A program made the position numbers and the translations under genes. Below are positions 1-64,000 of a stretch of 64,000 nucleotides of DNA, in pieces. The notes under the pieces were generated by a model that was given only the letters and a program-made list of their open reading frames with translations, had not been told where the DNA came from and did no database searches. The stretch is from IMG/VR virus record IMGVR_UViG_3300014720_000003, positions 74,481 through 138,480 of that record. The stretch is one strand, 5' to 3'. The DNA comes from a virus. Numbering within the stretch: the stretch's first letter is position 1; every line of letters starts with the position of its first letter.

Positions 1-15
1 AGATTAGTGGAGCCA

Positions 16-342
16 CTATTTATCCTTTTCTTTACTCCATTTATGCCATCCTTTATTGGGCAAATAGTTTCCTTCATCATCTTTGCGTTTTGGAAATAAT
101 GTTCCACCTTTTTTATGTTGACCAAAAGCCAGTATTGCTCCACAATCACCACACCTTAATTCATAGTAATCGTTGCCTTCAACATTTCTTACTATAAACT
201 TTAGATTGGTACTACCACATAATCCGCACTTTTCTTCTCCAAAGATTTCTTGTATAATAGCCAGTTCTTTGAAGATTTCTTTTTGACCTGATCCTTCAAC
301 CTCGAACTCTAATCTATCACTGACCTTATACTTAACTTTCAT
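16..342 (-). CDS. Zn-ribbon hypothetical protein
   Basis: CGLC...CGDC pairs; GGTG SD-like site upstream. Confidence 0.6.
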   Translation of the reverse strand: MKVKYKVSDRLEFEVEGSGQKEIFKELAIIQEIFGEEKCGLCGSTNLKFIVRNVEGNDYYELRCGDCGAILAFGQHKKGGTLFPKRKDDEGNYLPNKGWHKWSKEKDK

Positions 343-349
343 AAATCAC

Positions 350-1087
350 CTATTTCCAGTTATTATCATACCCAAGTATATTATCCGGTATGGAGTTTGT
401 TTGTTGGTAACTAGATAACGATGTTACAATTTTTACAGCATCGTCATGCGATATATGATAGATATTTTTGGAGTCTATAGCAAGAGATTCTAGTAATTTA
501 GTCACATTAATATTAATACGTTTAGCTAATACGTCTATAAAATTAATCTGATTATTCGTGATCTTGTCCACAGTATTATGATCAGGATGATCCTCAATAT
601 CTTTGGCCAATTCTTCAGCGGCCACAACTTTTCGTAGTTTTAGTGCTCGTCTTAATGCTCGTCCTTCTGCTCTTGTTTCTGCCACAGCAACCGGGTGGTT
701 GCGATAAACCTTGTCACAATTACCCCAATAAACGTCCGCAGCGCCACTAACAGAGCGATGATTTAAATTATGGTCCTTGGACTCATCCCTATTTAAATAG
801 TAGCTCAGTTTGTGAACAACTGTGGCTCTTTTTTCGTTATCTGGAGATGGACTCTGAACCACCTCTGAATTAGAATCCAGAATTGTACAGTTAAGGGCTA
901 TCTCAAAAATTCTTCGTAATCCATCTGTTGTTGGATTGCCCATTATTTTTTCATCTTCTGATAGTAAACTCAGCACATAGTCTGTCCACTCTAAATCATT
1001 GGGTGTGAGATTAGCATTTGTAATTTCAACACTCACAGTAGCATTGATAGTTTCTGTCGTGGTTTCCTTTTTTGATCTAGCCATCAT
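350..1087 (-). CDS. Probable Rad52/Sak-like ssDNA annealing protein
   Basis: AETRAEGRALRRAL resembles the AETxAxGRAL signature of phage annealing proteins; lies in the replication module. Confidence 0.45.
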   Translation of the reverse strand: MMARSKKETTTETINATVSVEITNANLTPNDLEWTDYVLSLLSEDEKIMGNPTTDGLRRIFEIALNCTILDSNSEVVQSPSPDNEKRATVVHKLSYYLNRDESKDHNLNHRSVSGAADVYWGNCDKVYRNHPVAVAETRAEGRALRRALKLRKVVAAEELAKDIEDHPDHNTVDKITNNQINFIDVLAKRININVTKLLESLAIDSKNIYHISHDDAVKIVTSLSSYQQTNSIPDNILGYDNNWK

Positions 1088-1875
1088 TCGTCTCCTAGAT
1101 TAATAATTTTACTATTGGGCATGTTTTTTCCTTTGATACTATCTAATATCTCTAGTAATTGGTTAAATATAATAAGTCCTCTTGATGGAGAAAAGTCTTT
1201 TGTTTGTTTGATTCTGATTAAATATAGACCTTTACCTAGAATTAATCCTGTTTTTTTATCATCATACTTTTTATTACGTTTTAGAGCATCATCGCCCCAC
1301 ACTGGTTCAAAATGCGATGGACCATCAACTTCAATGGCCGCATTTAGTTTAGGTAGAAACAGATCAATTTGCAACTTTGTATTTAGTATGCTTTGCTCTT
1401 TGTGGAATTCAACAGAAAATCCCTTTGATAATAACTTAGTATGTAAAAATTTTTCTAATTTGGATCCTGTTTTGCTACTTTGTCTCACAGCATCATTAGC
1501 TTGTTTTAACATATACTGTTTTTCATCATCGCTTTTCTTTTCCCAATTCAAACGAGCTTTAGTTTTTCTGTCTTTAATTTCTTTATCATCCATTCCCTCC
1601 CAAACCTGTAAAACAGATAATCCTATCTTGGATTTGGTTTCATTAGATCTTTGTTTGCCTTGTGTCGGATGCTGAGTTTTACCCAAAGCCAAAGCATTCT
1701 TTTGTGCTTCGCTTTTATTACGAATCTTAATCTTATATTTTATAGCATCTCTGCGTAATTTATTAGCATAAGTCCCGCATTCACTAGCTATATCTTGAAA
1801 ACTTTTATTATTTTTTTCGTATTCTTTTATTAAGAAGTTTTTTTTGTCATTATCAGATAGCTTATCATATTTCAT
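1084..1875 (-). CDS. Vsr/DUF559-like PD-(D/E)XK endonuclease, possibly homing
   Basis: IDLF...AIEVDGPSH motif; NUMOD3-like GKQRSNETKSKIG. Confidence 0.6.
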   Translation of the reverse strand: MKYDKLSDNDKKNFLIKEYEKNNKSFQDIASECGTYANKLRRDAIKYKIKIRNKSEAQKNALALGKTQHPTQGKQRSNETKSKIGLSVLQVWEGMDDKEIKDRKTKARLNWEKKSDDEKQYMLKQANDAVRQSSKTGSKLEKFLHTKLLSKGFSVEFHKEQSILNTKLQIDLFLPKLNAAIEVDGPSHFEPVWGDDALKRNKKYDDKKTGLILGKGLYLIRIKQTKDFSPSRGLIIFNQLLEILDSIKGKNMPNSKIINLGDE

Positions 1876-2234
1876 AGTTGAATCTCTTCTATCTTTGCGT
1901 TGTTATTAGTTAATAGTTTATATTGATTCAATGTTTTTCTATCAAGTTTTTGTGAAACACAATCATTAATATCAACATACAGATATATATCTTTTGATAA
2001 GAGATTATCGTGTTGTATAAGATCTTGATAATTTAAAAAAACTATAGTGCCATCATAATTATGCATATAATAGTCTAGAAGAACAGCATATTTTTGATTT
2101 TCCCATCCGTCACTATTCGTAAATATATTGAAATCAATCAAACTATATTTTTGTGTAAAAAATACTTTAATTAATTCTATAATAGAAGCATTTTCGAGAA
2201 AACTATTAGTAAAAATAGATATTTTATGTTTCAT
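1872..2234 (-). CDS. Hypothetical protein
   Basis: ATGA-type overlaps with both neighbours. Confidence 0.55.
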   Translation of the reverse strand: MKHKISIFTNSFLENASIIELIKVFFTQKYSLIDFNIFTNSDGWENQKYAVLLDYYMHNYDGTIVFLNYQDLIQHDNLLSKDIYLYVDINDCVSQKLDRKTLNQYKLLTNNNAKIEEIQL

Positions 2235-2875
2235 ATTCTTTGATAGGTTGTTGGTTTAAGATTAATATTGAATGGTTTGACTATACAATTATTAGACACT
2301 GTAAGTTTATTAATTAGTTCAAAAATAAAATAGTTGTGTACGATATTGGTTTCTAATACTGTTTTCATATATGAGGCATGATCTTTAGACAAGTAATAGA
2401 TGTCATATAGGTAATTATCTAAATCATAACTAATATTCTCAATAATTTTGTTGTTAATAATACAACCTAATTTATTCTTAGTGTGCTTATTAATAAAAAT
2501 CTGAGTACCATCAGATGTATCAAATTTATTAAATAGCCTAACACTCAAATTACTATCACCAAACAATATCAAACAATCACTATCTAAATAATCTTTAGCC
2601 AAATATAAACTATGAGCATAATTATATTGATCATATTCAGAATTATAAATTAAATTGACGTTTTTTAATAAGTGATCATGCTTAGAGATAAAACTCAGAA
2701 ATTTTTTATTATCAAATCCGTATACATATGCTATAGTGGGGTTGTCGAATACTGTATTAATAATTCCTAGCTGATTTTGTAAAATAGTTTGATGGTTGGA
2801 GGTTTTTAATAAACCCACACACCCTTTGGATTTCATTCGCTTTTGAAATTTATCTCCCAGTATAATAATATTCAT
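2231..2875 (-). CDS. Degenerate nucleotidyltransferase (LicC/NTP_transferase-like)
   Basis: NIIILG...RMKSKG..LLK, YVYGFD, YNYAHSLYLA, ILFGD; canonical GxGTR/PK motifs are eroded. Confidence 0.55.
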   Translation of the reverse strand: MNIIILGDKFQKRMKSKGCVGLLKTSNHQTILQNQLGIINTVFDNPTIAYVYGFDNKKFLSFISKHDHLLKNVNLIYNSEYDQYNYAHSLYLAKDYLDSDCLILFGDSNLSVRLFNKFDTSDGTQIFINKHTKNKLGCIINNKIIENISYDLDNYLYDIYYLSKDHASYMKTVLETNIVHNYFIFELINKLTVSNNCIVKPFNINLKPTTYQRI

Positions 2876-3630
2876 ACAAACATATATTTAGTATCATCAT
2901 TTAGTAGATTGGTATTTTCTATTTTCCTAACATATCGATATACTGATGCACTATATACTATACATGTCTTATTTTTATCTGAAACCACCATTATCTGTCC
3001 CATATCTTTATGTACAATCTCATTTGTTTTAATAATTGGATTGAGATTACTCACAGGACCACTTATCTGAACAATAAACCTAGATTTAATATTTGTGTAT
3101 AGAATACTATTAATAATTGACTCATCAGTAACATCTTCATCTAAAATACTCTGTATGCGCCAACCACAAGATATATTACATTCATCTATCAAACTATTCA
3201 TCATACCAAAGGTATAAATTAATGATTGTGATTTACGACGTAAGAAAATGATTTTTTTTGGAGGACCGACCGTATTATCCATAAGGTTGGAGCATAAAGT
3301 TTTTAAGTCGGATGGGTTCTCAAATCCATGTAAACTAATAATCACAGTATAATGTAATCTATTTGTCTCTGTAAATTTAGTGATTTTATCATCCAAGCAC
3401 GCATCCGCTAGACCAAATTGTTCAAACCATTTGTTTTCCCTATATCCAATACATTTTTTATTATTGATAATATAAAATTCTTTCTCATTATCATATGCTT
3501 CGATAATTTCAACATTATTCTGTCGTAATTTATTAATAAAATCTAATGAGCAGTTTGTTTGTGTATTTTCATCATATTTGGCGAATACACAATTTTTGCA
3601 TGAAGTATGAATAGCGCTGATGGTTGTCAT
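2872..3630 (-). CDS. Hypothetical protein
   Basis: 252 aa, N-terminal CKNC; coupled to neighbours. Confidence 0.6.
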   Translation of the reverse strand: MTTISAIHTSCKNCVFAKYDENTQTNCSLDFINKLRQNNVEIIEAYDNEKEFYIINNKKCIGYRENKWFEQFGLADACLDDKITKFTETNRLHYTVIISLHGFENPSDLKTLCSNLMDNTVGPPKKIIFLRRKSQSLIYTFGMMNSLIDECNISCGWRIQSILDEDVTDESIINSILYTNIKSRFIVQISGPVSNLNPIIKTNEIVHKDMGQIMVVSDKNKTCIVYSASVYRYVRKIENTNLLNDDTKYMFV

Positions 3631-5246
3631 GGAATAAAATCCTCTTTGGCTATAGAATTTTTGTTTGTTCTCATCTGTTCACAAACAATTTTATTATTTA
3701 GGAATGATTCTAGAATAGCAATAACATCTTGATGACCAAAGGTTTTAAAATGACCATTCTGAACTATTACACTATTAATAAAATCCTTGATTAACATTTG
3801 TATTGGTGCTGTATTAATTAAGTATGGTTCATTAATTACATGAGAACACATGAATTCAACAAATTCTTTTTTTGATATTGTGGATGGAATCGATACATTC
3901 GTATGGTTTGTTGTATATTTTTCTGATGTATCCCAATTTGTTTTCTGATTATTTTTTATATGATCAAAGGCAGCATTCCATGTTTGATAAACATTATCCC
4001 AAGAATATTTTTCAATACATTTCTCTCTGATATGATCACTATTAGGAATAGTAATAGTCTTATTAAAGAATTGAGTTAGTAAATTGATAGTATAGTTGTT
4101 ATCTGGAAGTGCTCTTAAAGCATTACTTTCCATTTCCCTAAATAGGGAACACGGTATTTTATACCCTAATAAATTATCAGCAATTTCGGACATAGCACTA
4201 TAATCCACAACCATAATAGGAATGCCACAAGATGCAGCCTCTATTTGTGGAATACCAAATCCTTCACATATAGCATATTGTAGATAAACATCGAACAGAT
4301 TATATATCTCACTCAATTGTGAAGTAGACACCGAATTAGTTGTACTAGTAAATCGTGCATTATAAGATCCACAACTTGTACACTTTGTCGTAATCCCATT
4401 AAATTTAGAAGGGAAAAAACTATTACATGATTTACACAAATAGGTAAAATAAACCCTATCAGCAACACCATATTCTAAAAGAAGCGAGGGAATATCCCAC
4501 CCAGCCTCTTCTGGATAACTAGTATGAAGATATAATACTGTATTTGTTGAATTACTAGGATTCTTAATAAATTCATTTAATACTAATATAAGATCAGCTA
4601 GTAATTTACGCTTTTGATTACGCATTACTGTGCCAATCACATTAATTTTGTTTGTACCTAAATATTTGGTTTTGTGTTCATCTTTATTATATATTGGTTT
4701 AAATATATTGTAATCTACTCCAGCATTAGCGATTTGTGGGAATAGATTAATAGTATCTCCACACTCTTGTATTAGGGTGTCTTTGGCCCATTGAGTATAT
4801 GGAACTACTAAATCACTATTTTTAAATGTAATTTTCCAATCTATGCGCTGAGGAGCAGAATCTACTGTTGGCATTATTACCCAATTATAAAATCTACGAT
4901 ATGGGCTGGTTTCTTGATACGCGCTCATCCAATAGTCTCTAACATCAAAAACTATATCAGGATTAAAGTCTGCTAAAACCCTATTAAATCTCCAAAGACC
5001 AAACTGATTAAGGTTGTTACTTTTATAAGTGTTGTATCTTTCGTCATTAACAGGCACAGCATTAGCATAGAACCGCCAGGGAATATCTTTAATTCTGGTA
5101 TTTAAATGATCAACAAAACAACCTAATTCTGCTACTTCATACTCTTCGTTTTTATGTAGTCGTGAGAGAATTTCCTTACCATAAATACCATAACCGGTAT
5201 CTAAAAAACTAGCATCGTTACATAGTAAAATTTTTGTTTTTTTCAT
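3627..5246 (-). CDS. GT-B glycosyltransferase (GT4-like) with CxxC Zn-ribbon insertion
   Basis: TGYG, RNQKRK, EGFGIPQIEAASCG. Confidence 0.85.
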   Translation of the reverse strand: MKKTKILLCNDASFLDTGYGIYGKEILSRLHKNEEYEVAELGCFVDHLNTRIKDIPWRFYANAVPVNDERYNTYKSNNLNQFGLWRFNRVLADFNPDIVFDVRDYWMSAYQETSPYRRFYNWVIMPTVDSAPQRIDWKITFKNSDLVVPYTQWAKDTLIQECGDTINLFPQIANAGVDYNIFKPIYNKDEHKTKYLGTNKINVIGTVMRNQKRKLLADLILVLNEFIKNPSNSTNTVLYLHTSYPEEAGWDIPSLLLEYGVADRVYFTYLCKSCNSFFPSKFNGITTKCTSCGSYNARFTSTTNSVSTSQLSEIYNLFDVYLQYAICEGFGIPQIEAASCGIPIMVVDYSAMSEIADNLLGYKIPCSLFREMESNALRALPDNNYTINLLTQFFNKTITIPNSDHIREKCIEKYSWDNVYQTWNAAFDHIKNNQKTNWDTSEKYTTNHTNVSIPSTISKKEFVEFMCSHVINEPYLINTAPIQMLIKDFINSVIVQNGHFKTFGHQDVIAILESFLNNKIVCEQMRTNKNSIAKEDFIP

Positions 5247-5259
5247 GTTATAGAATACA

Positions 5260-5290
5260 GACCCCTGGCACCATTGAGATGCCAGGGATC
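5260..5290 (-). terminator. Stem-loop after ssb (probable terminator)
   Basis: GATCCCTGGCATC-TCAAT-GGTGCCAGGGGTC; weak U tail. Confidence 0.5.
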
Positions 5291-5310
5291 TATATTAGAG
5301 ATACTTAAAA

Positions 5311-5682
5311 TCAGAACGCAACAGCGTCGGCTGTTTTTTCTGATCTTTTGGTTTTTGAGATTTTACCAAAATTATTAACTCTGACCTTTAGAGTATTATG
5401 TTTTACTCCATCCTTTTCCCAACTGTCATTACGTAATGATCCTTCGATAATTACTAGATCTCCCTTCTTCAACGAAGATGAAATGGCCTCAGCGCCACTA
5501 TCCCATGCTTCACACTGAATAAATGAGGTAATTTTATCTTGTGTACCATTAGCCTTGGTGAATTCTCTTGATGTGGCAACAGTAAAATTAACCACATAAG
5601 TTTGTTTATCACCAGTTGTAATAACTCTGAGTTCCGGATCCCTAGCTAAATTACCTTTAATCATAACAATATTCATATACAT
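5311..5682 (-). CDS. ssb: Single-stranded DNA-binding protein
   Basis: GNLARDPELR, CEAW, KGDLVIIEGSL. Confidence 0.92.
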   Translation of the reverse strand: MYMNIVMIKGNLARDPELRVITTGDKQTYVVNFTVATSREFTKANGTQDKITSFIQCEAWDSGAEAISSSLKKGDLVIIEGSLRNDSWEKDGVKHNTLKVRVNNFGKISKTKRSEKTADAVAF

Positions 5683-5718
5683 CTCCTTGTTAATTTAAAA
5701 CCAAACCTGACCTGACAT

Positions 5719-5746
5719 ATTGTAAGCTCGACGGGACACAAGTCAA
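5719..5746 (-). promoter_or_regulatory. Sigma70-type promoter for ssb
   Basis: TTGACT-N16-TACAAT. Confidence 0.6.
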
Positions 5747-7368
5747 GCCCTTGGAATATAAGCCTTTTCCACAATTAGGCCATCACCAGTTTTTGATTTA
5801 TTTCCCTTTAATATGATAACATTACCAACGAATAATATATTCTTATATTCTTTATACTTTTCTGGAAACATTATAACCGAATCCAAAGAGCCTGTGCTAT
5901 CAATTATTGTAAGAAATGCCATCTCTGATCCTGGATTTTTTCCTGATTTTGTTTTTGTTACACTAATAAAATCTATTTCTCCACCGATAATTAAATTATC
6001 TTTCATAGTAGTTGTTTTAAACTCTTTACATGTAATATTTGTCATACTAATATCATACATGTCTATTTTTGAGCAAGAGATTGAGTATCCTAGTAAGGAA
6101 TCTTCACAGTCAGATATCCATTCAGGACTATCTTGTAAAGAATACGGGGGATTTTTTAATGAATTGATCATATCTTGTATAGCATTTTTTCTATTTTTAT
6201 TAATTTTAGACTGACCAAGAACTAATGATAATAGTTCACTGAGCTTGTGTTTATCTTTAAATTCTTTCACATAACTACTTAAAATTTCTAACTCCTTTTT
6301 TGTCAAACCACTCACGGTGTTGTATTCGAACAACATTTTGTTTCTGGATATTTTAAAAAATCCAAGAGATCCACTTTGAATTAATGCTTTCGATGCTGTA
6401 CTATTAATATTAATTAAGACAAATAATAAACACTCAAACCAACACATAGAGTTAAAATCTATTTGTGTAGATAATTTAGTAATCTTATCAAACACAGAAG
6501 ATCCAACACCCTTGATATCAGTTAAACCAAAATAAATTTTATTATCATGCAGAATGAAAAATTCGTTTTTTAATCTCAAATCCGGATTATGTACAGAAAT
6601 ATCCATCTCGCTGGCATTAAGTATTAACTCCTTAATTTCTGCTTGAGGGTCTATTTTATCTTTAGCAAATCGCAGATACGAAGCAAAGAATATTTTCGGA
6701 AAGTGTGCTTTAGCATATGCCGATAAATAAGCATTAACAGCATAACTTACAGCATGACTTTTATTAAAAGAATATCTCTGACTTTTTTCGATCCATCCAA
6801 AAATTTGTTCAGCCTGTTCTTGAGTAACTAGGCTCATAGCACTAGCGCCATCCATAAATTTGGATTTAACTTTGGCCATTTCTTCTGGTTTCTTTTTACC
6901 AATAGCTTTGCGCAACATATCTGCTTCTTGAAGATTGAAACCGGCGACTACCTTAACAATCTCCATTGCTTGTTCTTGATAAACCATCTCTCCATATGTA
7001 TTCTCTAATACTTCTTTCAAGCAAGGATGAAAATAATCTACTGATTCTAGTCCATTTTTTTTATCTATATAATGATGACTAACACTTTTACCATCTCTAA
7101 TAGCTTCCAAACAACCAGGACGCATAATGCTTATGAGCGCTGATAGTTGTTCTATATTAGATGGTTTCAATTTCTTAGCCATAGATCTACCAAGGCGACT
7201 CTCTAATTGAAAGCACCCTTTTGTATTTCCATCTGATATAAGATCCCAGGTTCTTTGACAGTCTAGGGTTATATGATCTATAGAAGGATCAAAAGTGATC
7301 TGTGTGGAACCATTGTTTTCTACAATAGGAAACTTACACCCACACGAATATGAAAAATGTTTAGACAT
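5743..7368 (-). CDS. dnaE: DNA polymerase III alpha, C-terminal half (fingers, HhH, OB)
   Basis: GCFQLES, MRPG, YQEQ, LRKAIGKK, YSFNKSHA, IKGVG, OB fold. Confidence 0.92.
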   Translation of the reverse strand: MSKHFSYSCGCKFPIVENNGSTQITFDPSIDHITLDCQRTWDLISDGNTKGCFQLESRLGRSMAKKLKPSNIEQLSALISIMRPGCLEAIRDGKSVSHHYIDKKNGLESVDYFHPCLKEVLENTYGEMVYQEQAMEIVKVVAGFNLQEADMLRKAIGKKKPEEMAKVKSKFMDGASAMSLVTQEQAEQIFGWIEKSQRYSFNKSHAVSYAVNAYLSAYAKAHFPKIFFASYLRFAKDKIDPQAEIKELILNASEMDISVHNPDLRLKNEFFILHDNKIYFGLTDIKGVGSSVFDKITKLSTQIDFNSMCWFECLLFVLININSTASKALIQSGSLGFFKISRNKMLFEYNTVSGLTKKELEILSSYVKEFKDKHKLSELLSLVLGQSKINKNRKNAIQDMINSLKNPPYSLQDSPEWISDCEDSLLGYSISCSKIDMYDISMTNITCKEFKTTTMKDNLIIGGEIDFISVTKTKSGKNPGSEMAFLTIIDSTGSLDSVIMFPEKYKEYKNILFVGNVIILKGNKSKTGDGLIVEKAYIPRA

Positions 7369-8059
7369 TACTGCTTGAGAATGCGTTTCTAAATTTAACT
7401 TTCTGTCCTAGATTTCTATGTAACTTAAGAAAACGCACAATAATTTGAGCGGTATCCTTTACATCTTGCAAAGCATCATGAGCATTATCCTTGGATAACC
7501 CAAAATAATCTCTCACATTATCTAGTGTGTAGTTTTTTAAATCGTTATTGTTTTCAAACCAATAAAACATCAAATTCATACCATCAACAACATCTCGTGG
7601 ATAGAATAAATTGGTCCTATGTTCTTTATTTAGGTTACCATATTTACGGCTTAATCTATCAATAATATGTAAATCAAACCGATTAATATTATATCCAGCA
7701 GCTATTGGTGCTGTAAATTGACTTTTTTTGGATGATCTAGTATGATATTTTTCTAAATAATTTACAAATATCTTCCAAGAGTGATCCTGTTTAGGATATT
7801 TATACCATGACTTTAGGACCTCTTCTTTGGAACACCCCTTAACCTTTGAATGAAAGTCCAGAATATCAGTTTCATAAGTGTAGTTCTCTGTATTTTCTAG
7901 AACCTCTGGCTTAAAGTGGATATTTAATTCTGAATCATCTATTACTTCTAAACTAATAGGATCTATAATAATAGCAGCCAGTTGCACGGGACTGCATACC
8001 GATGGATCAGAGCCATCTGTTTCAAAATCAAAAACACAAATTTTGTTATAGTTAATCAT
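7361..8059 (-). CDS. DEDDh 3'-5' exonuclease (DnaQ/epsilon-like)
   Basis: FDFETDG, GYNINRFD, AHDALQDV. Confidence 0.88.
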   Translation of the reverse strand: MINYNKICVFDFETDGSDPSVCSPVQLAAIIIDPISLEVIDDSELNIHFKPEVLENTENYTYETDILDFHSKVKGCSKEEVLKSWYKYPKQDHSWKIFVNYLEKYHTRSSKKSQFTAPIAAGYNINRFDLHIIDRLSRKYGNLNKEHRTNLFYPRDVVDGMNLMFYWFENNNDLKNYTLDNVRDYFGLSKDNAHDALQDVKDTAQIIVRFLKLHRNLGQKVKFRNAFSSSNV

Positions 8060-8235
8060 TCAGAGACCACTACCTCTTGAGTTGGTTGTACAAAAATTCT
8101 ATTCTGCACATTCTGTACAGCTATTGCATTTATAGATTTGCAACAACTAACCTTTGCAGTATCGACCTTTTTATATTGTGTTTCATTTAGAGTAAATACC
8201 GAACCAACGGATACTTCTTGAAACTGCTTATTCAT
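8056..8235 (-). CDS. 59-aa hypothetical protein (absent from ORF track)
   Basis: MNKQFQEVSVGSVF...SCCKSINA...VVSE; ATGA overlaps at both ends. Confidence 0.6.
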   Translation of the reverse strand: MNKQFQEVSVGSVFTLNETQYKKVDTAKVSCCKSINAIAVQNVQNRIFVQPTQEVVVSE

Positions 8236-10106
8236 ATATTAACTCCTTTACTAAGTAAATTTTGAATAGTCATAATCTTATCTAACATTGCAACACCGAG
8301 AATATCGAATTTAATTATACCAATATTTTCTAGATCTTGCATTTCCATACCAGCAATCATTTGTTCGTTCTTGGTGTCATAAATCATTGGACATATTTGA
8401 TGCAAAGGCTCCGAGCTAATAGCGATACCAGCGGCGTGTTTTGATTGATTCGACTTTGTTCCTTCTAATCTTATAGCCTGTTCGAATCTTTTGGCCAGTG
8501 GTCCCTGAAGCTCGCCATTATCGTCGATGTAACACCATTCTCTAAGTTTATCTCCATTATTTTCCAATGCCCATCTAATAATTGATGCCTCACCTGTCTC
8601 TTCTTTCATTTCCTGAAGATCATCAGCTATTTTAGCTTCGTCCGGAATATTTTTAGTTATACGATTCATTTCTTCGAAACCAATATTACCATATACTCTT
8701 AAAACATCCTTAAGAGCACCCCTACCCTTTATAGTATTGAAGGTAATCATTTGTGCAACTTTATCCACACCATATTTATTTTTTATGTATTCTATGATAT
8801 ATTCTCTTTTATCTATAGGCACATCCACATCAATATCTGGCATACTTATTCTATCCTTCGTATTCCTACCAGAATTATAAAATCTATCAAAAAATAAGTT
8901 ATATTTGATAGGATCTATATTTGTAATACCAATAAGATAAGATACTAAACAACCAGCCGCAGAACCCCTACCAGGACCGGGTAACCAACTATTGTCCTTC
9001 ACATATTTTACAATATCTTGAACTATTAAAAAATAGCTACTGAGATCAGCACCCTGTAAAACATCTAACTCATATTTTATGCGATCCACATATTGCTGCT
9101 GATGTTCTTTTGGTATATTATTGGCAATTTTATCTTTCCAGCCCTTTCTACAAAGCTCTCTTAAATATTCAGCATCATCATATCCTGTTGGACACTGAAA
9201 TGGTGGCAACCTAGGTTTGCTCAAAATATCATAATCCTCTATTAAATTTGCTACATAATTTGTATTACTGATTTCCTCTAGTGTATGCAGATCGTTAATT
9301 TCTTCTTGAGATGGAATATGGTAATTTTCAGAAATAAAGAAACACCCCAGTGGAACCTGTTCGTCGTTGCTGAGTTTGCGACTAATTTCTGGAAATGTTG
9401 TTTTTAAATTATTGCATAATAATATACGTTGATCAACAGCGTCTTCTTTTTTACAGTAGTGAGCATCCGGGGTGCAAATAACCTTAGTGTCGGTTTCTTT
9501 ACCTATGGTCCTAATAGCATCAGTTAATAGAATTTGTACTGGAAGATTATCTTTATCAATTAATTGTGCTTCTAAAAACACATGATTATTGAATATCTTT
9601 TTAAGATATCTCACATGTTCTATTCCTAGAGATAACCAATTGTCTTTTAGATTATAGTTATCCAAAATTAGATCGGCTAAAGTTGAGCCCAAATGCCCTG
9701 TGATCGCTACTAAATGACCATTGTTGAGTTTGGCTAAAGTTTGCAGATCTAATCTGGGTTTATGATAATAATATTCTGGTTTATTAGATTCTGATACTAT
9801 TCTAATTAGGTCTTTCCATCCGTTATAGTTACGAGCAAGCACAATAAAATGAGATAGAGATCTATTTTCTTTATCCTTAAATGATGGGTCTTGATCACAT
9901 ATGTATAGTTCACACCCCAAAATGGGCTTAATACCAGCTGCCTTCATGGCAGTGTAAAACTTTATTGCACCAGCAATATTACCATGATCAGTAAGAGCAC
10001 AAGCAGATGCTCCAATTTCTTTACATCTTTCTGCCATTGATTTTGGCTGAGATAAACCATCCAATAAACTATACATGGAATGGCAATGTAATGGTATATA
10101 GTTCAT
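8232..10106 (-). CDS. dnaE: DNA polymerase III alpha, N-terminal half (PHP, palm, thumb)
   Basis: HCHSMYSLLDG, TDHG, DAHY, GRGSAAG, PDIDVD, HAAG, KFDILG. Confidence 0.95.
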   Translation of the reverse strand: MNYIPLHCHSMYSLLDGLSQPKSMAERCKEIGASACALTDHGNIAGAIKFYTAMKAAGIKPILGCELYICDQDPSFKDKENRSLSHFIVLARNYNGWKDLIRIVSESNKPEYYYHKPRLDLQTLAKLNNGHLVAITGHLGSTLADLILDNYNLKDNWLSLGIEHVRYLKKIFNNHVFLEAQLIDKDNLPVQILLTDAIRTIGKETDTKVICTPDAHYCKKEDAVDQRILLCNNLKTTFPEISRKLSNDEQVPLGCFFISENYHIPSQEEINDLHTLEEISNTNYVANLIEDYDILSKPRLPPFQCPTGYDDAEYLRELCRKGWKDKIANNIPKEHQQQYVDRIKYELDVLQGADLSSYFLIVQDIVKYVKDNSWLPGPGRGSAAGCLVSYLIGITNIDPIKYNLFFDRFYNSGRNTKDRISMPDIDVDVPIDKREYIIEYIKNKYGVDKVAQMITFNTIKGRGALKDVLRVYGNIGFEEMNRITKNIPDEAKIADDLQEMKEETGEASIIRWALENNGDKLREWCYIDDNGELQGPLAKRFEQAIRLEGTKSNQSKHAAGIAISSEPLHQICPMIYDTKNEQMIAGMEMQDLENIGIIKFDILGVAMLDKIMTIQNLLSKGVNI

Positions 10107-11140
10107 TCTGTGCTGCCGGGTGCTTTGTACTTACCTACAGTATACCCTGGTGTTGTATATTCGTCAAGTACCTTGTTGACACCCTTGATTTCAATATCGT
10201 GTTTGATTTGTTCGCATTTTGTCATGGTACTATCTATAGCACACACTTGATTGGGTCTATATTCCACTATTGGTAGCATACTACTATTGTCAAAAGTACT
10301 TTTACCAAAGTGACATAATTTATTACATTTCCAGGTTTTATTCAGTTGCGGAATTTTAGTGTGTTTTATCGTCTCGAATTTAGATCGTAGCATTTCTTCT
10401 GTTTTGATAAGATCTTTTTTATCATAACAAATGGTGAAAGCACCACCATCATTAATGAAGTTAATACTAACCATAACATGATCATACTCAGGATATAGTG
10501 AGCTAACAGCATAATGATATATTCTTAGTTGAGGATCGTCTTGTAATTTTGCTAAGGTTTTTTCCTGACCCGTGGCCCAATCCAATCTTTTACCAGTTTT
10601 CCAATCTATGATTTCTAATGTATTATCGTTAACTCTTGTGATAAGATCTATGGTTCCTTTAATAGCCAAATACCCCTCTAAATTATCTCTATCATATTTA
10701 TAATAGGCCCATTTCCGTTTAATCTCTATATCGAATCTTTGCTCTGGTTGCACAATGTCTCTGGAGCGAGGATCAAACGATCCATTGTGGTCTGTAATCG
10801 CTTTGTGAACCCAGGCGTGGCAGTCTTTATAGTCTTTAGCTTCCCATTCATGATGTTTAAACTGAGACGAATAGTACTTGTAAACTCTTTCTATAATAGT
10901 GGTCAAATTATAAGAATCTATAGATATTGAACCTAAAATATCATCGATATATACGGATAAATTATTTTGTTGACATAATTTAATATGCGCTAATATTTCT
11001 AGAACTTTGTGACAAATGGTGCCTTTATCGGCCTTCTTATTAGATGGGCTTTTAAGTCCTAAATTATATTCGATAAAATATTGCATAGGACACATACTGT
11101 GTGTGCCGTATGAACTACTTCTAAGATATGTAATAATTAT
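10103..11140 (-). CDS. PD-(D/E)XK RecB/Cas4-like exonuclease; probable ATA start at 11140
   Basis: GTIDL...IIDWKTG, QLRIY, CP and C-terminal Cys residues; frame stays open 15 codons upstream of the track ATG (11095). Confidence 0.8.
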   Translation of the reverse strand: MIITYLRSSSYGTHSMCPMQYFIEYNLGLKSPSNKKADKGTICHKVLEILAHIKLCQQNNLSVYIDDILGSISIDSYNLTTIIERVYKYYSSQFKHHEWEAKDYKDCHAWVHKAITDHNGSFDPRSRDIVQPEQRFDIEIKRKWAYYKYDRDNLEGYLAIKGTIDLITRVNDNTLEIIDWKTGKRLDWATGQEKTLAKLQDDPQLRIYHYAVSSLYPEYDHVMVSINFINDGGAFTICYDKKDLIKTEEMLRSKFETIKHTKIPQLNKTWKCNKLCHFGKSTFDNSSMLPIVEYRPNQVCAIDSTMTKCEQIKHDIEIKGVNKVLDEYTTPGYTVGKYKAPGSTE

Positions 11141-11730
11141 GTCAGCACCTTTTTCTTCTTTAGGAAGCTAATGACCATGTTGTTTTGCTCATCAATAGAA
11201 ATGTTCTCATTGTATATGACCAAGTCAAAATTCTTAATAGAGTAATTTTCTTCATCCAAAGCTGTTTCGCTAGCATGATTAGAATTATGTGGATTTCTAT
11301 TTAGCTTGATTACTATGCCCCCAACCTCTTTTACTGCCTCTACCTCATTAGGAAATCTACAATCGGCAATGATAGCTAGAGCAGGCTTATCATTATTTAT
11401 TTTTTGAATAGTAGCATTCGCCCAAACATCGTGTTTCATTTTTCTAAACACATCCGTCCCCACAAACTGCATGACTTCTCTGGCGGTTAATTGTTTGCCA
11501 TCCCATACTAACTGTGTTGGAGTGTTTTTGTCGATATCTTCTCCGTAGCACTGACTATATGATAGTCCAAGAATATTCATACAAATATCTTGTTTGAGAG
11601 GATCGGCAAAGTTATAAATCTTGGAACTATTAAATGGCTCAGTAGTACCATTATGGTATTTTGCCACAAATTCTGAACAGGTGGTTTTTCCGGACTGTTT
11701 ACGACCAGCGAATGCTATTATTTTTGTCAT
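11137..11730 (-). CDS. Deoxynucleoside monophosphate kinase
   Basis: GRKQSGKT, FADPLK, REVMQFVGT, DCRFPNE, HASE. Confidence 0.88.
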   Translation of the reverse strand: MTKIIAFAGRKQSGKTTCSEFVAKYHNGTTEPFNSSKIYNFADPLKQDICMNILGLSYSQCYGEDIDKNTPTQLVWDGKQLTAREVMQFVGTDVFRKMKHDVWANATIQKINNDKPALAIIADCRFPNEVEAVKEVGGIVIKLNRNPHNSNHASETALDEENYSIKNFDLVIYNENISIDEQNNMVISFLKKKKVLT

Positions 11731-12887
11731 ATAATTTTATTGATATATTCCTTAATTTCTACATCTATTTCTGATGATGTCATTTCTCCAATATCATTTT
11801 TAGAAATCTGAGGACTAAAAATCCTATAGGTGTTTTGACACTTAATTTTAATTTGATCTGCCGCCTTGCGACCAGCCTCATCATTATCTGTTAATATAAT
11901 AATATTCATAGCTCCAGACGAATCTAATAATATTTTTTGTCGATCACTTAATGAGGAACCAAATATAGCAACACTATTATGAATACCGTTTTCTTCTAAT
12001 CTCCAAACATTACCTGGGCTTTCCACAATAATAACTGTTGCTGTGCTTAGAATATGTTGTTTAGCAAACCAGAAATTATAGAGATGGTTTTGACTTTTGA
12101 AGCCGCTGCTGTGTTTCCATTTTGAATATTTCCAACCATCATCATTGTTTGGACAATTTGTATTTGTATCGTGATGTGATTTACATAAGCCGCATTTTTC
12201 AAAAATGCTACGACCAGAACAACCAATCATATACTTATAATCATTATCATATACTGGTACAACAATTCTTTTATACATTTCTTTGTCTGGTTTGTCACAT
12301 AAACCAACATCGTATTTGCTGAGTATTTCAGCAGAATATTTTCTATCGAGATAATATTGTGATGGTATGATTAAAGATCTAACTATTTGTGATCTGATAA
12401 TTTTTTTTGTGGTATTCTCATTATCAGAATTATTGAGATAACCTATCACGCTGGTGAACTGTTTTTTTTCTTTATCTTTTCTATTTATTTTAATATCAGA
12501 CAGATCTTTATTAATAATAGATGTTGCATATTCTACAGCTTCTTTAAATGAGCAACTATTATCTCCATTCTTGGTCCATCCATATTTTTGATGAGAAATA
12601 ACACCACGAATAAAACCCAATACTGATGCTTTAAAAATATTTTCACAATTATGTGTTCTACACTTCCAATTACCTCTGTAGTTGTCTCCAGTAGGATAGA
12701 GATTTAATGCGGACTGGTTATCTCCACCATGAATAGGACAACTCATAGTAATCATCTTATTATTTAACTTATAATCAAGACCCAAGGAGTCTAATAATAG
12801 TTCAATATTATCACAAACCTCATCACAAACTATTTTTAGCTTAGCTTGATCATTCAAATGGGATTGTCGTATCATTGTTGTCATCAA
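11727..12887 (-). CDS. DNA primase (CHC2 Zn finger + TOPRIM)
   Basis: CPIH...C.THNC, SGR, IVES, DNDEAG. Confidence 0.85.
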   Translation of the reverse strand: MMTTMIRQSHLNDQAKLKIVCDEVCDNIELLLDSLGLDYKLNNKMITMSCPIHGGDNQSALNLYPTGDNYRGNWKCRTHNCENIFKASVLGFIRGVISHQKYGWTKNGDNSCSFKEAVEYATSIINKDLSDIKINRKDKEKKQFTSVIGYLNNSDNENTTKKIIRSQIVRSLIIPSQYYLDRKYSAEILSKYDVGLCDKPDKEMYKRIVVPVYDNDYKYMIGCSGRSIFEKCGLCKSHHDTNTNCPNNDDGWKYSKWKHSSGFKSQNHLYNFWFAKQHILSTATVIIVESPGNVWRLEENGIHNSVAIFGSSLSDRQKILLDSSGAMNIIILTDNDEAGRKAADQIKIKCQNTYRIFSPQISKNDIGEMTSSEIDVEIKEYINKII

Positions 12888-14304
12888 CTATGAAACCCTT
12901 TTCATCTGATTTGTTATTATGAATAATTTCTAGTCTAGTTTTACCTTCTGTAATTTTTGCACACCAACCCTTCATATTACAATTTATATAATCATTATCG
13001 TCTAATCCACCACCATGACGACTGATCAATGGTACTAATTTTCTATTCCCATTATCTGAACCATCCTCAGCGATTTCTTCGTCACTTTTCCTTTTAAATA
13101 TTGTGAAATTACTACATAGCCATATGATTCTGTCTGAACCACTAGCGGTGTCTGTGCTTTCTTTGGTGATGCCATCTCTATTTAATTGTATAAAACCAAC
13201 GATTGGTACTTTATATCTCACAGCAAAATTATGTAAACTGGTCATCATAAAGCCCAATAACTGATATTCTTTCAGATCCTGACTAATACCAGCGCTATCC
13301 ATTAGTTTTAGATAATCATAAAAAATAACACAATCTTTCGCAGTACCATCATCGTTGAGTCCCACTTCTTTAACCAACCATCTTCTCATGATAGATAATT
13401 GATCTTCAAATGGTTTACCAGCAATGCTTTTATAAAATAGTTTGGTTTTCTTCAATGACTCTACCGCTTCTGATATCTTGTTTTGTTTTTCTGGTGATTC
13501 GACAAATCTGCCTGTTTCGATATCGTTTATCTCAACCTCGGTCATCATTGCTAAAACTCTATTGATATGATCTTCTTTTGCCATTTCCGTATCCATATTT
13601 AAAACTGGTATATTCAGTTTATTAGCAATATAAAAACCAATATTATCTGATAGTAATGTTTTACCTGTTTTGGGTCTAGCCGCTATAATATTCACTGTTC
13701 CTCTTCGTAAACCACCACCTATAGCTTTATCATAAATAGGAAAACCTGTAGGTATGCCGACTTGATCTATAGGATTATCTATGAGATTCTGTATATAATT
13801 ATCTAGTCCTTCGCCTATCTTAGCAGGTTTGTCATCGGCATCATTCAATAAAGATGTAAAATTAAAAATACCGTCTTCTGCCATGCCAATAATTGATGAG
13901 ACAGGTTCCGTGCCGTTAACATCAAGGAGCTTGTCTTGAACTAGTTCTAGTTGTTTACGTAGTAATCTAGCTATTTCTAGCTTTCTTATCTTAGCGGCAA
14001 ATTTTCTAACATTATCTAGTTCTACAGGAAAATCTATTATGGCTTTTAGGTGTTGTGTTTCTTCTTTTTTGGATAAAACATGAGACAACCCCAACTCTTC
14101 AGCAGCAGAGTATATAGAAGCTATGTCTAGCTTAGTGTTATTGCTATCAAATAGTCTTTTGATACATTTGAATATTAGAACATTACTATCTATAGTGAAT
14201 GATGATTCTTGGATAATATCGGCTATATCCAGATAGGCTTCATCTCCATAATTATAGATTCCAGCTAAAACTGCTCTTTCAGCAGCAGGATCACATAAGA
14301 TCAT
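12850..14304 (-). CDS. dnaB: Replicative DNA helicase
   Basis: AERAVL, ARPKTGKT, TEM, DYLKLM, QLNR. Confidence 0.92.
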   Translation of the reverse strand: MILCDPAAERAVLAGIYNYGDEAYLDIADIIQESSFTIDSNVLIFKCIKRLFDSNNTKLDIASIYSAAEELGLSHVLSKKEETQHLKAIIDFPVELDNVRKFAAKIRKLEIARLLRKQLELVQDKLLDVNGTEPVSSIIGMAEDGIFNFTSLLNDADDKPAKIGEGLDNYIQNLIDNPIDQVGIPTGFPIYDKAIGGGLRRGTVNIIAARPKTGKTLLSDNIGFYIANKLNIPVLNMDTEMAKEDHINRVLAMMTEVEINDIETGRFVESPEKQNKISEAVESLKKTKLFYKSIAGKPFEDQLSIMRRWLVKEVGLNDDGTAKDCVIFYDYLKLMDSAGISQDLKEYQLLGFMMTSLHNFAVRYKVPIVGFIQLNRDGITKESTDTASGSDRIIWLCSNFTIFKRKSDEEIAEDGSDNGNRKLVPLISRHGGGLDDNDYINCNMKGWCAKITEGKTRLEIIHNNKSDEKGFIVDDNNDTTIPFE

Positions 14305-14307
14305 CTA

Positions 14308-14670
14308 TCACCCCGCTCCAGTCGAACACTTGTTACACTTGTATCTTTCTTTAGACTCTACCAAGACCGGAGGAACCTTATCTTTTTTTCCACACACCCT
14401 ACATTGAACATTGATATAATCAAAATCTCTATTTCTGGCGGATGGTGGTGGTTTTCTAATTTTTCTATCAAATTCCACATCCTCTTTACACATATTAAAT
14501 TCTGCCATTTGATCAAACTTATTGATACGATTAGTTTTCTTTTTTGTGGATGTGCTATTTTTCGTTTTGTTAGATCTCGGCTTATCTACAGTATCATCGT
14601 CGTTGTCATCTGTTAATCCTTTTTGCAGAATAGCTATCAAAGCTTTGATATCATCTTTATCAAGTCCCAT
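14308..14670 (-). CDS. Zn-ribbon hypothetical protein
   Basis: CRVC...CNKC. Confidence 0.6.
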   Translation of the reverse strand: MGLDKDDIKALIAILQKGLTDDNDDDTVDKPRSNKTKNSTSTKKKTNRINKFDQMAEFNMCKEDVEFDRKIRKPPPSARNRDFDYINVQCRVCGKKDKVPPVLVESKERYKCNKCSTGAG

Positions 14671-15163
14671 GCTTCACCTTTGTTTTTTGTATAGACAATA
14701 ATATATCAGAAAGATTTTTTATTCCATTAGCTAAATATGATAATCTATCACTACGTTGTTTGGCATACACCTTAATTTTATTTAATGATGAGGCTTTATC
14801 ATTGTGTTTAATTGCCTGTCCAGATTTTTCTAGATATCCATATCCTTTGTAGTTATTTATTTCGTCTGCAATCGTTTCTTTGATAACTTCATCAGCCCAG
14901 TTAAATCTTGCTAACTCCCTGTTGACTGTTCTTTGTATATGAAAAGCAAACTGACCTAATCTATAAGAAATTTGAGCGCAGTCTTCTGGACCAAGTTTTT
15001 CTATACTATCTCTGTTCATAGTAAGATAAATATTTAGCTCATCAGATCCCAAGACATCTTCTTTGTATTCTGGCAAACCAATTGATTGTTCATATTCGTC
15101 TAAAATATCATCCCAATATTTAATTTCTTCTTTTGATGTTTTAAGCATTGTTAATCCTTTCAA
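14660..15163 (-). CDS. Helical hypothetical protein, possibly a UvsY-like recombination mediator
   Basis: Coiled-coil character between recA and dnaB; function is inference. Confidence 0.4.
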   Translation of the reverse strand: MKGLTMLKTSKEEIKYWDDILDEYEQSIGLPEYKEDVLGSDELNIYLTMNRDSIEKLGPEDCAQISYRLGQFAFHIQRTVNRELARFNWADEVIKETIADEINNYKGYGYLEKSGQAIKHNDKASSLNKIKVYAKQRSDRLSYLANGIKNLSDILLSIQKTKVKHGT

Positions 15164-15548
15164 ACCATGACTCTATAGATTCGTTATAGGGTAAAGCAAT
15201 ATAGGTTATCTGGTTAAGATCACACCACTCCTTTTTTTCTCTATCTCTTTTTTGCGATTTTAAAAAATTCAGTAAGTTGTGATGGTAGAATTGCACAAAC
15301 TTATAGTGTTGTTCTCCATGCGCCTCTATGCAAGTTTTTTTTAGGGGTAAATAAAAATCTAAGTACAAAACCTCACTCTTTCTTAAAGAGATAGGTACTT
15401 CTTCCAAAACTTGGAGTGTGGGATATGTTTTAGATATCAGTTCTCTGGCCTGCAAATGCAAAGATGATCTATTTACAGTTCTACCCTTTGCCATATTACC
15501 ACTAAGTAACCAGTTATGTGAATTACCATCTAAATCAACTATTAACAT
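15141..15548 (-). CDS. Vsr/DUF559-like endonuclease
   Basis: LDFYLP...IEAHGEQH...QKRDREKKEWC. Confidence 0.7.
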   Translation of the reverse strand: MLIVDLDGNSHNWLLSGNMAKGRTVNRSSLHLQARELISKTYPTLQVLEEVPISLRKSEVLYLDFYLPLKKTCIEAHGEQHYKFVQFYHHNLLNFLKSQKRDREKKEWCDLNQITYIALPYNESIESWFERINNA

Positions 15549-16555
15549 TTAATACCCATTGTATCTTTTATGCTTTTCACCAAATTTTCATATGCTTCTG
15601 GATGATCTAATAGATAATGACGCACTTTTTCGGCTCCTTGAAATTTTGGTTTATCTTCTAGAGCCGTTAGAGTATACCATGCTCCACCCTTATGTATAAT
15701 ACCAATATCTGAAGCAAGGTTTATGGCCTCCATATACTTATCAATACCTTGTCCATATCTAATATAACTAGTAATATTACCACCCGGTGGCCCAAGAGCA
15801 GAGCATACAACTTGCCATTCTATCTCTTGTCCTATTTGATTACTGTCAGCACTAAGTACCCACGGTTTAAAACTCTTAGCCCTCAATTTGATATCTGTTT
15901 GATATGCAATGGCCTGCCCACTCTTTTCTTTAAACTCCGCACCATATCCTGTTGGATTACCCATCAAATGAGTAATACCAATTACAATATTTTTATTAAC
16001 AGGAATCACATTAGCTACTTTACGACAGAATTTAGCTAATAATTTTGCACCATCTGCTCGCTGCATCTTATCCATTTCACTAGTAATTTCTGCTTCGGTA
16101 CACAGTGCTGAATAAGAATCTATAATAAGGATACTTCCCGGTATCTCATTAATGATTTTTTCTGCTATTTGTAAATATTCTTCTGCGTGTAAGATCTTAC
16201 CCTCTTGGCTTCCTATAACATGAAATCTTGATAAATCCAGATCTTTGATGCCTTCTAAATCTCTTTTCTTTAATCTACCTTCAATGTTTAGATAGTACAC
16301 TTCTCTAGGGCCTTTTAGGGTTCCTTGATATTGAGATTTTTGAGCAGTAGATGCGAAGTCTAAAGATGTTGTGGTTTTACCGCATTTGGGTTGTCCTGTA
16401 AGAACAACGAAACTACCCTCTGGTATTCCTCCATTCAATACAATGTCTAGTGATGGACTTACTGGTATAGTAATGCTCTTTCTGTCTACAACAGCATTTC
16501 CATTTAATATGATATTGTCGCCAAAGGTTTTTATTACATCTTCTTTTAGACTCAT
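15542..16555 (-). CDS. recA: RecA-family recombinase
   Basis: SLDIVLNGGIPEG, GQPKCGKTT, IIDS, GIIHKGGAWY. Confidence 0.88.
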   Translation of the reverse strand: MSLKEDVIKTFGDNIILNGNAVVDRKSITIPVSPSLDIVLNGGIPEGSFVVLTGQPKCGKTTTSLDFASTAQKSQYQGTLKGPREVYYLNIEGRLKKRDLEGIKDLDLSRFHVIGSQEGKILHAEEYLQIAEKIINEIPGSILIIDSYSALCTEAEITSEMDKMQRADGAKLLAKFCRKVANVIPVNKNIVIGITHLMGNPTGYGAEFKEKSGQAIAYQTDIKLRAKSFKPWVLSADSNQIGQEIEWQVVCSALGPPGGNITSYIRYGQGIDKYMEAINLASDIGIIHKGGAWYTLTALEDKPKFQGAEKVRHYLLDHPEAYENLVKSIKDTMGIKC

Positions 16556-16986
16556 TATTCTAGATCCTTAAGTTTGGAAATGATATTCTTTGTTGGTTGT
16601 GGCTTACTATAATTGATATCTTGTTTTCTTGACAAATCAACAGATAAATTTTGATTTTGTTGACTTAGCTTGATCTGTTCTTGTTCTATGATAGGTACGA
16701 GGTGAGGTGCTCGCAGCGAATATATTTTTGTTGCTTTGCTGTTGTTGAGCGCTCTGACTATAGCAATATCGGAATACTTTTTAAGTAATTTATGAGCTGA
16801 AGATATTTGATTTCGATAAAATTTTTCCCATTCTGGAGTAAGCCAAAATCTATAATGTAAATCTTGCTTATTAATAATAGCCATTTTCTCACAAATCATT
16901 TCTGTGATATATTGTGCGGCTGATACTTCTTTACCATTCGAATATTTAGAAGGATATTTTTTCTTCATTATATTGTATTTTTCCAT
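16555..16986 (-). CDS. Hypothetical protein
   Basis: ORF coupled to recA. Confidence 0.55.
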   Translation of the reverse strand: MEKYNIMKKKYPSKYSNGKEVSAAQYITEMICEKMAIINKQDLHYRFWLTPEWEKFYRNQISSAHKLLKKYSDIAIVRALNNSKATKIYSLRAPHLVPIIEQEQIKLSQQNQNLSVDLSRKQDINYSKPQPTKNIISKLKDLE

Positions 16987-17615
16987 ATGTCTTCATAATA
17001 ACCCCACCCAGGATAATTTTTATAAGCTAGGTTTTGATATGTTTTATAATGGGTAGTAAAATGATGTCCATGATTAATATGTATACAAGCTTTTGAGGAT
17101 GTCCATGTTGTTCTATTGTCGTCTGGTTCTAGATTGAGCACAACATCTTTGATGGCTGTTTTGATTCTTTGTTCAAAATGATGTACAGCCTCATCAAATA
17201 TCATTATCATTTGATGTAATGGTTGGTGATTTGGTGCTGACAATTGAAAACCAGTATCACATAAACCTATATAGTTAGCATTGCATAAACATCCAGTATC
17301 AAATTCAGGAAATAAAAAATATTCTTCTGGATATATTACATCATGTTCCAAAAAACAAACATACTTATATTGGTTTGGATCCACACTATACAACAGTTGT
17401 AGTATTTGAATAATAATATTTAGATGGTTTTTACTATTTGTTAATGCTCTTTTACTATCAAAAGGATTATTATTAATTTTGAACCAAGAGCATGTTTTTA
17501 TATCTACTAGATGCTTGTTTAAAGAAATATCACGCAAACTATTTAGTGTATATTCTATAATTTTTGGAATAGAATTATCAGTGTAATATACTCCTAATTT
17601 ATTGGTTGTAGACAT
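16968..17615 (-). CDS. Putative GT-A glycosyltransferase-like protein
   Basis: VCFLEHDVIYP, a DxD-like motif. Confidence 0.45.
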   Translation of the reverse strand: MSTTNKLGVYYTDNSIPKIIEYTLNSLRDISLNKHLVDIKTCSWFKINNNPFDSKRALTNSKNHLNIIIQILQLLYSVDPNQYKYVCFLEHDVIYPEEYFLFPEFDTGCLCNANYIGLCDTGFQLSAPNHQPLHQMIMIFDEAVHHFEQRIKTAIKDVVLNLEPDDNRTTWTSSKACIHINHGHHFTTHYKTYQNLAYKNYPGWGYYEDIWKNTI

Positions 17616-18261
17616 TTTTATTTACAAACCAGCTATCAAAATCAGTTATCTCTGGAAATACATTAATAAAGTTGTTTTGTTCCAATAGTTGTATAATCTT
17701 AGATTTGTTCTCTGTATGGTTGTGTTCAACAGACATTGTGAGGATATCATATGAGAAATTAAAACTATTTAGTATATCAAATTCAGAACCCTCTGTATCT
17801 ATTGAAACATAATCTATAGTTTGTGGCGCATTATATTGAGATAATAGATCATTTAATGAAACAGATTCAACGTCGTAGATTTTAGCGTCTACTCTATTCC
17901 AAGCCCAAAAATCATTGTTAGTATAACTATCTATACAAGATAATTCTCCAAATTTGCAATCTCTAAATGATAGATTTTGTCCTGTTGAAGAAGATACACA
18001 TCTAAAATCTTTGCGGCATGACCGATTAGCTAATAAAGATTCGTGGTATTGTTTGGCTGGTTCACAAAGTATACCAGACCACGAATATTCTTTTTCCAAC
18101 AAGAATGTATTAGATTTTTCTATACCATCTGTGGCACCAAACTCAACAAAATATCCATTTGTTTTTTCTCCAAGAATAAATAATACAAACAAATCTTGTC
18201 CTAATTGAGAATATTTAGATTTATTCTGTTGATATTCTAAAAATCTATTTATATCTAGCAT
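17599..18261 (-). CDS. FkbM-family methyltransferase
   Basis: SQLGQD, VEFGATDG, SNT, IDTEGSE. Confidence 0.88.
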   Translation of the reverse strand: MLDINRFLEYQQNKSKYSQLGQDLFVLFILGEKTNGYFVEFGATDGIEKSNTFLLEKEYSWSGILCEPAKQYHESLLANRSCRKDFRCVSSSTGQNLSFRDCKFGELSCIDSYTNNDFWAWNRVDAKIYDVESVSLNDLLSQYNAPQTIDYVSIDTEGSEFDILNSFNFSYDILTMSVEHNHTENKSKIIQLLEQNNFINVFPEITDFDSWFVNKNVYNQ

Positions 18262-18269
18262 AATTAATT

Positions 18270-18572
18270 TTAGCTATTTTTAGGTCTATATATACAATCT
18301 TGTGTTCTATTGGTGGTATTCATATTTTTTATCAGTTCATCATTTTGCATAGATGCTGCTTGTGTCATGATGCTAACATTTTTGCTTTTTTTAGCACTAG
18401 TTTCATTGATCATTAGGTTTTTAGTGGATGATTGTTTGTTTGTGGGATTTTTATCCAAAATTTTAGACACATCAGATTCTTTGAGCTTTAGTTCTTTCGC
18501 TATTGTAGCATTATCCATTTTCATGGTGTCGTGTAAATATTTAACGGCGTATTCTTGGATTTTTGTGCTCAT
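18270..18572 (-). CDS. Hypothetical protein with HTH-like N-terminus
   Basis: ATIAKELKLKESDVSKIL. Confidence 0.5.
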   Translation of the reverse strand: MSTKIQEYAVKYLHDTMKMDNATIAKELKLKESDVSKILDKNPTNKQSSTKNLMINETSAKKSKNVSIMTQAASMQNDELIKNMNTTNRTQDCIYRPKNS

Positions 18573-18976
18573 TAGGACATCTCTCTTTCTGCATTATTTA
18601 TCCATGCTATGTTTTTTGTGGTAAGAAAATTAGAATATAGATCGAAGATTTGTTGATTTACCTCTTTGAATTCCCATTCTTTTCTACCAATCTTACTCAT
18701 GAATTTATTGTTATTGCCCTCACTATATAGCCCTATTGGATTATACAGTTTGCCGTGTGCTCCAACTTTTACAAAATATCTTTTAGGATTAGTTCCATAC
18801 TGGGAGGATTTTGCTACCACTAATTCATTCTCTTTGTTTGCTCTTGGTTTTTTATTTTCGTCTATAAAGTCGTGATCACCTAATATGGTATAAAAACACT
18901 CTATACGATTAGTGTCCGTAGATGTTGTATTTTGACGATAGATAAATTGATCGGTATCTGTTGTTAATTTGGCCAT
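18572..18976 (-). CDS. Hypothetical protein
   Basis: ORF with coupled overlaps. Confidence 0.55.
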   Translation of the reverse strand: MAKLTTDTDQFIYRQNTTSTDTNRIECFYTILGDHDFIDENKKPRANKENELVVAKSSQYGTNPKRYFVKVGAHGKLYNPIGLYSEGNNNKFMSKIGRKEWEFKEVNQQIFDLYSNFLTTKNIAWINNAEREMS

Positions 18977-19311
18977 ATGGTTTTTGGTCCTTTCTTTATT
19001 CTTGACATTCCTTTTGGTAGGGGTTTTTCCGACTGTTTTTCTTTGTAATCATTATGTTTGGAGTATAATGATGTTTTTTGATCATCGCTCATTCTGTCTC
19101 TATTTCTATTAGCTAAATCTCCTATGGTTTTTAGTTCACTATCTGATTTTCTTACCGATGCTGATTGTGTGGCTAAATCAAGCATATAATCTCTGTGTGT
19201 ATCCGTATTTTTACAGAATGTGCATTTGGGTGATTGCTCGTAATCTTTGATGTAAAAAAACAACTCGAACTGTTTATGACAATGATTACAATGATATGAA
19301 TAGGTTGGCAT
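18964..19311 (-). CDS. FmdB-family Zn-ribbon protein
   Basis: MPTYSYHCNHC...FE...CTFC; likely start at MPTY. Confidence 0.75.
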   Translation of the reverse strand: MPTYSYHCNHCHKQFELFFYIKDYEQSPKCTFCKNTDTHRDYMLDLATQSASVRKSDSELKTIGDLANRNRDRMSDDQKTSLYSKHNDYKEKQSEKPLPKGMSRIKKGPKTIWPN

Positions 19312-19313
19312 AT

Positions 19314-19898
19314 CTACACAATATAAGAATCTGGTAAATAGATAGACCATTCTGGTGGTAGGTCTGTTTTTATTTTAGATAGGTGGTACGAGATTGGCAA
19401 GTATTTGGGACTCTTATTTGGCTTGAATGGTAGCCCTAATAAGGACATATGCGCCTGTTTGGGGGTTCGGTTTCCCTTTTTACGATTACATGATATGCAA
19501 GATGTTACAATATTGGTCCAACAAGTGGGAGAACCATTATCGTTATTCCATATAGATTTCGGAATCACATGATCATAAGTTAATTCATTGTATGTAAAAA
19601 CACTAGAACAATATTGACACGTAAAATTATCTCGTATAAAAATGTTCTTACGAGAGAATGTAACATTTTGTTTATCTATTTTAAAGTATCGTTTGGTCCT
19701 AGCAACTGCTGGTACTGGATATTTTCTGTTGTTTGTTCCATTTATATGATCATCTTTATAGAAATCAATCACATCAATACCATACCTTGGATTGTGTTCG
19801 TATTTCATATACCAAACTATAGCTTTTTGCCAATCAATAATTGATAATGGGCTATAATCAGCATTGAGCAGTAGACATTTACTGTTTTTTAGTCTCAT
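19314..19898 (-). CDS. HNH endonuclease
   Basis: RDNFTCQYC, DHVIP, NIVTSCISCNRKKG. Confidence 0.9.
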   Translation of the reverse strand: MRLKNSKCLLLNADYSPLSIIDWQKAIVWYMKYEHNPRYGIDVIDFYKDDHINGTNNRKYPVPAVARTKRYFKIDKQNVTFSRKNIFIRDNFTCQYCSSVFTYNELTYDHVIPKSIWNNDNGSPTCWTNIVTSCISCNRKKGNRTPKQAHMSLLGLPFKPNKSPKYLPISYHLSKIKTDLPPEWSIYLPDSYIV

Positions 19899-20610
19899 CT
19901 TCTAAAAACTCTAATCTTAGTAGAATCTTAGCAATAATTGGATTTCTAACAATATCCCCATATTCTAGTCTGGAAAGTCCTATGCTGTCCACACCATCGA
20001 GGGCTTTAATTAAATCCAAAAATCCGCCACGGAAATTCCTTGGCAAATCAGACTGACTAATATCTCCTGTTAATACCATTTTACTGTTGTTTCCTATGCG
20101 TGTCAACAACATTTTTAATTGATCATACGAAGCATTCTGGCACTCATCTGCTACTATAAAGCTATTGTGAAAGTTTCGTCCTCTCATTAATCCCAAGGGG
20201 ACTATCTCAATTTTATTATTAAGCTTTAATGCCGCATAATGACTCACAGGAATAAAATGCAATATTTCATCTAGTATTGGCAATAGGTAAGGATGTAATT
20301 TTTCCTCTGCTGTACCAGGAAGATATCCTATTTTCTCTCCGCTCTCTACTACTGGTCTGGTTATAATAATTTTTTTTATTTTATCATCTAATAGATATTC
20401 CAGAGCCATACCTATAGCAATATGTGTTTTACCACTTCCAGCCACGCCCTGACAAAACGTGATAGTATTTTCTGCTACTGTTCTTATATAATCTTTTTGA
20501 TTATCTGATCGTGGTCTTAATCTATTACGATATAGTGGACCACTCGATTCAATATCGTTTGTAGCATCTATAACCTTAGACTTTCTCTTATCTTTGTTGT
20601 TCTTTCTCAA
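19879..20610 (-). CDS. phoH: PhoH-family ATPase
   Basis: GVAGSGKT, GYLPG, MRGR, DECQN, GDISQSD. Confidence 0.93.
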   Translation of the reverse strand: MRKNNKDKRKSKVIDATNDIESSGPLYRNRLRPRSDNQKDYIRTVAENTITFCQGVAGSGKTHIAIGMALEYLLDDKIKKIIITRPVVESGEKIGYLPGTAEEKLHPYLLPILDEILHFIPVSHYAALKLNNKIEIVPLGLMRGRNFHNSFIVADECQNASYDQLKMLLTRIGNNSKMVLTGDISQSDLPRNFRGGFLDLIKALDGVDSIGLSRLEYGDIVRNPIIAKILLRLEFLEDETKKQ

Positions 20611-20634
20611 TGGGATACCTCGCTGAAAATGGGA

Positions 20635-23600
20635 TTAAATTAAGCAAGCGCCGCCGGCACAACTAATCTCTTCTATTCCAGCAGTATTATCCTCTGTTTC
20701 TAATAGTTGTGTATAATCAACCTTTTTATAGCTGTCATATAAATCACAATATATTTTCCAGTTATAAACATCCTTCATACAGTAAGTCAATCTCCTTACA
20801 TCCCCATTAAAATATTTACCAGCAAAATTCTTCATCTTTGTGGTGAATAATAGCTTTTCCTTAGTGTCGTTTTCTTTAGCTTGATTCATATTCACATAAT
20901 CACAAGCAGCCCAAAGATTATTATCAAAAGCATTTAGTCCAAGTTCTATTAATCCAGAGCACCATAACGCAGCATCTCCGTATTCTTTTACTATTTCTCT
21001 GCTTGTGTAAACAGTGGTGAACGGTGCTTGAGGGTAATCTTTATCTCCGCTTTGTGGAATTAAACTAATACCAGCAAAATATTTACGATTATCATAAATA
21101 TATTTTGTTACCTGTTCCCATTCATCTGGTTTTACTGTAACAGTATTACTAACATTATGACTAAGATAATCTTGAGTACATAATGATTTATTCTTACCAG
21201 AGTGTACCCAATTCTTTTGAGTATCCTTTACGATAGAGAGCATATCCACAGCGGGAAGTTGATTCTTGGTTTTGGCTCCGTCGGGAACTTCAATTGGAAA
21301 TTTAACTACCTCATCAGTATTATTTGCTGACCAGCGAGATTTTTCGCACGCTTGTGGGTTATAATTCTTAAAGTGCTGGTATGGTGCTTCTAAAACATTA
21401 GCCTGCACATGGCGTATATAGCGTTTAGCGTGATGAGGATGGATGCCAGAACTAGTCCCGAGCATACTGCTGCTTGTGCCCTCTGGTTTTAAACACGTTA
21501 CTCTAGCAGCTTGATTAATACCGAGTTTTTTAGCAAATTCTTTATTGGTTTCTATGGTCATTTTAGCACCAGCCTTTAGAACCTTTTCTGATAAAACTAG
21601 ATCATATTTTTCCATAGTGCCAGTTAACGAAACGCCCAATAAAGATTCTCTTTCAAAGATGCGGCAACTAATATCGCCTAGATAATCTAACTTTGTAAAG
21701 CCTGCTTGTAATGTTCCTATAATCGCAGCAGCTTTACATCTTTCATAAAAATCAGATTCATCCTCTATAGATGAACAATTAATAGTAGATAGATTACACC
21801 CTTGCCATCCACTCTTACCGCTCTCCTCATCAACAGGCCACATACCCACTTCCACACACCTTCGTGATGTTATGCCATTAACTATCATGGTGCGTCTACT
21901 ATTTTCTGTTAAACAATAAACGTCTTGCTTTCCGATGTAAGTTATTTTTTTTACAAATGAACTAAATCTATTCGTTAATCTAAATGTTTGCCTATCTTTA
22001 AGAACCTCCTTAATTCTATTTATGTCTTTTATATGCAAACTAGCAAAACCTATCAAATTATAACAATTATTTTGTCCACCAATAATAAGCCTATAACTAG
22101 TTTGTGTAGAATAATATTTATTGTTTCTGTCGCCATCTGGCAAAAGCGCTTTACCTGCTTTTCTAGATATATTTATTCTGGCAAATACCCCAAGCTCCTG
22201 TAAAATTAATTGTATATCCATCAATGCGCTTATGTTAACAGACGATAATCTCATACTTAGAGATTTTGATTTTTCATTATATTCAGAATGCCCATCGGAA
22301 TAAAGCATTCCAGAAACAAATCCAGCTTTAAAGTTTTTAGATGTTTTATGTATAAAACTAATATCGTCTTTGATGGACGGAATTCCTTTTGTGTTTAAAT
22401 ATTTATTTAGAGCGGTACTTTCTAGGGACCATTTTGGCTTTGATCCATAAATTTTATCTTCTAAACAAGAAAATTTTGGTTCAAGATTTTGATTATATGT
22501 CAATAAGTCTTTATCTAATTGGCTAATGAAGTATTTTACATAGGTTTCGGTTTCTGATATTTGAGACTCTAGTTCCGCCGCCGTACCCCAAAAATTTATT
22601 CTGCAAGAACTATATTTAGAAATAAAACAACCGTCTCCATGAATAAGACCAACTAAATAACCCAATTTAAAATCGTCGCTATTTTTATCAGAAGTATATG
22701 GTTCAGAGATTGGGATTAAGATTTCATCTTCACTTGTTAGGTCTTTTAATTCCACCATTCCGTGTCTTGTTGCAAAATGATGGTTGCTTGTAGCTTTTAC
22801 TTTTCTTCCACAAGTCAGTTCTAACTCATAAACGTCTCTATCAATGCCGGTTTTTCTGGCGTTAGAAGCTGTATTAATAATATTAGCGTTTGGAATATCC
22901 ATATTAACAGCCCAGTGTTCCTGACCATCTTGCATATATCCAAATACACGACTGTCTTGCTCTATATCAAATGATTGTGTGTCTAAAAGATCTTTAAATT
23001 CAGTCCAGCCATGAGTTGTCAAAACTTTTGTGTCAATTGTTACGCACGGATTGAAAGTCATCTCTGTAGAATCGCTCCAAATAAATCCAGGTTCACCAAA
23101 CTCTTTAACACTTTCCATTAAGGTTTGAAATTCTTCGTATGTGGTAGAATCTTTTAATAAAAGAGCAGAGTTGTTGCTTCGTGCTCTTTGGGGATTTTCC
23201 AGATACCAGTTACCAGTTTTAGCCTTGGCCATTTCTTCATCATCATGACTAAACAACGCTAAACTAGCAGATCGTCTAACCCCACCACTCAACACAGCAT
23301 CACTACTGTGCATCACTATATCATAAGCATCAATTGGTCGTAGTTTCTTTTGACCATTGGATACACAACGATCTAACAATACTCTTATTTTTTCTAATCC
23401 TTTAGCAAGAGGTTCGAATCCTGGGGCTTTTCCAACACCAGAACTAAGATTTGATCCTTGTGGACGAATATTACTATAATCAAATAGTATATGACAATTT
23501 TTGTATTGTTTAAATTCTTCTACTGGTTTACTAAAATAACTACTTAATAAGACTCCTAGAGCATCCGCCCACCCTTCTATGCTATCTTCTATAACATAAA

Positions 23601-24015
23601 CAGTGCCTTTATCCTCTGGAGGATTGTGTTCCAGAGTTGGTAATTTGGAAACGTGGTGTTTTTGCACACTAAATCCTGTGCCACTACCACACAATAATAA
23701 CCAAAAGCATTCTTGAAAAAATCGTAATCTATCACAATAGGAACTTGTGCAATTATAGATTTTGGCGTGACGTTTTAGAATTGGTTCGCCACCAAATTGC
23801 AATCCTCTTTGTGAGCCAAGAACTTTTTTCTTATACATCATATCATATGCCCAATCAATATCTGTTGATATTCCTTTGTCGGCATACATAGAGTGCATCA
23901 TATTTCGCACACGATCAACAGCTTCTTTCCAAGTTTCTCTGCGATTTTTATCTTCTAACCAACGAGCATATTTACTAACAAATGTATAATTCTGAAGTTC
24001 TTGAAGTGCTGACAT
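20635..24015 (-). CDS. nrdJ: Class II (B12-dependent, RTPR-like) ribonucleotide reductase precursor with intein
   Basis: YNC, GGVRRSA, NP/CVE, CNL, KPEGT, C-terminal CAGGAC. Confidence 0.9.
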   Translation of the reverse strand: MSALQELQNYTFVSKYARWLEDKNRRETWKEAVDRVRNMMHSMYADKGISTDIDWAYDMMYKKKVLGSQRGLQFGGEPILKRHAKIYNCTSSYCDRLRFFQECFWLLLCGSGTGFSVQKHHVSKLPTLEHNPPEDKGTVYVIEDSIEGWADALGVLLSSYFSKPVEEFKQYKNCHILFDYSNIRPQGSNLSSGVGKAPGFEPLAKGLEKIRVLLDRCVSNGQKKLRPIDAYDIVMHSSDAVLSGGVRRSASLALFSHDDEEMAKAKTGNWYLENPQRARSNNSALLLKDSTTYEEFQTLMESVKEFGEPGFIWSDSTEMTFNPCVTIDTKVLTTHGWTEFKDLLDTQSFDIEQDSRVFGYMQDGQEHWAVNMDIPNANIINTASNARKTGIDRDVYELELTCGRKVKATSNHHFATRHGMVELKDLTSEDEILIPISEPYTSDKNSDDFKLGYLVGLIHGDGCFISKYSSCRINFWGTAAELESQISETETYVKYFISQLDKDLLTYNQNLEPKFSCLEDKIYGSKPKWSLESTALNKYLNTKGIPSIKDDISFIHKTSKNFKAGFVSGMLYSDGHSEYNEKSKSLSMRLSSVNISALMDIQLILQELGVFARINISRKAGKALLPDGDRNNKYYSTQTSYRLIIGGQNNCYNLIGFASLHIKDINRIKEVLKDRQTFRLTNRFSSFVKKITYIGKQDVYCLTENSRRTMIVNGITSRRCVEVGMWPVDEESGKSGWQGCNLSTINCSSIEDESDFYERCKAAAIIGTLQAGFTKLDYLGDISCRIFERESLLGVSLTGTMEKYDLVLSEKVLKAGAKMTIETNKEFAKKLGINQAARVTCLKPEGTSSSMLGTSSGIHPHHAKRYIRHVQANVLEAPYQHFKNYNPQACEKSRWSANNTDEVVKFPIEVPDGAKTKNQLPAVDMLSIVKDTQKNWVHSGKNKSLCTQDYLSHNVSNTVTVKPDEWEQVTKYIYDNRKYFAGISLIPQSGDKDYPQAPFTTVYTSREIVKEYGDAALWCSGLIELGLNAFDNNLWAACDYVNMNQAKENDTKEKLLFTTKMKNFAGKYFNGDVRRLTYCMKDVYNWKIYCDLYDSYKKVDYTQLLETEDNTAGIEEISCAGGACLI
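21859..23046 (-). mobile_element. 396-aa intein with LAGLIDADG homing endonuclease
   Basis: Splits the NPCVE motif; Cys1 (CVTIDT), block B TSNH, LVGLIHGDG and VSGMLYSDG, block F VYCLTE, ends NGITSRR before Cys+1. Confidence 0.9.
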
Positions 24016-24016
24016 C

Positions 24017-24157
24017 TTATCTCCTATTGAGCATTATTAACGAAAATATCCCCAACACTACAACACTTTCAAATGATTGTTGTTGCATATGGGGGTTCTG
24101 AGTTATGAGACTATAAACATAAATACCTAATGAAACATAAAACGATATTAATATCAT
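24017..24157 (-). CDS. 46-aa membrane peptide (absent from ORF track)
   Basis: MILISFYVSLGIYVY...; ATGA overlap, fills the gap up to the nrdJ RBS. Confidence 0.5.
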   Translation of the reverse strand: MILISFYVSLGIYVYSLITQNPHMQQQSFESVVVLGIFSLIMLNRR

Positions 24158-24624
24158 AATACACCGCACAGTTGTTTCAGCCACGAAAGATCTGGTTCAA
24201 CATATTCTATTTCTATACCACTCATACTAACAAAAGTATCAAATATTTTTTGAGCTTTTTCATCAAAAAGGTGTGTGCCGTGATTGTTTGTCATAACTAC
24301 TTTTCTAACTCCTTCTTGCCATAGGGCCATAATGCAATCGTTACACGATTGACCAGTAACATATGCTATCCCATTTTCTGGTCGTATAGTACAATTAGAT
24401 AGAGCATTACGTTCAGCGTGAATCATCCACGGATATTTGTCTGGTCTACTGTTTGGTAATAGGGTATCATCCAAACCGCGAGGAAATCCGTTGTATCCTA
24501 ATCCTAAAATCCTATTATTAGAATCTGTGATTACACAACCGTGTTGTGTTTGAACATCATGGCTACGTTGAGAAACAACTTTAGCCAATCCTAAAAAATA
24601 ATCTGTCCAGATGGGTCTGCTCAT
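24154..24624 (-). CDS. dCMP deaminase
   Basis: GYNGFP, HAERNA, SCNDC. Confidence 0.9.
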   Translation of the reverse strand: MSRPIWTDYFLGLAKVVSQRSHDVQTQHGCVITDSNNRILGLGYNGFPRGLDDTLLPNSRPDKYPWMIHAERNALSNCTIRPENGIAYVTGQSCNDCIMALWQEGVRKVVMTNNHGTHLFDEKAQKIFDTFVSMSGIEIEYVEPDLSWLKQLCGVL

Positions 24625-24630
24625 AAGAGT

Positions 24631-24658
24631 ATTATATCAGACCACCCGTGTATGTCAA
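24631..24658 (-). promoter_or_regulatory. Sigma70-type promoter, likely giving a leaderless mRNA
   Basis: TTGACA-N16-TATAAT with extended TG; ATG 7 nt downstream. Confidence 0.75.
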
Positions 24659-24659
24659 C

Positions 24660-24908
24660 TCACTTTGTTGTAAGTTTGTTATATAGTACAAGACTTATAA
24701 CACCACCAGCAACGCCCATGATTAGTCCTGCTGGACTCAAACTGTTGTATTGGCCCAGCATATACAATATGGCACCACCCATATAAGATCCGGCTACTCC
24801 GAGTGCTACTGTTTTAACAAAGCCAAAATTCTCTTCGCCAGGAACCAGGGTTTTAGCCACACTACCCACGAAAAAGCCGTATACGGCCCATACTAGAATA
24901 TTAAACAT
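24660..24908 (-). CDS. GlsB/YeaQ/YmgE (transglycosylase-associated) membrane protein
   Basis: G..VG.VAK.LVPG...T..LGVAGS..GG, three hydrophobic segments. Confidence 0.8.
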   Translation of the reverse strand: MFNILVWAVYGFFVGSVAKTLVPGEENFGFVKTVALGVAGSYMGGAILYMLGQYNSLSPAGLIMGVAGGVISLVLYNKLTTK

Positions 24909-25287
24909 TTGCCGCCTCCATTAGTGTTAATGTTTCATCCTCCGTGAGTTTGGTGCCACATTCCAATATGGCGTTCATGATACTAACACCATAGGTATTG
25001 TAATCTTCTGGTGTTAATTCTTTTTTGAGTAATTTTTTAATAGTACGCTTTGTAAACCATCCGCGAGTTAAACTAATATCTTTAATTTCAGCATGATATA
25101 GTGAGCATTTTTCTTTTTCGTCGCCACACATTTTGATTCTGTTCTTGCGACACTGTTGAATAATACGAATGAGTGTTAGTATAATGCTAATTACCATTAG
25201 TATTGCTATTATATTACCAAACTTTTCTGGAGCGTTTGGAACAGTATTTAAAACTTTTTGTGCTAGTTTTTTGATTTTTTCGTTCAT
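24901..25287 (-). CDS. Membrane-associated hypothetical protein
   Basis: One hydrophobic segment (IIAILMVISIILTLI). Confidence 0.55.
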   Translation of the reverse strand: MNEKIKKLAQKVLNTVPNAPEKFGNIIAILMVISIILTLIRIIQQCRKNRIKMCGDEKEKCSLYHAEIKDISLTRGWFTKRTIKKLLKKELTPEDYNTYGVSIMNAILECGTKLTEDETLTLMEAANV

Positions 25288-25595
25288 CTTCGGAAGATCC
25301 TTGTTTTACAATCTGGCTGAATAATCACTGGTGGGTGAGTAATTTCTGATGGAGCGTCACCGTTTTCTGGTTCACAATAACCACACTCTACCTTTTTTAT
25401 ACCATCGCCACTAATATACCAACCCTTACCCTTACAAACAGGACATTCTTTTCTTTTATATTTCTTTACGTTTTCTGTTTGATGAGATTTGATTATGCTT
25501 CCTACTACTGTAACAACACCTGTGGATGATCCATTATATCCATAGGCTCCGAATATGATGGATGTTAGTAGAACGAAAGCAACAATCTTATTCAT
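25284..25595 (-). CDS. Exported protein with DnaJ-type Zn motif
   Basis: Likely start MNKIVAFVLL (signal-like); CPVCKGKG...CGYC. Confidence 0.55.
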   Translation of the reverse strand: MNKIVAFVLLTSIIFGAYGYNGSSTGVVTVVGSIIKSHQTENVKKYKRKECPVCKGKGWYISGDGIKKVECGYCEPENGDAPSEITHPPVIIQPDCKTRIFRR

Positions 25596-25734
25596 TTCGC
25601 TTTCTCCATCGTGGTCTTGGTTTGGGAGTATCATCACCCTTTGGACTTGGACTCCACAATTTAATAATCTTGTATAGAAAATCCAAGAACATTTGAATAG
25701 CACGACCTAATGATATTCTATCAATGAGTTTCAT
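25588..25734 (-). CDS. 48-aa hypothetical protein (absent from ORF track)
   Basis: MKLIDRISLGRAIQ...PKPRPRWRKRNE; overlaps both neighbours. Confidence 0.5.
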   Translation of the reverse strand: MKLIDRISLGRAIQMFLDFLYKIIKLWSPSPKGDDTPKPRPRWRKRNE

Positions 25735-26657
25735 AAGTATTTCTCGAAATCATAGGATGGAAGTTTTTGAACAGGAAAACCATCAAAATTACTAAAAGCA
25801 TAACTACCATTTTGAGCCAACATTTGACCAGCAACATCGGATCGAATTAAAAATGAGCCGTCTGGAATTGGACCCCATTCTGGATGACCACCATCATTCC
25901 ACTTACCCCAACTATTTTGCACAAGAAACAATGGTTCGCTTCCAGTATCATCACATGCTATCCAAGCCATACAATGAGCCCAACTACCACTAACATTAGT
26001 TACACCGTTCTTATCTCGTTTGTTACTAAAGCCAAAACTAGAGCATACGGCTAATCCATAACCATTAGCCAGAGCGTCTCGTGCTTCATCTACTGTGCGT
26101 ACCAAACTTACTGTTTTTATTTGATGATCATTGGCCAGATCTATTACTTTATCTGGTAATCCTCGACCACCCCAGTTTGTGCCAATAGTACTATTATATT
26201 TGGTAAAATCGGCTATTCCCTTGTAATCTTTACGAACCAGAATGCCACCATTTTTACTCACAAATTCGGCCGCTCTAGCACAACTCATTCCCTGACCACT
26301 ATGGCCTCTAGCACCATAAATAGCTTCTGTTGCGCCTCGTGCTACCCAACCCTCTCTTTGTTTATGAATATCAATCTCTACTGCTCGACTAACATCACAC
26401 GCATTTCGTGTTCCGTGTGAAACACAATCTCCAACTGTTTGTCTTTCGTTATAGGGACTCTTATCAAACTTTAACACACTTTTGTACGGAGTACTTAGTT
26501 TGCCCTTACCACTATTCTTAATCTTTCTTGCTCCATCAGAGAAATAACCATATTTTGAATGTTCTAATAGTTGTTCATAAATATGTTGTTCAAATAAACA
26601 ACCAGAGAATCCTTTTTTATATAATTGATAAAGATCATTAGGACTAAATTTTGGCAT
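25731..26657 (-). CDS. Papain-like (C1) cysteine peptidase
   Basis: QTVGDCVS, AHCM, QNSWG (Gln/Cys/His/Asn). Confidence 0.8.
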   Translation of the reverse strand: MPKFSPNDLYQLYKKGFSGCLFEQHIYEQLLEHSKYGYFSDGARKIKNSGKGKLSTPYKSVLKFDKSPYNERQTVGDCVSHGTRNACDVSRAVEIDIHKQREGWVARGATEAIYGARGHSGQGMSCARAAEFVSKNGGILVRKDYKGIADFTKYNSTIGTNWGGRGLPDKVIDLANDHQIKTVSLVRTVDEARDALANGYGLAVCSSFGFSNKRDKNGVTNVSGSWAHCMAWIACDDTGSEPLFLVQNSWGKWNDGGHPEWGPIPDGSFLIRSDVAGQMLAQNGSYAFSNFDGFPVQKLPSYDFEKYL

Positions 26658-27195
26658 AATTTTTATTCTTTCTTAAATTATCTATCGCCCATAACGGCTG
26701 TAGATTACTATAATGACATAGCTTTTCTAGTTCTTCTTTTGTTTTTGCAGTAGACAATGGGATTATGTGATCGATATGCCATTCTCCGTAATTATCTAAA
26801 GTCATTTTATCATCAAACTTATTTATTAAATAATTCATCAGTTCTTGTTGACCACAACCCAATAATTTTTTCGTTGTTTGATCTTTATAAAATCCTAAAA
26901 ACGCTTTTCTAGTTCTACTCCTTAAGTTATGCATAATTTTAATGAGTAGATTTGAATCTCTTTTAATTTTGTCTTTAATATTTCTTCTGTTTTTAAATTC
27001 AGATGTTTTTTTATAAATCCTTGTGGCTTCTAATTTTTTTTGAAGATTATTACCGGTCTGTTCCCATTTCTTTCTTCGTATTTTTCTACAGATTTTACAA
27101 TAATATTCTCTACCGCCAGACATGTGTTTATTCTTACTGAAGTCAGTTTGTAGATTTTTTTCTATTTTGCAATCTGGGCAGGTTCTTAACATCAT
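26644..27195 (-). CDS. HNH-type putative homing endonuclease
   Basis: CPDC/CKIC; WHIDHIIPLS...HYSNLQPLW..DN. Confidence 0.75.
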   Translation of the reverse strand: MMLRTCPDCKIEKNLQTDFSKNKHMSGGREYYCKICRKIRRKKWEQTGNNLQKKLEATRIYKKTSEFKNRRNIKDKIKRDSNLLIKIMHNLRSRTRKAFLGFYKDQTTKKLLGCGQQELMNYLINKFDDKMTLDNYGEWHIDHIIPLSTAKTKEELEKLCHYSNLQPLWAIDNLRKNKNYAKI

Positions 27196-27689
27196 TTACT
27201 CCCTTCGTTACAAGCCCAAGCAAGAGCCTTAAAACTCTCCACAATTTTTTCTCTTAGATCCTTATCTAGAGGCACATTATCATCTCCAACACCAGCCACA
27301 ATAACAGCTTGTGCCGACTTTGCTAAGTCTGGATATTTGCCTTTGATATCCATTCGCAACATTGGTCCAGCAAGACCGTTAGCGTATCTAACCTCATCAG
27401 TATTCTTGATGACCATATCTTCACCATCTAATTCTATTAATCTCGCAATATCCATATATAGATTAGCTAATCTTTTACCATCTTGAGATCGTGATGATGG
27501 TCCGCTTTTTAAGGAATCTATTACCGGACCACATGCTTCTCGTAATTTGCTATCTGATGGTGGAGTTACCACAACTATTTCATCTACATTAATTCTACCA
27601 CCACCGCCAATATTGCTAAAGTCTGGTTTAACAAGACCCACAAAAATTAAAACTGCTGCTAATCCTAATAGTAAAATTTTCTTATTCAT
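27192..27689 (-). CDS. Membrane-anchored or exported hypothetical protein
   Basis: N-terminal signal/TM segment. Confidence 0.6.
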   Translation of the reverse strand: MNKKILLLGLAAVLIFVGLVKPDFSNIGGGGRINVDEIVVVTPPSDSKLREACGPVIDSLKSGPSSRSQDGKRLANLYMDIARLIELDGEDMVIKNTDEVRYANGLAGPMLRMDIKGKYPDLAKSAQAVIVAGVGDDNVPLDKDLREKIVESFKALAWACNEGSK

Positions 27690-28062
27690 TATTTTGACCC
27701 TTGCAAACTGTTGGACTTAGATATGGAAACATTTGATCAGCCACCTTTACTGCCTCAACGCAACCGCTTTTCACGGCCAGATCTCGCGTTTGCTTCCAAG
27801 ATGCTACCAACTGGAAAAATACATCTTCGTTTGTTCCCCTATTAGTGGTTACAACTGGAACAACATTAGGAGCAGAATTTTTTCTAACATCACTCACTAA
27901 ACCCTTAACCTTGTCCACTAATGATAATACCAAATTTTGAACCGGACTTAATTTGTCCTTAAATAGAACCCAAAGGACTAAACCCACACCAGCATATAAA
28001 GCCAGATCAATTGGTTTGACTGATCTTGAAAATTCCTCGAAACTTTGAGCATAATCTAACAT
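27682..28062 (-). CDS. Membrane protein
   Basis: One TM segment (LALYAGVGLVLWVLF). Confidence 0.6.
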   Translation of the reverse strand: MLDYAQSFEEFSRSVKPIDLALYAGVGLVLWVLFKDKLSPVQNLVLSLVDKVKGLVSDVRKNSAPNVVPVVTTNRGTNEDVFFQLVASWKQTRDLAVKSGCVEAVKVADQMFPYLSPTVCKGQNNE

Positions 28063-28445
28063 TATACGTTTCCTTTCTTTAAGAAAACACCAGTTTGTCT
28101 AAAAATAGTTACCATAGCATCTATTGAGGATGATACCATAATCATCAGAATAGATTTGATATACCTATGTATAATAGGTTCTATGAGATTTGGAACAAGA
28201 GGAATATCCACGATTAAAAAAACTTTATCGTAGAAAGTGTTAATATATTCTATTGCTAGTTGTTTTTTCTCTGATCCACTAAGATTATCCGCAACAGTCT
28301 CTATAATCTGAACCGTGCTAGCGGTTACTAATTGTAGAGCTTTCCACGCTTCACTTAGTGCTACGCTTTTTAGGTTGGTTAACGACTTTTTTAGTTCTTG
28401 GTGAAGTTTTTCGGCTTGTTCTAGAACTAGTTCTCGTGGATTCAT
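28062..28445 (-). CDS. Hypothetical protein, holin-associated-like
   Basis: LSGSEKKQLA...IDAMV pattern recalls the soluble part of LL-H-type holins; GAGGAG SD. Confidence 0.45.
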   Translation of the reverse strand: MNPRELVLEQAEKLHQELKKSLTNLKSVALSEAWKALQLVTASTVQIIETVADNLSGSEKKQLAIEYINTFYDKVFLIVDIPLVPNLIEPIIHRYIKSILMIMVSSSIDAMVTIFRQTGVFLKKGNV

Positions 28446-28683
28446 TTTTTTTCTTCTCCTCTTGTGCTATTTTTTTAACTTCGTTTCTGCCTCTTATATA
28501 TCTAGCCAATATCCAAACCTGACCACCAATTAGTATTACACTTTCCACAGCATGAGATACTACTGTGATTAATTCTTCTTTTTGTTCATTCTCTGTTAAA
28601 ATACCAGTTAAATATAGTCCGCTAAATATGAAGCTTACTACCGTAAACCAAAATTCGCTTGTTTTATAGCCTGATTTGATCAT
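28351..28683 (-). CDS. Holin-like membrane protein
   Basis: KSGYKTSEFW start, two TM segments, very basic tail. Confidence 0.5.
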   Translation of the reverse strand: MIKSGYKTSEFWFTVVSFIFSGLYLTGILTENEQKEELITVVSHAVESVILIGGQVWILARYIRGRNEVKKIAQEEKKKNESTRTSSRTSRKTSPRTKKVVNQPKKRSTK

Positions 28684-28699
28684 AATAAATTACTCACTA

Positions 28700-30340
28700 T
28701 CATGCCCAGGCTGGAACATAACTTGTACTATCAGTGCCACCATCATTACTCAACGGACCCATATAATACGCATTAGCTGCGCTACCACCAGTACTATGTT
28801 TAGAAAATCCATTGAATACAGCATCACCAGTAATATCTCCAGTATTAATACTCCAATCATCAAAATTAGCACTTCCACTTATATTAAGATTATTTTCAGA
28901 CCTATCATTAAAAGATGCATCGTAACTAATAGTACCCTCGTTAGCGCTCCAACCTTTGAAGAAAGCAAAATGTGAACCTATAGTTCCATTATTGGTTGTG
29001 TAATCAGTCATAACCACATGACTACCATTGCTTATACTACAACCAGCGTCGATGGTGCTTCTATGGTGGAATATGGCTATTGCTGTATTATCATCTCCAA
29101 GAGTTAATGTTGAGCTATTAGTAATCTTTGAATCATCATAGAATTCTACAAAACAATTATTAGCCACCGTTAAACTTCCATATAGTCTAGAACTATTAAA
29201 GAACTGAATCTTTTTCATAATGCTACTACTAAGAGTTGGCATACTATTAGCTCCAAAACTAACATCATTAAATACTTTAAGGGTTCCACAATAAATATTA
29301 CCACTAAAACCATTACCAGTATTTGTACGAAATTCCACGGTAGTATAATCATCTCCATTAATTGTGACACTACTGCCATTACTTATATCACCATCAGTAT
29401 TCATTATTAGTGTGCCGCCATACATATTAATATAAGAATTACTAGCAAAATAACTATCAGTATTGAGAGTTAATTTAATATTTGGATAATCAGCCTCACT
29501 TCCTGAACTATATGAATAAAAATAATTACTACTACTACCTTCTATCATGCTGCCCTCATTAAGAGTAACATCATTATAAAAGTATACATTATCATCAATA
29601 ATACAGCTATCGGTTAAGGTTACAGGCCCATAAAATCCATATGAACCTCCAGGACAATCCATGATTTTCACATTTTGAAACAATTCTGTTTTTCCTAAAA
29701 CCTTTACATATCGTATAGTTGTGAGATTACTGCTATTGCCCACAACTCTTAAGTCTCCTAATATTGTTAATCCATATGAGTTATTAAAATAAATAGGTTG
29801 GTAATTACTATTTCCACCACTAGAAGTTACAACAACATTTCCTTCTATAGTTACAGATTGACTACTACTATCAATATAACTAGTTTCGTGAAAATTCACA
29901 TCACCATAGATGGTTGTGCTGCTATTAAAATACAATTTAGAATTATCATATAGATCTATTTGTACTCTGGTTCCAGTACTACTACCAATAGTTCCATTGC
30001 CCGCAAGTTGCTGACCATTTATAAGTATAATACGGCGCACTTCACTAATAGAATAGCCATTAAAACTATTGCTTAGGTTACCGTTATCAAAAATTATAGT
30101 ATCAGCAATGAAACTACCACCATTACTACTAATATCACTTAAAATTACAGCAGTATCTTCATCAGTAGGCAAACTATCTGATGATAGTGTATGATCTCTA
30201 TCAACAAACCAATTACCCAAAGTGTTCCAGTCATTATTAACAGCATTATAAAAATATAGGGTGCGGCCAACGCTCTGACCATCACCACCAATGATCCTAC
30301 CAGACGACTTTACACTATTAGTTCCATAATTGATTGCCAT
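28700..30340 (-). CDS. Beta-helical tail fibre/adhesin-like protein
   Basis: N/S/G-rich repeats (F..xS.N.G.I.G.A.F); W...GNW motif. Confidence 0.6.
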   Translation of the reverse strand: MAINYGTNSVKSSGRIIGGDGQSVGRTLYFYNAVNNDWNTLGNWFVDRDHTLSSDSLPTDEDTAVILSDISSNGGSFIADTIIFDNGNLSNSFNGYSISEVRRIILINGQQLAGNGTIGSSTGTRVQIDLYDNSKLYFNSSTTIYGDVNFHETSYIDSSSQSVTIEGNVVVTSSGGNSNYQPIYFNNSYGLTILGDLRVVGNSSNLTTIRYVKVLGKTELFQNVKIMDCPGGSYGFYGPVTLTDSCIIDDNVYFYNDVTLNEGSMIEGSSSNYFYSYSSGSEADYPNIKLTLNTDSYFASNSYINMYGGTLIMNTDGDISNGSSVTINGDDYTTVEFRTNTGNGFSGNIYCGTLKVFNDVSFGANSMPTLSSSIMKKIQFFNSSRLYGSLTVANNCFVEFYDDSKITNSSTLTLGDDNTAIAIFHHRSTIDAGCSISNGSHVVMTDYTTNNGTIGSHFAFFKGWSANEGTISYDASFNDRSENNLNISGSANFDDWSINTGDITGDAVFNGFSKHSTGGSAANAYYMGPLSNDGGTDSTSYVPAWA

Positions 30341-30344
30341 GTTT

Positions 30345-30692
30345 TCAGCCCTCTGGAGTTGGTTCTGGAACGATTATGCTTACGGTTCCATCATCATTCA
30401 TTGTGAAATTTCCCACAACGCTAGATCCACTAGCTATACTTTGTGGTTTAATGCTAGCTAATAGCGCTCCCAATTGACCATGAAGTTCAAAAACTTCTTT
30501 GGCATCACTTCCTAATGCTTCGGCTATTTCACTGGGTGAAGCGGCACCATTTTGCCAAAAGATTTTGGCCCCATCATTAAAAGCGTTAACCATATTTTGA
30601 AATGTAACCCTGGTTTGTCGTTTGATTCTCTCAGCAACTATATTTGCTGGTGGAATAACATTGGGAATATTGTTGTTATCTAATACTGACAT
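30345..30692 (-). CDS. Hypothetical protein between fibre genes
   Basis: GGAG SD; position. Confidence 0.6.
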   Translation of the reverse strand: MSVLDNNNIPNVIPPANIVAERIKRQTRVTFQNMVNAFNDGAKIFWQNGAASPSEIAEALGSDAKEVFELHGQLGALLASIKPQSIASGSSVVGNFTMNDDGTVSIIVPEPTPEG

Positions 30693-30707
30693 AAATATAC
30701 TCCTTCA

Positions 30708-32336
30708 TTATACTTTTACTCTTGAAATTTGTACGCTTGCTACCCAGTATACAGTACCACTAACACCACTAGAACCTTGATCAACCTGAATCACTAAACC
30801 ACTACTACTAGTACTAATTTGAGCATTCGCTGTTGCAAAATTACTATTTAAAAATGATTCTATGATAGGACTACCAACCAATGATACTGTGCTGGAATAT
30901 TTTTTTACACATCCACGAATAACGAATCCGGCACTATCACCATTGCTAGCTCGTCCACCAATATGAATAGAAAATGTTGCCGTTGTATCGTCTATTGTTA
31001 TAGTATCATCACTATTAGTAGGATAGTCTAGGTATAAACTATTCCATCCACTACTACTAGTAGTACGCTTTAGAACATATGACGAAAATCTAGCATCTCC
31101 ATCAAGACTAAAATTACCATTAGCAAAACTTAATTCTTGAGGATCGCTAGCACTATTTTGTTTACCTAAAATTATTTGACCAGATCCATTTGGAGAAATA
31201 GTAATATCATTATTAGCACCATCTTCAATTGTTATGCTTCCACTATTTGTTCCACTATTAGTATTAAGTATAAGATCTCCAGTTCCGTTAGTTGTGACAG
31301 TGGCATTACTATTACTATCGCCAACTCTTAAAGTATCAGCATCCGCTTGCACATCGCCAGTACCATTTGGGGCTAATATTAGATTACCATTGGCGTTGGT
31401 GCTACTAATAGTATTACCGTCTATTGTTATGTTATCAATAACCAATTTATTAGCAGTAACATCACTATTAACTGTTAAACCAGTACTATCAAGAGTTGCT
31501 TGTACAGTAGATGCAGAGGTACCAACTCTTAAATATATAGCACCATTATTATCAGTTGCTTTAATATCAATACTATAATCGTATTCTACATCAAGAGTGG
31601 TATTATCACCAATTTTTCTTATATAGTTGGTATTAATATATGCAGAAGAAACAACCCCTGATGCTGGAGATATACTTAATTTATTCCCATCCCACGTTAA
31701 ATTACTCTCAGCATCTATACCAGTTGTTGAACTATCTCTGCTAGAGAGTAGTCTATTATTTGCAGGATTATTAATCAAACCACTAGTACTAACAGTTAAG
31801 GAATTTGCTCCATCGTTATAGGTTACATTAATACCAGTACCAGCTACTACTAATGATCCTACTCTATCATCCACACTCTCAGCAAAATTAACAACTTGAT
31901 AAACATTATTACCAGACGCTAGAATAAAATCACCACTAGCAGTGGTCAAAAGTTCTGCTAAACCAACAAGACTAGCTGGTTTGCTAGTAATTTGAATCCA
32001 TGCGGGGCTAATATCAGCTAATTCAATATAAGATGCTTCTAGCGTTTTGTCTCCGCTTCCGATATAAACCCAACGGGATCCATCTGTTGTTAATACAATA
32101 GTACCTTCCACAATATCATTTTGTTGAGGCACTGTTAAATTAGCAATACCTCCAGATGATACTATATTAATAAAATCTGGAGTTAAGTATCCTAAATCGT
32201 TCCAAGTTGAAGTACCATCACCTAATTTAAGTTTATTGGTATCAGTCTCAAATCCCGGTTCACCTAAAAATAATACTGGATTTCTTGTCGACCAATTAGA
32301 GGAGGTATCTCTGCGAAGTTGAATTTTTACTGGCAT
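30708..32336 (-). CDS. Tail fibre with Mtd_N/hyaluronidase-like N-terminal domain
   Basis: IQLRRDT...NPVL..GEPGFETDT.KLKLGDG; PNGTG repeats. Confidence 0.75.
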   Translation of the reverse strand: MPVKIQLRRDTSSNWSTRNPVLFLGEPGFETDTNKLKLGDGTSTWNDLGYLTPDFINIVSSGGIANLTVPQQNDIVEGTIVLTTDGSRWVYIGSGDKTLEASYIELADISPAWIQITSKPASLVGLAELLTTASGDFILASGNNVYQVVNFAESVDDRVGSLVVAGTGINVTYNDGANSLTVSTSGLINNPANNRLLSSRDSSTTGIDAESNLTWDGNKLSISPASGVVSSAYINTNYIRKIGDNTTLDVEYDYSIDIKATDNNGAIYLRVGTSASTVQATLDSTGLTVNSDVTANKLVIDNITIDGNTISSTNANGNLILAPNGTGDVQADADTLRVGDSNSNATVTTNGTGDLILNTNSGTNSGSITIEDGANNDITISPNGSGQIILGKQNSASDPQELSFANGNFSLDGDARFSSYVLKRTTSSSGWNSLYLDYPTNSDDTITIDDTTATFSIHIGGRASNGDSAGFVIRGCVKKYSSTVSLVGSPIIESFLNSNFATANAQISTSSSGLVIQVDQGSSGVSGTVYWVASVQISRVKV

Positions 32337-32353
32337 ATTAGTGTTTCCTTTAA

Positions 32354-32581
32354 TTAAGCATTACCGCCATTTACACTATTAATAAAGATACCATTATAAA
32401 AACGATATCCATACTTATCATCAATATCAGATAATATAGGAGTATTTAGCACATAACGATCATAAACAATGGTGCCAGCATCCGGAAAACCGGTTCTAGC
32501 ACAAGTTACAACCATTGTGCCGTTTTTAATATTGTTAGCCGAAATTGCTTTGGTAATATCTGTAAATGGTCTAGTAGCCAT
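32354..32581 (-). CDS. Hypothetical protein
   Basis: GGAG SD. Confidence 0.55.
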   Translation of the reverse strand: MATRPFTDITKAISANNIKNGTMVVTCARTGFPDAGTIVYDRYVLNTPILSDIDDKYGYRFYNGIFINSVNGGNA

Positions 32582-32629
32582 AAATTTCTCCGGTATAAGA
32601 ATGTGTTAATATTTGATACACCACTATTA

Positions 32630-32947
32630 TTACTTATCTATACGTTCCTCAAGAGCTTCTAGGGTTTTACCCAGTGTGGCTATTTGAATTTTTAATTCTG
32701 TCATTACTTCTGTGTTTCGTTGCAAAGCACTAGCAAATGCCGCTTGAGTTTCTTTATTAGTAGCTAATCTTTCCATAATAAATTGACGATCAATATTATA
32801 TGGACTTTGAGTTTCAATCATATAGGCCACCTCACTTTTAGTAGCCATATTACGACCTATTGCAACCCAAAACCCAACCATTGTTACTATTATTCCAATA
32901 CTAGTGGTAGCAATATTTTCCCAAAAATGAATTATAGTTTCGCTCAT
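32630..32947 (-). CDS. Membrane protein with coiled coil
   Basis: N-terminal TM segment, heptad C-terminus. Confidence 0.6.
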   Translation of the reverse strand: MSETIIHFWENIATTSIGIIVTMVGFWVAIGRNMATKSEVAYMIETQSPYNIDRQFIMERLATNKETQAAFASALQRNTEVMTELKIQIATLGKTLEALEERIDK

Positions 32948-32960
32948 AGTTATCTCCCAT

Positions 32961-32996
32961 AAAAAAAAGCCACCGCACCTTGCGGCACGATGGCTT
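32961..32996 (-). terminator. Intrinsic terminator
   Basis: AAGCCATCGTGCC-GCAA-GGTGCGGTGGCTT followed by a T run; GNRA loop. Confidence 0.85.
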
Positions 32997-33022
32997 GTTA
33001 GTAATCGAAAACCTTTCAGATA

Positions 33023-33625
33023 TCAATAATTGCTTTTGGCTTTGTAGTTATCATTATAAGGAACTGTTGATCCTCTCATATACGTTAGTTCGCCAGGAAC
33101 AGTTTGACTGGGATTAGCAGCATCATCACTAGTACCACTACCTGTTGCATTAGTAGTTTGATTCCAAGGAGTTATAGTTTGAGTAGCAGGGTATCCTGCG
33201 TCAAATTCTCCGGTATAACGATTGTATTTGTTTTCTCTTATTGCTTTGGTAAATAATACAGATTTTTGATTTTCTGCTTTATTGATACTACGAATAACAT
33301 CATTATCATTACCTGGAGTTTTGATAGCATTAGTAGAAACACCGGCTAATTCATCTGTAATTAAACTACTAATTGGTTTAACATTGTTGTAAGCAAATGT
33401 GCCAGCAGAAACAGCTTTACCAGCATAATCTTTTTGTGTAACACTATCTTCGACAACCTTGGAACCAAAAGCGTCAACAGTAGGTACAACTGTTTTTACA
33501 CCCTCCATTTTATTGGATGTAATCGTACCGTTGGCTTTCATTGTACCATCATTATTGTCTGCTTCAACAATATAACCATAAGGTGAAACCGTTGTTGCAC
33601 TACCATTAATTTGAGCTGTGGCCAT
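33023..33625 (-). CDS. Putative virion structural protein
   Basis: T/A/N-rich, own SD and terminator; likely start MATAQ. Confidence 0.5.
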   Translation of the reverse strand: MATAQINGSATTVSPYGYIVEADNNDGTMKANGTITSNKMEGVKTVVPTVDAFGSKVVEDSVTQKDYAGKAVSAGTFAYNNVKPISSLITDELAGVSTNAIKTPGNDNDVIRSINKAENQKSVLFTKAIRENKYNRYTGEFDAGYPATQTITPWNQTTNATGSGTSDDAANPSQTVPGELTYMRGSTVPYNDNYKAKSNY

Positions 33626-33690
33626 ATTTAACTCCATATATATATATATATTATTGGATAGATGTCTTATAAGACAAATACACCATATTT

Positions 33691-34350
33691 TTACTTATGT
33701 GTCAGATTAAATTTTACGAAATTCTTTAAGCTATTTAGTGAGTTGGTTCTAAAGCCAGATAGGCCGGATTTAGATAGTGTGAAAAAATGCTTATCTAGCC
33801 ACATATTACCGGTACATAATATTTGAAGATTCTTCGAATTTTCATGCAAAAAGATAGATGCTAAGATATTATCGGCTAAATTATCTATAAAATATCCAGT
33901 AGATGGAAAAACCTGAATAACATTATTACTTTCTAATATTTCGCAAATTTTTTTTAAACAATGGTGGTCGAACATGCGATATTCCAAAACATATCTAGCT
34001 TTGATACCAAAAGAACCACACAGCTCCGCACAACTTTTAACATCATCACGAATTTTATCATATTTTCGATTGGAAGCTAAATTTTGAGGCATAGAGATAT
34101 CAACAATATTAGCTCCTGCTTTGTGAGATTGTTGTATAGCACATAAACGGGTTTTTAAATCAGAAATTCCCAGGGGATAATCTATTGAACAAGACAATTC
34201 TATATTTTGTGATAGACTAGCTTTAGTTGTTTTGACCAGATAATAGGGAACTGTGATGCTATGAATATTGTACACGCATAGTTCTTTAACCATGTCTCTG
34301 GCTAAAGCATCACTGGTTTCAGTATCTGTGATTGCAAAATCTATAAACAT
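33691..34350 (-). CDS. DeoC-like TIM-barrel protein, probably catalytically dead
   Basis: IDYPLG, GANIVD, VLE; FPSTG in place of KTSTG. Confidence 0.7.
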   Translation of the reverse strand: MFIDFAITDTETSDALARDMVKELCVYNIHSITVPYYLVKTTKASLSQNIELSCSIDYPLGISDLKTRLCAIQQSHKAGANIVDISMPQNLASNRKYDKIRDDVKSCAELCGSFGIKARYVLEYRMFDHHCLKKICEILESNNVIQVFPSTGYFIDNLADNILASIFLHENSKNLQILCTGNMWLDKHFFTLSKSGLSGFRTNSLNSLKNFVKFNLTHK

Positions 34351-34351
34351 T

Positions 34352-35035
34352 TTATTTTTTCATCAAGTTTTTGATATAGTCTATGTTTGGATATTTTTTA
34401 CTACCTAAAATACCATCTGCAAAACCATAATCAACAGCTTCTTCTGCTGTAAGAATCCAATCTCGTTTTGTCGCCAATTGAGTAACAATATGTTTTCTAA
34501 CCATTAATCTTTTCCAGTTTTTTTCTTTACAAATCTTACTATTCATACACTTTTCTGTGAATATATCAATCATCTTCTCGCTTTCTTTTTCGCTCCATTG
34601 AACCATGCTCAAGGCCGCTTTGTGTTCATTATCCACACTAATAGAACCATAATGAATAAGAAAATTAGTATTAGGAGTAAGTATCCTAAGATGAGCAGCC
34701 TGTAGTAATACAGTGCTGCTGGATTCTACTTTAGCATTAGCAACAATTATAATTTTGCTTTTACTACTTTTAATAGTATCATATATGCCTAAACAATCTT
34801 GCCAATCACCTCCCGGCATATGCATGTGAACTAATATTGGTTCTAAAGAAAGTAGATTAAGATATCTTATATTTTTTTGAAATACTATTGCTGATCTATA
34901 ATCCACACCAGATTCATTATCATCAGAAAAATAAGAATGTAAATATATTTCTCTATTTTCTACATCAATATTATATGAATGTATATCGTTAAGAGAATTA
35001 TTACTATTATCAATTTTATTTTTGTGACTCGTCAT
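34352..35035 (-). CDS. clpP: ClpP-family serine protease
   Basis: PGG..., IYDTI, VESSS, LIH, RDWILTAEEAVDYGFAD. Confidence 0.85.
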   Translation of the reverse strand: MTSHKNKIDNSNNSLNDIHSYNIDVENREIYLHSYFSDDNESGVDYRSAIVFQKNIRYLNLLSLEPILVHMHMPGGDWQDCLGIYDTIKSSKSKIIIVANAKVESSSTVLLQAAHLRILTPNTNFLIHYGSISVDNEHKAALSMVQWSEKESEKMIDIFTEKCMNSKICKEKNWKRLMVRKHIVTQLATKRDWILTAEEAVDYGFADGILGSKKYPNIDYIKNLMKK

Positions 35036-35474
35036 ACATTAAATTTATATGGTTATATATTATATCGTTAATATTCTTCATTACTTCTGAATCATTAAAA
35101 CATTTACCAATAGCAATTCTAAAACGATATCTTGTAAAAATATCTAGTATCTCAATTCCGGGTATATTTTCTAGTATATTCTTAATTTGTTCGGAGATAT
35201 TAAAATTACTATGACCCAGCCAGAAATTAAAAATTTTACTAGATGCTGTATATTCATTATATGGAATTAAACCCATAGGAGAAGCAATAACTCTTATTGG
35301 AGATGAGGTTCTAATTTTAGGTTGATCTATATTTTCTTCATTATCTTCATCGTGATCAATAAAATCCGAATCTCCTATAGTATTATTATAGTCAGTCCAT
35401 TTGGCTTCATCCATATCTCCACCAAAAGGATCATTCCATTTTTCCCATATTATTAATGGTTTAATTCTAGTCAT
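35016..35474 (-). CDS. Hypothetical protein
   Basis: ORF with acidic patch. Confidence 0.6.
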   Translation of the reverse strand: MTRIKPLIIWEKWNDPFGGDMDEAKWTDYNNTIGDSDFIDHDEDNEENIDQPKIRTSSPIRVIASPMGLIPYNEYTASSKIFNFWLGHSNFNISEQIKNILENIPGIEILDIFTRYRFRIAIGKCFNDSEVMKNINDIIYNHINLMYDESQK

Positions 35475-35854
35475 TATTTACCAGAAAAACTAGTTGGTTT
35501 TATTACTGGAGAATTGGCACACTCATCAGATTTTTGTGTTTTTAAACTTGATAAGGTTTTAAGACTAATATCTAAATATGAGGATAAAGCATAACAAAAC
35601 TGGTGATACTCTGGCCCCCTTTCAGATAATTCTTCAATGAGATCAGTTAGGTCTGTGTAATAGACCCCGTAGTGCAAAAATATCATTGCTTTAGCAAACT
35701 TTTCCGCTCCTTCCAAAGAAGTGTCATTAATATTGATTTGAATTTTAGGAATAGAAGCATCAGGTTCTATATACAGACTAAAACTATTAATGTGATGATG
35801 TTCTTGTTTAGAACCATTCTTCTTTTCAAAGAATTTAGCAAATATGTTCTTCAT
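35474..35854 (-). CDS. Hypothetical protein
   Basis: Coupled ORF. Confidence 0.55.
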   Translation of the reverse strand: MKNIFAKFFEKKNGSKQEHHHINSFSLYIEPDASIPKIQININDTSLEGAEKFAKAMIFLHYGVYYTDLTDLIEELSERGPEYHQFCYALSSYLDISLKTLSSLKTQKSDECANSPVIKPTSFSGK

Positions 35855-36246
35855 TGTAGTTTTTGAATTACTTCATAAAGTAGGTTATAATGAATAGAAT
35901 CAACAATAGAATCCATAGATATCCAATAACTATTATTGATATTGTTTGTGTATTGAACAAAAAAACCATAAACTAGATCTATTGATTCTGTATTATCTAG
36001 TTGAGTTACTGAAATTAATTGCGGGATTAGATATATATAGTTAGTAATTATATGTTGTTTCAGAGTATCAATGATTTTTTCATTTATATTCAGAATATTA
36101 TTGCTATAAATAGGTATTTTTGGAAATATAAGATTTTCTTTATCTAGAGATAGAATCTTGGTTGAATCTATGCTATTGGTATTGTTCTCAAAAGATATAA
36201 CAACACAATTAGCATTAACCAAGAATTTATTACTATTTTCAGACAT
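35851..36246 (-). CDS. Hypothetical protein, possible degenerate Nudix fold
   Basis: VNANCVVISF...KILSL recalls the NrtR N-terminus; no Nudix box. Confidence 0.35.
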   Translation of the reverse strand: MSENSNKFLVNANCVVISFENNTNSIDSTKILSLDKENLIFPKIPIYSNNILNINEKIIDTLKQHIITNYIYLIPQLISVTQLDNTESIDLVYGFFVQYTNNINNSYWISMDSIVDSIHYNLLYEVIQKLQ

Positions 36247-36898
36247 TTACAGCATTCCTAATGATATCTATAGCCTTATTCAAGCCCTGTCTCACAGCCT
36301 CTCTTGTTATACCATATTTTTGGCCAATTTTTTCAAAAGTGTATGACTCAAAATAATATAGTCGGATATAGTCTTTTTGTCTATCTGTTAGATAATCTGT
36401 TGATAAAAGTTTATCAATAAGATCGGTCAAATTCTGTTTATTTTCATTTTCTATAGAAATTTCTTCTGGATCTTTTACCCTAGTGTCTTCTGTTAAATCA
36501 TGAGCCGATGAACTATCATGGCTCTCATCTAGCATAAAATCAAGTGAGTATGTTTTTATGTGTTTTTTATTCAGTTTCTTGTTCTTTGTTACTAAAGTTT
36601 GAATTGCCCACAACGCACACTGATTACGATATGAGTATTTTGTTTTTTTGGTTCCTTTCTCATTTTGGTAATTATCATCCCAACGCCAATCCGCCATCAT
36701 AATAGCATTAGCCACAGAAGCAATAGCATCCTCATCTTTTAGCATTTTTGTTGCTAGACCATTATAAAATTGATTAGCAAATTTTGAAATAGCTTTTTTT
36801 GCTAATAATAAATAGGTTTCTAGACTATCAAACTCAATCGAATTATGATCCTTGTAGGCAATCTTATGATTACCTACTCCATGTATTTGTAATAGCAT
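36239..36898 (-). CDS. RNA polymerase sigma70-family factor
   Basis: Region 4 HTH LTDRQK...TFEKIGQKYGITREAVRQ; SLD motif. Confidence 0.8.
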   Translation of the reverse strand: MLLQIHGVGNHKIAYKDHNSIEFDSLETYLLLAKKAISKFANQFYNGLATKMLKDEDAIASVANAIMMADWRWDDNYQNEKGTKKTKYSYRNQCALWAIQTLVTKNKKLNKKHIKTYSLDFMLDESHDSSSAHDLTEDTRVKDPEEISIENENKQNLTDLIDKLLSTDYLTDRQKDYIRLYYFESYTFEKIGQKYGITREAVRQGLNKAIDIIRNAVNV

Positions 36899-36930
36899 AT
36901 GTCCTCTATAATGTGTCCTAAAAAAAATAA

Positions 36931-37659
36931 TTACTTAGTTAACTTTTTCCACTGTTCTGTATCTGGTCTATCCTTATCTCCTGGTTTAGCGGGTTTGTAC
37001 CTTTTCCCCATTCTTTCTTTTTTCTTACGAATATTTTCCCATAAGCCTGGAAGATTTTTTCCTGCTTCTGCTCCTTCTGTATCGGTTTCGCTTTCACCGA
37101 ACATGAGAAAATTGTGAATGGTCAGCATGTAATCTTCTGTTACTGCGATTTTACCTTGTAACCAACTTTCTGTCAAGCCTTCTTTTACGGATGGATTGTC
37201 TATAGCATCCACTATTGCTTGAGCGTGTATCGCTATAGATTTGATAGATCCTAGACTCATTTCATAAAAATCATACTTGTACTCCATCAATTCCATCTCT
37301 GGACTTTCTTCTTCCATATCCTCAACCTCTGTAAAATCACCATCTTCTGCTTTAGTTGTAATACCTAATTGATCTTTTGTGGCTTTCGGTAAGGCAGCAA
37401 CAAACTCTGGACCTTTACGCTTAGCCATATTATATAACTTTTTTAGAAATGCATCATAAGTCATTGGGCCTTTCATGCGACCAAAATTACTAATAGCATC
37501 TGGTATATCTGCTGGTGTTACAATTGGAAAAGATCGTGTTTCAGGAAAAAGGAAATCGCTATCTTTGAGTTCACTACGTTTTTTTCCCTTATAAGTCTTT
37601 TGAGCGGCGCTAACGAGTTCGTCATTAACTGCATTTAAAATATCATTTATACGATCCAT
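36931..37659 (-). CDS. Modular hypothetical phage protein
   Basis: LKDSDFLFPETRSFPI, SWLQGKI..EDY and GLWENIRKK modules. Confidence 0.6.
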   Translation of the reverse strand: MDRINDILNAVNDELVSAAQKTYKGKKRSELKDSDFLFPETRSFPIVTPADIPDAISNFGRMKGPMTYDAFLKKLYNMAKRKGPEFVAALPKATKDQLGITTKAEDGDFTEVEDMEEESPEMELMEYKYDFYEMSLGSIKSIAIHAQAIVDAIDNPSVKEGLTESWLQGKIAVTEDYMLTIHNFLMFGESETDTEGAEAGKNLPGLWENIRKKKERMGKRYKPAKPGDKDRPDTEQWKKLTK

Positions 37660-38332
37660 TATATTGCCTCTTTAATCTAGGATGTAAAACCTTAAAAAGA
37701 TAATCACTTAAAAGTATACCAGCATCACAATCCGATTGATAGTGAACCCCTTGCATAATTCTTGATTTGGTTGTTTCTCCAACTATTTGTGATAATAAAT
37801 ATTTATATTGAGGATACATATCGGCTAAAATATTAGCACCAAGATTAGTATACACCACATGGCCAGAAGGATATGATGGGGTGTGGTGAGTTTTTGTTTG
37901 TATAACATCAATATCCAAATTATAAATTTGGGCCAAATTATATGGTCTAATTCTATTAAAGTAGAATTTAGTGTTAAAAATAAAGGGCTTTACAATATTG
38001 TAAAATTCTTTGAAATAATTGAATGGAAACTGTATCCCGAGTTTATCTACTAAATTATATATAAGATAATTAGGACTATCGTCTATATCATAGATAAGTT
38101 TAATACTGTCTGTGGAACGATTGTGTGTCTGCTTAACAACATAATTAAGTTCTCTAAATGTGGATGAACTAGAGTTCAATAAAGGAGGATCTAATATGTT
38201 CTTCCATTCGATATCTTTGGCAATATCGGGAATAGTATATTCTATATTGTAGTCAACATAAACTAGACTATCAATATCTTTAGAAATATATATTTGATTA
38301 ATTTCTGATAATATTTTATAGTGGCGATCCAT
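37643..38332 (-). CDS. PAP2/haloperoxidase-superfamily phosphatase
   Basis: K...RIRP, SYPSGH, SRIMQGVHYQSD. Confidence 0.85.
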   Translation of the reverse strand: MDRHYKILSEINQIYISKDIDSLVYVDYNIEYTIPDIAKDIEWKNILDPPLLNSSSSTFRELNYVVKQTHNRSTDSIKLIYDIDDSPNYLIYNLVDKLGIQFPFNYFKEFYNIVKPFIFNTKFYFNRIRPYNLAQIYNLDIDVIQTKTHHTPSYPSGHVVYTNLGANILADMYPQYKYLLSQIVGETTKSRIMQGVHYQSDCDAGILLSDYLFKVLHPRLKRQYNGSYK

Positions 38333-38868
38333 TATACTTGAATGCTAAGGAAATTATCTAATCCCATTTGTTCAATTAGTTTTAGATAAGACTCATATAA
38401 TACAATTCCGTCTTCACTCCCTTGAAGTAGTGGTATCATTATATTTGCTGTCATTTCATCTCCAACTGCTCTCGCAGCAACAATTGTTTCTCTTTCAGCA
38501 GCAGAGGCTTCTCTGACAGAATTAAGATTATATTGAATCAGAGCAACCATATCGTGTCTTGTCCAACTTGGGGCAGAGATGGTTAGGGGTTGATAATCCA
38601 CATCGAAAAATTCTAGTCTTTTTACATTTTCCATAGCGTGTTGATGTTCTTGTTCAGCATCGGCTTTGATTATATCTGCTAATTTTTTGTAACCCCATCT
38701 TTCTAGATGAATAGCCTGGGCAGTTAATACGGTTGTTTGTTGCCAATGAATATTTAATGATTTCTTTAGGCATTCAATAACAGTATTACTAGAATAACCA
38801 TCAATATTTTGGGCTTTACTTTGCATTTTAACCTCTGATTGCTTTAATAAATCATTAATAGTTGTCAT
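38332..38868 (-). CDS. Bacterioferritin/ferritin-like protein
   Basis: HLERWGYKKLA, EQEHQHA, RLEF, LIEQMGLDNFL. Confidence 0.75.
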   Translation of the reverse strand: MTTINDLLKQSEVKMQSKAQNIDGYSSNTVIECLKKSLNIHWQQTTVLTAQAIHLERWGYKKLADIIKADAEQEHQHAMENVKRLEFFDVDYQPLTISAPSWTRHDMVALIQYNLNSVREASAAERETIVAARAVGDEMTANIMIPLLQGSEDGIVLYESYLKLIEQMGLDNFLSIQV

Positions 38869-38882
38869 GATCTCTCCTTATA

Positions 38883-39551
38883 TTACCATGCTTTGCAAGA
38901 CCAGTATCTTGCTTTCCATTTTGGACCAGGATTAGCACAATTATGTCTTGCCCTAAATGAACGTCTTCTTTCTGGAATATTTTTTTTGATTTTCATATTC
39001 GGATCACCAAAATTTACTTTAACAATATTTCCTTTTTCATTTTTTACATAAACGCTAAATTTCTTAGGGCCGTCTGGAGTTCTAAATGGTTTGTTCAGGG
39101 TTACTTTTCTACCCTGATATTCAGAGGCCCTACCTTGATAAACTAAATATCTTTCATTTTTCTTATAATTACCTAGTCTGTCAAAATAGAACAATTCAAA
39201 AGTTTTTGGATCCATGTAAGTGAATTTGGCATCGCTATCTAGATCTGATAAATCTATTATCTCTACTTCTTCTTCGGTATCTATGTACTGATTGCTTTCT
39301 GGAATAATAATATTTGATGCAGTTACCTCTTCAACAGAGCCACAATCGTCACAATCTTCGAAAGCAATAGAAAAACCTAAAATATCTAACACATGATCCA
39401 GTAAAGAATTTTTAGACTTACGGGTTTGTCCAATACAGATTGCAACTCTTTGCTTTGAATCTGGATATTCTTTTTTCATAGTTTCGTTTCCCATGCAACG
39501 AGAAACAAATTTTTTCTTATCTTCATTTTTTTCTGGATTAGGAATTGGCAT
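38883..39551 (-). CDS. Conserved phage hypothetical protein
   Basis: MPIP...FVSRCM; KVNFGD...SFRARHNC...RYWSC. Confidence 0.65.
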   Translation of the reverse strand: MPIPNPEKNEDKKKFVSRCMGNETMKKEYPDSKQRVAICIGQTRKSKNSLLDHVLDILGFSIAFEDCDDCGSVEEVTASNIIIPESNQYIDTEEEVEIIDLSDLDSDAKFTYMDPKTFELFYFDRLGNYKKNERYLVYQGRASEYQGRKVTLNKPFRTPDGPKKFSVYVKNEKGNIVKVNFGDPNMKIKKNIPERRRSFRARHNCANPGPKWKARYWSCKAW

Positions 39552-40623
39552 GATAGCTATTATTTAGTAATAAGGTTTCGTTAATAATATTAGCAGTATT
39601 AGTCCAGCTATATTTCTGTGCTGTAGCTAATCCTCCTGGATTTGATCTGATGTTATTCTGATACACATATTTCATATAATGCACAGTTTGTTCTAGTTGA
39701 TCGTCTCCCAATTTGGCCCAATTACCTTGACCAAAAAACCATTTTCCATCATTAGCTGGTTCTGTTTCATCAACAGAAATTAAAAAAGCATTATTATCAT
39801 TACAATATTCTGTATGAGCAGAATAGAAGGTCGTGATGATTGGTTTATCTAAAGCCATACTTTCCAGAATTTCATTGTTCCAGCCCTCTGCTCTAGATAG
39901 GAAAACACCACAATCGCACCTATATATAAATTCAGCCAAATGATATTGTGTGGGTAGTTTACTATATACTTTAATTTTATCTTTTAGTTTAGATTGTTCT
40001 ACCAAATTTAGCCACTGATTAGTTTCTTCATCGTTCAAAAATGGGTTGTGAGGCAATAACCATAATTCTACATCGTCCTGTTCATTAAACGATAAATCAA
40101 AAGCCTTTATTAGGAGATCGTGACCTTTTCTTAGTTCCCATTTACCAATATGAAAAAATATATACTTATTATTATTGAATCTAATTTTTGGTGGACTATT
40201 AAAGATTGTCAAATCAACCGCTAAAGGAGACACATAAATCGGAGTGTTTATACCGTTGTTCTCTAGTATTGTTTTACCCCATGTCGATGCTGTAAAAATA
40301 AAATCAGGATATTTTAAATGATGTTTTTCTCTATCTGTAAAAGTATCCAGTTCGAAAAATGGAAACGCATAATAATGCCCCTTACCTATTCTGGAAGCAA
40401 GATCATGTTGGTGCCATATTTTTAAACACGGGGCATCATAATCGAATTCGCTACTATTTTTCAGATAATTTTGTACAATAGACTTATCTGTTTCTGAATT
40501 AACTTCGACATTTGTTCCTATGGGGAATAATGCTATATTATTATTGAGATTCTTCATAATGTTTAGTGAAGTAATCCCATACCCAGTACTATTAATTGGA
40601 CAATTTAAATTAAGATTTTTCAT
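39538..40623 (-). CDS. GT-B glycosyltransferase (GT4-like)
   Basis: STGYG, GKWELRKG, SRAEGW...ESMA; likely start MKNLNL. Confidence 0.85.
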   Translation of the reverse strand: MKNLNLNCPINSTGYGITSLNIMKNLNNNIALFPIGTNVEVNSETDKSIVQNYLKNSSEFDYDAPCLKIWHQHDLASRIGKGHYYAFPFFELDTFTDREKHHLKYPDFIFTASTWGKTILENNGINTPIYVSPLAVDLTIFNSPPKIRFNNNKYIFFHIGKWELRKGHDLLIKAFDLSFNEQDDVELWLLPHNPFLNDEETNQWLNLVEQSKLKDKIKVYSKLPTQYHLAEFIYRCDCGVFLSRAEGWNNEILESMALDKPIITTFYSAHTEYCNDNNAFLISVDETEPANDGKWFFGQGNWAKLGDDQLEQTVHYMKYVYQNNIRSNPGGLATAQKYSWTNTANIINETLLLNNSYHANS

Positions 40624-41713
40624 ATATTTTATTGTGAGTGTTGTTAACTTGAATGAATGTTGTTTTTTTACCAAAGTCTTTAATTTTATTTGCTCCTATG
40701 TATGTACAAGCGCTACGAATGCCACCATAAATATCTTGTATAATTTCTGATACTAATCCTTTGTATGGTACAATAACAGATTTACCTTCTGCTGTTCTAT
40801 AATTTGCAACTCCATCATGGTGTTTATCCATAGCGTCTTTACTACTCATTCCATAGTATTTTAAGGATATCTTTCGCTTTATATTATTATCTTGAGGATC
40901 TATTGGTTGCCAAGTTCCTAGACTAGTTTTATATTCATAAAACCATTCTCCTTCACATTCGTCGCATCCTGCAAACATACTTCCTAACATTACAAAATCA
41001 CTATTCGCTCCAAACGCTTTACAAACATCTCCAACGGTTTTGCATCCTCCATCGCTGCAAATGTGTCCACCAAGACCATGAGCAGCGTCCGTACATTCCA
41101 TCACAGCGCTCAGTTGAGGATATCCCACGCCCGTTTTTAAACGAGTGGTGCATACGCTACCTGACCCTATACCAACCTTGACTATATCGGCCTTGCCGTG
41201 AATAATAAGTTCTTCCACCATTTCAGGCGTTACCACATTTCCTGCCATTATAATAATTTCTGGAAATAGTTTGCGAATATGTGCGGCTGTTTTCACAAAT
41301 TGTTCGGTATATCCATTTGCAACATCCAAACACACATTGGGAATATAGCCTCTGCTAAGTTCTACGGTTTTAAAAACACGCTCTAGTTTTTCTATATCTT
41401 TTTTGGATGTGCCTGTTGAATACCAAATATAATCAGTTCGTTTAAGAAATAAATTAACTAATACGTCTTCATCATAGTGTTTGTGTAAGCACGTTATCGC
41501 TTTATGAACCAATAATGATTGCGCCATATTAATGGTTCCAACAGTATCCATGTTGGCCGCAATGATTGGAACACAACTTAATTCTCGGGGACTATGAACA
41601 AATCTGAATGAACGATGTAAATCAACTTCTGATCGACTCTTTAATACTGAGCGCTTTGGTCGAATCAAAACATCATCAAAATCTAACTTAATTTCATTAA
41701 TTATTTTTTGCAT
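40610..41713 (-). CDS. guaC: GMP reductase
   Basis: LDFDDVLIRPKRS, ANMD, DVANGY, KVGIGSGSVCTTR, YGMSS. Confidence 0.93.
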   Translation of the reverse strand: MQKIINEIKLDFDDVLIRPKRSVLKSRSEVDLHRSFRFVHSPRELSCVPIIAANMDTVGTINMAQSLLVHKAITCLHKHYDEDVLVNLFLKRTDYIWYSTGTSKKDIEKLERVFKTVELSRGYIPNVCLDVANGYTEQFVKTAAHIRKLFPEIIIMAGNVVTPEMVEELIIHGKADIVKVGIGSGSVCTTRLKTGVGYPQLSAVMECTDAAHGLGGHICSDGGCKTVGDVCKAFGANSDFVMLGSMFAGCDECEGEWFYEYKTSLGTWQPIDPQDNNIKRKISLKYYGMSSKDAMDKHHDGVANYRTAEGKSVIVPYKGLVSEIIQDIYGGIRSACTYIGANKIKDFGKKTTFIQVNNTHNKIYEKS

Positions 41714-42236
41714 TGAAGAAATACCATCTATTGTGAGAATTTATTTCTGACCATGAATTAATATGTATTACATACTCTTTGACTTGATCCCACGAAGAAA
41801 ATATCATTTCATGAGGAATAGTTCCAAATAGCCAATCTGGAGCGTGTTGCTTACCCTGCACCATATGTATGATAATAGGTTTTTTCTGTCTATTTGCCCA
41901 AAAAATTTCTTCGTATGTGCCACACGGATGAATATCTAGATCTAAATTAACTATTAAAAAATCACTAATATCTACGAGTCTTAAGTCTACGGATCGTATA
42001 ACTTTCATTAACTGGGACAGTTCATCATAGTTTTTTTCTAGTTTGAGTTTGATCTTGTGTTTATGGGTTTGTTCATCTTCTTGACCAACAATAGTAGGTT
42101 TTTTAATAGGATTGAAAACAATGACTCCTAAATCTTGTAAGAATGGAGTAATATCATCTCTCCATCCACTCCCCCTATCATGAACACGATCCATAGCGCC
42201 AGCTAAATAGACTCTTTGATTTTTTAAACGATTCAT
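41697..42236 (-). CDS. Nucleoside 2-deoxyribosyltransferase/nucleotide N-hydrolase-like protein
   Basis: VYLAGAM, WR, FNP, DL..V..SD, GTYEE. Confidence 0.7.
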   Translation of the reverse strand: MNRLKNQRVYLAGAMDRVHDRGSGWRDDITPFLQDLGVIVFNPIKKPTIVGQEDEQTHKHKIKLKLEKNYDELSQLMKVIRSVDLRLVDISDFLIVNLDLDIHPCGTYEEIFWANRQKKPIIIHMVQGKQHAPDWLFGTIPHEMIFSSWDQVKEYVIHINSWSEINSHNRWYFFNAKNN

Positions 42237-42304
42237 ATTTTACTTGTTAATCTGTGCCAAACCATTAAAGATACCAACTATTATAGCTAAAGCAACTAGA
42301 ATTG

Positions 42305-43183
42305 TCATGCGACACTCTCTATGTGTTCTGATGAAAGTAACATAGTTTGAGAGGGATTTAGAAAAAGATTAAAATTGTTATCTTTAGAAAATATATCGTG
42401 ATGAAACATCACATGCTCACAATCATGTCCACTATAATTACCCATTAAAAAAAAATTAGTTTTATAGATCGCCATGCCTCCAAATCCACTATTTATTCTA
42501 ATAGGATCGGAACCGACCGGCAAGATATGTATTCCAAACCACATCATTGGGTCATATCTGATATCTGCGCCGTTATGTGTTTGTAGGTTATTCCACCAAG
42601 TTCCCCTATAAGCCCAAGAGTCATAATTCCATAATGATTTATGTTCTTTAGAAAATATATGTTTGTATTCAAAACTATTGCCACATATTGCTCCTATAGT
42701 TGGTATTGATGCTAACCAGCCAAAAGAATTATAGATACCATTAAGACTAATACTTTCAAAATCAGTATCTGTTACAATTACATAATCATAATTAGCATAC
42801 TGTTCTTGAATATACTGTTTTAGTTTATTTCTATATTCAGATAATGCTTTTGTCCTCTCTGTAGATTGTACTTGACCAAACTGAGGTCTGTTATATTGTT
42901 CAGAAATGAGGGAGATATTAGGATTGTTTTTGATTCTATTTTCAATAGTAGTTTTAGTATGATCTGTGGAATCATTTTCGAATAATACTATTTTGTAGTT
43001 TTTGGCATTTGAACCAATATTTACAAATGTATTAAGAGTATTATCGATAATATTAGCTGTATTTCTAGTTAAACCAACTATACAAATATTTTGTGTTTGT
43101 AGGTATTTTATGCCTCTTTTAATATAAAAGTGGTATTTACTGACAAACTCCCTGGTTGGGCGCAACAATTCTTCTATGTTCAT
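42305..43183 (-). CDS. GT-A glycosyltransferase (CAP59/cryptococcal mannosyltransferase-like)
   Basis: ENDSTD, R...L..YRN, DTD, SGFGGMAIY, CEH. Confidence 0.65.
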   Translation of the reverse strand: MNIEELLRPTREFVSKYHFYIKRGIKYLQTQNICIVGLTRNTANIIDNTLNTFVNIGSNAKNYKIVLFENDSTDHTKTTIENRIKNNPNISLISEQYNRPQFGQVQSTERTKALSEYRNKLKQYIQEQYANYDYVIVTDTDFESISLNGIYNSFGWLASIPTIGAICGNSFEYKHIFSKEHKSLWNYDSWAYRGTWWNNLQTHNGADIRYDPMMWFGIHILPVGSDPIRINSGFGGMAIYKTNFFLMGNYSGHDCEHVMFHHDIFSKDNNFNLFLNPSQTMLLSSEHIESVA

Positions 43184-43210
43184 AGAATAATCATTTCTAT
43201 GTCAAAAAGA

Positions 43211-44209
43211 TTATTTGTTAACATTTATTTGTTCTTCTATCCAATGATATGTTTTTGTTAAACCATCAATTAAACTCAATGATGGTTTCCATCCTAATTT
43301 TTCTCCTATTAGATTATTATCAGAATTTCTTCCATTTACCCCAACAGGTCCATCAATATTATTGATTAAGATATTTTTACCAGATATTGTAATAATCATT
43401 TTGGCAAAATCATTGATACTCACCATTTCTTCTGAACCAATATTAACTGGTCCAGTGAAGTTTGATCTCATTAATCTTATTGTTCCTTCCACACATTCAT
43501 CAATATATAGAAAAGATCTAGTTTGTGTGCCACTACCCCATACCTCAATACTAGAATTATCTTGTGCTAGAATAACTTTTCTACAAAGTGCCGCCGGTGC
43601 TTTTTCTCTGCCTCCATCATAAGTTCCTTCTGGTCCAAAAATATTATGATATCTTGCAATTCTAATTGTTAAATTATAGTTTCTAGCAAATGCCATAAAC
43701 ATTCTCTCGCTTAGTAGTTTTTCCCAGCCATACTCACTATCTGGTGCGGCAGGGTAGGCGCTATCTTCATTACATTTTGGATTATCTGGATCCTCTTGAT
43801 TATATGCCGGGTATATACAAGCACTACTACTATAAAATAATCTTTTAACAGATTTCTTAACTGCTTCGTGCGCAACATTAAGATTGATTAGTGCGGAGTT
43901 GTGCATCACATTAGCATCGTTATCTCCTGTAAAAATATATCCTGCTCCACCCATATCAGCAGCTAATTGATATACTTCATCAAAACCATTATCTTTATTT
44001 TGTTCTGTGACTTGATTTGGAGCAAGCATAATACTAGCCACAACACTTGGATCTCTTAAATCTCCTAACACCATATCATCCGCTACAGAAGGCGAAAAAT
44101 CTGGAAGTTTAATATCAACAGCCCTTACCCAAAAACCTTCATTTTTTAATCTTCTAACTAAATGAGATCCGATAAATCCACCACCACCCATAACTAATGC
44201 TGTTTTCAT
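43211..44209 (-). CDS. GDP-mannose 3',5'-epimerase-like SDR
   Basis: GGGGFIG, LAADMGGAG, SSACIYP, YGWEK, EKAPAA.CRK, GRNSDN. Confidence 0.88.
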   Translation of the reverse strand: MKTALVMGGGGFIGSHLVRRLKNEGFWVRAVDIKLPDFSPSVADDMVLGDLRDPSVVASIMLAPNQVTEQNKDNGFDEVYQLAADMGGAGYIFTGDNDANVMHNSALINLNVAHEAVKKSVKRLFYSSSACIYPAYNQEDPDNPKCNEDSAYPAAPDSEYGWEKLLSERMFMAFARNYNLTIRIARYHNIFGPEGTYDGGREKAPAALCRKVILAQDNSSIEVWGSGTQTRSFLYIDECVEGTIRLMRSNFTGPVNIGSEEMVSINDFAKMIITISGKNILINNIDGPVGVNGRNSDNNLIGEKLGWKPSLSLIDGLTKTYHWIEEQINVNK

Positions 44210-44230
44210 TTTTAATTATCTTTCTATTTT

Positions 44231-45835
44231 TTAGTGCCATGCTTCGCCATAAATAGGTAGATCAGCATGATAGGCGATTGATCCTCTATCCATAAAAACT
44301 TTACCACCATTCGCTCTCAGAGCAGCACAAACTGTAAAATGATCAGTAAAACATGGATGATCTTCATACTGAACTTTATCTTCATTAACTTTATGGTTTG
44401 TAACACCCGCTATATTAAAAGTGTCTATGAGTTCATTTTTCATATCTCCATACGATAATGAAAAAACTTTTGATGGTACAACATATGTGCATCCGACACA
44501 ATCAATTTCTACTAACCTTGAATTATCATCAACATATGGGGGCGTTAAATTGAAGTTTCGTTCTTGAACAGAGAGGTTCTTTATATATTTCCCATAGGGT
44601 CCATATAAGGATGTATTCCCCTTCTTTTGAAATCCACACCAATCATAAAACACTATTGAATTTTGTATCAATGCTACTGGTGCTGTTATACCTTCAGGAT
44701 TTAGTCCTATGGCTCTTGTTAAGAAATTATGGGGATAGTCTATCATATCACTATCTATAATGTAGAGATAGTCATAATTAGATATTGGATATTTTTCTAT
44801 CATCATATTGCGTATTCGTTTTACTCTTGACCAAGGTGTATAATCCGTTGGTTCTTTACCTACTCTATCATTATCTAGAGCAAAATCTATATTTAAATTA
44901 CGATTAACTTCTTTAAGTTTTTCACAATGATAGAGCATAGTATTTAAGAAATAGGGGTTTTGAGTTTCTAGATATGCTATCATCACTAATACTGATGGTT
45001 TTTTATTAAACTTACTGAATGTTTTTGCTATTTTCTGTTCTTCTTCATTTTTATCAATGGACGTTAGATCTGATAAATAGTTAATAAATTTTTGAGACTC
45101 GTTTTCTTTTACATAATTATAAGCAATATCTTTTTCTTGAACGCTTAATAAACGTCCAACAATTCTGATACTAAAGTACGAAATAAAAAAATCTTGTACA
45201 CTATCAATCAATTCCTTGAAAGTTTTTAATTTAGGATTTAGAGACTCTACAAATGTTTTTGTTCCGCAGGTATTAACTTGTTTATTAAATAATGTTTTCC
45301 ATATGTTGGATATAGTCATATAGATAATATAGTATTGTAAATTTTTGATATTTTTGATAGATTCATTAAATTTATCTGTATTGAAACAATATTCTAGATG
45401 AGGAAATATTGTAAATGGTAAATTATTTGTACCTATATGAATAAGAGATTTTTTAACTGTATTTATTCTAGCTATTAGCTGATCTTTAGTATAAGAATCA
45501 TTATCAATTTTAATTATTAATTCTATTAAATTTGTTAGTAATTCTTTGTATGGAGAATTATCAATTATAGATAAATCATCTGATTTTATATAGGCTACTC
45601 TATCACCAGTCAAGGAATTGAAGTTCTCAGCATTAATTATTTTTAGGTATTCTTCTGATGATAAAAGTTGATTCTCTATATATATATGCCCATTAGGACG
45701 GTCTAGTTCCTTTATATATGTTGCTATTCCAGACGGATCAGCATCTCTTTTGAGAATTTTATTATATATGACATTTAATTGAGATAATTTCTTAAGGCGA
45801 TTTGCTAATTCTATTTGCTGTGTAGTTGTAGACAT
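44231..45835 (-). CDS. DUF4214-like domain + Anp1/GT62-like glycosyltransferase
   Basis: YNKILKRDADPSG; RIRN, IDSDM, FYD, IDCVG. Confidence 0.55.
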   Translation of the reverse strand: MSTTTQQIELANRLKKLSQLNVIYNKILKRDADPSGIATYIKELDRPNGHIYIENQLLSSEEYLKIINAENFNSLTGDRVAYIKSDDLSIIDNSPYKELLTNLIELIIKIDNDSYTKDQLIARINTVKKSLIHIGTNNLPFTIFPHLEYCFNTDKFNESIKNIKNLQYYIIYMTISNIWKTLFNKQVNTCGTKTFVESLNPKLKTFKELIDSVQDFFISYFSIRIVGRLLSVQEKDIAYNYVKENESQKFINYLSDLTSIDKNEEEQKIAKTFSKFNKKPSVLVMIAYLETQNPYFLNTMLYHCEKLKEVNRNLNIDFALDNDRVGKEPTDYTPWSRVKRIRNMMIEKYPISNYDYLYIIDSDMIDYPHNFLTRAIGLNPEGITAPVALIQNSIVFYDWCGFQKKGNTSLYGPYGKYIKNLSVQERNFNLTPPYVDDNSRLVEIDCVGCTYVVPSKVFSLSYGDMKNELIDTFNIAGVTNHKVNEDKVQYEDHPCFTDHFTVCAALRANGGKVFMDRGSIAYHADLPIYGEAWH

Positions 45836-45839
45836 TGAA

Positions 45840-46076
45840 TTACCATTTATTAATAGGACATTTTTGATCGGACCACGCTAATTTATTGAGAAATTGTTTT
45901 TTTTGATTAATATTACATCCGCACATATTACATAACTGATTTATAGTATCATATTTTTCACACCTTATACATATATCATATCTTCTATATATCTCTTTTT
46001 GTGTGCTTTTTGGCAGTCCTCTCGATATATGCCAAAATAAAGATTTAAGAAAAGTTTGAAACCTAATAAATATCAT
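45840..46076 (-). CDS. Small Cys-rich protein
   Basis: RYDIC..C...C..CGC...CP..KW. Confidence 0.65.
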   Translation of the reverse strand: MIFIRFQTFLKSLFWHISRGLPKSTQKEIYRRYDICIRCEKYDTINQLCNMCGCNINQKKQFLNKLAWSDQKCPINKW

Positions 46077-46297
46077 GTTTTTGGAGTTACTTTTATAGGT
46101 ATGACATTGTTATCTTTATCTAAATAATAGATTGGATTAATATCTATAACAACATTAGGTTTTAACCAGAATGGGTTTCCGTTATCCAATCTATAAGATA
46201 ATCTATCTCCACTCTTCTTAAAATCTGTTGTTAAGATAAATAATTTATTTTCAAATACAAAACAATCACCGGGACTAATTTCCTCCAAATATTTCAT
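46073..46297 (-). CDS. Hypothetical protein
   Basis: Coupled ORF. Confidence 0.55.
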   Translation of the reverse strand: MKYLEEISPGDCFVFENKLFILTTDFKKSGDRLSYRLDNGNPFWLKPNVVIDINPIYYLDKDNNVIPIKVTPKT

Positions 46298-46485
46298 TAG
46301 TATTTCCCATAATAATCAATATCATCTAGAATCTCATCCTCGATAATCTCTCTCATTTTATTCTTGAATGCTTTTTTAGCTTTATTGGCAAACTTTTGAT
46401 CATCACTTATATGATCTTTATTCTTCTGTTTATTACCAATAGGTTTACGAGATTTTCTTTTATCTCTATCAAAATCATCGGCCAT
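46297..46485 (-). CDS. Hypothetical protein
   Basis: Charged 62-aa ORF downstream of a promoter. Confidence 0.55.
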   Translation of the reverse strand: MADDFDRDKRKSRKPIGNKQKNKDHISDDQKFANKAKKAFKNKMREIIEDEILDDIDYYGKY

Positions 46486-46509
46486 TTATACCATATCTCC
46501 GTTTTCTTT

Positions 46510-46538
46510 AATATAGGTGTGAAGACAGTTTCGGTCAA
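46510..46538 (-). promoter_or_regulatory. Sigma70-type promoter
   Basis: TTGACC-N17-TATATT. Confidence 0.45.
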
Positions 46539-46541
46539 GTT

Positions 46542-47300
46542 TTATCGTTTTTTATTTTTTCGGATCCAGTCAATAAATCTAGATACTCTAGTATGACCAG
46601 ACTCATCGCCGTATCCAGAGTTTGTATTTTTATCAGCGGCCATAACACAAGAATTTATTCCAACTAATTCATTGCCCCAATACATTGGACCACCACTATC
46701 TCCACTTGCTATGAGAAATTCTAGCGATGTTCTATTTGGATTATCATATCTAGAAGGAGAACATATTAACATATCTTTAAACACACCATCAATAACATTA
46801 GATCCTGCTCTTTTTTTACCATCACAAGTTCTTTCGCTCCCAGTAAAAGTTCCAGTAAATCCGTATCCCGCTATTGAAACTGTTTGACCCACCTCATCAT
46901 CTCCTTCATAAAGTTTTGGATAAAAATCCAATCTAAATGGTTTTTCTGAATAACCCAATGCTATATCTGCTATTCCAAAACTATCTTCATTATAGTTCTC
47001 GTGAATAATAATTTCAGAAATACAGTATTTTTTACCATTTACCGTGAAGATACAATTACTAGCATTTGTCGCAACGTGAGCAGCGGTCAGAATATGGTGA
47101 TCATCTATGGCAACAGCGGATGCTCCAAAAAATTTGAAAGTATCATCTCCGTAATTACCAGACAGTGTACCAGTATGAACAAATTGATTGCCATACTCTA
47201 TATATTTTGAATCTGGTACGTTGGGGTCAATTGTTCCAGCAATACCGAATGGGATGATTGTGATAAATAATATTAACAGTATATATTTGAGTTTATACAT
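46542..47300 (-). CDS. Exported trypsin-like serine protease
   Basis: Signal peptide; TAAHV, DIAL, GDSGGP. Confidence 0.9.
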   Translation of the reverse strand: MYKLKYILLILFITIIPFGIAGTIDPNVPDSKYIEYGNQFVHTGTLSGNYGDDTFKFFGASAVAIDDHHILTAAHVATNASNCIFTVNGKKYCISEIIIHENYNEDSFGIADIALGYSEKPFRLDFYPKLYEGDDEVGQTVSIAGYGFTGTFTGSERTCDGKKRAGSNVIDGVFKDMLICSPSRYDNPNRTSLEFLIASGDSGGPMYWGNELVGINSCVMAADKNTNSGYGDESGHTRVSRFIDWIRKNKKR

Positions 47301-47310
47301 CTTATCACCT

Positions 47311-47625
47311 TTAAGAAAAGCTAGGTTTATTTTTAACCTTATTTAAATACACTTTACAATCTTTTACTACGTCTTTATTCCAACTTTTATAATCCATTAA
47401 GTGGCCAAATAAGAAATGACAAGGATCATCACACAAAGTAATAAGATTAGTTGGGTCTAATTCCCTATCTGGATTACAATGAACCGGCTCTATATGGTGA
47501 ACCTCTAATTTTTTATTTCTTCCACAAGCCGCACAAGTTGGCTGACTATTGAGATGCTCTTTCCTAACGCTGCTCCATTTTGGAGAACGATACGCGAATC
47601 TTAGAAATTTTTTAAATCCAAACAT
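47311..47625 (-). CDS. Small HNH endonuclease
   Basis: W..VR...CAACG...VHHI.P...NLITLC...CH. Confidence 0.85.
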   Translation of the reverse strand: MFGFKKFLRFAYRSPKWSSVRKEHLNSQPTCAACGRNKKLEVHHIEPVHCNPDRELDPTNLITLCDDPCHFLFGHLMDYKSWNKDVVKDCKVYLNKVKNKPSFS

Positions 47626-47631
47626 TGTTTT

Positions 47632-48633
47632 TTATAATACTTTGGATGCTATCAAACAACCCTTAGATACAGCGTGTAGTGGATCACTAGCATGGGCTAC
47701 TTCTCTTATTGGTAGGGGAAAATCGTTGTCTTTGAGTTTTGCTGTAAAATGTTCTATATATCCTTTGGCTTGTGATGTGCCTCCAGCAACCACAATTTTA
47801 AGCGGACTTTTGAATTTGGGCAATGATTTATGATTGGTTAATGCAAAAGCTAATTGTTTAGCCGTATAATCTATAAGTCTTTCATAATAAGCAGACACGG
47901 CGGATAACACAGGATTATCATTGGGTTCACCGATTTTAAAATCGCCCCCCTCCTTCTCTGCCTGAACAACACTGTCTGGCTCCCCGGTTGCTACAGCGCT
48001 CATACGATCAATCCAGTCGCCGCTCTTGGTGGTACTAAAAACTACTGTTGGTTCGCCGTTAAGCATCACACAAACATTTGTCATACCAGCACCACAACTA
48101 ATAGCAACGCCGGTATAATCATCGCTCTCTAGTTCCGCATAGCATAATGCTTCTGCTTCGTTGATTGAGCGAGCATCATAACCACACTCTGCTAATACAG
48201 TTTTTACCACATCCTCATGATATCCCACATCAAAATCCTCATCTTCTTGGTCTACTGGTTGAGCAGGAACGCAGAACACTAACTTTTCTCCTGACTCCGA
48301 TGCTGTTCCGACTACTTCTTTGAGAATAAAAGCAAGGATGCGTTTTGCATCTTTTTCTTTTGCTGATACAACACCCCTATACATGGGCCGTTTTGCCGCA
48401 TCATTTCTTTCAACGGCTTTTTCTATAGCATCTTTACCCAGAATAATAAATGATCCGTCAGAATCTTTGATAAAAATCTTGCCAGACAAACCTTTCTCGA
48501 TCATTTTGGTGGCTACTGGGGTGGTGGGTTTGATAATATAAAATGCGTCTCTAAAATCTTTGTATTGTATATTACCATCAACTTCTTGTGATAATACAAT
48601 AAAACTTGTGCCCACATCTAATCCACGACTCAT
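47632..48633 (-). CDS. Actin-family ATPase (volactin-like)
   Basis: Phosphate-1 GLDVGT, connect-1 INEAEA, phosphate-2 SCGAGMTN, adenosine AGGTS, connect-2 PLHAVSKG. Confidence 0.85.
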   Translation of the reverse strand: MSRGLDVGTSFIVLSQEVDGNIQYKDFRDAFYIIKPTTPVATKMIEKGLSGKIFIKDSDGSFIILGKDAIEKAVERNDAAKRPMYRGVVSAKEKDAKRILAFILKEVVGTASESGEKLVFCVPAQPVDQEDEDFDVGYHEDVVKTVLAECGYDARSINEAEALCYAELESDDYTGVAISCGAGMTNVCVMLNGEPTVVFSTTKSGDWIDRMSAVATGEPDSVVQAEKEGGDFKIGEPNDNPVLSAVSAYYERLIDYTAKQLAFALTNHKSLPKFKSPLKIVVAGGTSQAKGYIEHFTAKLKDNDFPLPIREVAHASDPLHAVSKGCLIASKVL

Positions 48634-48637
48634 AATA

Positions 48638-48964
48638 TTACCTCTTTAAGTTTTTCAGTTTGTTGACCGAGTTAGAAATATTTTCTGTTGTTTGCTTGAC
48701 ATCTCCAAGATTATCGTATTTACGCTCCATACCGTCTGTTTTAATATCTACCACAAATTTTTTATCATCAATAGATAAATTACTAATTATTTTTTCTGGT
48801 CTATCCTTTTGTTGTTTAAAAAAAGATTGTGGACTATTATATACACCTCTAGAGGTAAAGATTCCTATAAAATAGCCAATAAAACCACAAATCAGATTGA
48901 TTATGATTAGTATAGAAACTATGATAGCATCATTTGATAGATACATTTGATAACCATTGTTCAT
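48638..48964 (-). CDS. Single-pass membrane protein upstream of the actin gene
   Basis: N-terminal TM segment; amphipathic basic C-terminal helix. Confidence 0.65.
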   Translation of the reverse strand: MNNGYQMYLSNDAIIVSILIIINLICGFIGYFIGIFTSRGVYNSPQSFFKQQKDRPEKIISNLSIDDKKFVVDIKTDGMERKYDNLGDVKQTTENISNSVNKLKNLKR

Positions 48965-49325
48965 ATTTTTTTCTTTCGTATCCTATTATAGAGGCTTTCT
49001 GTTTACCATCAACAATATATCTTGTATCTGGTAAACTCTTAATTTTATATTTATCTCTTAGTTCTTTTTCTTTAGTAATATCAATATAACATACAATTTT
49101 ACTATCTAATAAAGTGAGAAAATATCCATCGTCTATATCCTGTTTTAAGAGTCCACAGGCAGAACAAGATTTTGCACCAAATATAAGCACTATTGGTTGA
49201 TCAGTGGATTCTGATAGTGATTCTGCTATGTGTAAATCATTTACTACTGGAAAATCTGCGAATGATATTGGTATGGTAAGAGTTGATATAAAAATCATGA
49301 TGCATATAAGTAATAACTTTTTCAT
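48930..49325 (-). CDS. Exported thioredoxin-fold protein
   Basis: Signal peptide, FGAKSCSAC, cis-Pro loop KSLP. Confidence 0.75.
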   Translation of the reverse strand: MKKLLLICIMIFISTLTIPISFADFPVVNDLHIAESLSESTDQPIVLIFGAKSCSACGLLKQDIDDGYFLTLLDSKIVCYIDITKEKELRDKYKIKSLPDTRYIVDGKQKASIIGYERKKYEQWLSNVSIK

Positions 49326-49334
49326 AAAATCCCT

Positions 49335-50198
49335 TTAAGTTTGATTAGTTAATATATGTAATGGTTTATCAAAATAATGAAAATACATAGGATCATATTC
49401 TGGATTCCATAATCCTTCTTTTGATGTGTGTCCCCAAGGATCAAAAAACAACTCATGATTATTTACTGAATAACAGTATTCATTCCAATATTTTTTTATC
49501 ATATATGCTGGTGAAGAATGATACCATGATATAAAACAAGATCTATTAAAATTTGCACCAATATAAGCATGATAGCTTTTTCTTGATATTTCGAAGATAA
49601 ACAATCTATTATTTAGTGGTAAAACAGATTTGTATAATGAACCATCTAGATTTTCATAAACACCAGTTCCGCCCCCATCGTTTTCAGTAATATTTTCTGG
49701 ATGATCGAAATAATATAATAGAGCAACACTTCTACATAATTTATTAGTATTTGGTTGTAGATCCTGACTATCATCTTCGTATACACAATTAGGAGTCGCT
49801 ATATCTGCATTCGTATTAGCAAATGAACATATTGATAAGTCTCTATGTATAAAACCACTTTTGGATGGAGCTTTATGTAAATGTATAGCCGGTGCGATGT
49901 ATGGTGATGTAATTATATCAAACGTGTTTTCTACAAAACTTTTAAGAGTTTGAGATGCAAATAAATCAAATCCATTAATACATTCTTGTAATTTTAAACC
50001 CTTAATATATGCTTCATAATTACTACTATTTCTAGTTGTTTGATTATATGGTATAGTGTTTTGTATTAGAAATGAAAAATATGGAATAATCTGATTGTAT
50101 ATATTATTTTTAAGTAGATTATCTATAATAATATGTTTATATGGCTTTGTATAATGCTTAACGTCCAGATTATCTGATATATGAGGATGATCTAGCAT
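49335..50198 (-). CDS. 2OG-Fe(II) oxygenase
   Basis: HRD, GGGT, NRLFIF...SYH, R. Confidence 0.75.
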   Translation of the reverse strand: MLDHPHISDNLDVKHYTKPYKHIIIDNLLKNNIYNQIIPYFSFLIQNTIPYNQTTRNSSNYEAYIKGLKLQECINGFDLFASQTLKSFVENTFDIITSPYIAPAIHLHKAPSKSGFIHRDLSICSFANTNADIATPNCVYEDDSQDLQPNTNKLCRSVALLYYFDHPENITENDGGGTGVYENLDGSLYKSVLPLNNRLFIFEISRKSYHAYIGANFNRSCFISWYHSSPAYMIKKYWNEYCYSVNNHELFFDPWGHTSKEGLWNPEYDPMYFHYFDKPLHILTNQT

Positions 50199-50823
50199 TT
50201 TTTACAGTCTCGATAGTATCGTGATAAAATGTTATGCTTCTTATAGAAGTATCAAAATTAATATTTTCCAATAGACATTTAGAAAAATTTCTTACATGAG
50301 AATGAAAATGGTCGGGATATACTCTCTGATTGTTGTGTTTCCAATATATAATATTGTTTTCCTCATAAAATCTATTGGTATAGTCATTGCTTCCATATAA
50401 TACACATGGCCTAAATATAAGTACATTTTTTATATTTGTAGAGATAATTAAATTTTCGATCTCTTTTTTATTTTGACCATATGAGTATAGTGGATCATTA
50501 ATTTCAAAACCACCAAATACTGCTAAAGTAGAAATAAAAATATATCTATGAAAAGATACAGTTTGTATAATGTTTAGGAAATGATTAATATTATAGCAAG
50601 AGAAGTCTATGATTGTGTCGTAGTATTTATTTCTTAATAACTGACATTTATGTATATCTTCTCTATCTAGTTTAATCCAATTTAAATAAGGAAATAGATT
50701 CTTATTTGTTAAACCCCTATTAGCGAGATCTGGATAAATATTATTCTCCATACATAATTCTACAAAATCTCTACCAACCATCTGTGTGCCGCCAAGAACC
50801 AGCATATGTTTATCATTTTCCAT
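50170..50823 (-). CDS. NAD-dependent epimerase/reductase (atypical SDR)
   Basis: LGGTQMVG, NRG, FIST, YGQNK, RP. Confidence 0.75.
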   Translation of the reverse strand: MENDKHMLVLGGTQMVGRDFVELCMENNIYPDLANRGLTNKNLFPYLNWIKLDREDIHKCQLLRNKYYDTIIDFSCYNINHFLNIIQTVSFHRYIFISTLAVFGGFEINDPLYSYGQNKKEIENLIISTNIKNVLIFRPCVLYGSNDYTNRFYEENNIIYWKHNNQRVYPDHFHSHVRNFSKCLLENINFDTSIRSITFYHDTIETVKNARSSSYIR

Positions 50824-51724
50824 TAGTGTGTCCTAATACCCTACCTTTCTGAGTTCTTAATACAAAACCCATACGAATAAGATATGGTTCTATACTATTC
50901 TCTATCGTTTCTAGTGCTATTCCAGTTACAGATGATATAGACTTTAATCCGAGTGGATTACCCCTATTCTTCTTTAGTACATCCAAGTATATTCTATCAT
51001 AGGCATCCAGACCATTTTTATCAATACCTTGAAGATTGAAAATATCGTCTACAGATGAATGTTTACCAGTACATGAAATATAGTTCTGATACCATTGTAA
51101 TCTAGCATTTAAAATACGAGGAGTCCCTTTACTCCTTTGTGCTATTTCTAATAAATCAGAATCACTTATCATTAGTCCGAGCTTTTGGGCGTTCAATCCT
51201 GCTAGTTTGGCTAACTCATCGTCACTATAAAAACTCAAATGTTCCTTGATAGTAAATCGGTCATAAAATGGTTGACTCAAACTACCACCACTAGTTGTTG
51301 CTCCTACTAGAGTAAATGCTGGAATCTCTATTTCTTCTGGCTCTTTATCCATAACTATACTAAACTTGAAATCCTCCATCACAGGATAGAGAAATTCTTC
51401 AACCAGTTTGGGTAGTCTATGGATTTCGTCTATAAAAAATACTGATCGTTTGGTCATCCTAAACATATAGGGCAAAATTGCTTTTACGCTTCTAAGATTA
51501 GCAGCATTTGCCGTATACAGATTAACATCCATCTCGGAGGCTATAGCACCCGCCAGGGTTGTTTTACCAAGGCCAGGAGGGCCGTCTATTAAAACATGAG
51601 GGAGGATGCTGTCGTTTTTTTTACAGCCCGCTGTGCTTATCTTTAACCGGCTAATCACATCGTTCTGACCAATAATTTCATCAAAAGAAACTGGACGTTT
51701 TACCAATGTCATTGTATTCTCCAA
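50813..51724 (-). CDS. ruvB: Holliday junction branch migration ATPase
   Basis: RP..F..IIGQ, GPPGLGKTT, DEIHR, LYPVMED, GATT, GTPR, IEPYL, RT.KGR. Confidence 0.93.
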   Translation of the reverse strand: MENTMTLVKRPVSFDEIIGQNDVISRLKISTAGCKKNDSILPHVLIDGPPGLGKTTLAGAIASEMDVNLYTANAANLRSVKAILPYMFRMTKRSVFFIDEIHRLPKLVEEFLYPVMEDFKFSIVMDKEPEEIEIPAFTLVGATTSGGSLSQPFYDRFTIKEHLSFYSDDELAKLAGLNAQKLGLMISDSDLLEIAQRSKGTPRILNARLQWYQNYISCTGKHSSVDDIFNLQGIDKNGLDAYDRIYLDVLKKNRGNPLGLKSISSVTGIALETIENSIEPYLIRMGFVLRTQKGRVLGHTNGK

Positions 51725-52123
51725 TTAGTCGTTTTTATCTTTTACCCAAAACACAAAATCATTTGACTTTTCATCATAAGCCATATCAACCAGACCCTTT
51801 TTTACTAAGCCGTTAAGAATATTACTAACCATTCGGCTATTTATTTTTTCCAGAACATCAGCAAATATTTTCTCGTTTAGAGTATATCTGGTTCGCTTTT
51901 TGTTTTTGCTGACCCGTATCTTAACAGACTCTTTCACGATAAGCAAACACTCTTGGTGAGATATTATCTTATCAAATTCTGCTTGTTCGCTTTGCTTAAC
52001 GGTATCTATAAGAGAATCTAATTCGTCCGCTTTATCCCATGCTCCAAAATTATTAAAGACTATTGCTCTAACTTTGTCTGTGAATTCATCTATATCGTTA
52101 ATAATAAACCATTCTTCTTCCAT
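51725..52123 (-). CDS. Hypothetical protein
   Basis: AGGAG SD. Confidence 0.6.
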   Translation of the reverse strand: MEEEWFIINDIDEFTDKVRAIVFNNFGAWDKADELDSLIDTVKQSEQAEFDKIISHQECLLIVKESVKIRVSKNKKRTRYTLNEKIFADVLEKINSRMVSNILNGLVKKGLVDMAYDEKSNDFVFWVKDKND

Positions 52124-52132
52124 TTTCTACTC

Positions 52133-52516
52133 CTAGTTTAAGATATCGAATAACCCTTTGTAATATTTGGGCTGTTGTATAAAATGAGAAGCATTGGCTT
52201 GTATGTGTTGTTTATATTGGTTATAGATAGGATCATAAACAAAATACTTGCTTTTCCATATACCTTCACCTAAATAATTGGATCCCAAATACTGGAACTT
52301 TTTATCGTTCACAGTATTGGGATTCCAACTATTCACAGGAAACTCAACCGACGGAAAACTATTGATATTATTCATGATATCCGTCATCCATTCTGAGAAC
52401 GGAGAATCATGTCCAAAATCAAATGTAAAATACCATTTGTAGGGATCAACATTATTATCATAATCATGATCATCGTTGTATCCATCATCTTCATCATCAT
52501 GATCTTGATCGCTCAA
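52133..52516 (-). CDS. Hypothetical protein with acidic N-terminus
   Basis: ORF with TTG start. Confidence 0.5.
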   Translation of the reverse strand: MSDQDHDDEDDGYNDDHDYDNNVDPYKWYFTFDFGHDSPFSEWMTDIMNNINSFPSVEFPVNSWNPNTVNDKKFQYLGSNYLGEGIWKSKYFVYDPIYNQYKQHIQANASHFIQQPKYYKGLFDILN

Positions 52517-52519
52517 TGT

Positions 52520-53677
52520 TCACCCCACACAAAACTGATCACTAAGTTTCGCAGCCAAATCCTTTGCGGCACTACTCAGGAATCGGTTGTTGCTGAAATA
52601 CAACGCTGTGGACGCTTGGTTGAGGTACTCCACGACCGTTTTTAAGAGTCTGGTCTGCTCACTGGTCAAGTTTAAACCATATAATCCACAATCGGTTGGC
52701 ACACCATACGCTTTGGACTGAATATTAAGGTTGTCTTTTGGTAGATTACCATCTTCTTCATCACTATCATCATACAAATCAACAGATGGTAAACTATTTT
52801 TCTGACCACAAGCACCCCACTGTTTCCAAACATCGACTGATGTGTTGCTGATCTTAATATTCTGATTTTGTAGATCATTCAAAATACTTTTAGCAACATC
52901 AATTGATACTGGAACACCATTCTGGTCAGCATTTTTATATGCCTTAGCATAACCCTTGTACCAATCGTCGCTGCATTTAGATGGATCAATTGTTACTGTG
53001 GCTGGCTGACCAGTTAATGCACTCTGTAATTCTACCACATTAACTTTCTGCCCTGTTGATCCTTGAAGAATACTGGTAAAGTATGGAGCCTTTTTCTCCC
53101 AGTTCTTTCTCCACCAAGTATAAGGCACACGATAAATTTGATTGGCCTTGATCGCTCTTGGATCACCACTAAAGTAGTTGACTAACTTCTTTTGTAATCC
53201 ATTCCAATAAGTCTTATTCTTACCAATCATCTTCACTGACTGGTCATCAAAAATCCAATAGCATTGATAACCATTACGAGTATCCACAACCCAAGTTGGA
53301 GGAACAGCAAAATTATTGATCCTCTCTAGGAAAGTCTTTTTCTTTTGCATCACAACGCTAGGCTTAAAATACTTACCATCACTATCTCGACCAGCATCGA
53401 TATCACGAAAACAGCAAGTAAAGTTATTGATTGCGTATAGTTTGCGACCACCATTTACATAGAAATAAACATCGGAACCACTATGAGCATTTGCTTCAAT
53501 AGCAGTATCCAGAGTATCTGTATGATTCATGCTACTAATCTTCTTACGAGGATTACCGTTGTAGCAAAATATGTGCTTAATACCAAAAGAATTAAGAAAT
53601 TTTTCTCGCCTGGAAACAAATTTCGTTGTGCTAAGTTTGTTATCAAATGGATTGAATCCTAGATCATCATTAAACAT
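52520..53677 (-). CDS. RepB'-like (AEP superfamily) primase-domain protein
   Basis: DID, PTWVVDTRNGYQCYW, GDP, RVP. Confidence 0.65.
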   Translation of the reverse strand: MFNDDLGFNPFDNKLSTTKFVSRREKFLNSFGIKHIFCYNGNPRKKISSMNHTDTLDTAIEANAHSGSDVYFYVNGGRKLYAINNFTCCFRDIDAGRDSDGKYFKPSVVMQKKKTFLERINNFAVPPTWVVDTRNGYQCYWIFDDQSVKMIGKNKTYWNGLQKKLVNYFSGDPRAIKANQIYRVPYTWWRKNWEKKAPYFTSILQGSTGQKVNVVELQSALTGQPATVTIDPSKCSDDWYKGYAKAYKNADQNGVPVSIDVAKSILNDLQNQNIKISNTSVDVWKQWGACGQKNSLPSVDLYDDSDEEDGNLPKDNLNIQSKAYGVPTDCGLYGLNLTSEQTRLLKTVVEYLNQASTALYFSNNRFLSSAAKDLAAKLSDQFCVG

Positions 53678-53740
53678 TTTTTTCCTTCGTCTAAATCCTA
53701 TATTGGGACAGCAACCTCTACCGTCATTGTCAATATAAAA

Positions 53741-53804
53741 AAGGAATTAGGGGATCGAACCCTAAGAAATAGCACTAACTATTCTAGTCGCCAGACTATT
53801 CCTT
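53741..53804 (-). ncRNA. tRNA-like four-arm element
   Basis: AAGGAAT/ATTCCTT closing stem; TAGGG-TTCGATC-CCCTA T-arm; small D-like arm; 6-nt pseudo-anticodon loop. Confidence 0.6.
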
Positions 53805-53812
53805 TGCTTTAA

Positions 53813-54679
53813 TCAGCCAGGATAAGAGTTGTCGTACTCATCCTCATCATCTTCATAATCTTCGTCGTCCTCGTCATCAAACTGATCCCAGTAATCATCG
53901 CGGATATCATAATCCTCGTCATCATCCTCGTACTCGTCCTCGGAAAAATTAGCAGAGTAAAGAGGCTTGAGAAGTTCGCCTTGATACTCTCCAACAACTT
54001 CGTATTGGCAAGTGCGAAGTTTCTCACAATTACAATCACTAGGAACACTAACAACATCACGCGGATTAATCTTAACGATCACAATACGATCATGTGCTTC
54101 CACAGACCCATAACCAGCAACATAGTTTAATGCTCCAGCATGAAGTCCATTTGAACAACCGCGACCACGATCATCATCAACCTTGGCTCTTTGCATCTTG
54201 CAAATCTTGCCAACACTATTATCAAACGTACCACGATACTTATCCATATAATCACTTCTCACAGCCTTGTAGGCAAGGAAATGACCATCCTCAGTAATGG
54301 GCAGATGCTCATGCTCAAGGAAATCATAGAGTTCCTTTTGACTCTGCATACTAGGATTCTCCATAAGATTGTTGAGGAAATTAACAAGAGGCTGGAAAGG
54401 CAGACCCTTGCTCATAAACTCAAGAATACGCTTGCTGATACTGCCGTGAACTTCCTCACCCTCATACATCACCTTGCCATTCTTAATCTCCACCATACCA
54501 TCGCTAAAAGCGGATACGGCTTTTTCCACATCAACAATATCCAAGAGTTCATCAGCAGTTGCGGTTGGCAACGCCTCAAGAATCATCTTATAATTAATAT
54601 GATCCGGCAAAACCTGATAGGTTCTATTGTTAAGAACCAGAGTCAGATTACCATCAACCCACATAAACGGAACGCTCAT
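53813..54679 (-). CDS. rIIB: RIIB-like protein
   Basis: PITEDG.FLAYK.V, DNSVG, VDDD...CS.GLH, P.DVVSVP.D; acidic tail. Confidence 0.85.
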   Translation of the reverse strand: MSVPFMWVDGNLTLVLNNRTYQVLPDHINYKMILEALPTATADELLDIVDVEKAVSAFSDGMVEIKNGKVMYEGEEVHGSISKRILEFMSKGLPFQPLVNFLNNLMENPSMQSQKELYDFLEHEHLPITEDGHFLAYKAVRSDYMDKYRGTFDNSVGKICKMQRAKVDDDRGRGCSNGLHAGALNYVAGYGSVEAHDRIVIVKINPRDVVSVPSDCNCEKLRTCQYEVVGEYQGELLKPLYSANFSEDEYEDDDEDYDIRDDYWDQFDDEDDEDYEDDEDEYDNSYPG

Positions 54680-54706
54680 TATTTTTCTCCTTGTTTACCT
54701 GTGAAA

Positions 54707-57337
54707 TTAACCAAAAACTTTACTAATTTGATCCCTAAACAAATCAACCTTATCTAACGTAACAAACCAACTAGATGATCTTCTCCAACTTTGACGGTCA
54801 TCAAGTTGATTGAGAGGATCAACATCTCTGAGATTTCTCAAATTACCATCAACCGTGTTGGCACACATAATATACTTGAGCAGCGGGTTGCTGTCAAGAG
54901 TTGTCTTAATTGTTTTTCTTAGATCGCTAATGGGTGATAGAGTATGTTTTTTGTCTCCATCATTCTTAGTGGAAATAAATTTCTTATATGTGTCCGAAGT
55001 ATTCGGATACCAACTCTCTAAAAGACTCTTCATTGAGTTAAAGAGTAAGTTAGTATTCTTGATCTTCTTTACATCTAAGCCATTAATACCAATAGCATCA
55101 AGCAACTTGGCAATATGAGCATAGTAGTCTGTTTGCTTAAATCTTTTTAGATCATATCCATTACGATGAATAGTATCGGCAAAAAACTCCATTACAATCA
55201 GACTATCAATAGTGTTTACTAGAGTTTTGTCCGAGACATATTCTTCATAGTCCAGACCGAATATGTTCAGAATATGGTATACAAACTGTCTATCAATATA
55301 GCCTTCGTCATAATCATGATTCATCTTGTCATCAGTGTTGTATTCTTTCTTACAGAATTCGATCACACTATTAATATCACGCACATCACTAAACTGTGAG
55401 GAATCAATAGTCTTGAGTCGATCTTTGAACCAAGAGTTAAAATCAATTAGGTTGTACCCGTCCTTAATTAAACGATCCACACTAGACTGTTTGATAGCAT
55501 AGATATTTTCTCCACCAAACACAGAGTTATCCGTAATAATCTTATCCCAACGCTTAATACCTTCTATCTCTGGATAATTTTCAATAGACGCATATCGTAG
55601 AATAGGAATATAAACGATAGTATCAGCATCCTCCAAATCATCCAAACGACTAGCACTAAGACTTCTCATATGAGAAGCATCATTGTAGCCATAATTCAAT
55701 GCTGTGGTATCTTGTGCGTCTCCGTAAACCAGAAAAATATCTTGGTCACTAACGCTACCCTTGCTACCTTTACTTGCTCTAGTTTTTGGAGTTGACTTAA
55801 TTAGATCACGATGATCCGAAACATTAAGAATATTAGACTCTCCAACATCCTTGACTAGTGCTTTAAAACCATTGGTCACATCCTTATGATCTGTGGTATT
55901 AACCAACAGATAAGCAAAACAATCATTCTGATTGCAATACTTGGTAACAATCTTTTTGGCTGTTTCCGCAGCACTCATATCACACCAGAAAAACTTCATT
56001 GAGTTAGTCTTTTTCTGATGATTCCAATAGTATTGACCCTTACCAGTTAGAGTTTCGTGATGAATCTTATCTGTAAGATAAATCATGCGTCGAGAACGAT
56101 AACCCGCTGTTCTATAATTAAACACATAAAGGTTCTCATCCTTCTTGAGTTTATATTCCAGATCCTCACCAGAATTAATAGGATGATCTTTACCATCACT
56201 ATCTTTCCACGATGCTCCAACACCCCATCCACCAGCAAGATCATTCATGGTATAATATGTGGTGATTGCTTCTACTCTGTTTTTAGCAGATGCGATTTTG
56301 TCACTAAAATTCTTTTTGAGTTCCACATAAATTTCCTGGGTCTTTTCACGCAAAGACTTAATAACAGCCTTGGTATACTGCAAACCCTCTCGACTAACAT
56401 CCATCTCAAGTTCGCCAATACCAAAATCCAACTCTAGATAAAGACCCTGTTCGATAATCTCGCTAACAAAACTCTTCCAAGATGCAATATCCGCCTTGTT
56501 AAAAGCACGATTCCACTTAGCAATATGATCTGGAGTATCTGCCTTTTCTTCTCCGATCAAATTACTAGCCTGAACAGGATAAGCAATATTGCCCATGATA
56601 GCCACAATACCGCTATCAATATGATGATGATTATTAGGAAAAAGATCGTTGGAATTTAGTCTGCAAACTCTCCAACCCTCACCATCAATAATAATATTGC
56701 GATTACTATACTGCTCACTAAAATTGTAGTTAACACCACCAGTAATAGTGGGCCTACTCTTAAAGTAATGAAAAATCCTGACCGCTTTCTTACTAAATTC
56801 ATGAAAGTCATGCTGCTTAACAGCAAAACTAATCTCTAGACCATTAGGTTCATCAGTATCACAACTATGAATAAGGTTCAGAGTAGGAACACCAGCATCA
56901 TCAATAGCAGCAATATAAGTATACTGCTTACCATTATAATAAGATGTTGTGGTAAAACTCTTGGTATAAGCAAAAGGACTCTTGCTACCTAGTCCAAGAC
57001 AACCCACAAAATCATTACTATCATTTTTGTTACTAGCACCATAAGTTGTATACAGATGTTCCATATCTTTCTGACTAAGACCAGTACCATAATCTCTAAC
57101 AGTAAAGTTAGGATCAGCAGCAGTTGGCAACTTTACAAGAAAAGGATTCTTATTACCAGCACTAACATGAGAGTCAAAAGCATTAGTGCCAAGTTCACGA
57201 ATAACTGCCATTACTTTGTCGGAATATAAAGAGTCCGACAAGATTTTAAACATTTTGCTCGTTTGAGCAATAGTAAATTGATTAGCACTACTAATACCAG
57301 CACTATGAACTTCAACAGTTCGATCCGCAAGTTTCAT
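54707..57337 (-). CDS. rIIA: RIIA-like protein with GHKL ATPase domain
   Basis: LSDSLYSDK, IRELGTNAFDSH, RDYGTGL, GCLGLGSKSPF, SREGL; likely start MKLADR. Confidence 0.85.
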   Translation of the reverse strand: MKLADRTVEVHSAGISSANQFTIAQTSKMFKILSDSLYSDKVMAVIRELGTNAFDSHVSAGNKNPFLVKLPTAADPNFTVRDYGTGLSQKDMEHLYTTYGASNKNDSNDFVGCLGLGSKSPFAYTKSFTTTSYYNGKQYTYIAAIDDAGVPTLNLIHSCDTDEPNGLEISFAVKQHDFHEFSKKAVRIFHYFKSRPTITGGVNYNFSEQYSNRNIIIDGEGWRVCRLNSNDLFPNNHHHIDSGIVAIMGNIAYPVQASNLIGEEKADTPDHIAKWNRAFNKADIASWKSFVSEIIEQGLYLELDFGIGELEMDVSREGLQYTKAVIKSLREKTQEIYVELKKNFSDKIASAKNRVEAITTYYTMNDLAGGWGVGASWKDSDGKDHPINSGEDLEYKLKKDENLYVFNYRTAGYRSRRMIYLTDKIHHETLTGKGQYYWNHQKKTNSMKFFWCDMSAAETAKKIVTKYCNQNDCFAYLLVNTTDHKDVTNGFKALVKDVGESNILNVSDHRDLIKSTPKTRASKGSKGSVSDQDIFLVYGDAQDTTALNYGYNDASHMRSLSASRLDDLEDADTIVYIPILRYASIENYPEIEGIKRWDKIITDNSVFGGENIYAIKQSSVDRLIKDGYNLIDFNSWFKDRLKTIDSSQFSDVRDINSVIEFCKKEYNTDDKMNHDYDEGYIDRQFVYHILNIFGLDYEEYVSDKTLVNTIDSLIVMEFFADTIHRNGYDLKRFKQTDYYAHIAKLLDAIGINGLDVKKIKNTNLLFNSMKSLLESWYPNTSDTYKKFISTKNDGDKKHTLSPISDLRKTIKTTLDSNPLLKYIMCANTVDGNLRNLRDVDPLNQLDDRQSWRRSSSWFVTLDKVDLFRDQISKVFG

Positions 57338-57369
57338 TTGTATTCTCCAAGGTTTCCTGTGATGCTCGT

Positions 57370-57397
57370 AGTATACATCGTCATTCCGCGTTGTCAA
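57370..57397 (-). promoter_or_regulatory. Sigma70-type promoter for rIIA
   Basis: TTGACA-N16-TATACT. Confidence 0.75.
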
Positions 57398-57639
57398 CCT
57401 TGATTTTTCTTTTGATTCACTCGTTGAATACTGATGTAACCAAAATAGATTGGTATTAATCCTATATACCATACTGGTAAGGCTAGAGAAGCAAACCAAA
57501 GTCCACTAACGATTGATAGTGCTGATAATATATAAACTATAAAAGATGGAAAATTTAACCTTAAGGTTAAGTATGCTAACGGTCCAATCAAAATAGTCAC
57601 TAAAACTATTAACGATGCTGCTAACGCTAAACTAGCCAC
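57394..57639 (-). CDS. Small membrane protein
   Basis: About three hydrophobic segments; GTG start. Confidence 0.55.
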   Translation of the reverse strand: MASLALAASLIVLVTILIGPLAYLTLRLNFPSFIVYILSALSIVSGLWFASLALPVWYIGLIPIYFGYISIQRVNQKKNQG

Positions 57640-57962
57640 TAGATTTCCTCTTCGTCATCTTGGTCTTTCCAATCATCTTTTGGAACCCATGTTTCATCAG
57701 TATCATCAATATTATAATTTTCTTCCAAATCCTCATCATCTTCTGCTAACATGATGGTGAAACTATTGAGTATTTCTAACATAGCATCAACTTTGTGAGC
57801 AATATCTCTAATCTCGCGTTTGATTTCTGTTATGTCTTTTAGTATCTTGTCTTGGTTTTTACTAAGACCTTCTACATCCTTAGATAAAGAGTCGTCTTTT
57901 TTATATAAGTCCCGATATGATTGATCAATTTTTTTATAGATATCATTAATATCTCTGGACAT
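57639..57962 (-). CDS. Coiled-coil protein with acidic tail
   Basis: AAGGAG SD; heptad pattern. Confidence 0.6.
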   Translation of the reverse strand: MSRDINDIYKKIDQSYRDLYKKDDSLSKDVEGLSKNQDKILKDITEIKREIRDIAHKVDAMLEILNSFTIMLAEDDEDLEENYNIDDTDETWVPKDDWKDQDDEEEI

Positions 57963-57971
57963 AACTACTCC

Positions 57972-58283
57972 TTATTTTGGGTTACGGTATTCTCGTAAAT
58001 CTCCATTTTCATTAATTTTTTCATCTTCATAGACTGAGGCAAGACGCCTGTAGAATTCTTGTTTAATATTCTCTAATACACCAGTTATCATAGCAATCTT
58101 CTTATATGAAACAGTCTTAATTAACTGGCCTATTACCCTGCTAAAACAATAGTTTATTCTACCAAGGTAGATGCTAAGATCGTTTGGATCATCCAATCCG
58201 GTTCTTTTATTACGAATAGCACAAACCATTCCTGCTATAGTAGCATCTAATTCTTCTCTCTCGTTTTCTTCTATGTATGGCAT
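57972..58283 (-). CDS. Conserved phage hypothetical protein
   Basis: MPYI...G.INY...G.LE.IKQEFYRR...YEDEKI.ENGD. Confidence 0.65.
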   Translation of the reverse strand: MPYIEENEREELDATIAGMVCAIRNKRTGLDDPNDLSIYLGRINYCFSRVIGQLIKTVSYKKIAMITGVLENIKQEFYRRLASVYEDEKINENGDLREYRNPK

Positions 58284-58820
58284 TTAAACCTCGCTACATT
58301 TACATTGGTATTTTTTACAATAACAGCATTTGGGACCAGCATCTCCCAATCCCCAGGCATTACATACTCTACTAAAACTTTCTTTGCCAGTATCTATACA
58401 AACAACACGATTTTTTTGTCCCCTTTTAACTAAACCAACATTGTACCAGTGGCAATCCCAAAATTTTAATCCTGTTTTTTCGTATATTTCTTCCACTAAA
58501 TATTGAATATTTTGCATAGAGATTTTGGAGTTGGCCTTACAGGTTTTAGCACACTCTGCTACATATCCCCAATCACTAGGTTCTGGTTGATAAACTTCAT
58601 CCTCTGGTGCAAATTCTAGTCTACAAATCCCACTATAAATTTTTGGTGCAAGATCAAATTTGGCTAACTTTTTATGATAAGAAAGAGCCTCCTGTGCTTT
58701 CTTCTTGCTCCTAAATTCTTTGAAGATCATGTGTTGATGATTTTTAATAGGATAAACCTGACAATACCCACCCTCATCAAACCAATCACTATAATTAATT
58801 TGATATTCAGTTGATATCAT
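58284..58820 (-). CDS. Minimal protein-kinase-fold protein
   Basis: EGGYCQVY, IFK, APK, DCHWYNVG, CIDTG. Confidence 0.7.
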   Translation of the reverse strand: MISTEYQINYSDWFDEGGYCQVYPIKNHQHMIFKEFRSKKKAQEALSYHKKLAKFDLAPKIYSGICRLEFAPEDEVYQPEPSDWGYVAECAKTCKANSKISMQNIQYLVEEIYEKTGLKFWDCHWYNVGLVKRGQKNRVVCIDTGKESFSRVCNAWGLGDAGPKCCYCKKYQCKCSEV

Positions 58821-59136
58821 TTTCAACCACCTTATTACCACTCAGTTTTTCAACAATAAAGATAGCAGTTCTTAAATCATCGCCCTCAAAAATTTTAATC
58901 GGGCCTTTTGGTATATCCAATCTAAATGTTGCATAAACAGCATAGTATGGATCGCCAATTGCTTCTTCATCTAAATTGAAGTATTCTTCCAGAGTTTTTA
59001 CTTCTTCTGGTATAGTGCCACCCTCATAATCAGGTAAATCTCTAATAGTAGATATAAGATAGTGAAGAATATGAGAACGTGGATTACCTTCATTAGAACA
59101 CCAACCCTTAAACAATCTGTTGGGCGTGGAATTCAT
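58807..59136 (-). CDS. Hypothetical protein
   Basis: Coupled ORF. Confidence 0.55.
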   Translation of the reverse strand: MNSTPNRLFKGWCSNEGNPRSHILHYLISTIRDLPDYEGGTIPEEVKTLEEYFNLDEEAIGDPYYAVYATFRLDIPKGPIKIFEGDDLRTAIFIVEKLSGNKVVENDIN

Positions 59137-59459
59137 AGTTGCTTTTTAAACTTGTTATAGAAGTTTTGAAATTCAACCCTATTAGAATAAAGTGGCACAA
59201 GATTAGTCTCATCAATATGAGGATTGAGAGATGTTCTTAGATCATACAAATCTCCGCGACTATTAGTTTGTCCCCAAGCAACAGGAGCGGATAACAAATT
59301 TTTTAGAGTGGCTAATTCTTGTTCGCAACTCAACCATCTGTTGTTATCTTGTTGTAGTTTTCTCAATTCGTCTTTAGCATTGTTAACAACAAAACTATCA
59401 GCACCATTTGCCCAAGCAAATTCAATAAGAAACTCTATAGGATTAGCATTTTGATTCAT
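59133..59459 (-). CDS. Hypothetical protein
   Basis: PVAW...VPLY motif pair common in phage early proteins. Confidence 0.6.
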   Translation of the reverse strand: MNQNANPIEFLIEFAWANGADSFVVNNAKDELRKLQQDNNRWLSCEQELATLKNLLSAPVAWGQTNSRGDLYDLRTSLNPHIDETNLVPLYSNRVEFQNFYNKFKKQL

Positions 59460-59479
59460 AAAATCTCTTTCTTTTATAG

Positions 59480-59553
59480 TAGGAGCGGCGGGATTTGAAC
59501 CCGCACTGTTTCGATTTTAAGTCGAATATCTCTGCCGGTTGGATTACGCTCCC
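59480..59553 (-). tRNA. tRNA-Leu (anticodon TAA), short variable loop, CCA not encoded
   Basis: GGGAGCG/CGCTCCT-A; TTCGA-CTTAAAA-TCGAA; GCGGG-TTCAAAT-CCCGC. Confidence 0.9.
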
Positions 59554-59556
59554 ATA

Positions 59557-59640
59557 ATGGTAATCGACTACAACAACTAAAGGTATGAGGTTGATTATTT
59601 GTGGGCCTCTCCCGTTTAAACTGTTGTAGCCGACTACCGT
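59557..59640 (-). ncRNA. Candidate structured RNA
   Basis: 18-bp terminal stem with G-U pairs directly 5' of the tRNA. Confidence 0.45.
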
Positions 59641-59658
59641 TTGATTTTATAAAGAGTC

Positions 59659-59940
59659 TCAGCCGTTGTTGTGAGCCTTTAGACGACGCACAATCTCGGC
59701 CATAGCCTCAACATTATCAACCGTCTTAGTGGGTTTTGCACGTTCCATACTAGGAAGATCAATACCCTTCTTAGCCAGAGCGGCCTTTGTACGAGCAAAA
59801 CGAGCCATCGTACTAGCAACCTTCTGACCAGTTTTAGTAGCAATCTCGGCATAAGTCTTGCTAGAATAAACCGCCTCAAGAAAAGCCTCATCGCTGCAAC
59901 GAACACGGGTCTGCTTCTCAAGATTAGTAACTTCAGCCAT
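59659..59940 (-). CDS. Small basic HTH-like protein, probably early
   Basis: GGAGG SD; TYAEIATKTGQKVAST; own promoter. Confidence 0.65.
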   Translation of the reverse strand: MAEVTNLEKQTRVRCSDEAFLEAVYSSKTYAEIATKTGQKVASTMARFARTKAALAKKGIDLPSMERAKPTKTVDNVEAMAEIVRRLKAHNNG

Positions 59941-60014
59941 AATCAACCTCCAAACTTCTTCCAAACTTACTTCGCTGTTCAGTCACGCGACCGATTCACC
60001 AGCGTTGTATCCTC

Positions 60015-60042
60015 ATTCTATCACGGGTTATCGACTTGTCAA
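60015..60042 (-). promoter_or_regulatory. Sigma70-type promoter
   Basis: TTGACA-N16-TAGAAT with extended TG. Confidence 0.75.
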
Positions 60043-60061
60043 CCCCGTCAACTTGAATTTT

Positions 60062-60238
60062 TCAGTCAGCACCAACCAGTTCCTCGTCTTTTTTGTCGCT
60101 AAAAAACGACAGAGCATCTGTTAAAATTTCATTATGAATTTCCAGATTATTAATGATAGCATTGGCTTGTTCTAGTGCTTTGGTTAGATGATAAACTTTA
60201 TTAGCAAGTTCATCGGCCACATAGTTTTTCATAATCAT
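60062..60238 (-). CDS. Small coiled-coil protein
   Basis: AAGGAG SD before MIMKNY. Confidence 0.5.
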   Translation of the reverse strand: MIMKNYVADELANKVYHLTKALEQANAIINNLEIHNEILTDALSFFSDKKDEELVGAD

Positions 60239-60266
60239 GGTAGTCTCCTTGTTTTTAAGGACTCCT

Positions 60267-60377
60267 TTAATTACACTTTTTCTTTTTCTTGCCAAAAATC
60301 CTATTCCAATTTTTATCCCAGGTTTTTTGGTCAATATTGCGTGGTCGTCTTTTACTACCTTTACCATTCTGGCTCAT
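60267..60377 (-). CDS. 36-aa basic phage peptide (absent from ORF track)
   Basis: MSQNGKGSKRRP...NWNRIFGK; GGAGG SD. Confidence 0.6.
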   Translation of the reverse strand: MSQNGKGSKRRPRNIDQKTWDKNWNRIFGKKKKKCN

Positions 60378-60424
60378 TTAATCCTCCAGCACAAAACTCC
60401 AGTAGCGACTATCATTCTTCTTAG

Positions 60425-60577
60425 TTATTTTATAAAGAATGTATTGTTAACCATAAATCCTAGGATAAATCCTATTGACAATAATGCTAAAAATAGATCG
60501 TGTGACCAAAAACAAGAAACCATAAAAATAGCAGTAGCCCCATATAATATTATCAGTTTTTTTTCTTGTTTAGTCAT
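60425..60577 (-). CDS. 50-aa membrane peptide (absent from ORF track)
   Basis: MTKQEKKLIILYG..., two hydrophobic segments. Confidence 0.45.
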   Translation of the reverse strand: MTKQEKKLIILYGATAIFMVSCFWSHDLFLALLSIGFILGFMVNNTFFIK

Positions 60578-60668
60578 GCCAATCCCTTTGATTCATATAT
60601 AATATGCGATAGAGAATTTTGAGCAAACTGAGTCTTATTTGGTGTATGTCTTAGGTATGGAGGACAGA

Positions 60669-61337
60669 ATGAAAAAGTGTGGAATATATAAAATTACTAA
60701 TTTAGTCAATGGATATTTTTATATTGGTTCAAGTGTCGATATAACTAGTCGATTTGGCAACCACAGACACACTTTGCGTAAAAATAATCATAACAATCCT
60801 AAACTACAAAACGCTTGGAATAAATATGGAGAACAAAATTTTTCATTCGATATTATTGAATTATGTAATCCTAAATTGCTCTATAAAATAGAACAAAAAT
60901 ATTTGAATAAAATTAAAATATCTAATATGAGTTATAATTTAGTATTTATTGTGGGTGGTTTTCCTGATAGTTCTGGTAATAAAAATCCACGATGGATTAA
61001 TGTAACCAAAAAACAAAAAAAATTAATCAAAAATTATTGGCAAAAATTTCATACAATTAAAACTATGAAATTTATGAAAACTAGATTTGGTTATGGCGGG
61101 AGTATTGCTAGAAGAATCATCAAAGAAATCAAACAAGAACTTAATATTCCAAATAAAACCAAAGATAATACGATTTATCATTTTAAGAATATTCTTAATA
61201 ATCAAACTTTTACTGGTACTAGACAGCAATTCATTAATTATCATAATATCTTATATACAACAGCCAGTGAATTAATTCTTGGTAAAATATCTAAAACACG
61301 AACAGGATGGGTAATTGTTCAATCTTCCAAAACATAA
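60669..61337 (+). CDS. GIY-YIG homing endonuclease
   Basis: CGIYKITN...YIGSS...R...H..N.KLQ.AW.KYG, E..Y, YN; GGAGG SD. Confidence 0.9.
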   Translation: MKKCGIYKITNLVNGYFYIGSSVDITSRFGNHRHTLRKNNHNNPKLQNAWNKYGEQNFSFDIIELCNPKLLYKIEQKYLNKIKISNMSYNLVFIVGGFPDSSGNKNPRWINVTKKQKKLIKNYWQKFHTIKTMKFMKTRFGYGGSIARRIIKEIKQELNIPNKTKDNTIYHFKNILNNQTFTGTRQQFINYHNILYTTASELILGKISKTRTGWVIVQSSKT

Positions 61338-62023
61338 GACCAATAACGAGAATCTTCTTTACTCTGCAAGTTATCCCAATAAGCACATCTAGCAACATAT
61401 GATGGGATTTTATTTTTTCCGCAATTAACCATCCAATGACGTTCAGCCTTTTTATAGGTGGTTGAGCCGCTCTTGCTCTTGTTATACTTCAAATGTTCCA
61501 TATCATATAAACGAAGCATATGAACATCCAAGCACAATACTCTTGCTTCATTGGGATGGATCATTTCCAAAGCAAAACTAACTTTTGCTAATCCAATCCC
61601 ATTAATTTTACTAACAATACTATCACGCTTCTTAACATGACCTTTTTGAGTAGTAAAATAAAAGTCTTTAGGATTGGCCCAAAACTTTGTGGCAAAATCC
61701 CAAATATATTTTGTACGATTGTTATGAAGTCCAACTCCGCTTTTGTGAAGTTTATCTCTCAAGATATTCTCATCACTAATCCACTCATCAAAGTTCTTGA
61801 TAGCATTATAGCCAGAGCAATTACCTTTCCAAGTAGTGTGAACAGAACAGTAAGCAAAAAGATAACGCCTAAAAATATCGGATGTATTCTGTGGGCGTAC
61901 ACTTTCCCAATATTCCTTGTATGCTACAATCTTTTCTCGTGGAAATGTGGCGAAAAAAATATCTGCTTTAGTTTTATCAAGAGTAGTATTCTGAACTGGA
62001 ATTACTGTGTTCTCAACAATCAT
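61319..62023 (-). CDS. HhH-GPD superfamily DNA glycosylase (Ogg-like)
   Basis: INGIGLAK.SF, LDVHMLR; likely start MIVENT after GGAGG. Confidence 0.65.
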   Translation of the reverse strand: MIVENTVIPVQNTTLDKTKADIFFATFPREKIVAYKEYWESVRPQNTSDIFRRYLFAYCSVHTTWKGNCSGYNAIKNFDEWISDENILRDKLHKSGVGLHNNRTKYIWDFATKFWANPKDFYFTTQKGHVKKRDSIVSKINGIGLAKVSFALEMIHPNEARVLCLDVHMLRLYDMEHLKYNKSKSGSTTYKKAERHWMVNCGKNKIPSYVARCAYWDNLQSKEDSRYWSYVLED

Positions 62024-62048
62024 AGAGTCCTCCAATGTGTATTCTGCG

Positions 62049-62076
62049 ATTTTACACTACGGATCAGCGTTGTCAA
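62049..62076 (-). promoter_or_regulatory. Sigma70-type promoter
   Basis: TTGACA-N16-TAAAAT. Confidence 0.7.
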
Positions 62077-62733
62077 CTATCTACGAAAAAAACCTAAACT
62101 TTCCTCTAACGACCAATCAACATTAGTATCTATAATATGTTTAATATTATCAGGAACATAATATGGATATTTATTTTCTAACACTGGTGCATCACCAATA
62201 TTTTTTAGATGAAATCTGTGCGAGATAATATTAATATAGGAATAATAGTTTTTTATGAGCATATCATATGAAAATAAGATATAGTTAGAAGCAATAACAG
62301 GCATAATCTCATTGAGGTATCTATACTTAGTAGTCCTCATATCGAATATGTTTTTGTATCTTTTTTTTGTTATTGGATTTCTATCTTCTGGTATTTCTCT
62401 AATTTCGATATCGGTAGAAAACCATTCACTTAATAAGAATGTTTCCCAGTTTACCATTCTGTGATGATGGACATGATGAGGCATATTAATCATAGCCATG
62501 ATCCAGTCATATGGATTTCTAACTATACCTATAAACAGGGTATGTTTATCCTTATAAGAAATTGTTTCTGGTTTTGTCCATCCAAACCAGTGTTTATTAC
62601 CGTAGAAATGAGTTCTAGTTAATCCAAATTTTTGAGTAAATATTTTCTCTGTGAGATTTGTTCCAGAGTGTCTTTCTCCATAAATTACAAACTTATCAAA
62701 ATATGATCTATACTCGGAACATATTTGTAACAT
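62077..62733 (-). CDS. Sulfotransferase-like protein
   Basis: GERHSGTN (PSB loop), KH, VRNPYDW. Confidence 0.65.
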   Translation of the reverse strand: MLQICSEYRSYFDKFVIYGERHSGTNLTEKIFTQKFGLTRTHFYGNKHWFGWTKPETISYKDKHTLFIGIVRNPYDWIMAMINMPHHVHHHRMVNWETFLLSEWFSTDIEIREIPEDRNPITKKRYKNIFDMRTTKYRYLNEIMPVIASNYILFSYDMLIKNYYSYINIISHRFHLKNIGDAPVLENKYPYYVPDNIKHIIDTNVDWSLEESLGFFRR

Positions 62734-62736
62734 TTG

Positions 62737-64000
62737 TCATATTTGTCTATTAGAACCATGTAGGATTTTAAATGTAGGAAATCTTAGACTGATACCACCA
62801 TCTTGGTTTTCTGTTTCTTCAAAATATTGAACAGTAATTATCTTACCAAGAATATGTTTCGGGTTCTTGTAAAAGTTTTGACGTTGTTCAATACTAAAGC
62901 CACTACCAACACGCACAGTATATCCCTTATGATTAATAGTTACACAAGAAAGCATGGTTTCTTCATGTTCTTTACCATCTAGAACATATCGGAACGGACC
63001 CATTTCTGTGTCGATAACTTCGTACTCGTCATCAAAAAATTTCTTAACCTTGAGCAAATCTTTGCTACGCTTTCCTTTGTAGGGTTCATCTGCTCGCAAC
63101 ACTACTCCTTCCCATCCATAATCCGTACCTCTTTTTACCCATTCTTGAAAATGATCATCATCTTTGATTCGGTCTTGTGCTAGAACACTAAGGCATGGAC
63201 ATTCATTCGCTTTCATAACCTCTTTAAGATTCTTGTATCGAATAGAGTATGATCGTCCAGATTCCCCCTTCTTACTATAAAATTCGTCATGCGTAATCAT
63301 ATCGAAAATCTTGTATGAAGGATTAGGAATAGTATGATCCTTCTTACGAAGTTCCTTCATCACTCCCTGGAAATCCTCATTACCATCTTCATCTACCAGA
63401 CAAAGTTCACCATCTAATACAACCCCACGAAGATATGGTATTGCTTTAATACCTTCTGCCACAACGTCCAAGGTATCAAACACCTTGCCGGTTCGTGATA
63501 GGAATGTTGTATTACCCTCTTTATCCACAACGGCGATACATCTGGCTCCGTCAATCTTCCTACTGACATACCATCCATCATTCCAATCAACCAATTTTGG
63601 CTCATACTTTTCAGCAAGAGCAACACTAAATTCTGGAATCCAGTCTGGAATAGCCTTGTTGATGATCTTATCACCAGCACGGGTTTTCAAATCCTTGTCG
63701 ATAACACAATGAATAAGTTCCTCATATTCATCATTATGCTCAATGAAACTATTTACTGCCGCAATAGCGTCATGCCCAGTAATCACCCTAGCCTTTAGAT
63801 CATCAAGAAGATCAAAAAAATTCTTATAAGCATTTTTTGCTACAAGATAACTCTTTTTCTTTAGGTTATCGCTGGTCACATTATACTGCCAAGACGGATG
63901 ATAAGTATATCGTAGAATATTCTTGGTAAAATTTGCTGATGCTGTGTTATGATTGCAATAATCCTCAATAATACCTACCTTATCAATAGTGCTACTAGTA
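62737..64000 (-). CDS. ATP-dependent DNA ligase (5' end probably outside window)
   Basis: KIDGAR, SR.GK, LDGE, FD, EGVVLR, KRS..LLKVK, VGSG, RFP; the listed GTG start (63879) looks internal. Confidence 0.92.
   Translation of the reverse strand, partial: TSSTIDKVGIIEDYCNHNTASANFTKNILRYTYHPSWQYNVTSDNLKKKSYLVAKNAYKNFFDLLDDLKARVITGHDAIAAVNSFIEHNDEYEELIHCVIDKDLKTRAGDKIINKAIPDWIPEFSVALAEKYEPKLVDWNDGWYVSRKIDGARCIAVVDKEGNTTFLSRTGKVFDTLDVVAEGIKAIPYLRGVVLDGELCLVDEDGNEDFQGVMKELRKKDHTIPNPSYKIFDMITHDEFYSKKGESGRSYSIRYKNLKEVMKANECPCLSVLAQDRIKDDDHFQEWVKRGTDYGWEGVVLRADEPYKGKRSKDLLKVKKFFDDEYEVIDTEMGPFRYVLDGKEHEETMLSCVTINHKGYTVRVGSGFSIEQRQNFYKNPKHILGKIITVQYFEETENQDGGISLRFPTFKILHGSNRQI

Follow-up and report, generated by a model that had tools for sequence, protein, structure and literature searches.

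We suggest that the intein interrupting the ribonucleotide reductase (RNR) gene in the window, by which we mean the whole 64,000-nucleotide stretch of phage DNA analysed here, is probably a functional, self-excising element that ends in arginine and resolves its last splicing step in a way not yet described. In all described protein-splicing pathways the last residue, Asn in most cases and rarely Gln, Asp or Glu, cyclises at the end, and the family to which this intein belongs has none of these; with Arg as the terminal residue, step 3 cannot be Asn cyclisation. Either Arg performs chemistry with which textbooks do not credit it, or the last bond is cut in another way, by the Cys of block F or in an additional acyl shift. 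The whole conserved and mobile family shares the Arg end, and its members thus probably excise themselves through chemistry that is still undescribed. Judged from sequence, the intein would be removed from the RNR precursor and its exteins joined.

The interrupted gene and its intein

The precursor gene and the features on which the argument turns are these:

20635..24015, minus strand: whole precursor, a predicted B12-type (class II-like) RNR with one intein, 1126 aa plus stop (ORF list, translation)
23047..24015, minus strand: N-extein, 323 codons, ending ...STEMTFNP (translation; 79-93% identity to N-exteins of intein-free orthologues)
21859..23046, minus strand: intein, 396 codons, a HINT splicing domain with a LAGLIDADG homing endonuclease inserted (translation, Pfam, AF2, Foldseek, empty sites)
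23044..23046, minus strand: Cys1, the N-terminal nucleophile (Cys in 52/52 Arg-ended inteins with an aligned N-junction)
22780..22791, minus strand: block B Thr-x-x-His, within KATSNHHF, intein residues 86-89 (T409/H412 of the precursor; invariant in 24/24 close homologues)
22627..22668, minus strand: LAGLIDADG motif 1, approximate bounds, with acidic D138 of the intein = D461 of the precursor (G456, D461 and G462 invariant in 24/24)
22288..22329, minus strand: LAGLIDADG motif 2, approximate bounds, with D251 of the intein = D574 (D574 invariant in 24/24, G575 nearly so)
21859..21924, minus strand: blocks F and G, DVYCLTENSRRTMIVNGITSRR (translation and alignment of homologues)
21913..21915, minus strand: Cys378, block F:4 (Cys in 59/59 Arg-ended inteins)
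21904..21906, minus strand: Glu381, three residues past F:4 (Glu in 59/59)
21892..21894, minus strand: Arg385, in the block-F His column (Arg in 58 and Lys in 1 of 59)
21862..21864, minus strand: Arg395, penultimate (R 52, A 4, Q 1, V 1, S 1 among 59)
21859..21861, minus strand: Arg396, C-terminus of the intein, codon AGG (Arg in 59/59)
21856..21858, minus strand: Cys+1, the C-extein nucleophile, which doubles as the Cys in the NPC-x-E motif of the RNR active site (Cys in 195/195 aligned inteins at the RNR site)
20635..21858, minus strand: C-extein, 407 codons plus stop, starting CVEVGMWPVDEE (80-90% identity to intein-free orthologues; dN/dS 0.03-0.06)

With slashes marking the junctions, the precursor reads ...STEMTFNP/CVTIDTK...VYCLTENSRRTMIVNGITSRR/CVEVGMWP, and across the C-terminal junction the codons run ACA TCA CGA AGG / TGT GTG. 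A preceding sequence-only reading had derived an Arg-Arg end from TCA CGA AGG / TGT GTG, which translation of the ORF bears out. It had also held that deletion of the 396 codons restores FNP-CVE; this is the case, and 17 intein-free loci read exactly TFNPCVEV across the insertion site where the window has TFNP, 396 codons and CVEV, so that the boundaries of the insertion are exact. Two other placements of the end were considered and rejected. A shifted boundary, V...RRC (Cys flanks both ends), leaves no +1 nucleophile, and the empty sites fix the length at 396 codons; the Asn of IVNG, taken as the true intein end, is replaced by Glu in most relatives.

The insert matches the Pfam profiles Intein_splicing (PF14890; 43.9 bits against a cut-off of 35.8, E 2.9e-11) and LAGLIDADG_3 (PF14528; 47.2 bits, E 2.8e-12, residues 239-326). 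In the endonuclease that it carries, both LAGLIDADG motifs keep their acidic residues, and the AF2 model of the intein (pLDDT 84.6, pTM 0.87) matches the folds of I-DmoI and PI-SceI in Foldseek. The features of class 1 inteins are present, namely the HINT fold and profile, exact in-frame insertion, Cys1, the block B T-x-x-H and Cys+1, but the terminal residue, which in that class is Asn, Gln, Asp or Glu, is here Arg. The penultimate His and the block-F His are both missing, with Arg in both places. The sequence-only reading had remarked on the lack of these two His and on the integrity of Cys1, TxxH and both LAGLIDADG motifs, and both remarks agree with the translation, the latter also with the Pfam matches and the 24/24 columns. 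Assistance by the penultimate and block-F His is common in inteins and is not obligatory.

The assembly or sequencing error that had been considered for the junction did not occur, and we regard this explanation as refuted. In X3, a freshwater run of 2025 that is independent of the record, a contig (record 6, 21836..22002) spans the C-terminal junction with two differences from the window, at 21877 and 21899, neither of them in the Arg codons, and the same end recurs in 24/24 homologues of separate assemblies and in the DNA of 12 loci. Contigs from two runs, possibly the source of the record, are identical to the window, and runs X3 and X4 cover the stretch in pieces only.

By its motifs and profiles the host protein is predicted to be a B12-type, class II-like RNR. 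In the interrupted protein RNR_Alpha scores 27.7 bits, over its Pfam cut-off, while RNR-II_ins_dom (25.7 bits against 27) and the barrel domain Ribonuc_red_lgC (19.4 bits against 23.9) fall slightly under theirs. The active-site motifs NPC-x-E and C-N-L are present and invariant in 24/24 intein-bearing genes, as are the catalytic extein columns N322, P323, C720, E722, C740, N741 and L742. Cys+1 is, we take it from what is known of class II RNRs, the thiyl-radical Cys of the enzyme. The interrupted gene is the sole RNR match in the phage genome, which is complete at 138,480 bp with terminal repeats and across which no second RNR large subunit, NrdB or NrdD was found. In phages RNR is an auxiliary gene, and its being the only one in the genome is therefore no proof of necessity. 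The phage comes from a lake.

The Arg-ended family and its mobility

A conserved clade of homologues with RR/C ends, one of the outcomes that the sequence-only reading had envisaged, is what the search returned, and close homologues ending in Asn or Gln did not occur: the terminal Arg is invariant in 24/24, which are 38-89% identical to the window intein and far exceed what chance would give, and further Arg-ended loci extend down to 28% identity (L018). An Arg/Cys end is found in 59 of 195 aligned related intein ends (291 domain rows, from which the 96 without C-terminal columns were dropped), and, for the 150 best-matching representatives from a library of 1.84 billion proteins, in 38/149 aligned ends. 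The codon for the terminal Arg turns over, with AGG in four cases (the window and three loci), AGA at eight loci and CGA at one. It had been argued that AGG lies two substitutions from an Asn codon, which is correct; yet a single change turns it into CGG, and one more leads from there to the Gln codon CAG.

The 59 Arg-ended inteins share a signature beyond their last residue: Cys at F:4 and Glu three residues on are found in every one, and the block-F His column holds Arg in 58 and Lys in one. In the 136 Asn/Gln-ended inteins that column never holds Arg (0/136), and F:4 is Cys in 70/136. Since Cys F:4 also occurs in so many Asn/Gln-ended relatives, it is a trait of the wider lineage, not one specific to the Arg ends. 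Cys1, Cys378 and Cys+1 are all invariant in the Arg clade, and block B has its Thr in 51/52 and its His in 52/52 Arg-ended inteins. The penultimate position is A, V, Q or S in 7/59, and the penultimate Arg is hence dispensable.

In a FastTree phylogeny of the 136 of 195 rows that have both junctions and at least 300 residues, computed with the last two residues cut and the block-F column kept, the 52 full-length Arg-ended inteins fall in a single clade (99% local support) whose neighbours are Cys-F:4 inteins with Gln or Asn ends. Four Asn/Gln-ended inteins (P0089, P0099, P0112 and P0146) lie inside this clade, both in the FastTree tree and in a quick IQ-TREE tree. The latter, used for the AU test, had 77 rows, with seven near-duplicate Arg rows and other clades excluded and 28 sister-clade (Cys-F:4) rows as the outgroup. 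A single clade for all Arg-ended inteins was not rejected (p 0.53), and for that reason we make no claim of repeated switching between Arg and Asn/Gln. Co-variation of the terminal Arg with the block-F Arg gave p 0.25 in a sign test on only three independent contrasts, and their coupling may go back to one evolutionary event. Arg also occupies the block-F His column of a solved canonical DnaB mini-intein (6frh alignment), so that a block-F Arg alone is not diagnostic.

Between the window and L008 the intein has a dN/dS of 0.088, with similar values in the N-terminal splicing part (0.097), the endonuclease (0.080) and the C-terminal splicing part (0.097), and the exteins of intein-bearing alleles have a dN/dS of 0.03-0.08. 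Both the intein, in its splicing and endonuclease parts alike, and the exteins are on this measure under strong purifying selection. In the same pair dS is 0.63 in the intein against 1.9-2.5 in the exteins, and third-position identity is 0.74 against 0.54-0.57; in the pair L013 and L016 dS is 0.30 in the intein (dN/dS 0.05) against 0.66 in the N-extein. An intein dS below that of the exteins in two pairs points to recent homing and bears the mark of a recent horizontal spread; the endonuclease dN/dS and the joint occurrence of empty and occupied alleles bear on homing activity only indirectly.

Intein-free, canonical-intein and Arg-intein alleles co-exist at the RNR site. In run X3 a joint that skips 1188 bases stands beside the Arg-intein allele; a single contig of low depth carries it, and an allele without the intein is its best reading. 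A loose end at the site in the same run looks, by eye, like a canonical ...VYVHN intein end. We also considered translational bypass or excision at the DNA level as a path to a working RNR and set both aside, the insert being an in-frame ORF under purifying selection.

Relation to known inteins

The list of terminal intein residues in the available text of a review (PMC4031507) comprises Asn, Gln, Asp and Glu. The non-Asn-ended inteins of that review resemble the window intein in Cys1, the +1 nucleophile, the HINT fold and a non-Asn end, and the CIV example also sits in an RNR; the window intein differs in an end that is off the list and in having Arg for both His. The glutarimide of Gln-ended inteins is a six-membered ring, and an Arg lactam would equal it in size if Arg cyclises through N-epsilon. 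A further comparison is with the sister metagenomic inteins, for example P0083, P0088, P0110 and P0116, which match an Arg-clade profile at up to E 1e-65 and share with the Arg-ended inteins the RNR NPC/C site, the architecture, the Cys at F:4 and a Glu or Gln three residues on, but end in Gly-Gln or Gly-Asn and have His or Asn in the block-F His column. A canonical intein at the loci L033 and L034 (...VYVHN/CVEV) has the same insertion point, domain layout and phage group, and its exteins are 80-86% identical to those of the window, whereas the intein itself is only 26-27% identical and has the textbook set of Asp at F:4, the block-F His and a His-Asn end.

Among solved LAGLIDADG inteins, the best Foldseek matches of the AF2 model are TliVMA (7qss, E 5e-18), the RNR intein PI-PfuI (1dq3) and PI-SceI (1ef0), which share its two-domain fold at E 5e-18 to 6e-12 and a TM of about 0.55, with a sequence identity of 10-16%; all three are presumably canonical and Asn-ended. 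The nearest matches in cultured phages are the LAGLIDADG-bearing inteins of SPbeta-like Bacillus/Staphylococcus phage RNRs (the bnrdE intein of SPBc2), at 25-29% identity over 99% of the query and in a class Ib RNR. Megablast of 21500..23400 gave no match among cultured phages, in which tblastn found only inteins below 30% identity. Bacterial intein-like (BIL) domains are HINT domains that lie in variable, non-conserved protein regions and lack a homing endonuclease; the window intein interrupts a conserved enzyme at one of its catalytic residues and carries a LAGLIDADG domain, neither of which fits that assignment.

Class 3 inteins, whose prototype is that of mycobacteriophage Bethlehem DnaB (PMC2807308), are alike in the Cys at F:4 and in phage origin. 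As the accessible part of that paper describes them, they have no N-terminal nucleophile, a triplet of Trp (B:12), Cys (F:4) and Thr (block G), Ser or Thr at +1, and an Asn end (PMC2807308). The window intein, in contrast, has Cys1 (52/52 in the clade), Phe at B:12 (NHHF), Ser in block G (Ala in relatives), Cys at +1 and an Arg end. Full-text searches brought up no paper about an Arg-ended intein, although subscription papers, InBase and supplementary tables could list some. Prediction pipelines that demand a terminal Asn or Gln would miss or mis-call such inteins.

Candidate routes for the last cleavage

In the scheme that we propose, splicing would begin with the standard N-S acyl shift at Cys1 and continue with the standard trans-thioesterification to Cys+1. 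In step 3, N-epsilon of the terminal Arg would attack the residue's own backbone carbonyl, leaving a six-membered N-amidino lactam and a freed Cys+1 amine, while three neighbours, namely the Arg of the block-F column, the residue before the end, which is usually basic, and the invariant Glu, would make the guanidinium less basic by lowering its pKa, take up its proton and steady the oxyanion. This lactam route, with an Arg/Glu set replacing the two canonical His as its activator, is our leading guess for step 3 and the most likely mechanism, and we advance it tentatively. N-epsilon of Arg occupies the same side-chain position as N-epsilon-2 of Gln, the lactam would be an isostere of the glutarimide that Gln-ended sister inteins form, and, with sister inteins ending in Gln or Asn, a change from Gln (CAR) to Arg (CGR) takes one substitution. 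Against it counts the fact that a guanidinium at neutral pH is a very poor nucleophile, and Arg delta-lactam formation is known to us only from activated Arg in peptide synthesis. Cyclisation of Arg, if true, would to our knowledge be the first natural peptide-bond cleavage of that sort; the lactam route would add a fourth way of resolving the branch to those of Asn, Gln and Asp/Glu, and an entire mobile family of RNR inteins, in phages and bacteria, would use it. In the accessible text of two sources, Gln, Asp and Glu ends take the same step, by cyclisation, and the terminal residue is helped to cyclise by the His of blocks F and G (PMC4031507, PMC7765530).

The bond might be cut by one of the invariant cysteines instead. 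Cys378 could cleave between Arg396 and Cys+1 in the manner of a cysteine protease, forming an internal thioester that is later hydrolysed, with the Arg residues merely binding or polarising the scissile carbonyl. The unbroken occurrence of Cys at F:4 in the Arg-ended inteins, set against its occurrence in about half of the others, speaks for this, as do the proven nucleophilicity of the class 3 F:4 Cys (PMC2807308) and the influence of F:4 on reactions at both junctions (PMC2807308, PMC4031507, in the parts available). We nevertheless consider it unlikely, since Cys F:4 is not specific to the Arg ends, the route leaves unexplained why the last residue should be Arg and never another in 59/59, and the hallmarks of class 3 are missing, with Cys1 present, Phe at B:12 and Cys at +1. 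A further N-to-S acyl shift, this time at the bond between Arg396 and Cys+1, in which the Cys+1 sulfur takes the intein C-terminus and the freed Cys+1 amine (or a relay via Cys378 or water) completes ligation with the N-extein thioester, seems more doubtful still. Three invariant cysteines would be at hand, that at +1 in all 195 inteins at the site, and an N-S shift at Xaa-Cys is already the N-terminal chemistry of every intein (PMC4031507, available text), but the accessible parts of PMC4031507, PMC7765530 and PMC2807308 hold no precedent for it, and an invariant Arg is not accounted for by a Cys+1 that all the Asn/Gln-ended relatives also have, although their last residue can still cyclise.

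It is very improbable that a host or phage protease cuts the bond after Arg(-Arg) in trans, with either the precursor or the branched intermediate as its substrate. In 52/59 inteins the bond follows a basic or dibasic site, and a papain-like (C1A) peptidase is encoded 1.7 kb away (25731..26657), but such a peptidase occurs in 4/11 Arg-intein loci against 22/99 other loci, and the penultimate residue may be A, V, Q or S. Within 10 kb on either side and for the genes of the window, RNR is the only gene common to all 11 Arg-intein loci and no neighbouring gene tracks the Arg-ended inteins, so that the assistance in trans raised by the sequence-only reading finds no support. A helper may be encoded elsewhere or by the host; it would have to be universal, since the Arg clade is spread over RNRs of differing type and over highly dissimilar contigs. 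Just as improbable, in our view, is that the intein stays in place, so that a selfish homing element would carry along an RNR allele that does not function or is switched off. Such an allele would sit with the auxiliary character of phage RNRs (general knowledge). It would also sit with the fact that no intein chemistry described in the available text of PMC4031507 and PMC7765530 fits an Arg end. Against it stand the strong purifying selection on the exteins (dN/dS 0.03-0.08) and on the splicing domain (0.10), the catalytic columns invariant in 24/24, the status of the gene as sole RNR, and an Arg invariant over a deep clade, unlike what is seen in a decaying element. An invariant Arg in a divergent clade whose codons turn over synonymously is not a dead allele, and that earlier suggestion is refuted. 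With the dead allele gone and help in trans unsupported, what is left of the proposals in the sequence-only reading is new branch-resolution chemistry, which is, as we infer, the most likely.

A new C-terminal cleavage chemistry, possibly tunable by pH or redox state, would be useful in intein-based protein engineering. The family holds dozens of natural variants: some have Ala, Val, Gln or Ser as the penultimate residue, and near relatives end in Asn or Gln.

The Arg-Arg end and its boundaries

The gene concerned and the intein within it lie as follows.

20635..24015, minus strand, RNR precursor ORF of 1126 codons (ORF list and translation)
21859..23046, minus strand, intein of 396 codons

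In translation the N-terminal junction of the intein reads ...STEMTFNP|CVTIDTK... and the C-terminal junction, 396 codons on, ...DVYCLTENSRRTMIVNGITSRR|CVEVGMWPVDEE...; the junction codons TCA CGA AGG | TGT GTG, and with them the Arg-Arg end reported in the sequence-only reading, are borne out. Intein-free orthologues with exteins (the flanking RNR parts) 79-93% identical to those of the window read TFNPCVEVGMWPVDEE at the site, with TFNPCVEV found exactly in 17 intein-free loci. Since these sites read through without the insert, it runs from Cys1 to Arg396, and Cys+1 directly after it is the cysteine in the RNR motif NPC-x-E. Pfam assigns the insert an intein splicing domain together with a LAGLIDADG domain, and the flanks RNR_Alpha plus, slightly below cut-off in the interrupted protein, the RNR barrel and a class II insertion domain. 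An AlphaFold2 model of the intein, built on a 10-sequence alignment (pLDDT 84.6, pTM 0.87), is matched by the solved two-domain inteins TliVMA 7qss (E 5e-18), PI-PfuI and PI-SceI.

Assembly error at the Arg codons is refuted by an independent freshwater metagenome run (X3), in which a contig spanning 21836..22002 crosses the junction with two differences from the window and the Arg codons unaffected; contigs from two further runs, possibly the source runs, are identical to the window. Run X3 also contains an empty-site allele, in a single contig of depth 2.7 that skips exactly 1188 bases, and at 21858 a loose end that reads by eye as the ...VYVHN end of a canonical intein. Three alleles of site 21856-23046 (Arg-ended intein, empty, canonical intein) thus appear within one lake metagenome run. 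At the identical NP|C site two related loci (L033:1165-4443 and L034:9992-13279; exteins 80-86% identical to the window's) carry a different, textbook intein, 26-27% identical to the window's, with Asp at F:4, the block-F His and the end ...VYVHN|C, so that a single homing site is contested by two intein lineages.

A conserved family of Arg-ended inteins

Viral, metagenome and genome collections yielded 192 loci, and a separate search for longer proteins gave 23 further RNRs with an intein of this type (89-38% identity over the full intein length). Together with the window's own this makes 24, each of which ends in Arg|Cys (RR 22, AR 2), which answers the earlier question of a conserved clade ending RR/C; the 25 weaker matches have HN, GQ, GN, SN or LN ends and never Arg. 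Both LAGLIDADG acidic residues and all catalytic extein columns are invariant across the 24 aligned genes. The terminal Arg is encoded by AGG in the window and in 3 loci, by AGA in 8 and by CGA in 1, a synonymous turnover with the residue retained, and another RNR (L018) houses an Arg-ended intein only 28% identical to the window's.

A profile of 10 Arg-ended inteins drew 7509 matches at E<=1e-3 (603 at E<=1e-30) from 1.84 billion representative proteins; C-ends within the best 150 of the 7509 comprise 38 Arg, 62 Asn and 49 Gln, and the 195 C-ends aligned from all proteins collected 59, 84 and 52, respectively. At least 9 of 10 Arg-clade representatives looked up are metagenomic. Five of eight submitted to Pfam have class II RNR_Alpha and insertion domains, the other three showing an all-alpha and barrel layout, an ATP-cone alone and intein domains alone (one each). 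One aligned protein, P0007, carries upstream of its Arg-ended intein a second one (residues 341-392) with a canonical Gly-Asn|Cys end, and both end types therefore occur in one protein; P0010 and P0011, like P0007 about 1419 aa, probably contain a second upstream intein as well. In four loci (L012, L016, L017, L019) the RNR frame is interrupted after the intein and taken up again by another ORF, about 320-330 aa long and starting about 0.8 kb downstream in L016 and L017, which suggests a further insertion in the C-extein (intron, free-standing endonuclease gene or frameshift).

Residues at aligned intein C-ends, 59 Arg-ended versus 136 Asn/Gln-ended
Block F:4: Cys 59/59; Cys 70/136
F:4 plus three residues: Glu 59/59; Glu 44, Gln 48, Val 33, other 11
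Block-F His column: Arg 58, Lys 1; Arg 0, Lys 1
Penultimate residue: R 52, A 4, Q 1, V 1, S 1; mostly His or Gly
+1 residue: Cys 59/59; Cys 136/136

In a gapless alignment to canonical ends, the block-F His is matched by Arg385, the penultimate His by Arg395 and the Asn by Arg396. Arg-ended inteins with an aligned N-terminal part retain Cys1 (52/52), the block B Thr (51/52) and the block B His (52/52). The association of block-F Arg with terminal Arg is perfect, yet it comes from three independent contrasts only (p 0.25), and a solved canonical DnaB mini-intein (PDB 6frh/6frg; ...LTVPGLRNFVAN...) has Arg aligned to the same column, which shows that Arg at this position can coexist with an ordinary Asn end and is not unique to the Arg-ended family. 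Penultimate Arg also precedes terminal Gln (...RQ|C; P0089, P0102, P0179) and terminal Asn (...RN|C; P0112, P0122, P0169, P0188), and such inteins may be intermediates toward the Arg-Arg end.

In a FastTree phylogeny built from 136 full-length inteins after trimming of their last two residues, all 52 Arg-ended rows fall within one clade (local support 99%) that also includes 3 Asn-ended rows and 1 Gln-ended row and is neighboured by Cys-F:4 inteins with Gln or Asn ends. A quick IQ-TREE of 77 rows agrees, and an AU test did not reject a single clade of Arg-ended rows (p 0.53); we therefore claim at least one origin of the Arg end, not repeated switching.

Selection and the probable release of the C-terminal bond

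Divergence in two pairs of loci
Window vs L008, whole intein: dN/dS 0.088, dS 0.63, third-position identity 0.74
Window vs L008, intein parts: dN/dS N-splicing 0.097, endonuclease 0.080, C-splicing 0.097
Window vs L008, exteins: dN/dS 0.03-0.08, dS 1.9-2.5, third-position identity 0.54-0.57
L013 vs L016, intein: dN/dS 0.05, dS 0.30
L013 vs L016, N-extein: dS 0.66

Intein dS is below extein dS, and the intein is therefore younger than the gene around it, the trace expected from homing, and it is kept up by selection. The sequence-only reading had offered a dead allele, assistance in trans or new branch-resolution chemistry. The dead allele falls to the family-wide Arg end, the synonymous codon turnover and the purifying selection on intein and exteins; trans help is unsupported; new chemistry at step 3, the release of the intein C-terminal bond, is the best reading left, unproven.

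Of the sequence features tested for Class 1 inteins, the intein lacks a cyclising end residue and the two helper His and shares all the others. A Class 3 assignment was rejected: unlike that class, as outlined in excerpts of PMC2807308, the intein has Cys both at position 1 and at +1, its B:12 residue is Phe, and Ser/Ala takes the place of the block G Thr; identity as a BIL domain was likewise rejected. Excerpts of reviews (PMC4031507, PMC7765530) limit the cyclising ends to Asn, Gln, Asp and Glu, assisted by the block-F and penultimate His. A full-text literature search, with subscription literature, InBase and supplements outside its scope, returned no report of an Arg-ended intein.

Nothing unusual would be needed for steps 1 and 2 (N-S acyl shift at Cys1, transfer to Cys+1). 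For step 3 our leading hypothesis, a tentative one, is cyclisation of the Arg itself. Activated Arg forms a delta-lactam in peptide synthesis. Arg N-epsilon sits at the side-chain position of Gln N-epsilon-2, and its attack on its own carbonyl would therefore close a six-membered, glutarimide-like ring; the extra Arg residue or residues and the invariant Glu could reduce the guanidinium pKa, deprotonate the guanidinium and stabilise the oxyanion. The neighbour clades are Gln- or Asn-ended, and CAR-to-CGR is a single substitution.

Attack on the C-terminal bond by the F:4 Cys we consider unlikely, and a second N-S shift, at Arg-Cys+1, distinctly improbable. Cleavage at the intein end by a protease in trans is hard to credit: among the window's genes, compared within 10 kb on either side, no neighbour common to all 11 Arg-intein loci was found, and the C1A peptidase encoded near the RNR gene, with homologues in 4/11 Arg-intein loci versus 22/99 other loci, is not tied to the intein. 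That there is no excision whatever seems scarcely probable. The phage genome is a complete virus record (138,480 bp, terminal repeats) in which no second RNR large subunit, NrdB, NrdD or second intein was found, and from RNR architecture one would expect a 396-residue insert left in place beside the active-site Cys to abolish enzyme activity. Selection on exteins and splicing domain, with the insert at that Cys, therefore argues that the intein leaves the RNR precursor. What probability remains beside Arg cyclisation and these rivals we assign to further self-catalysed routes, of kinds not conceived here.

Neighbouring genes

Neighbours of the RNR gene were viewed by eye over 18964-20610 and 24154-24624 (minus strand), which yielded the three candidates below; the peptidase lies 1.7 kb upstream of the RNR gene.

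19314..19898, minus strand, candidate HNH-type endonuclease (by eye only)
19879..20610, minus strand, candidate PhoH-type ATPase (by eye only)
24154..24624, minus strand, candidate dCMP deaminase (by eye only)
25731-26657, minus strand, papain-like (C1A) peptidase ORF, 308 aa
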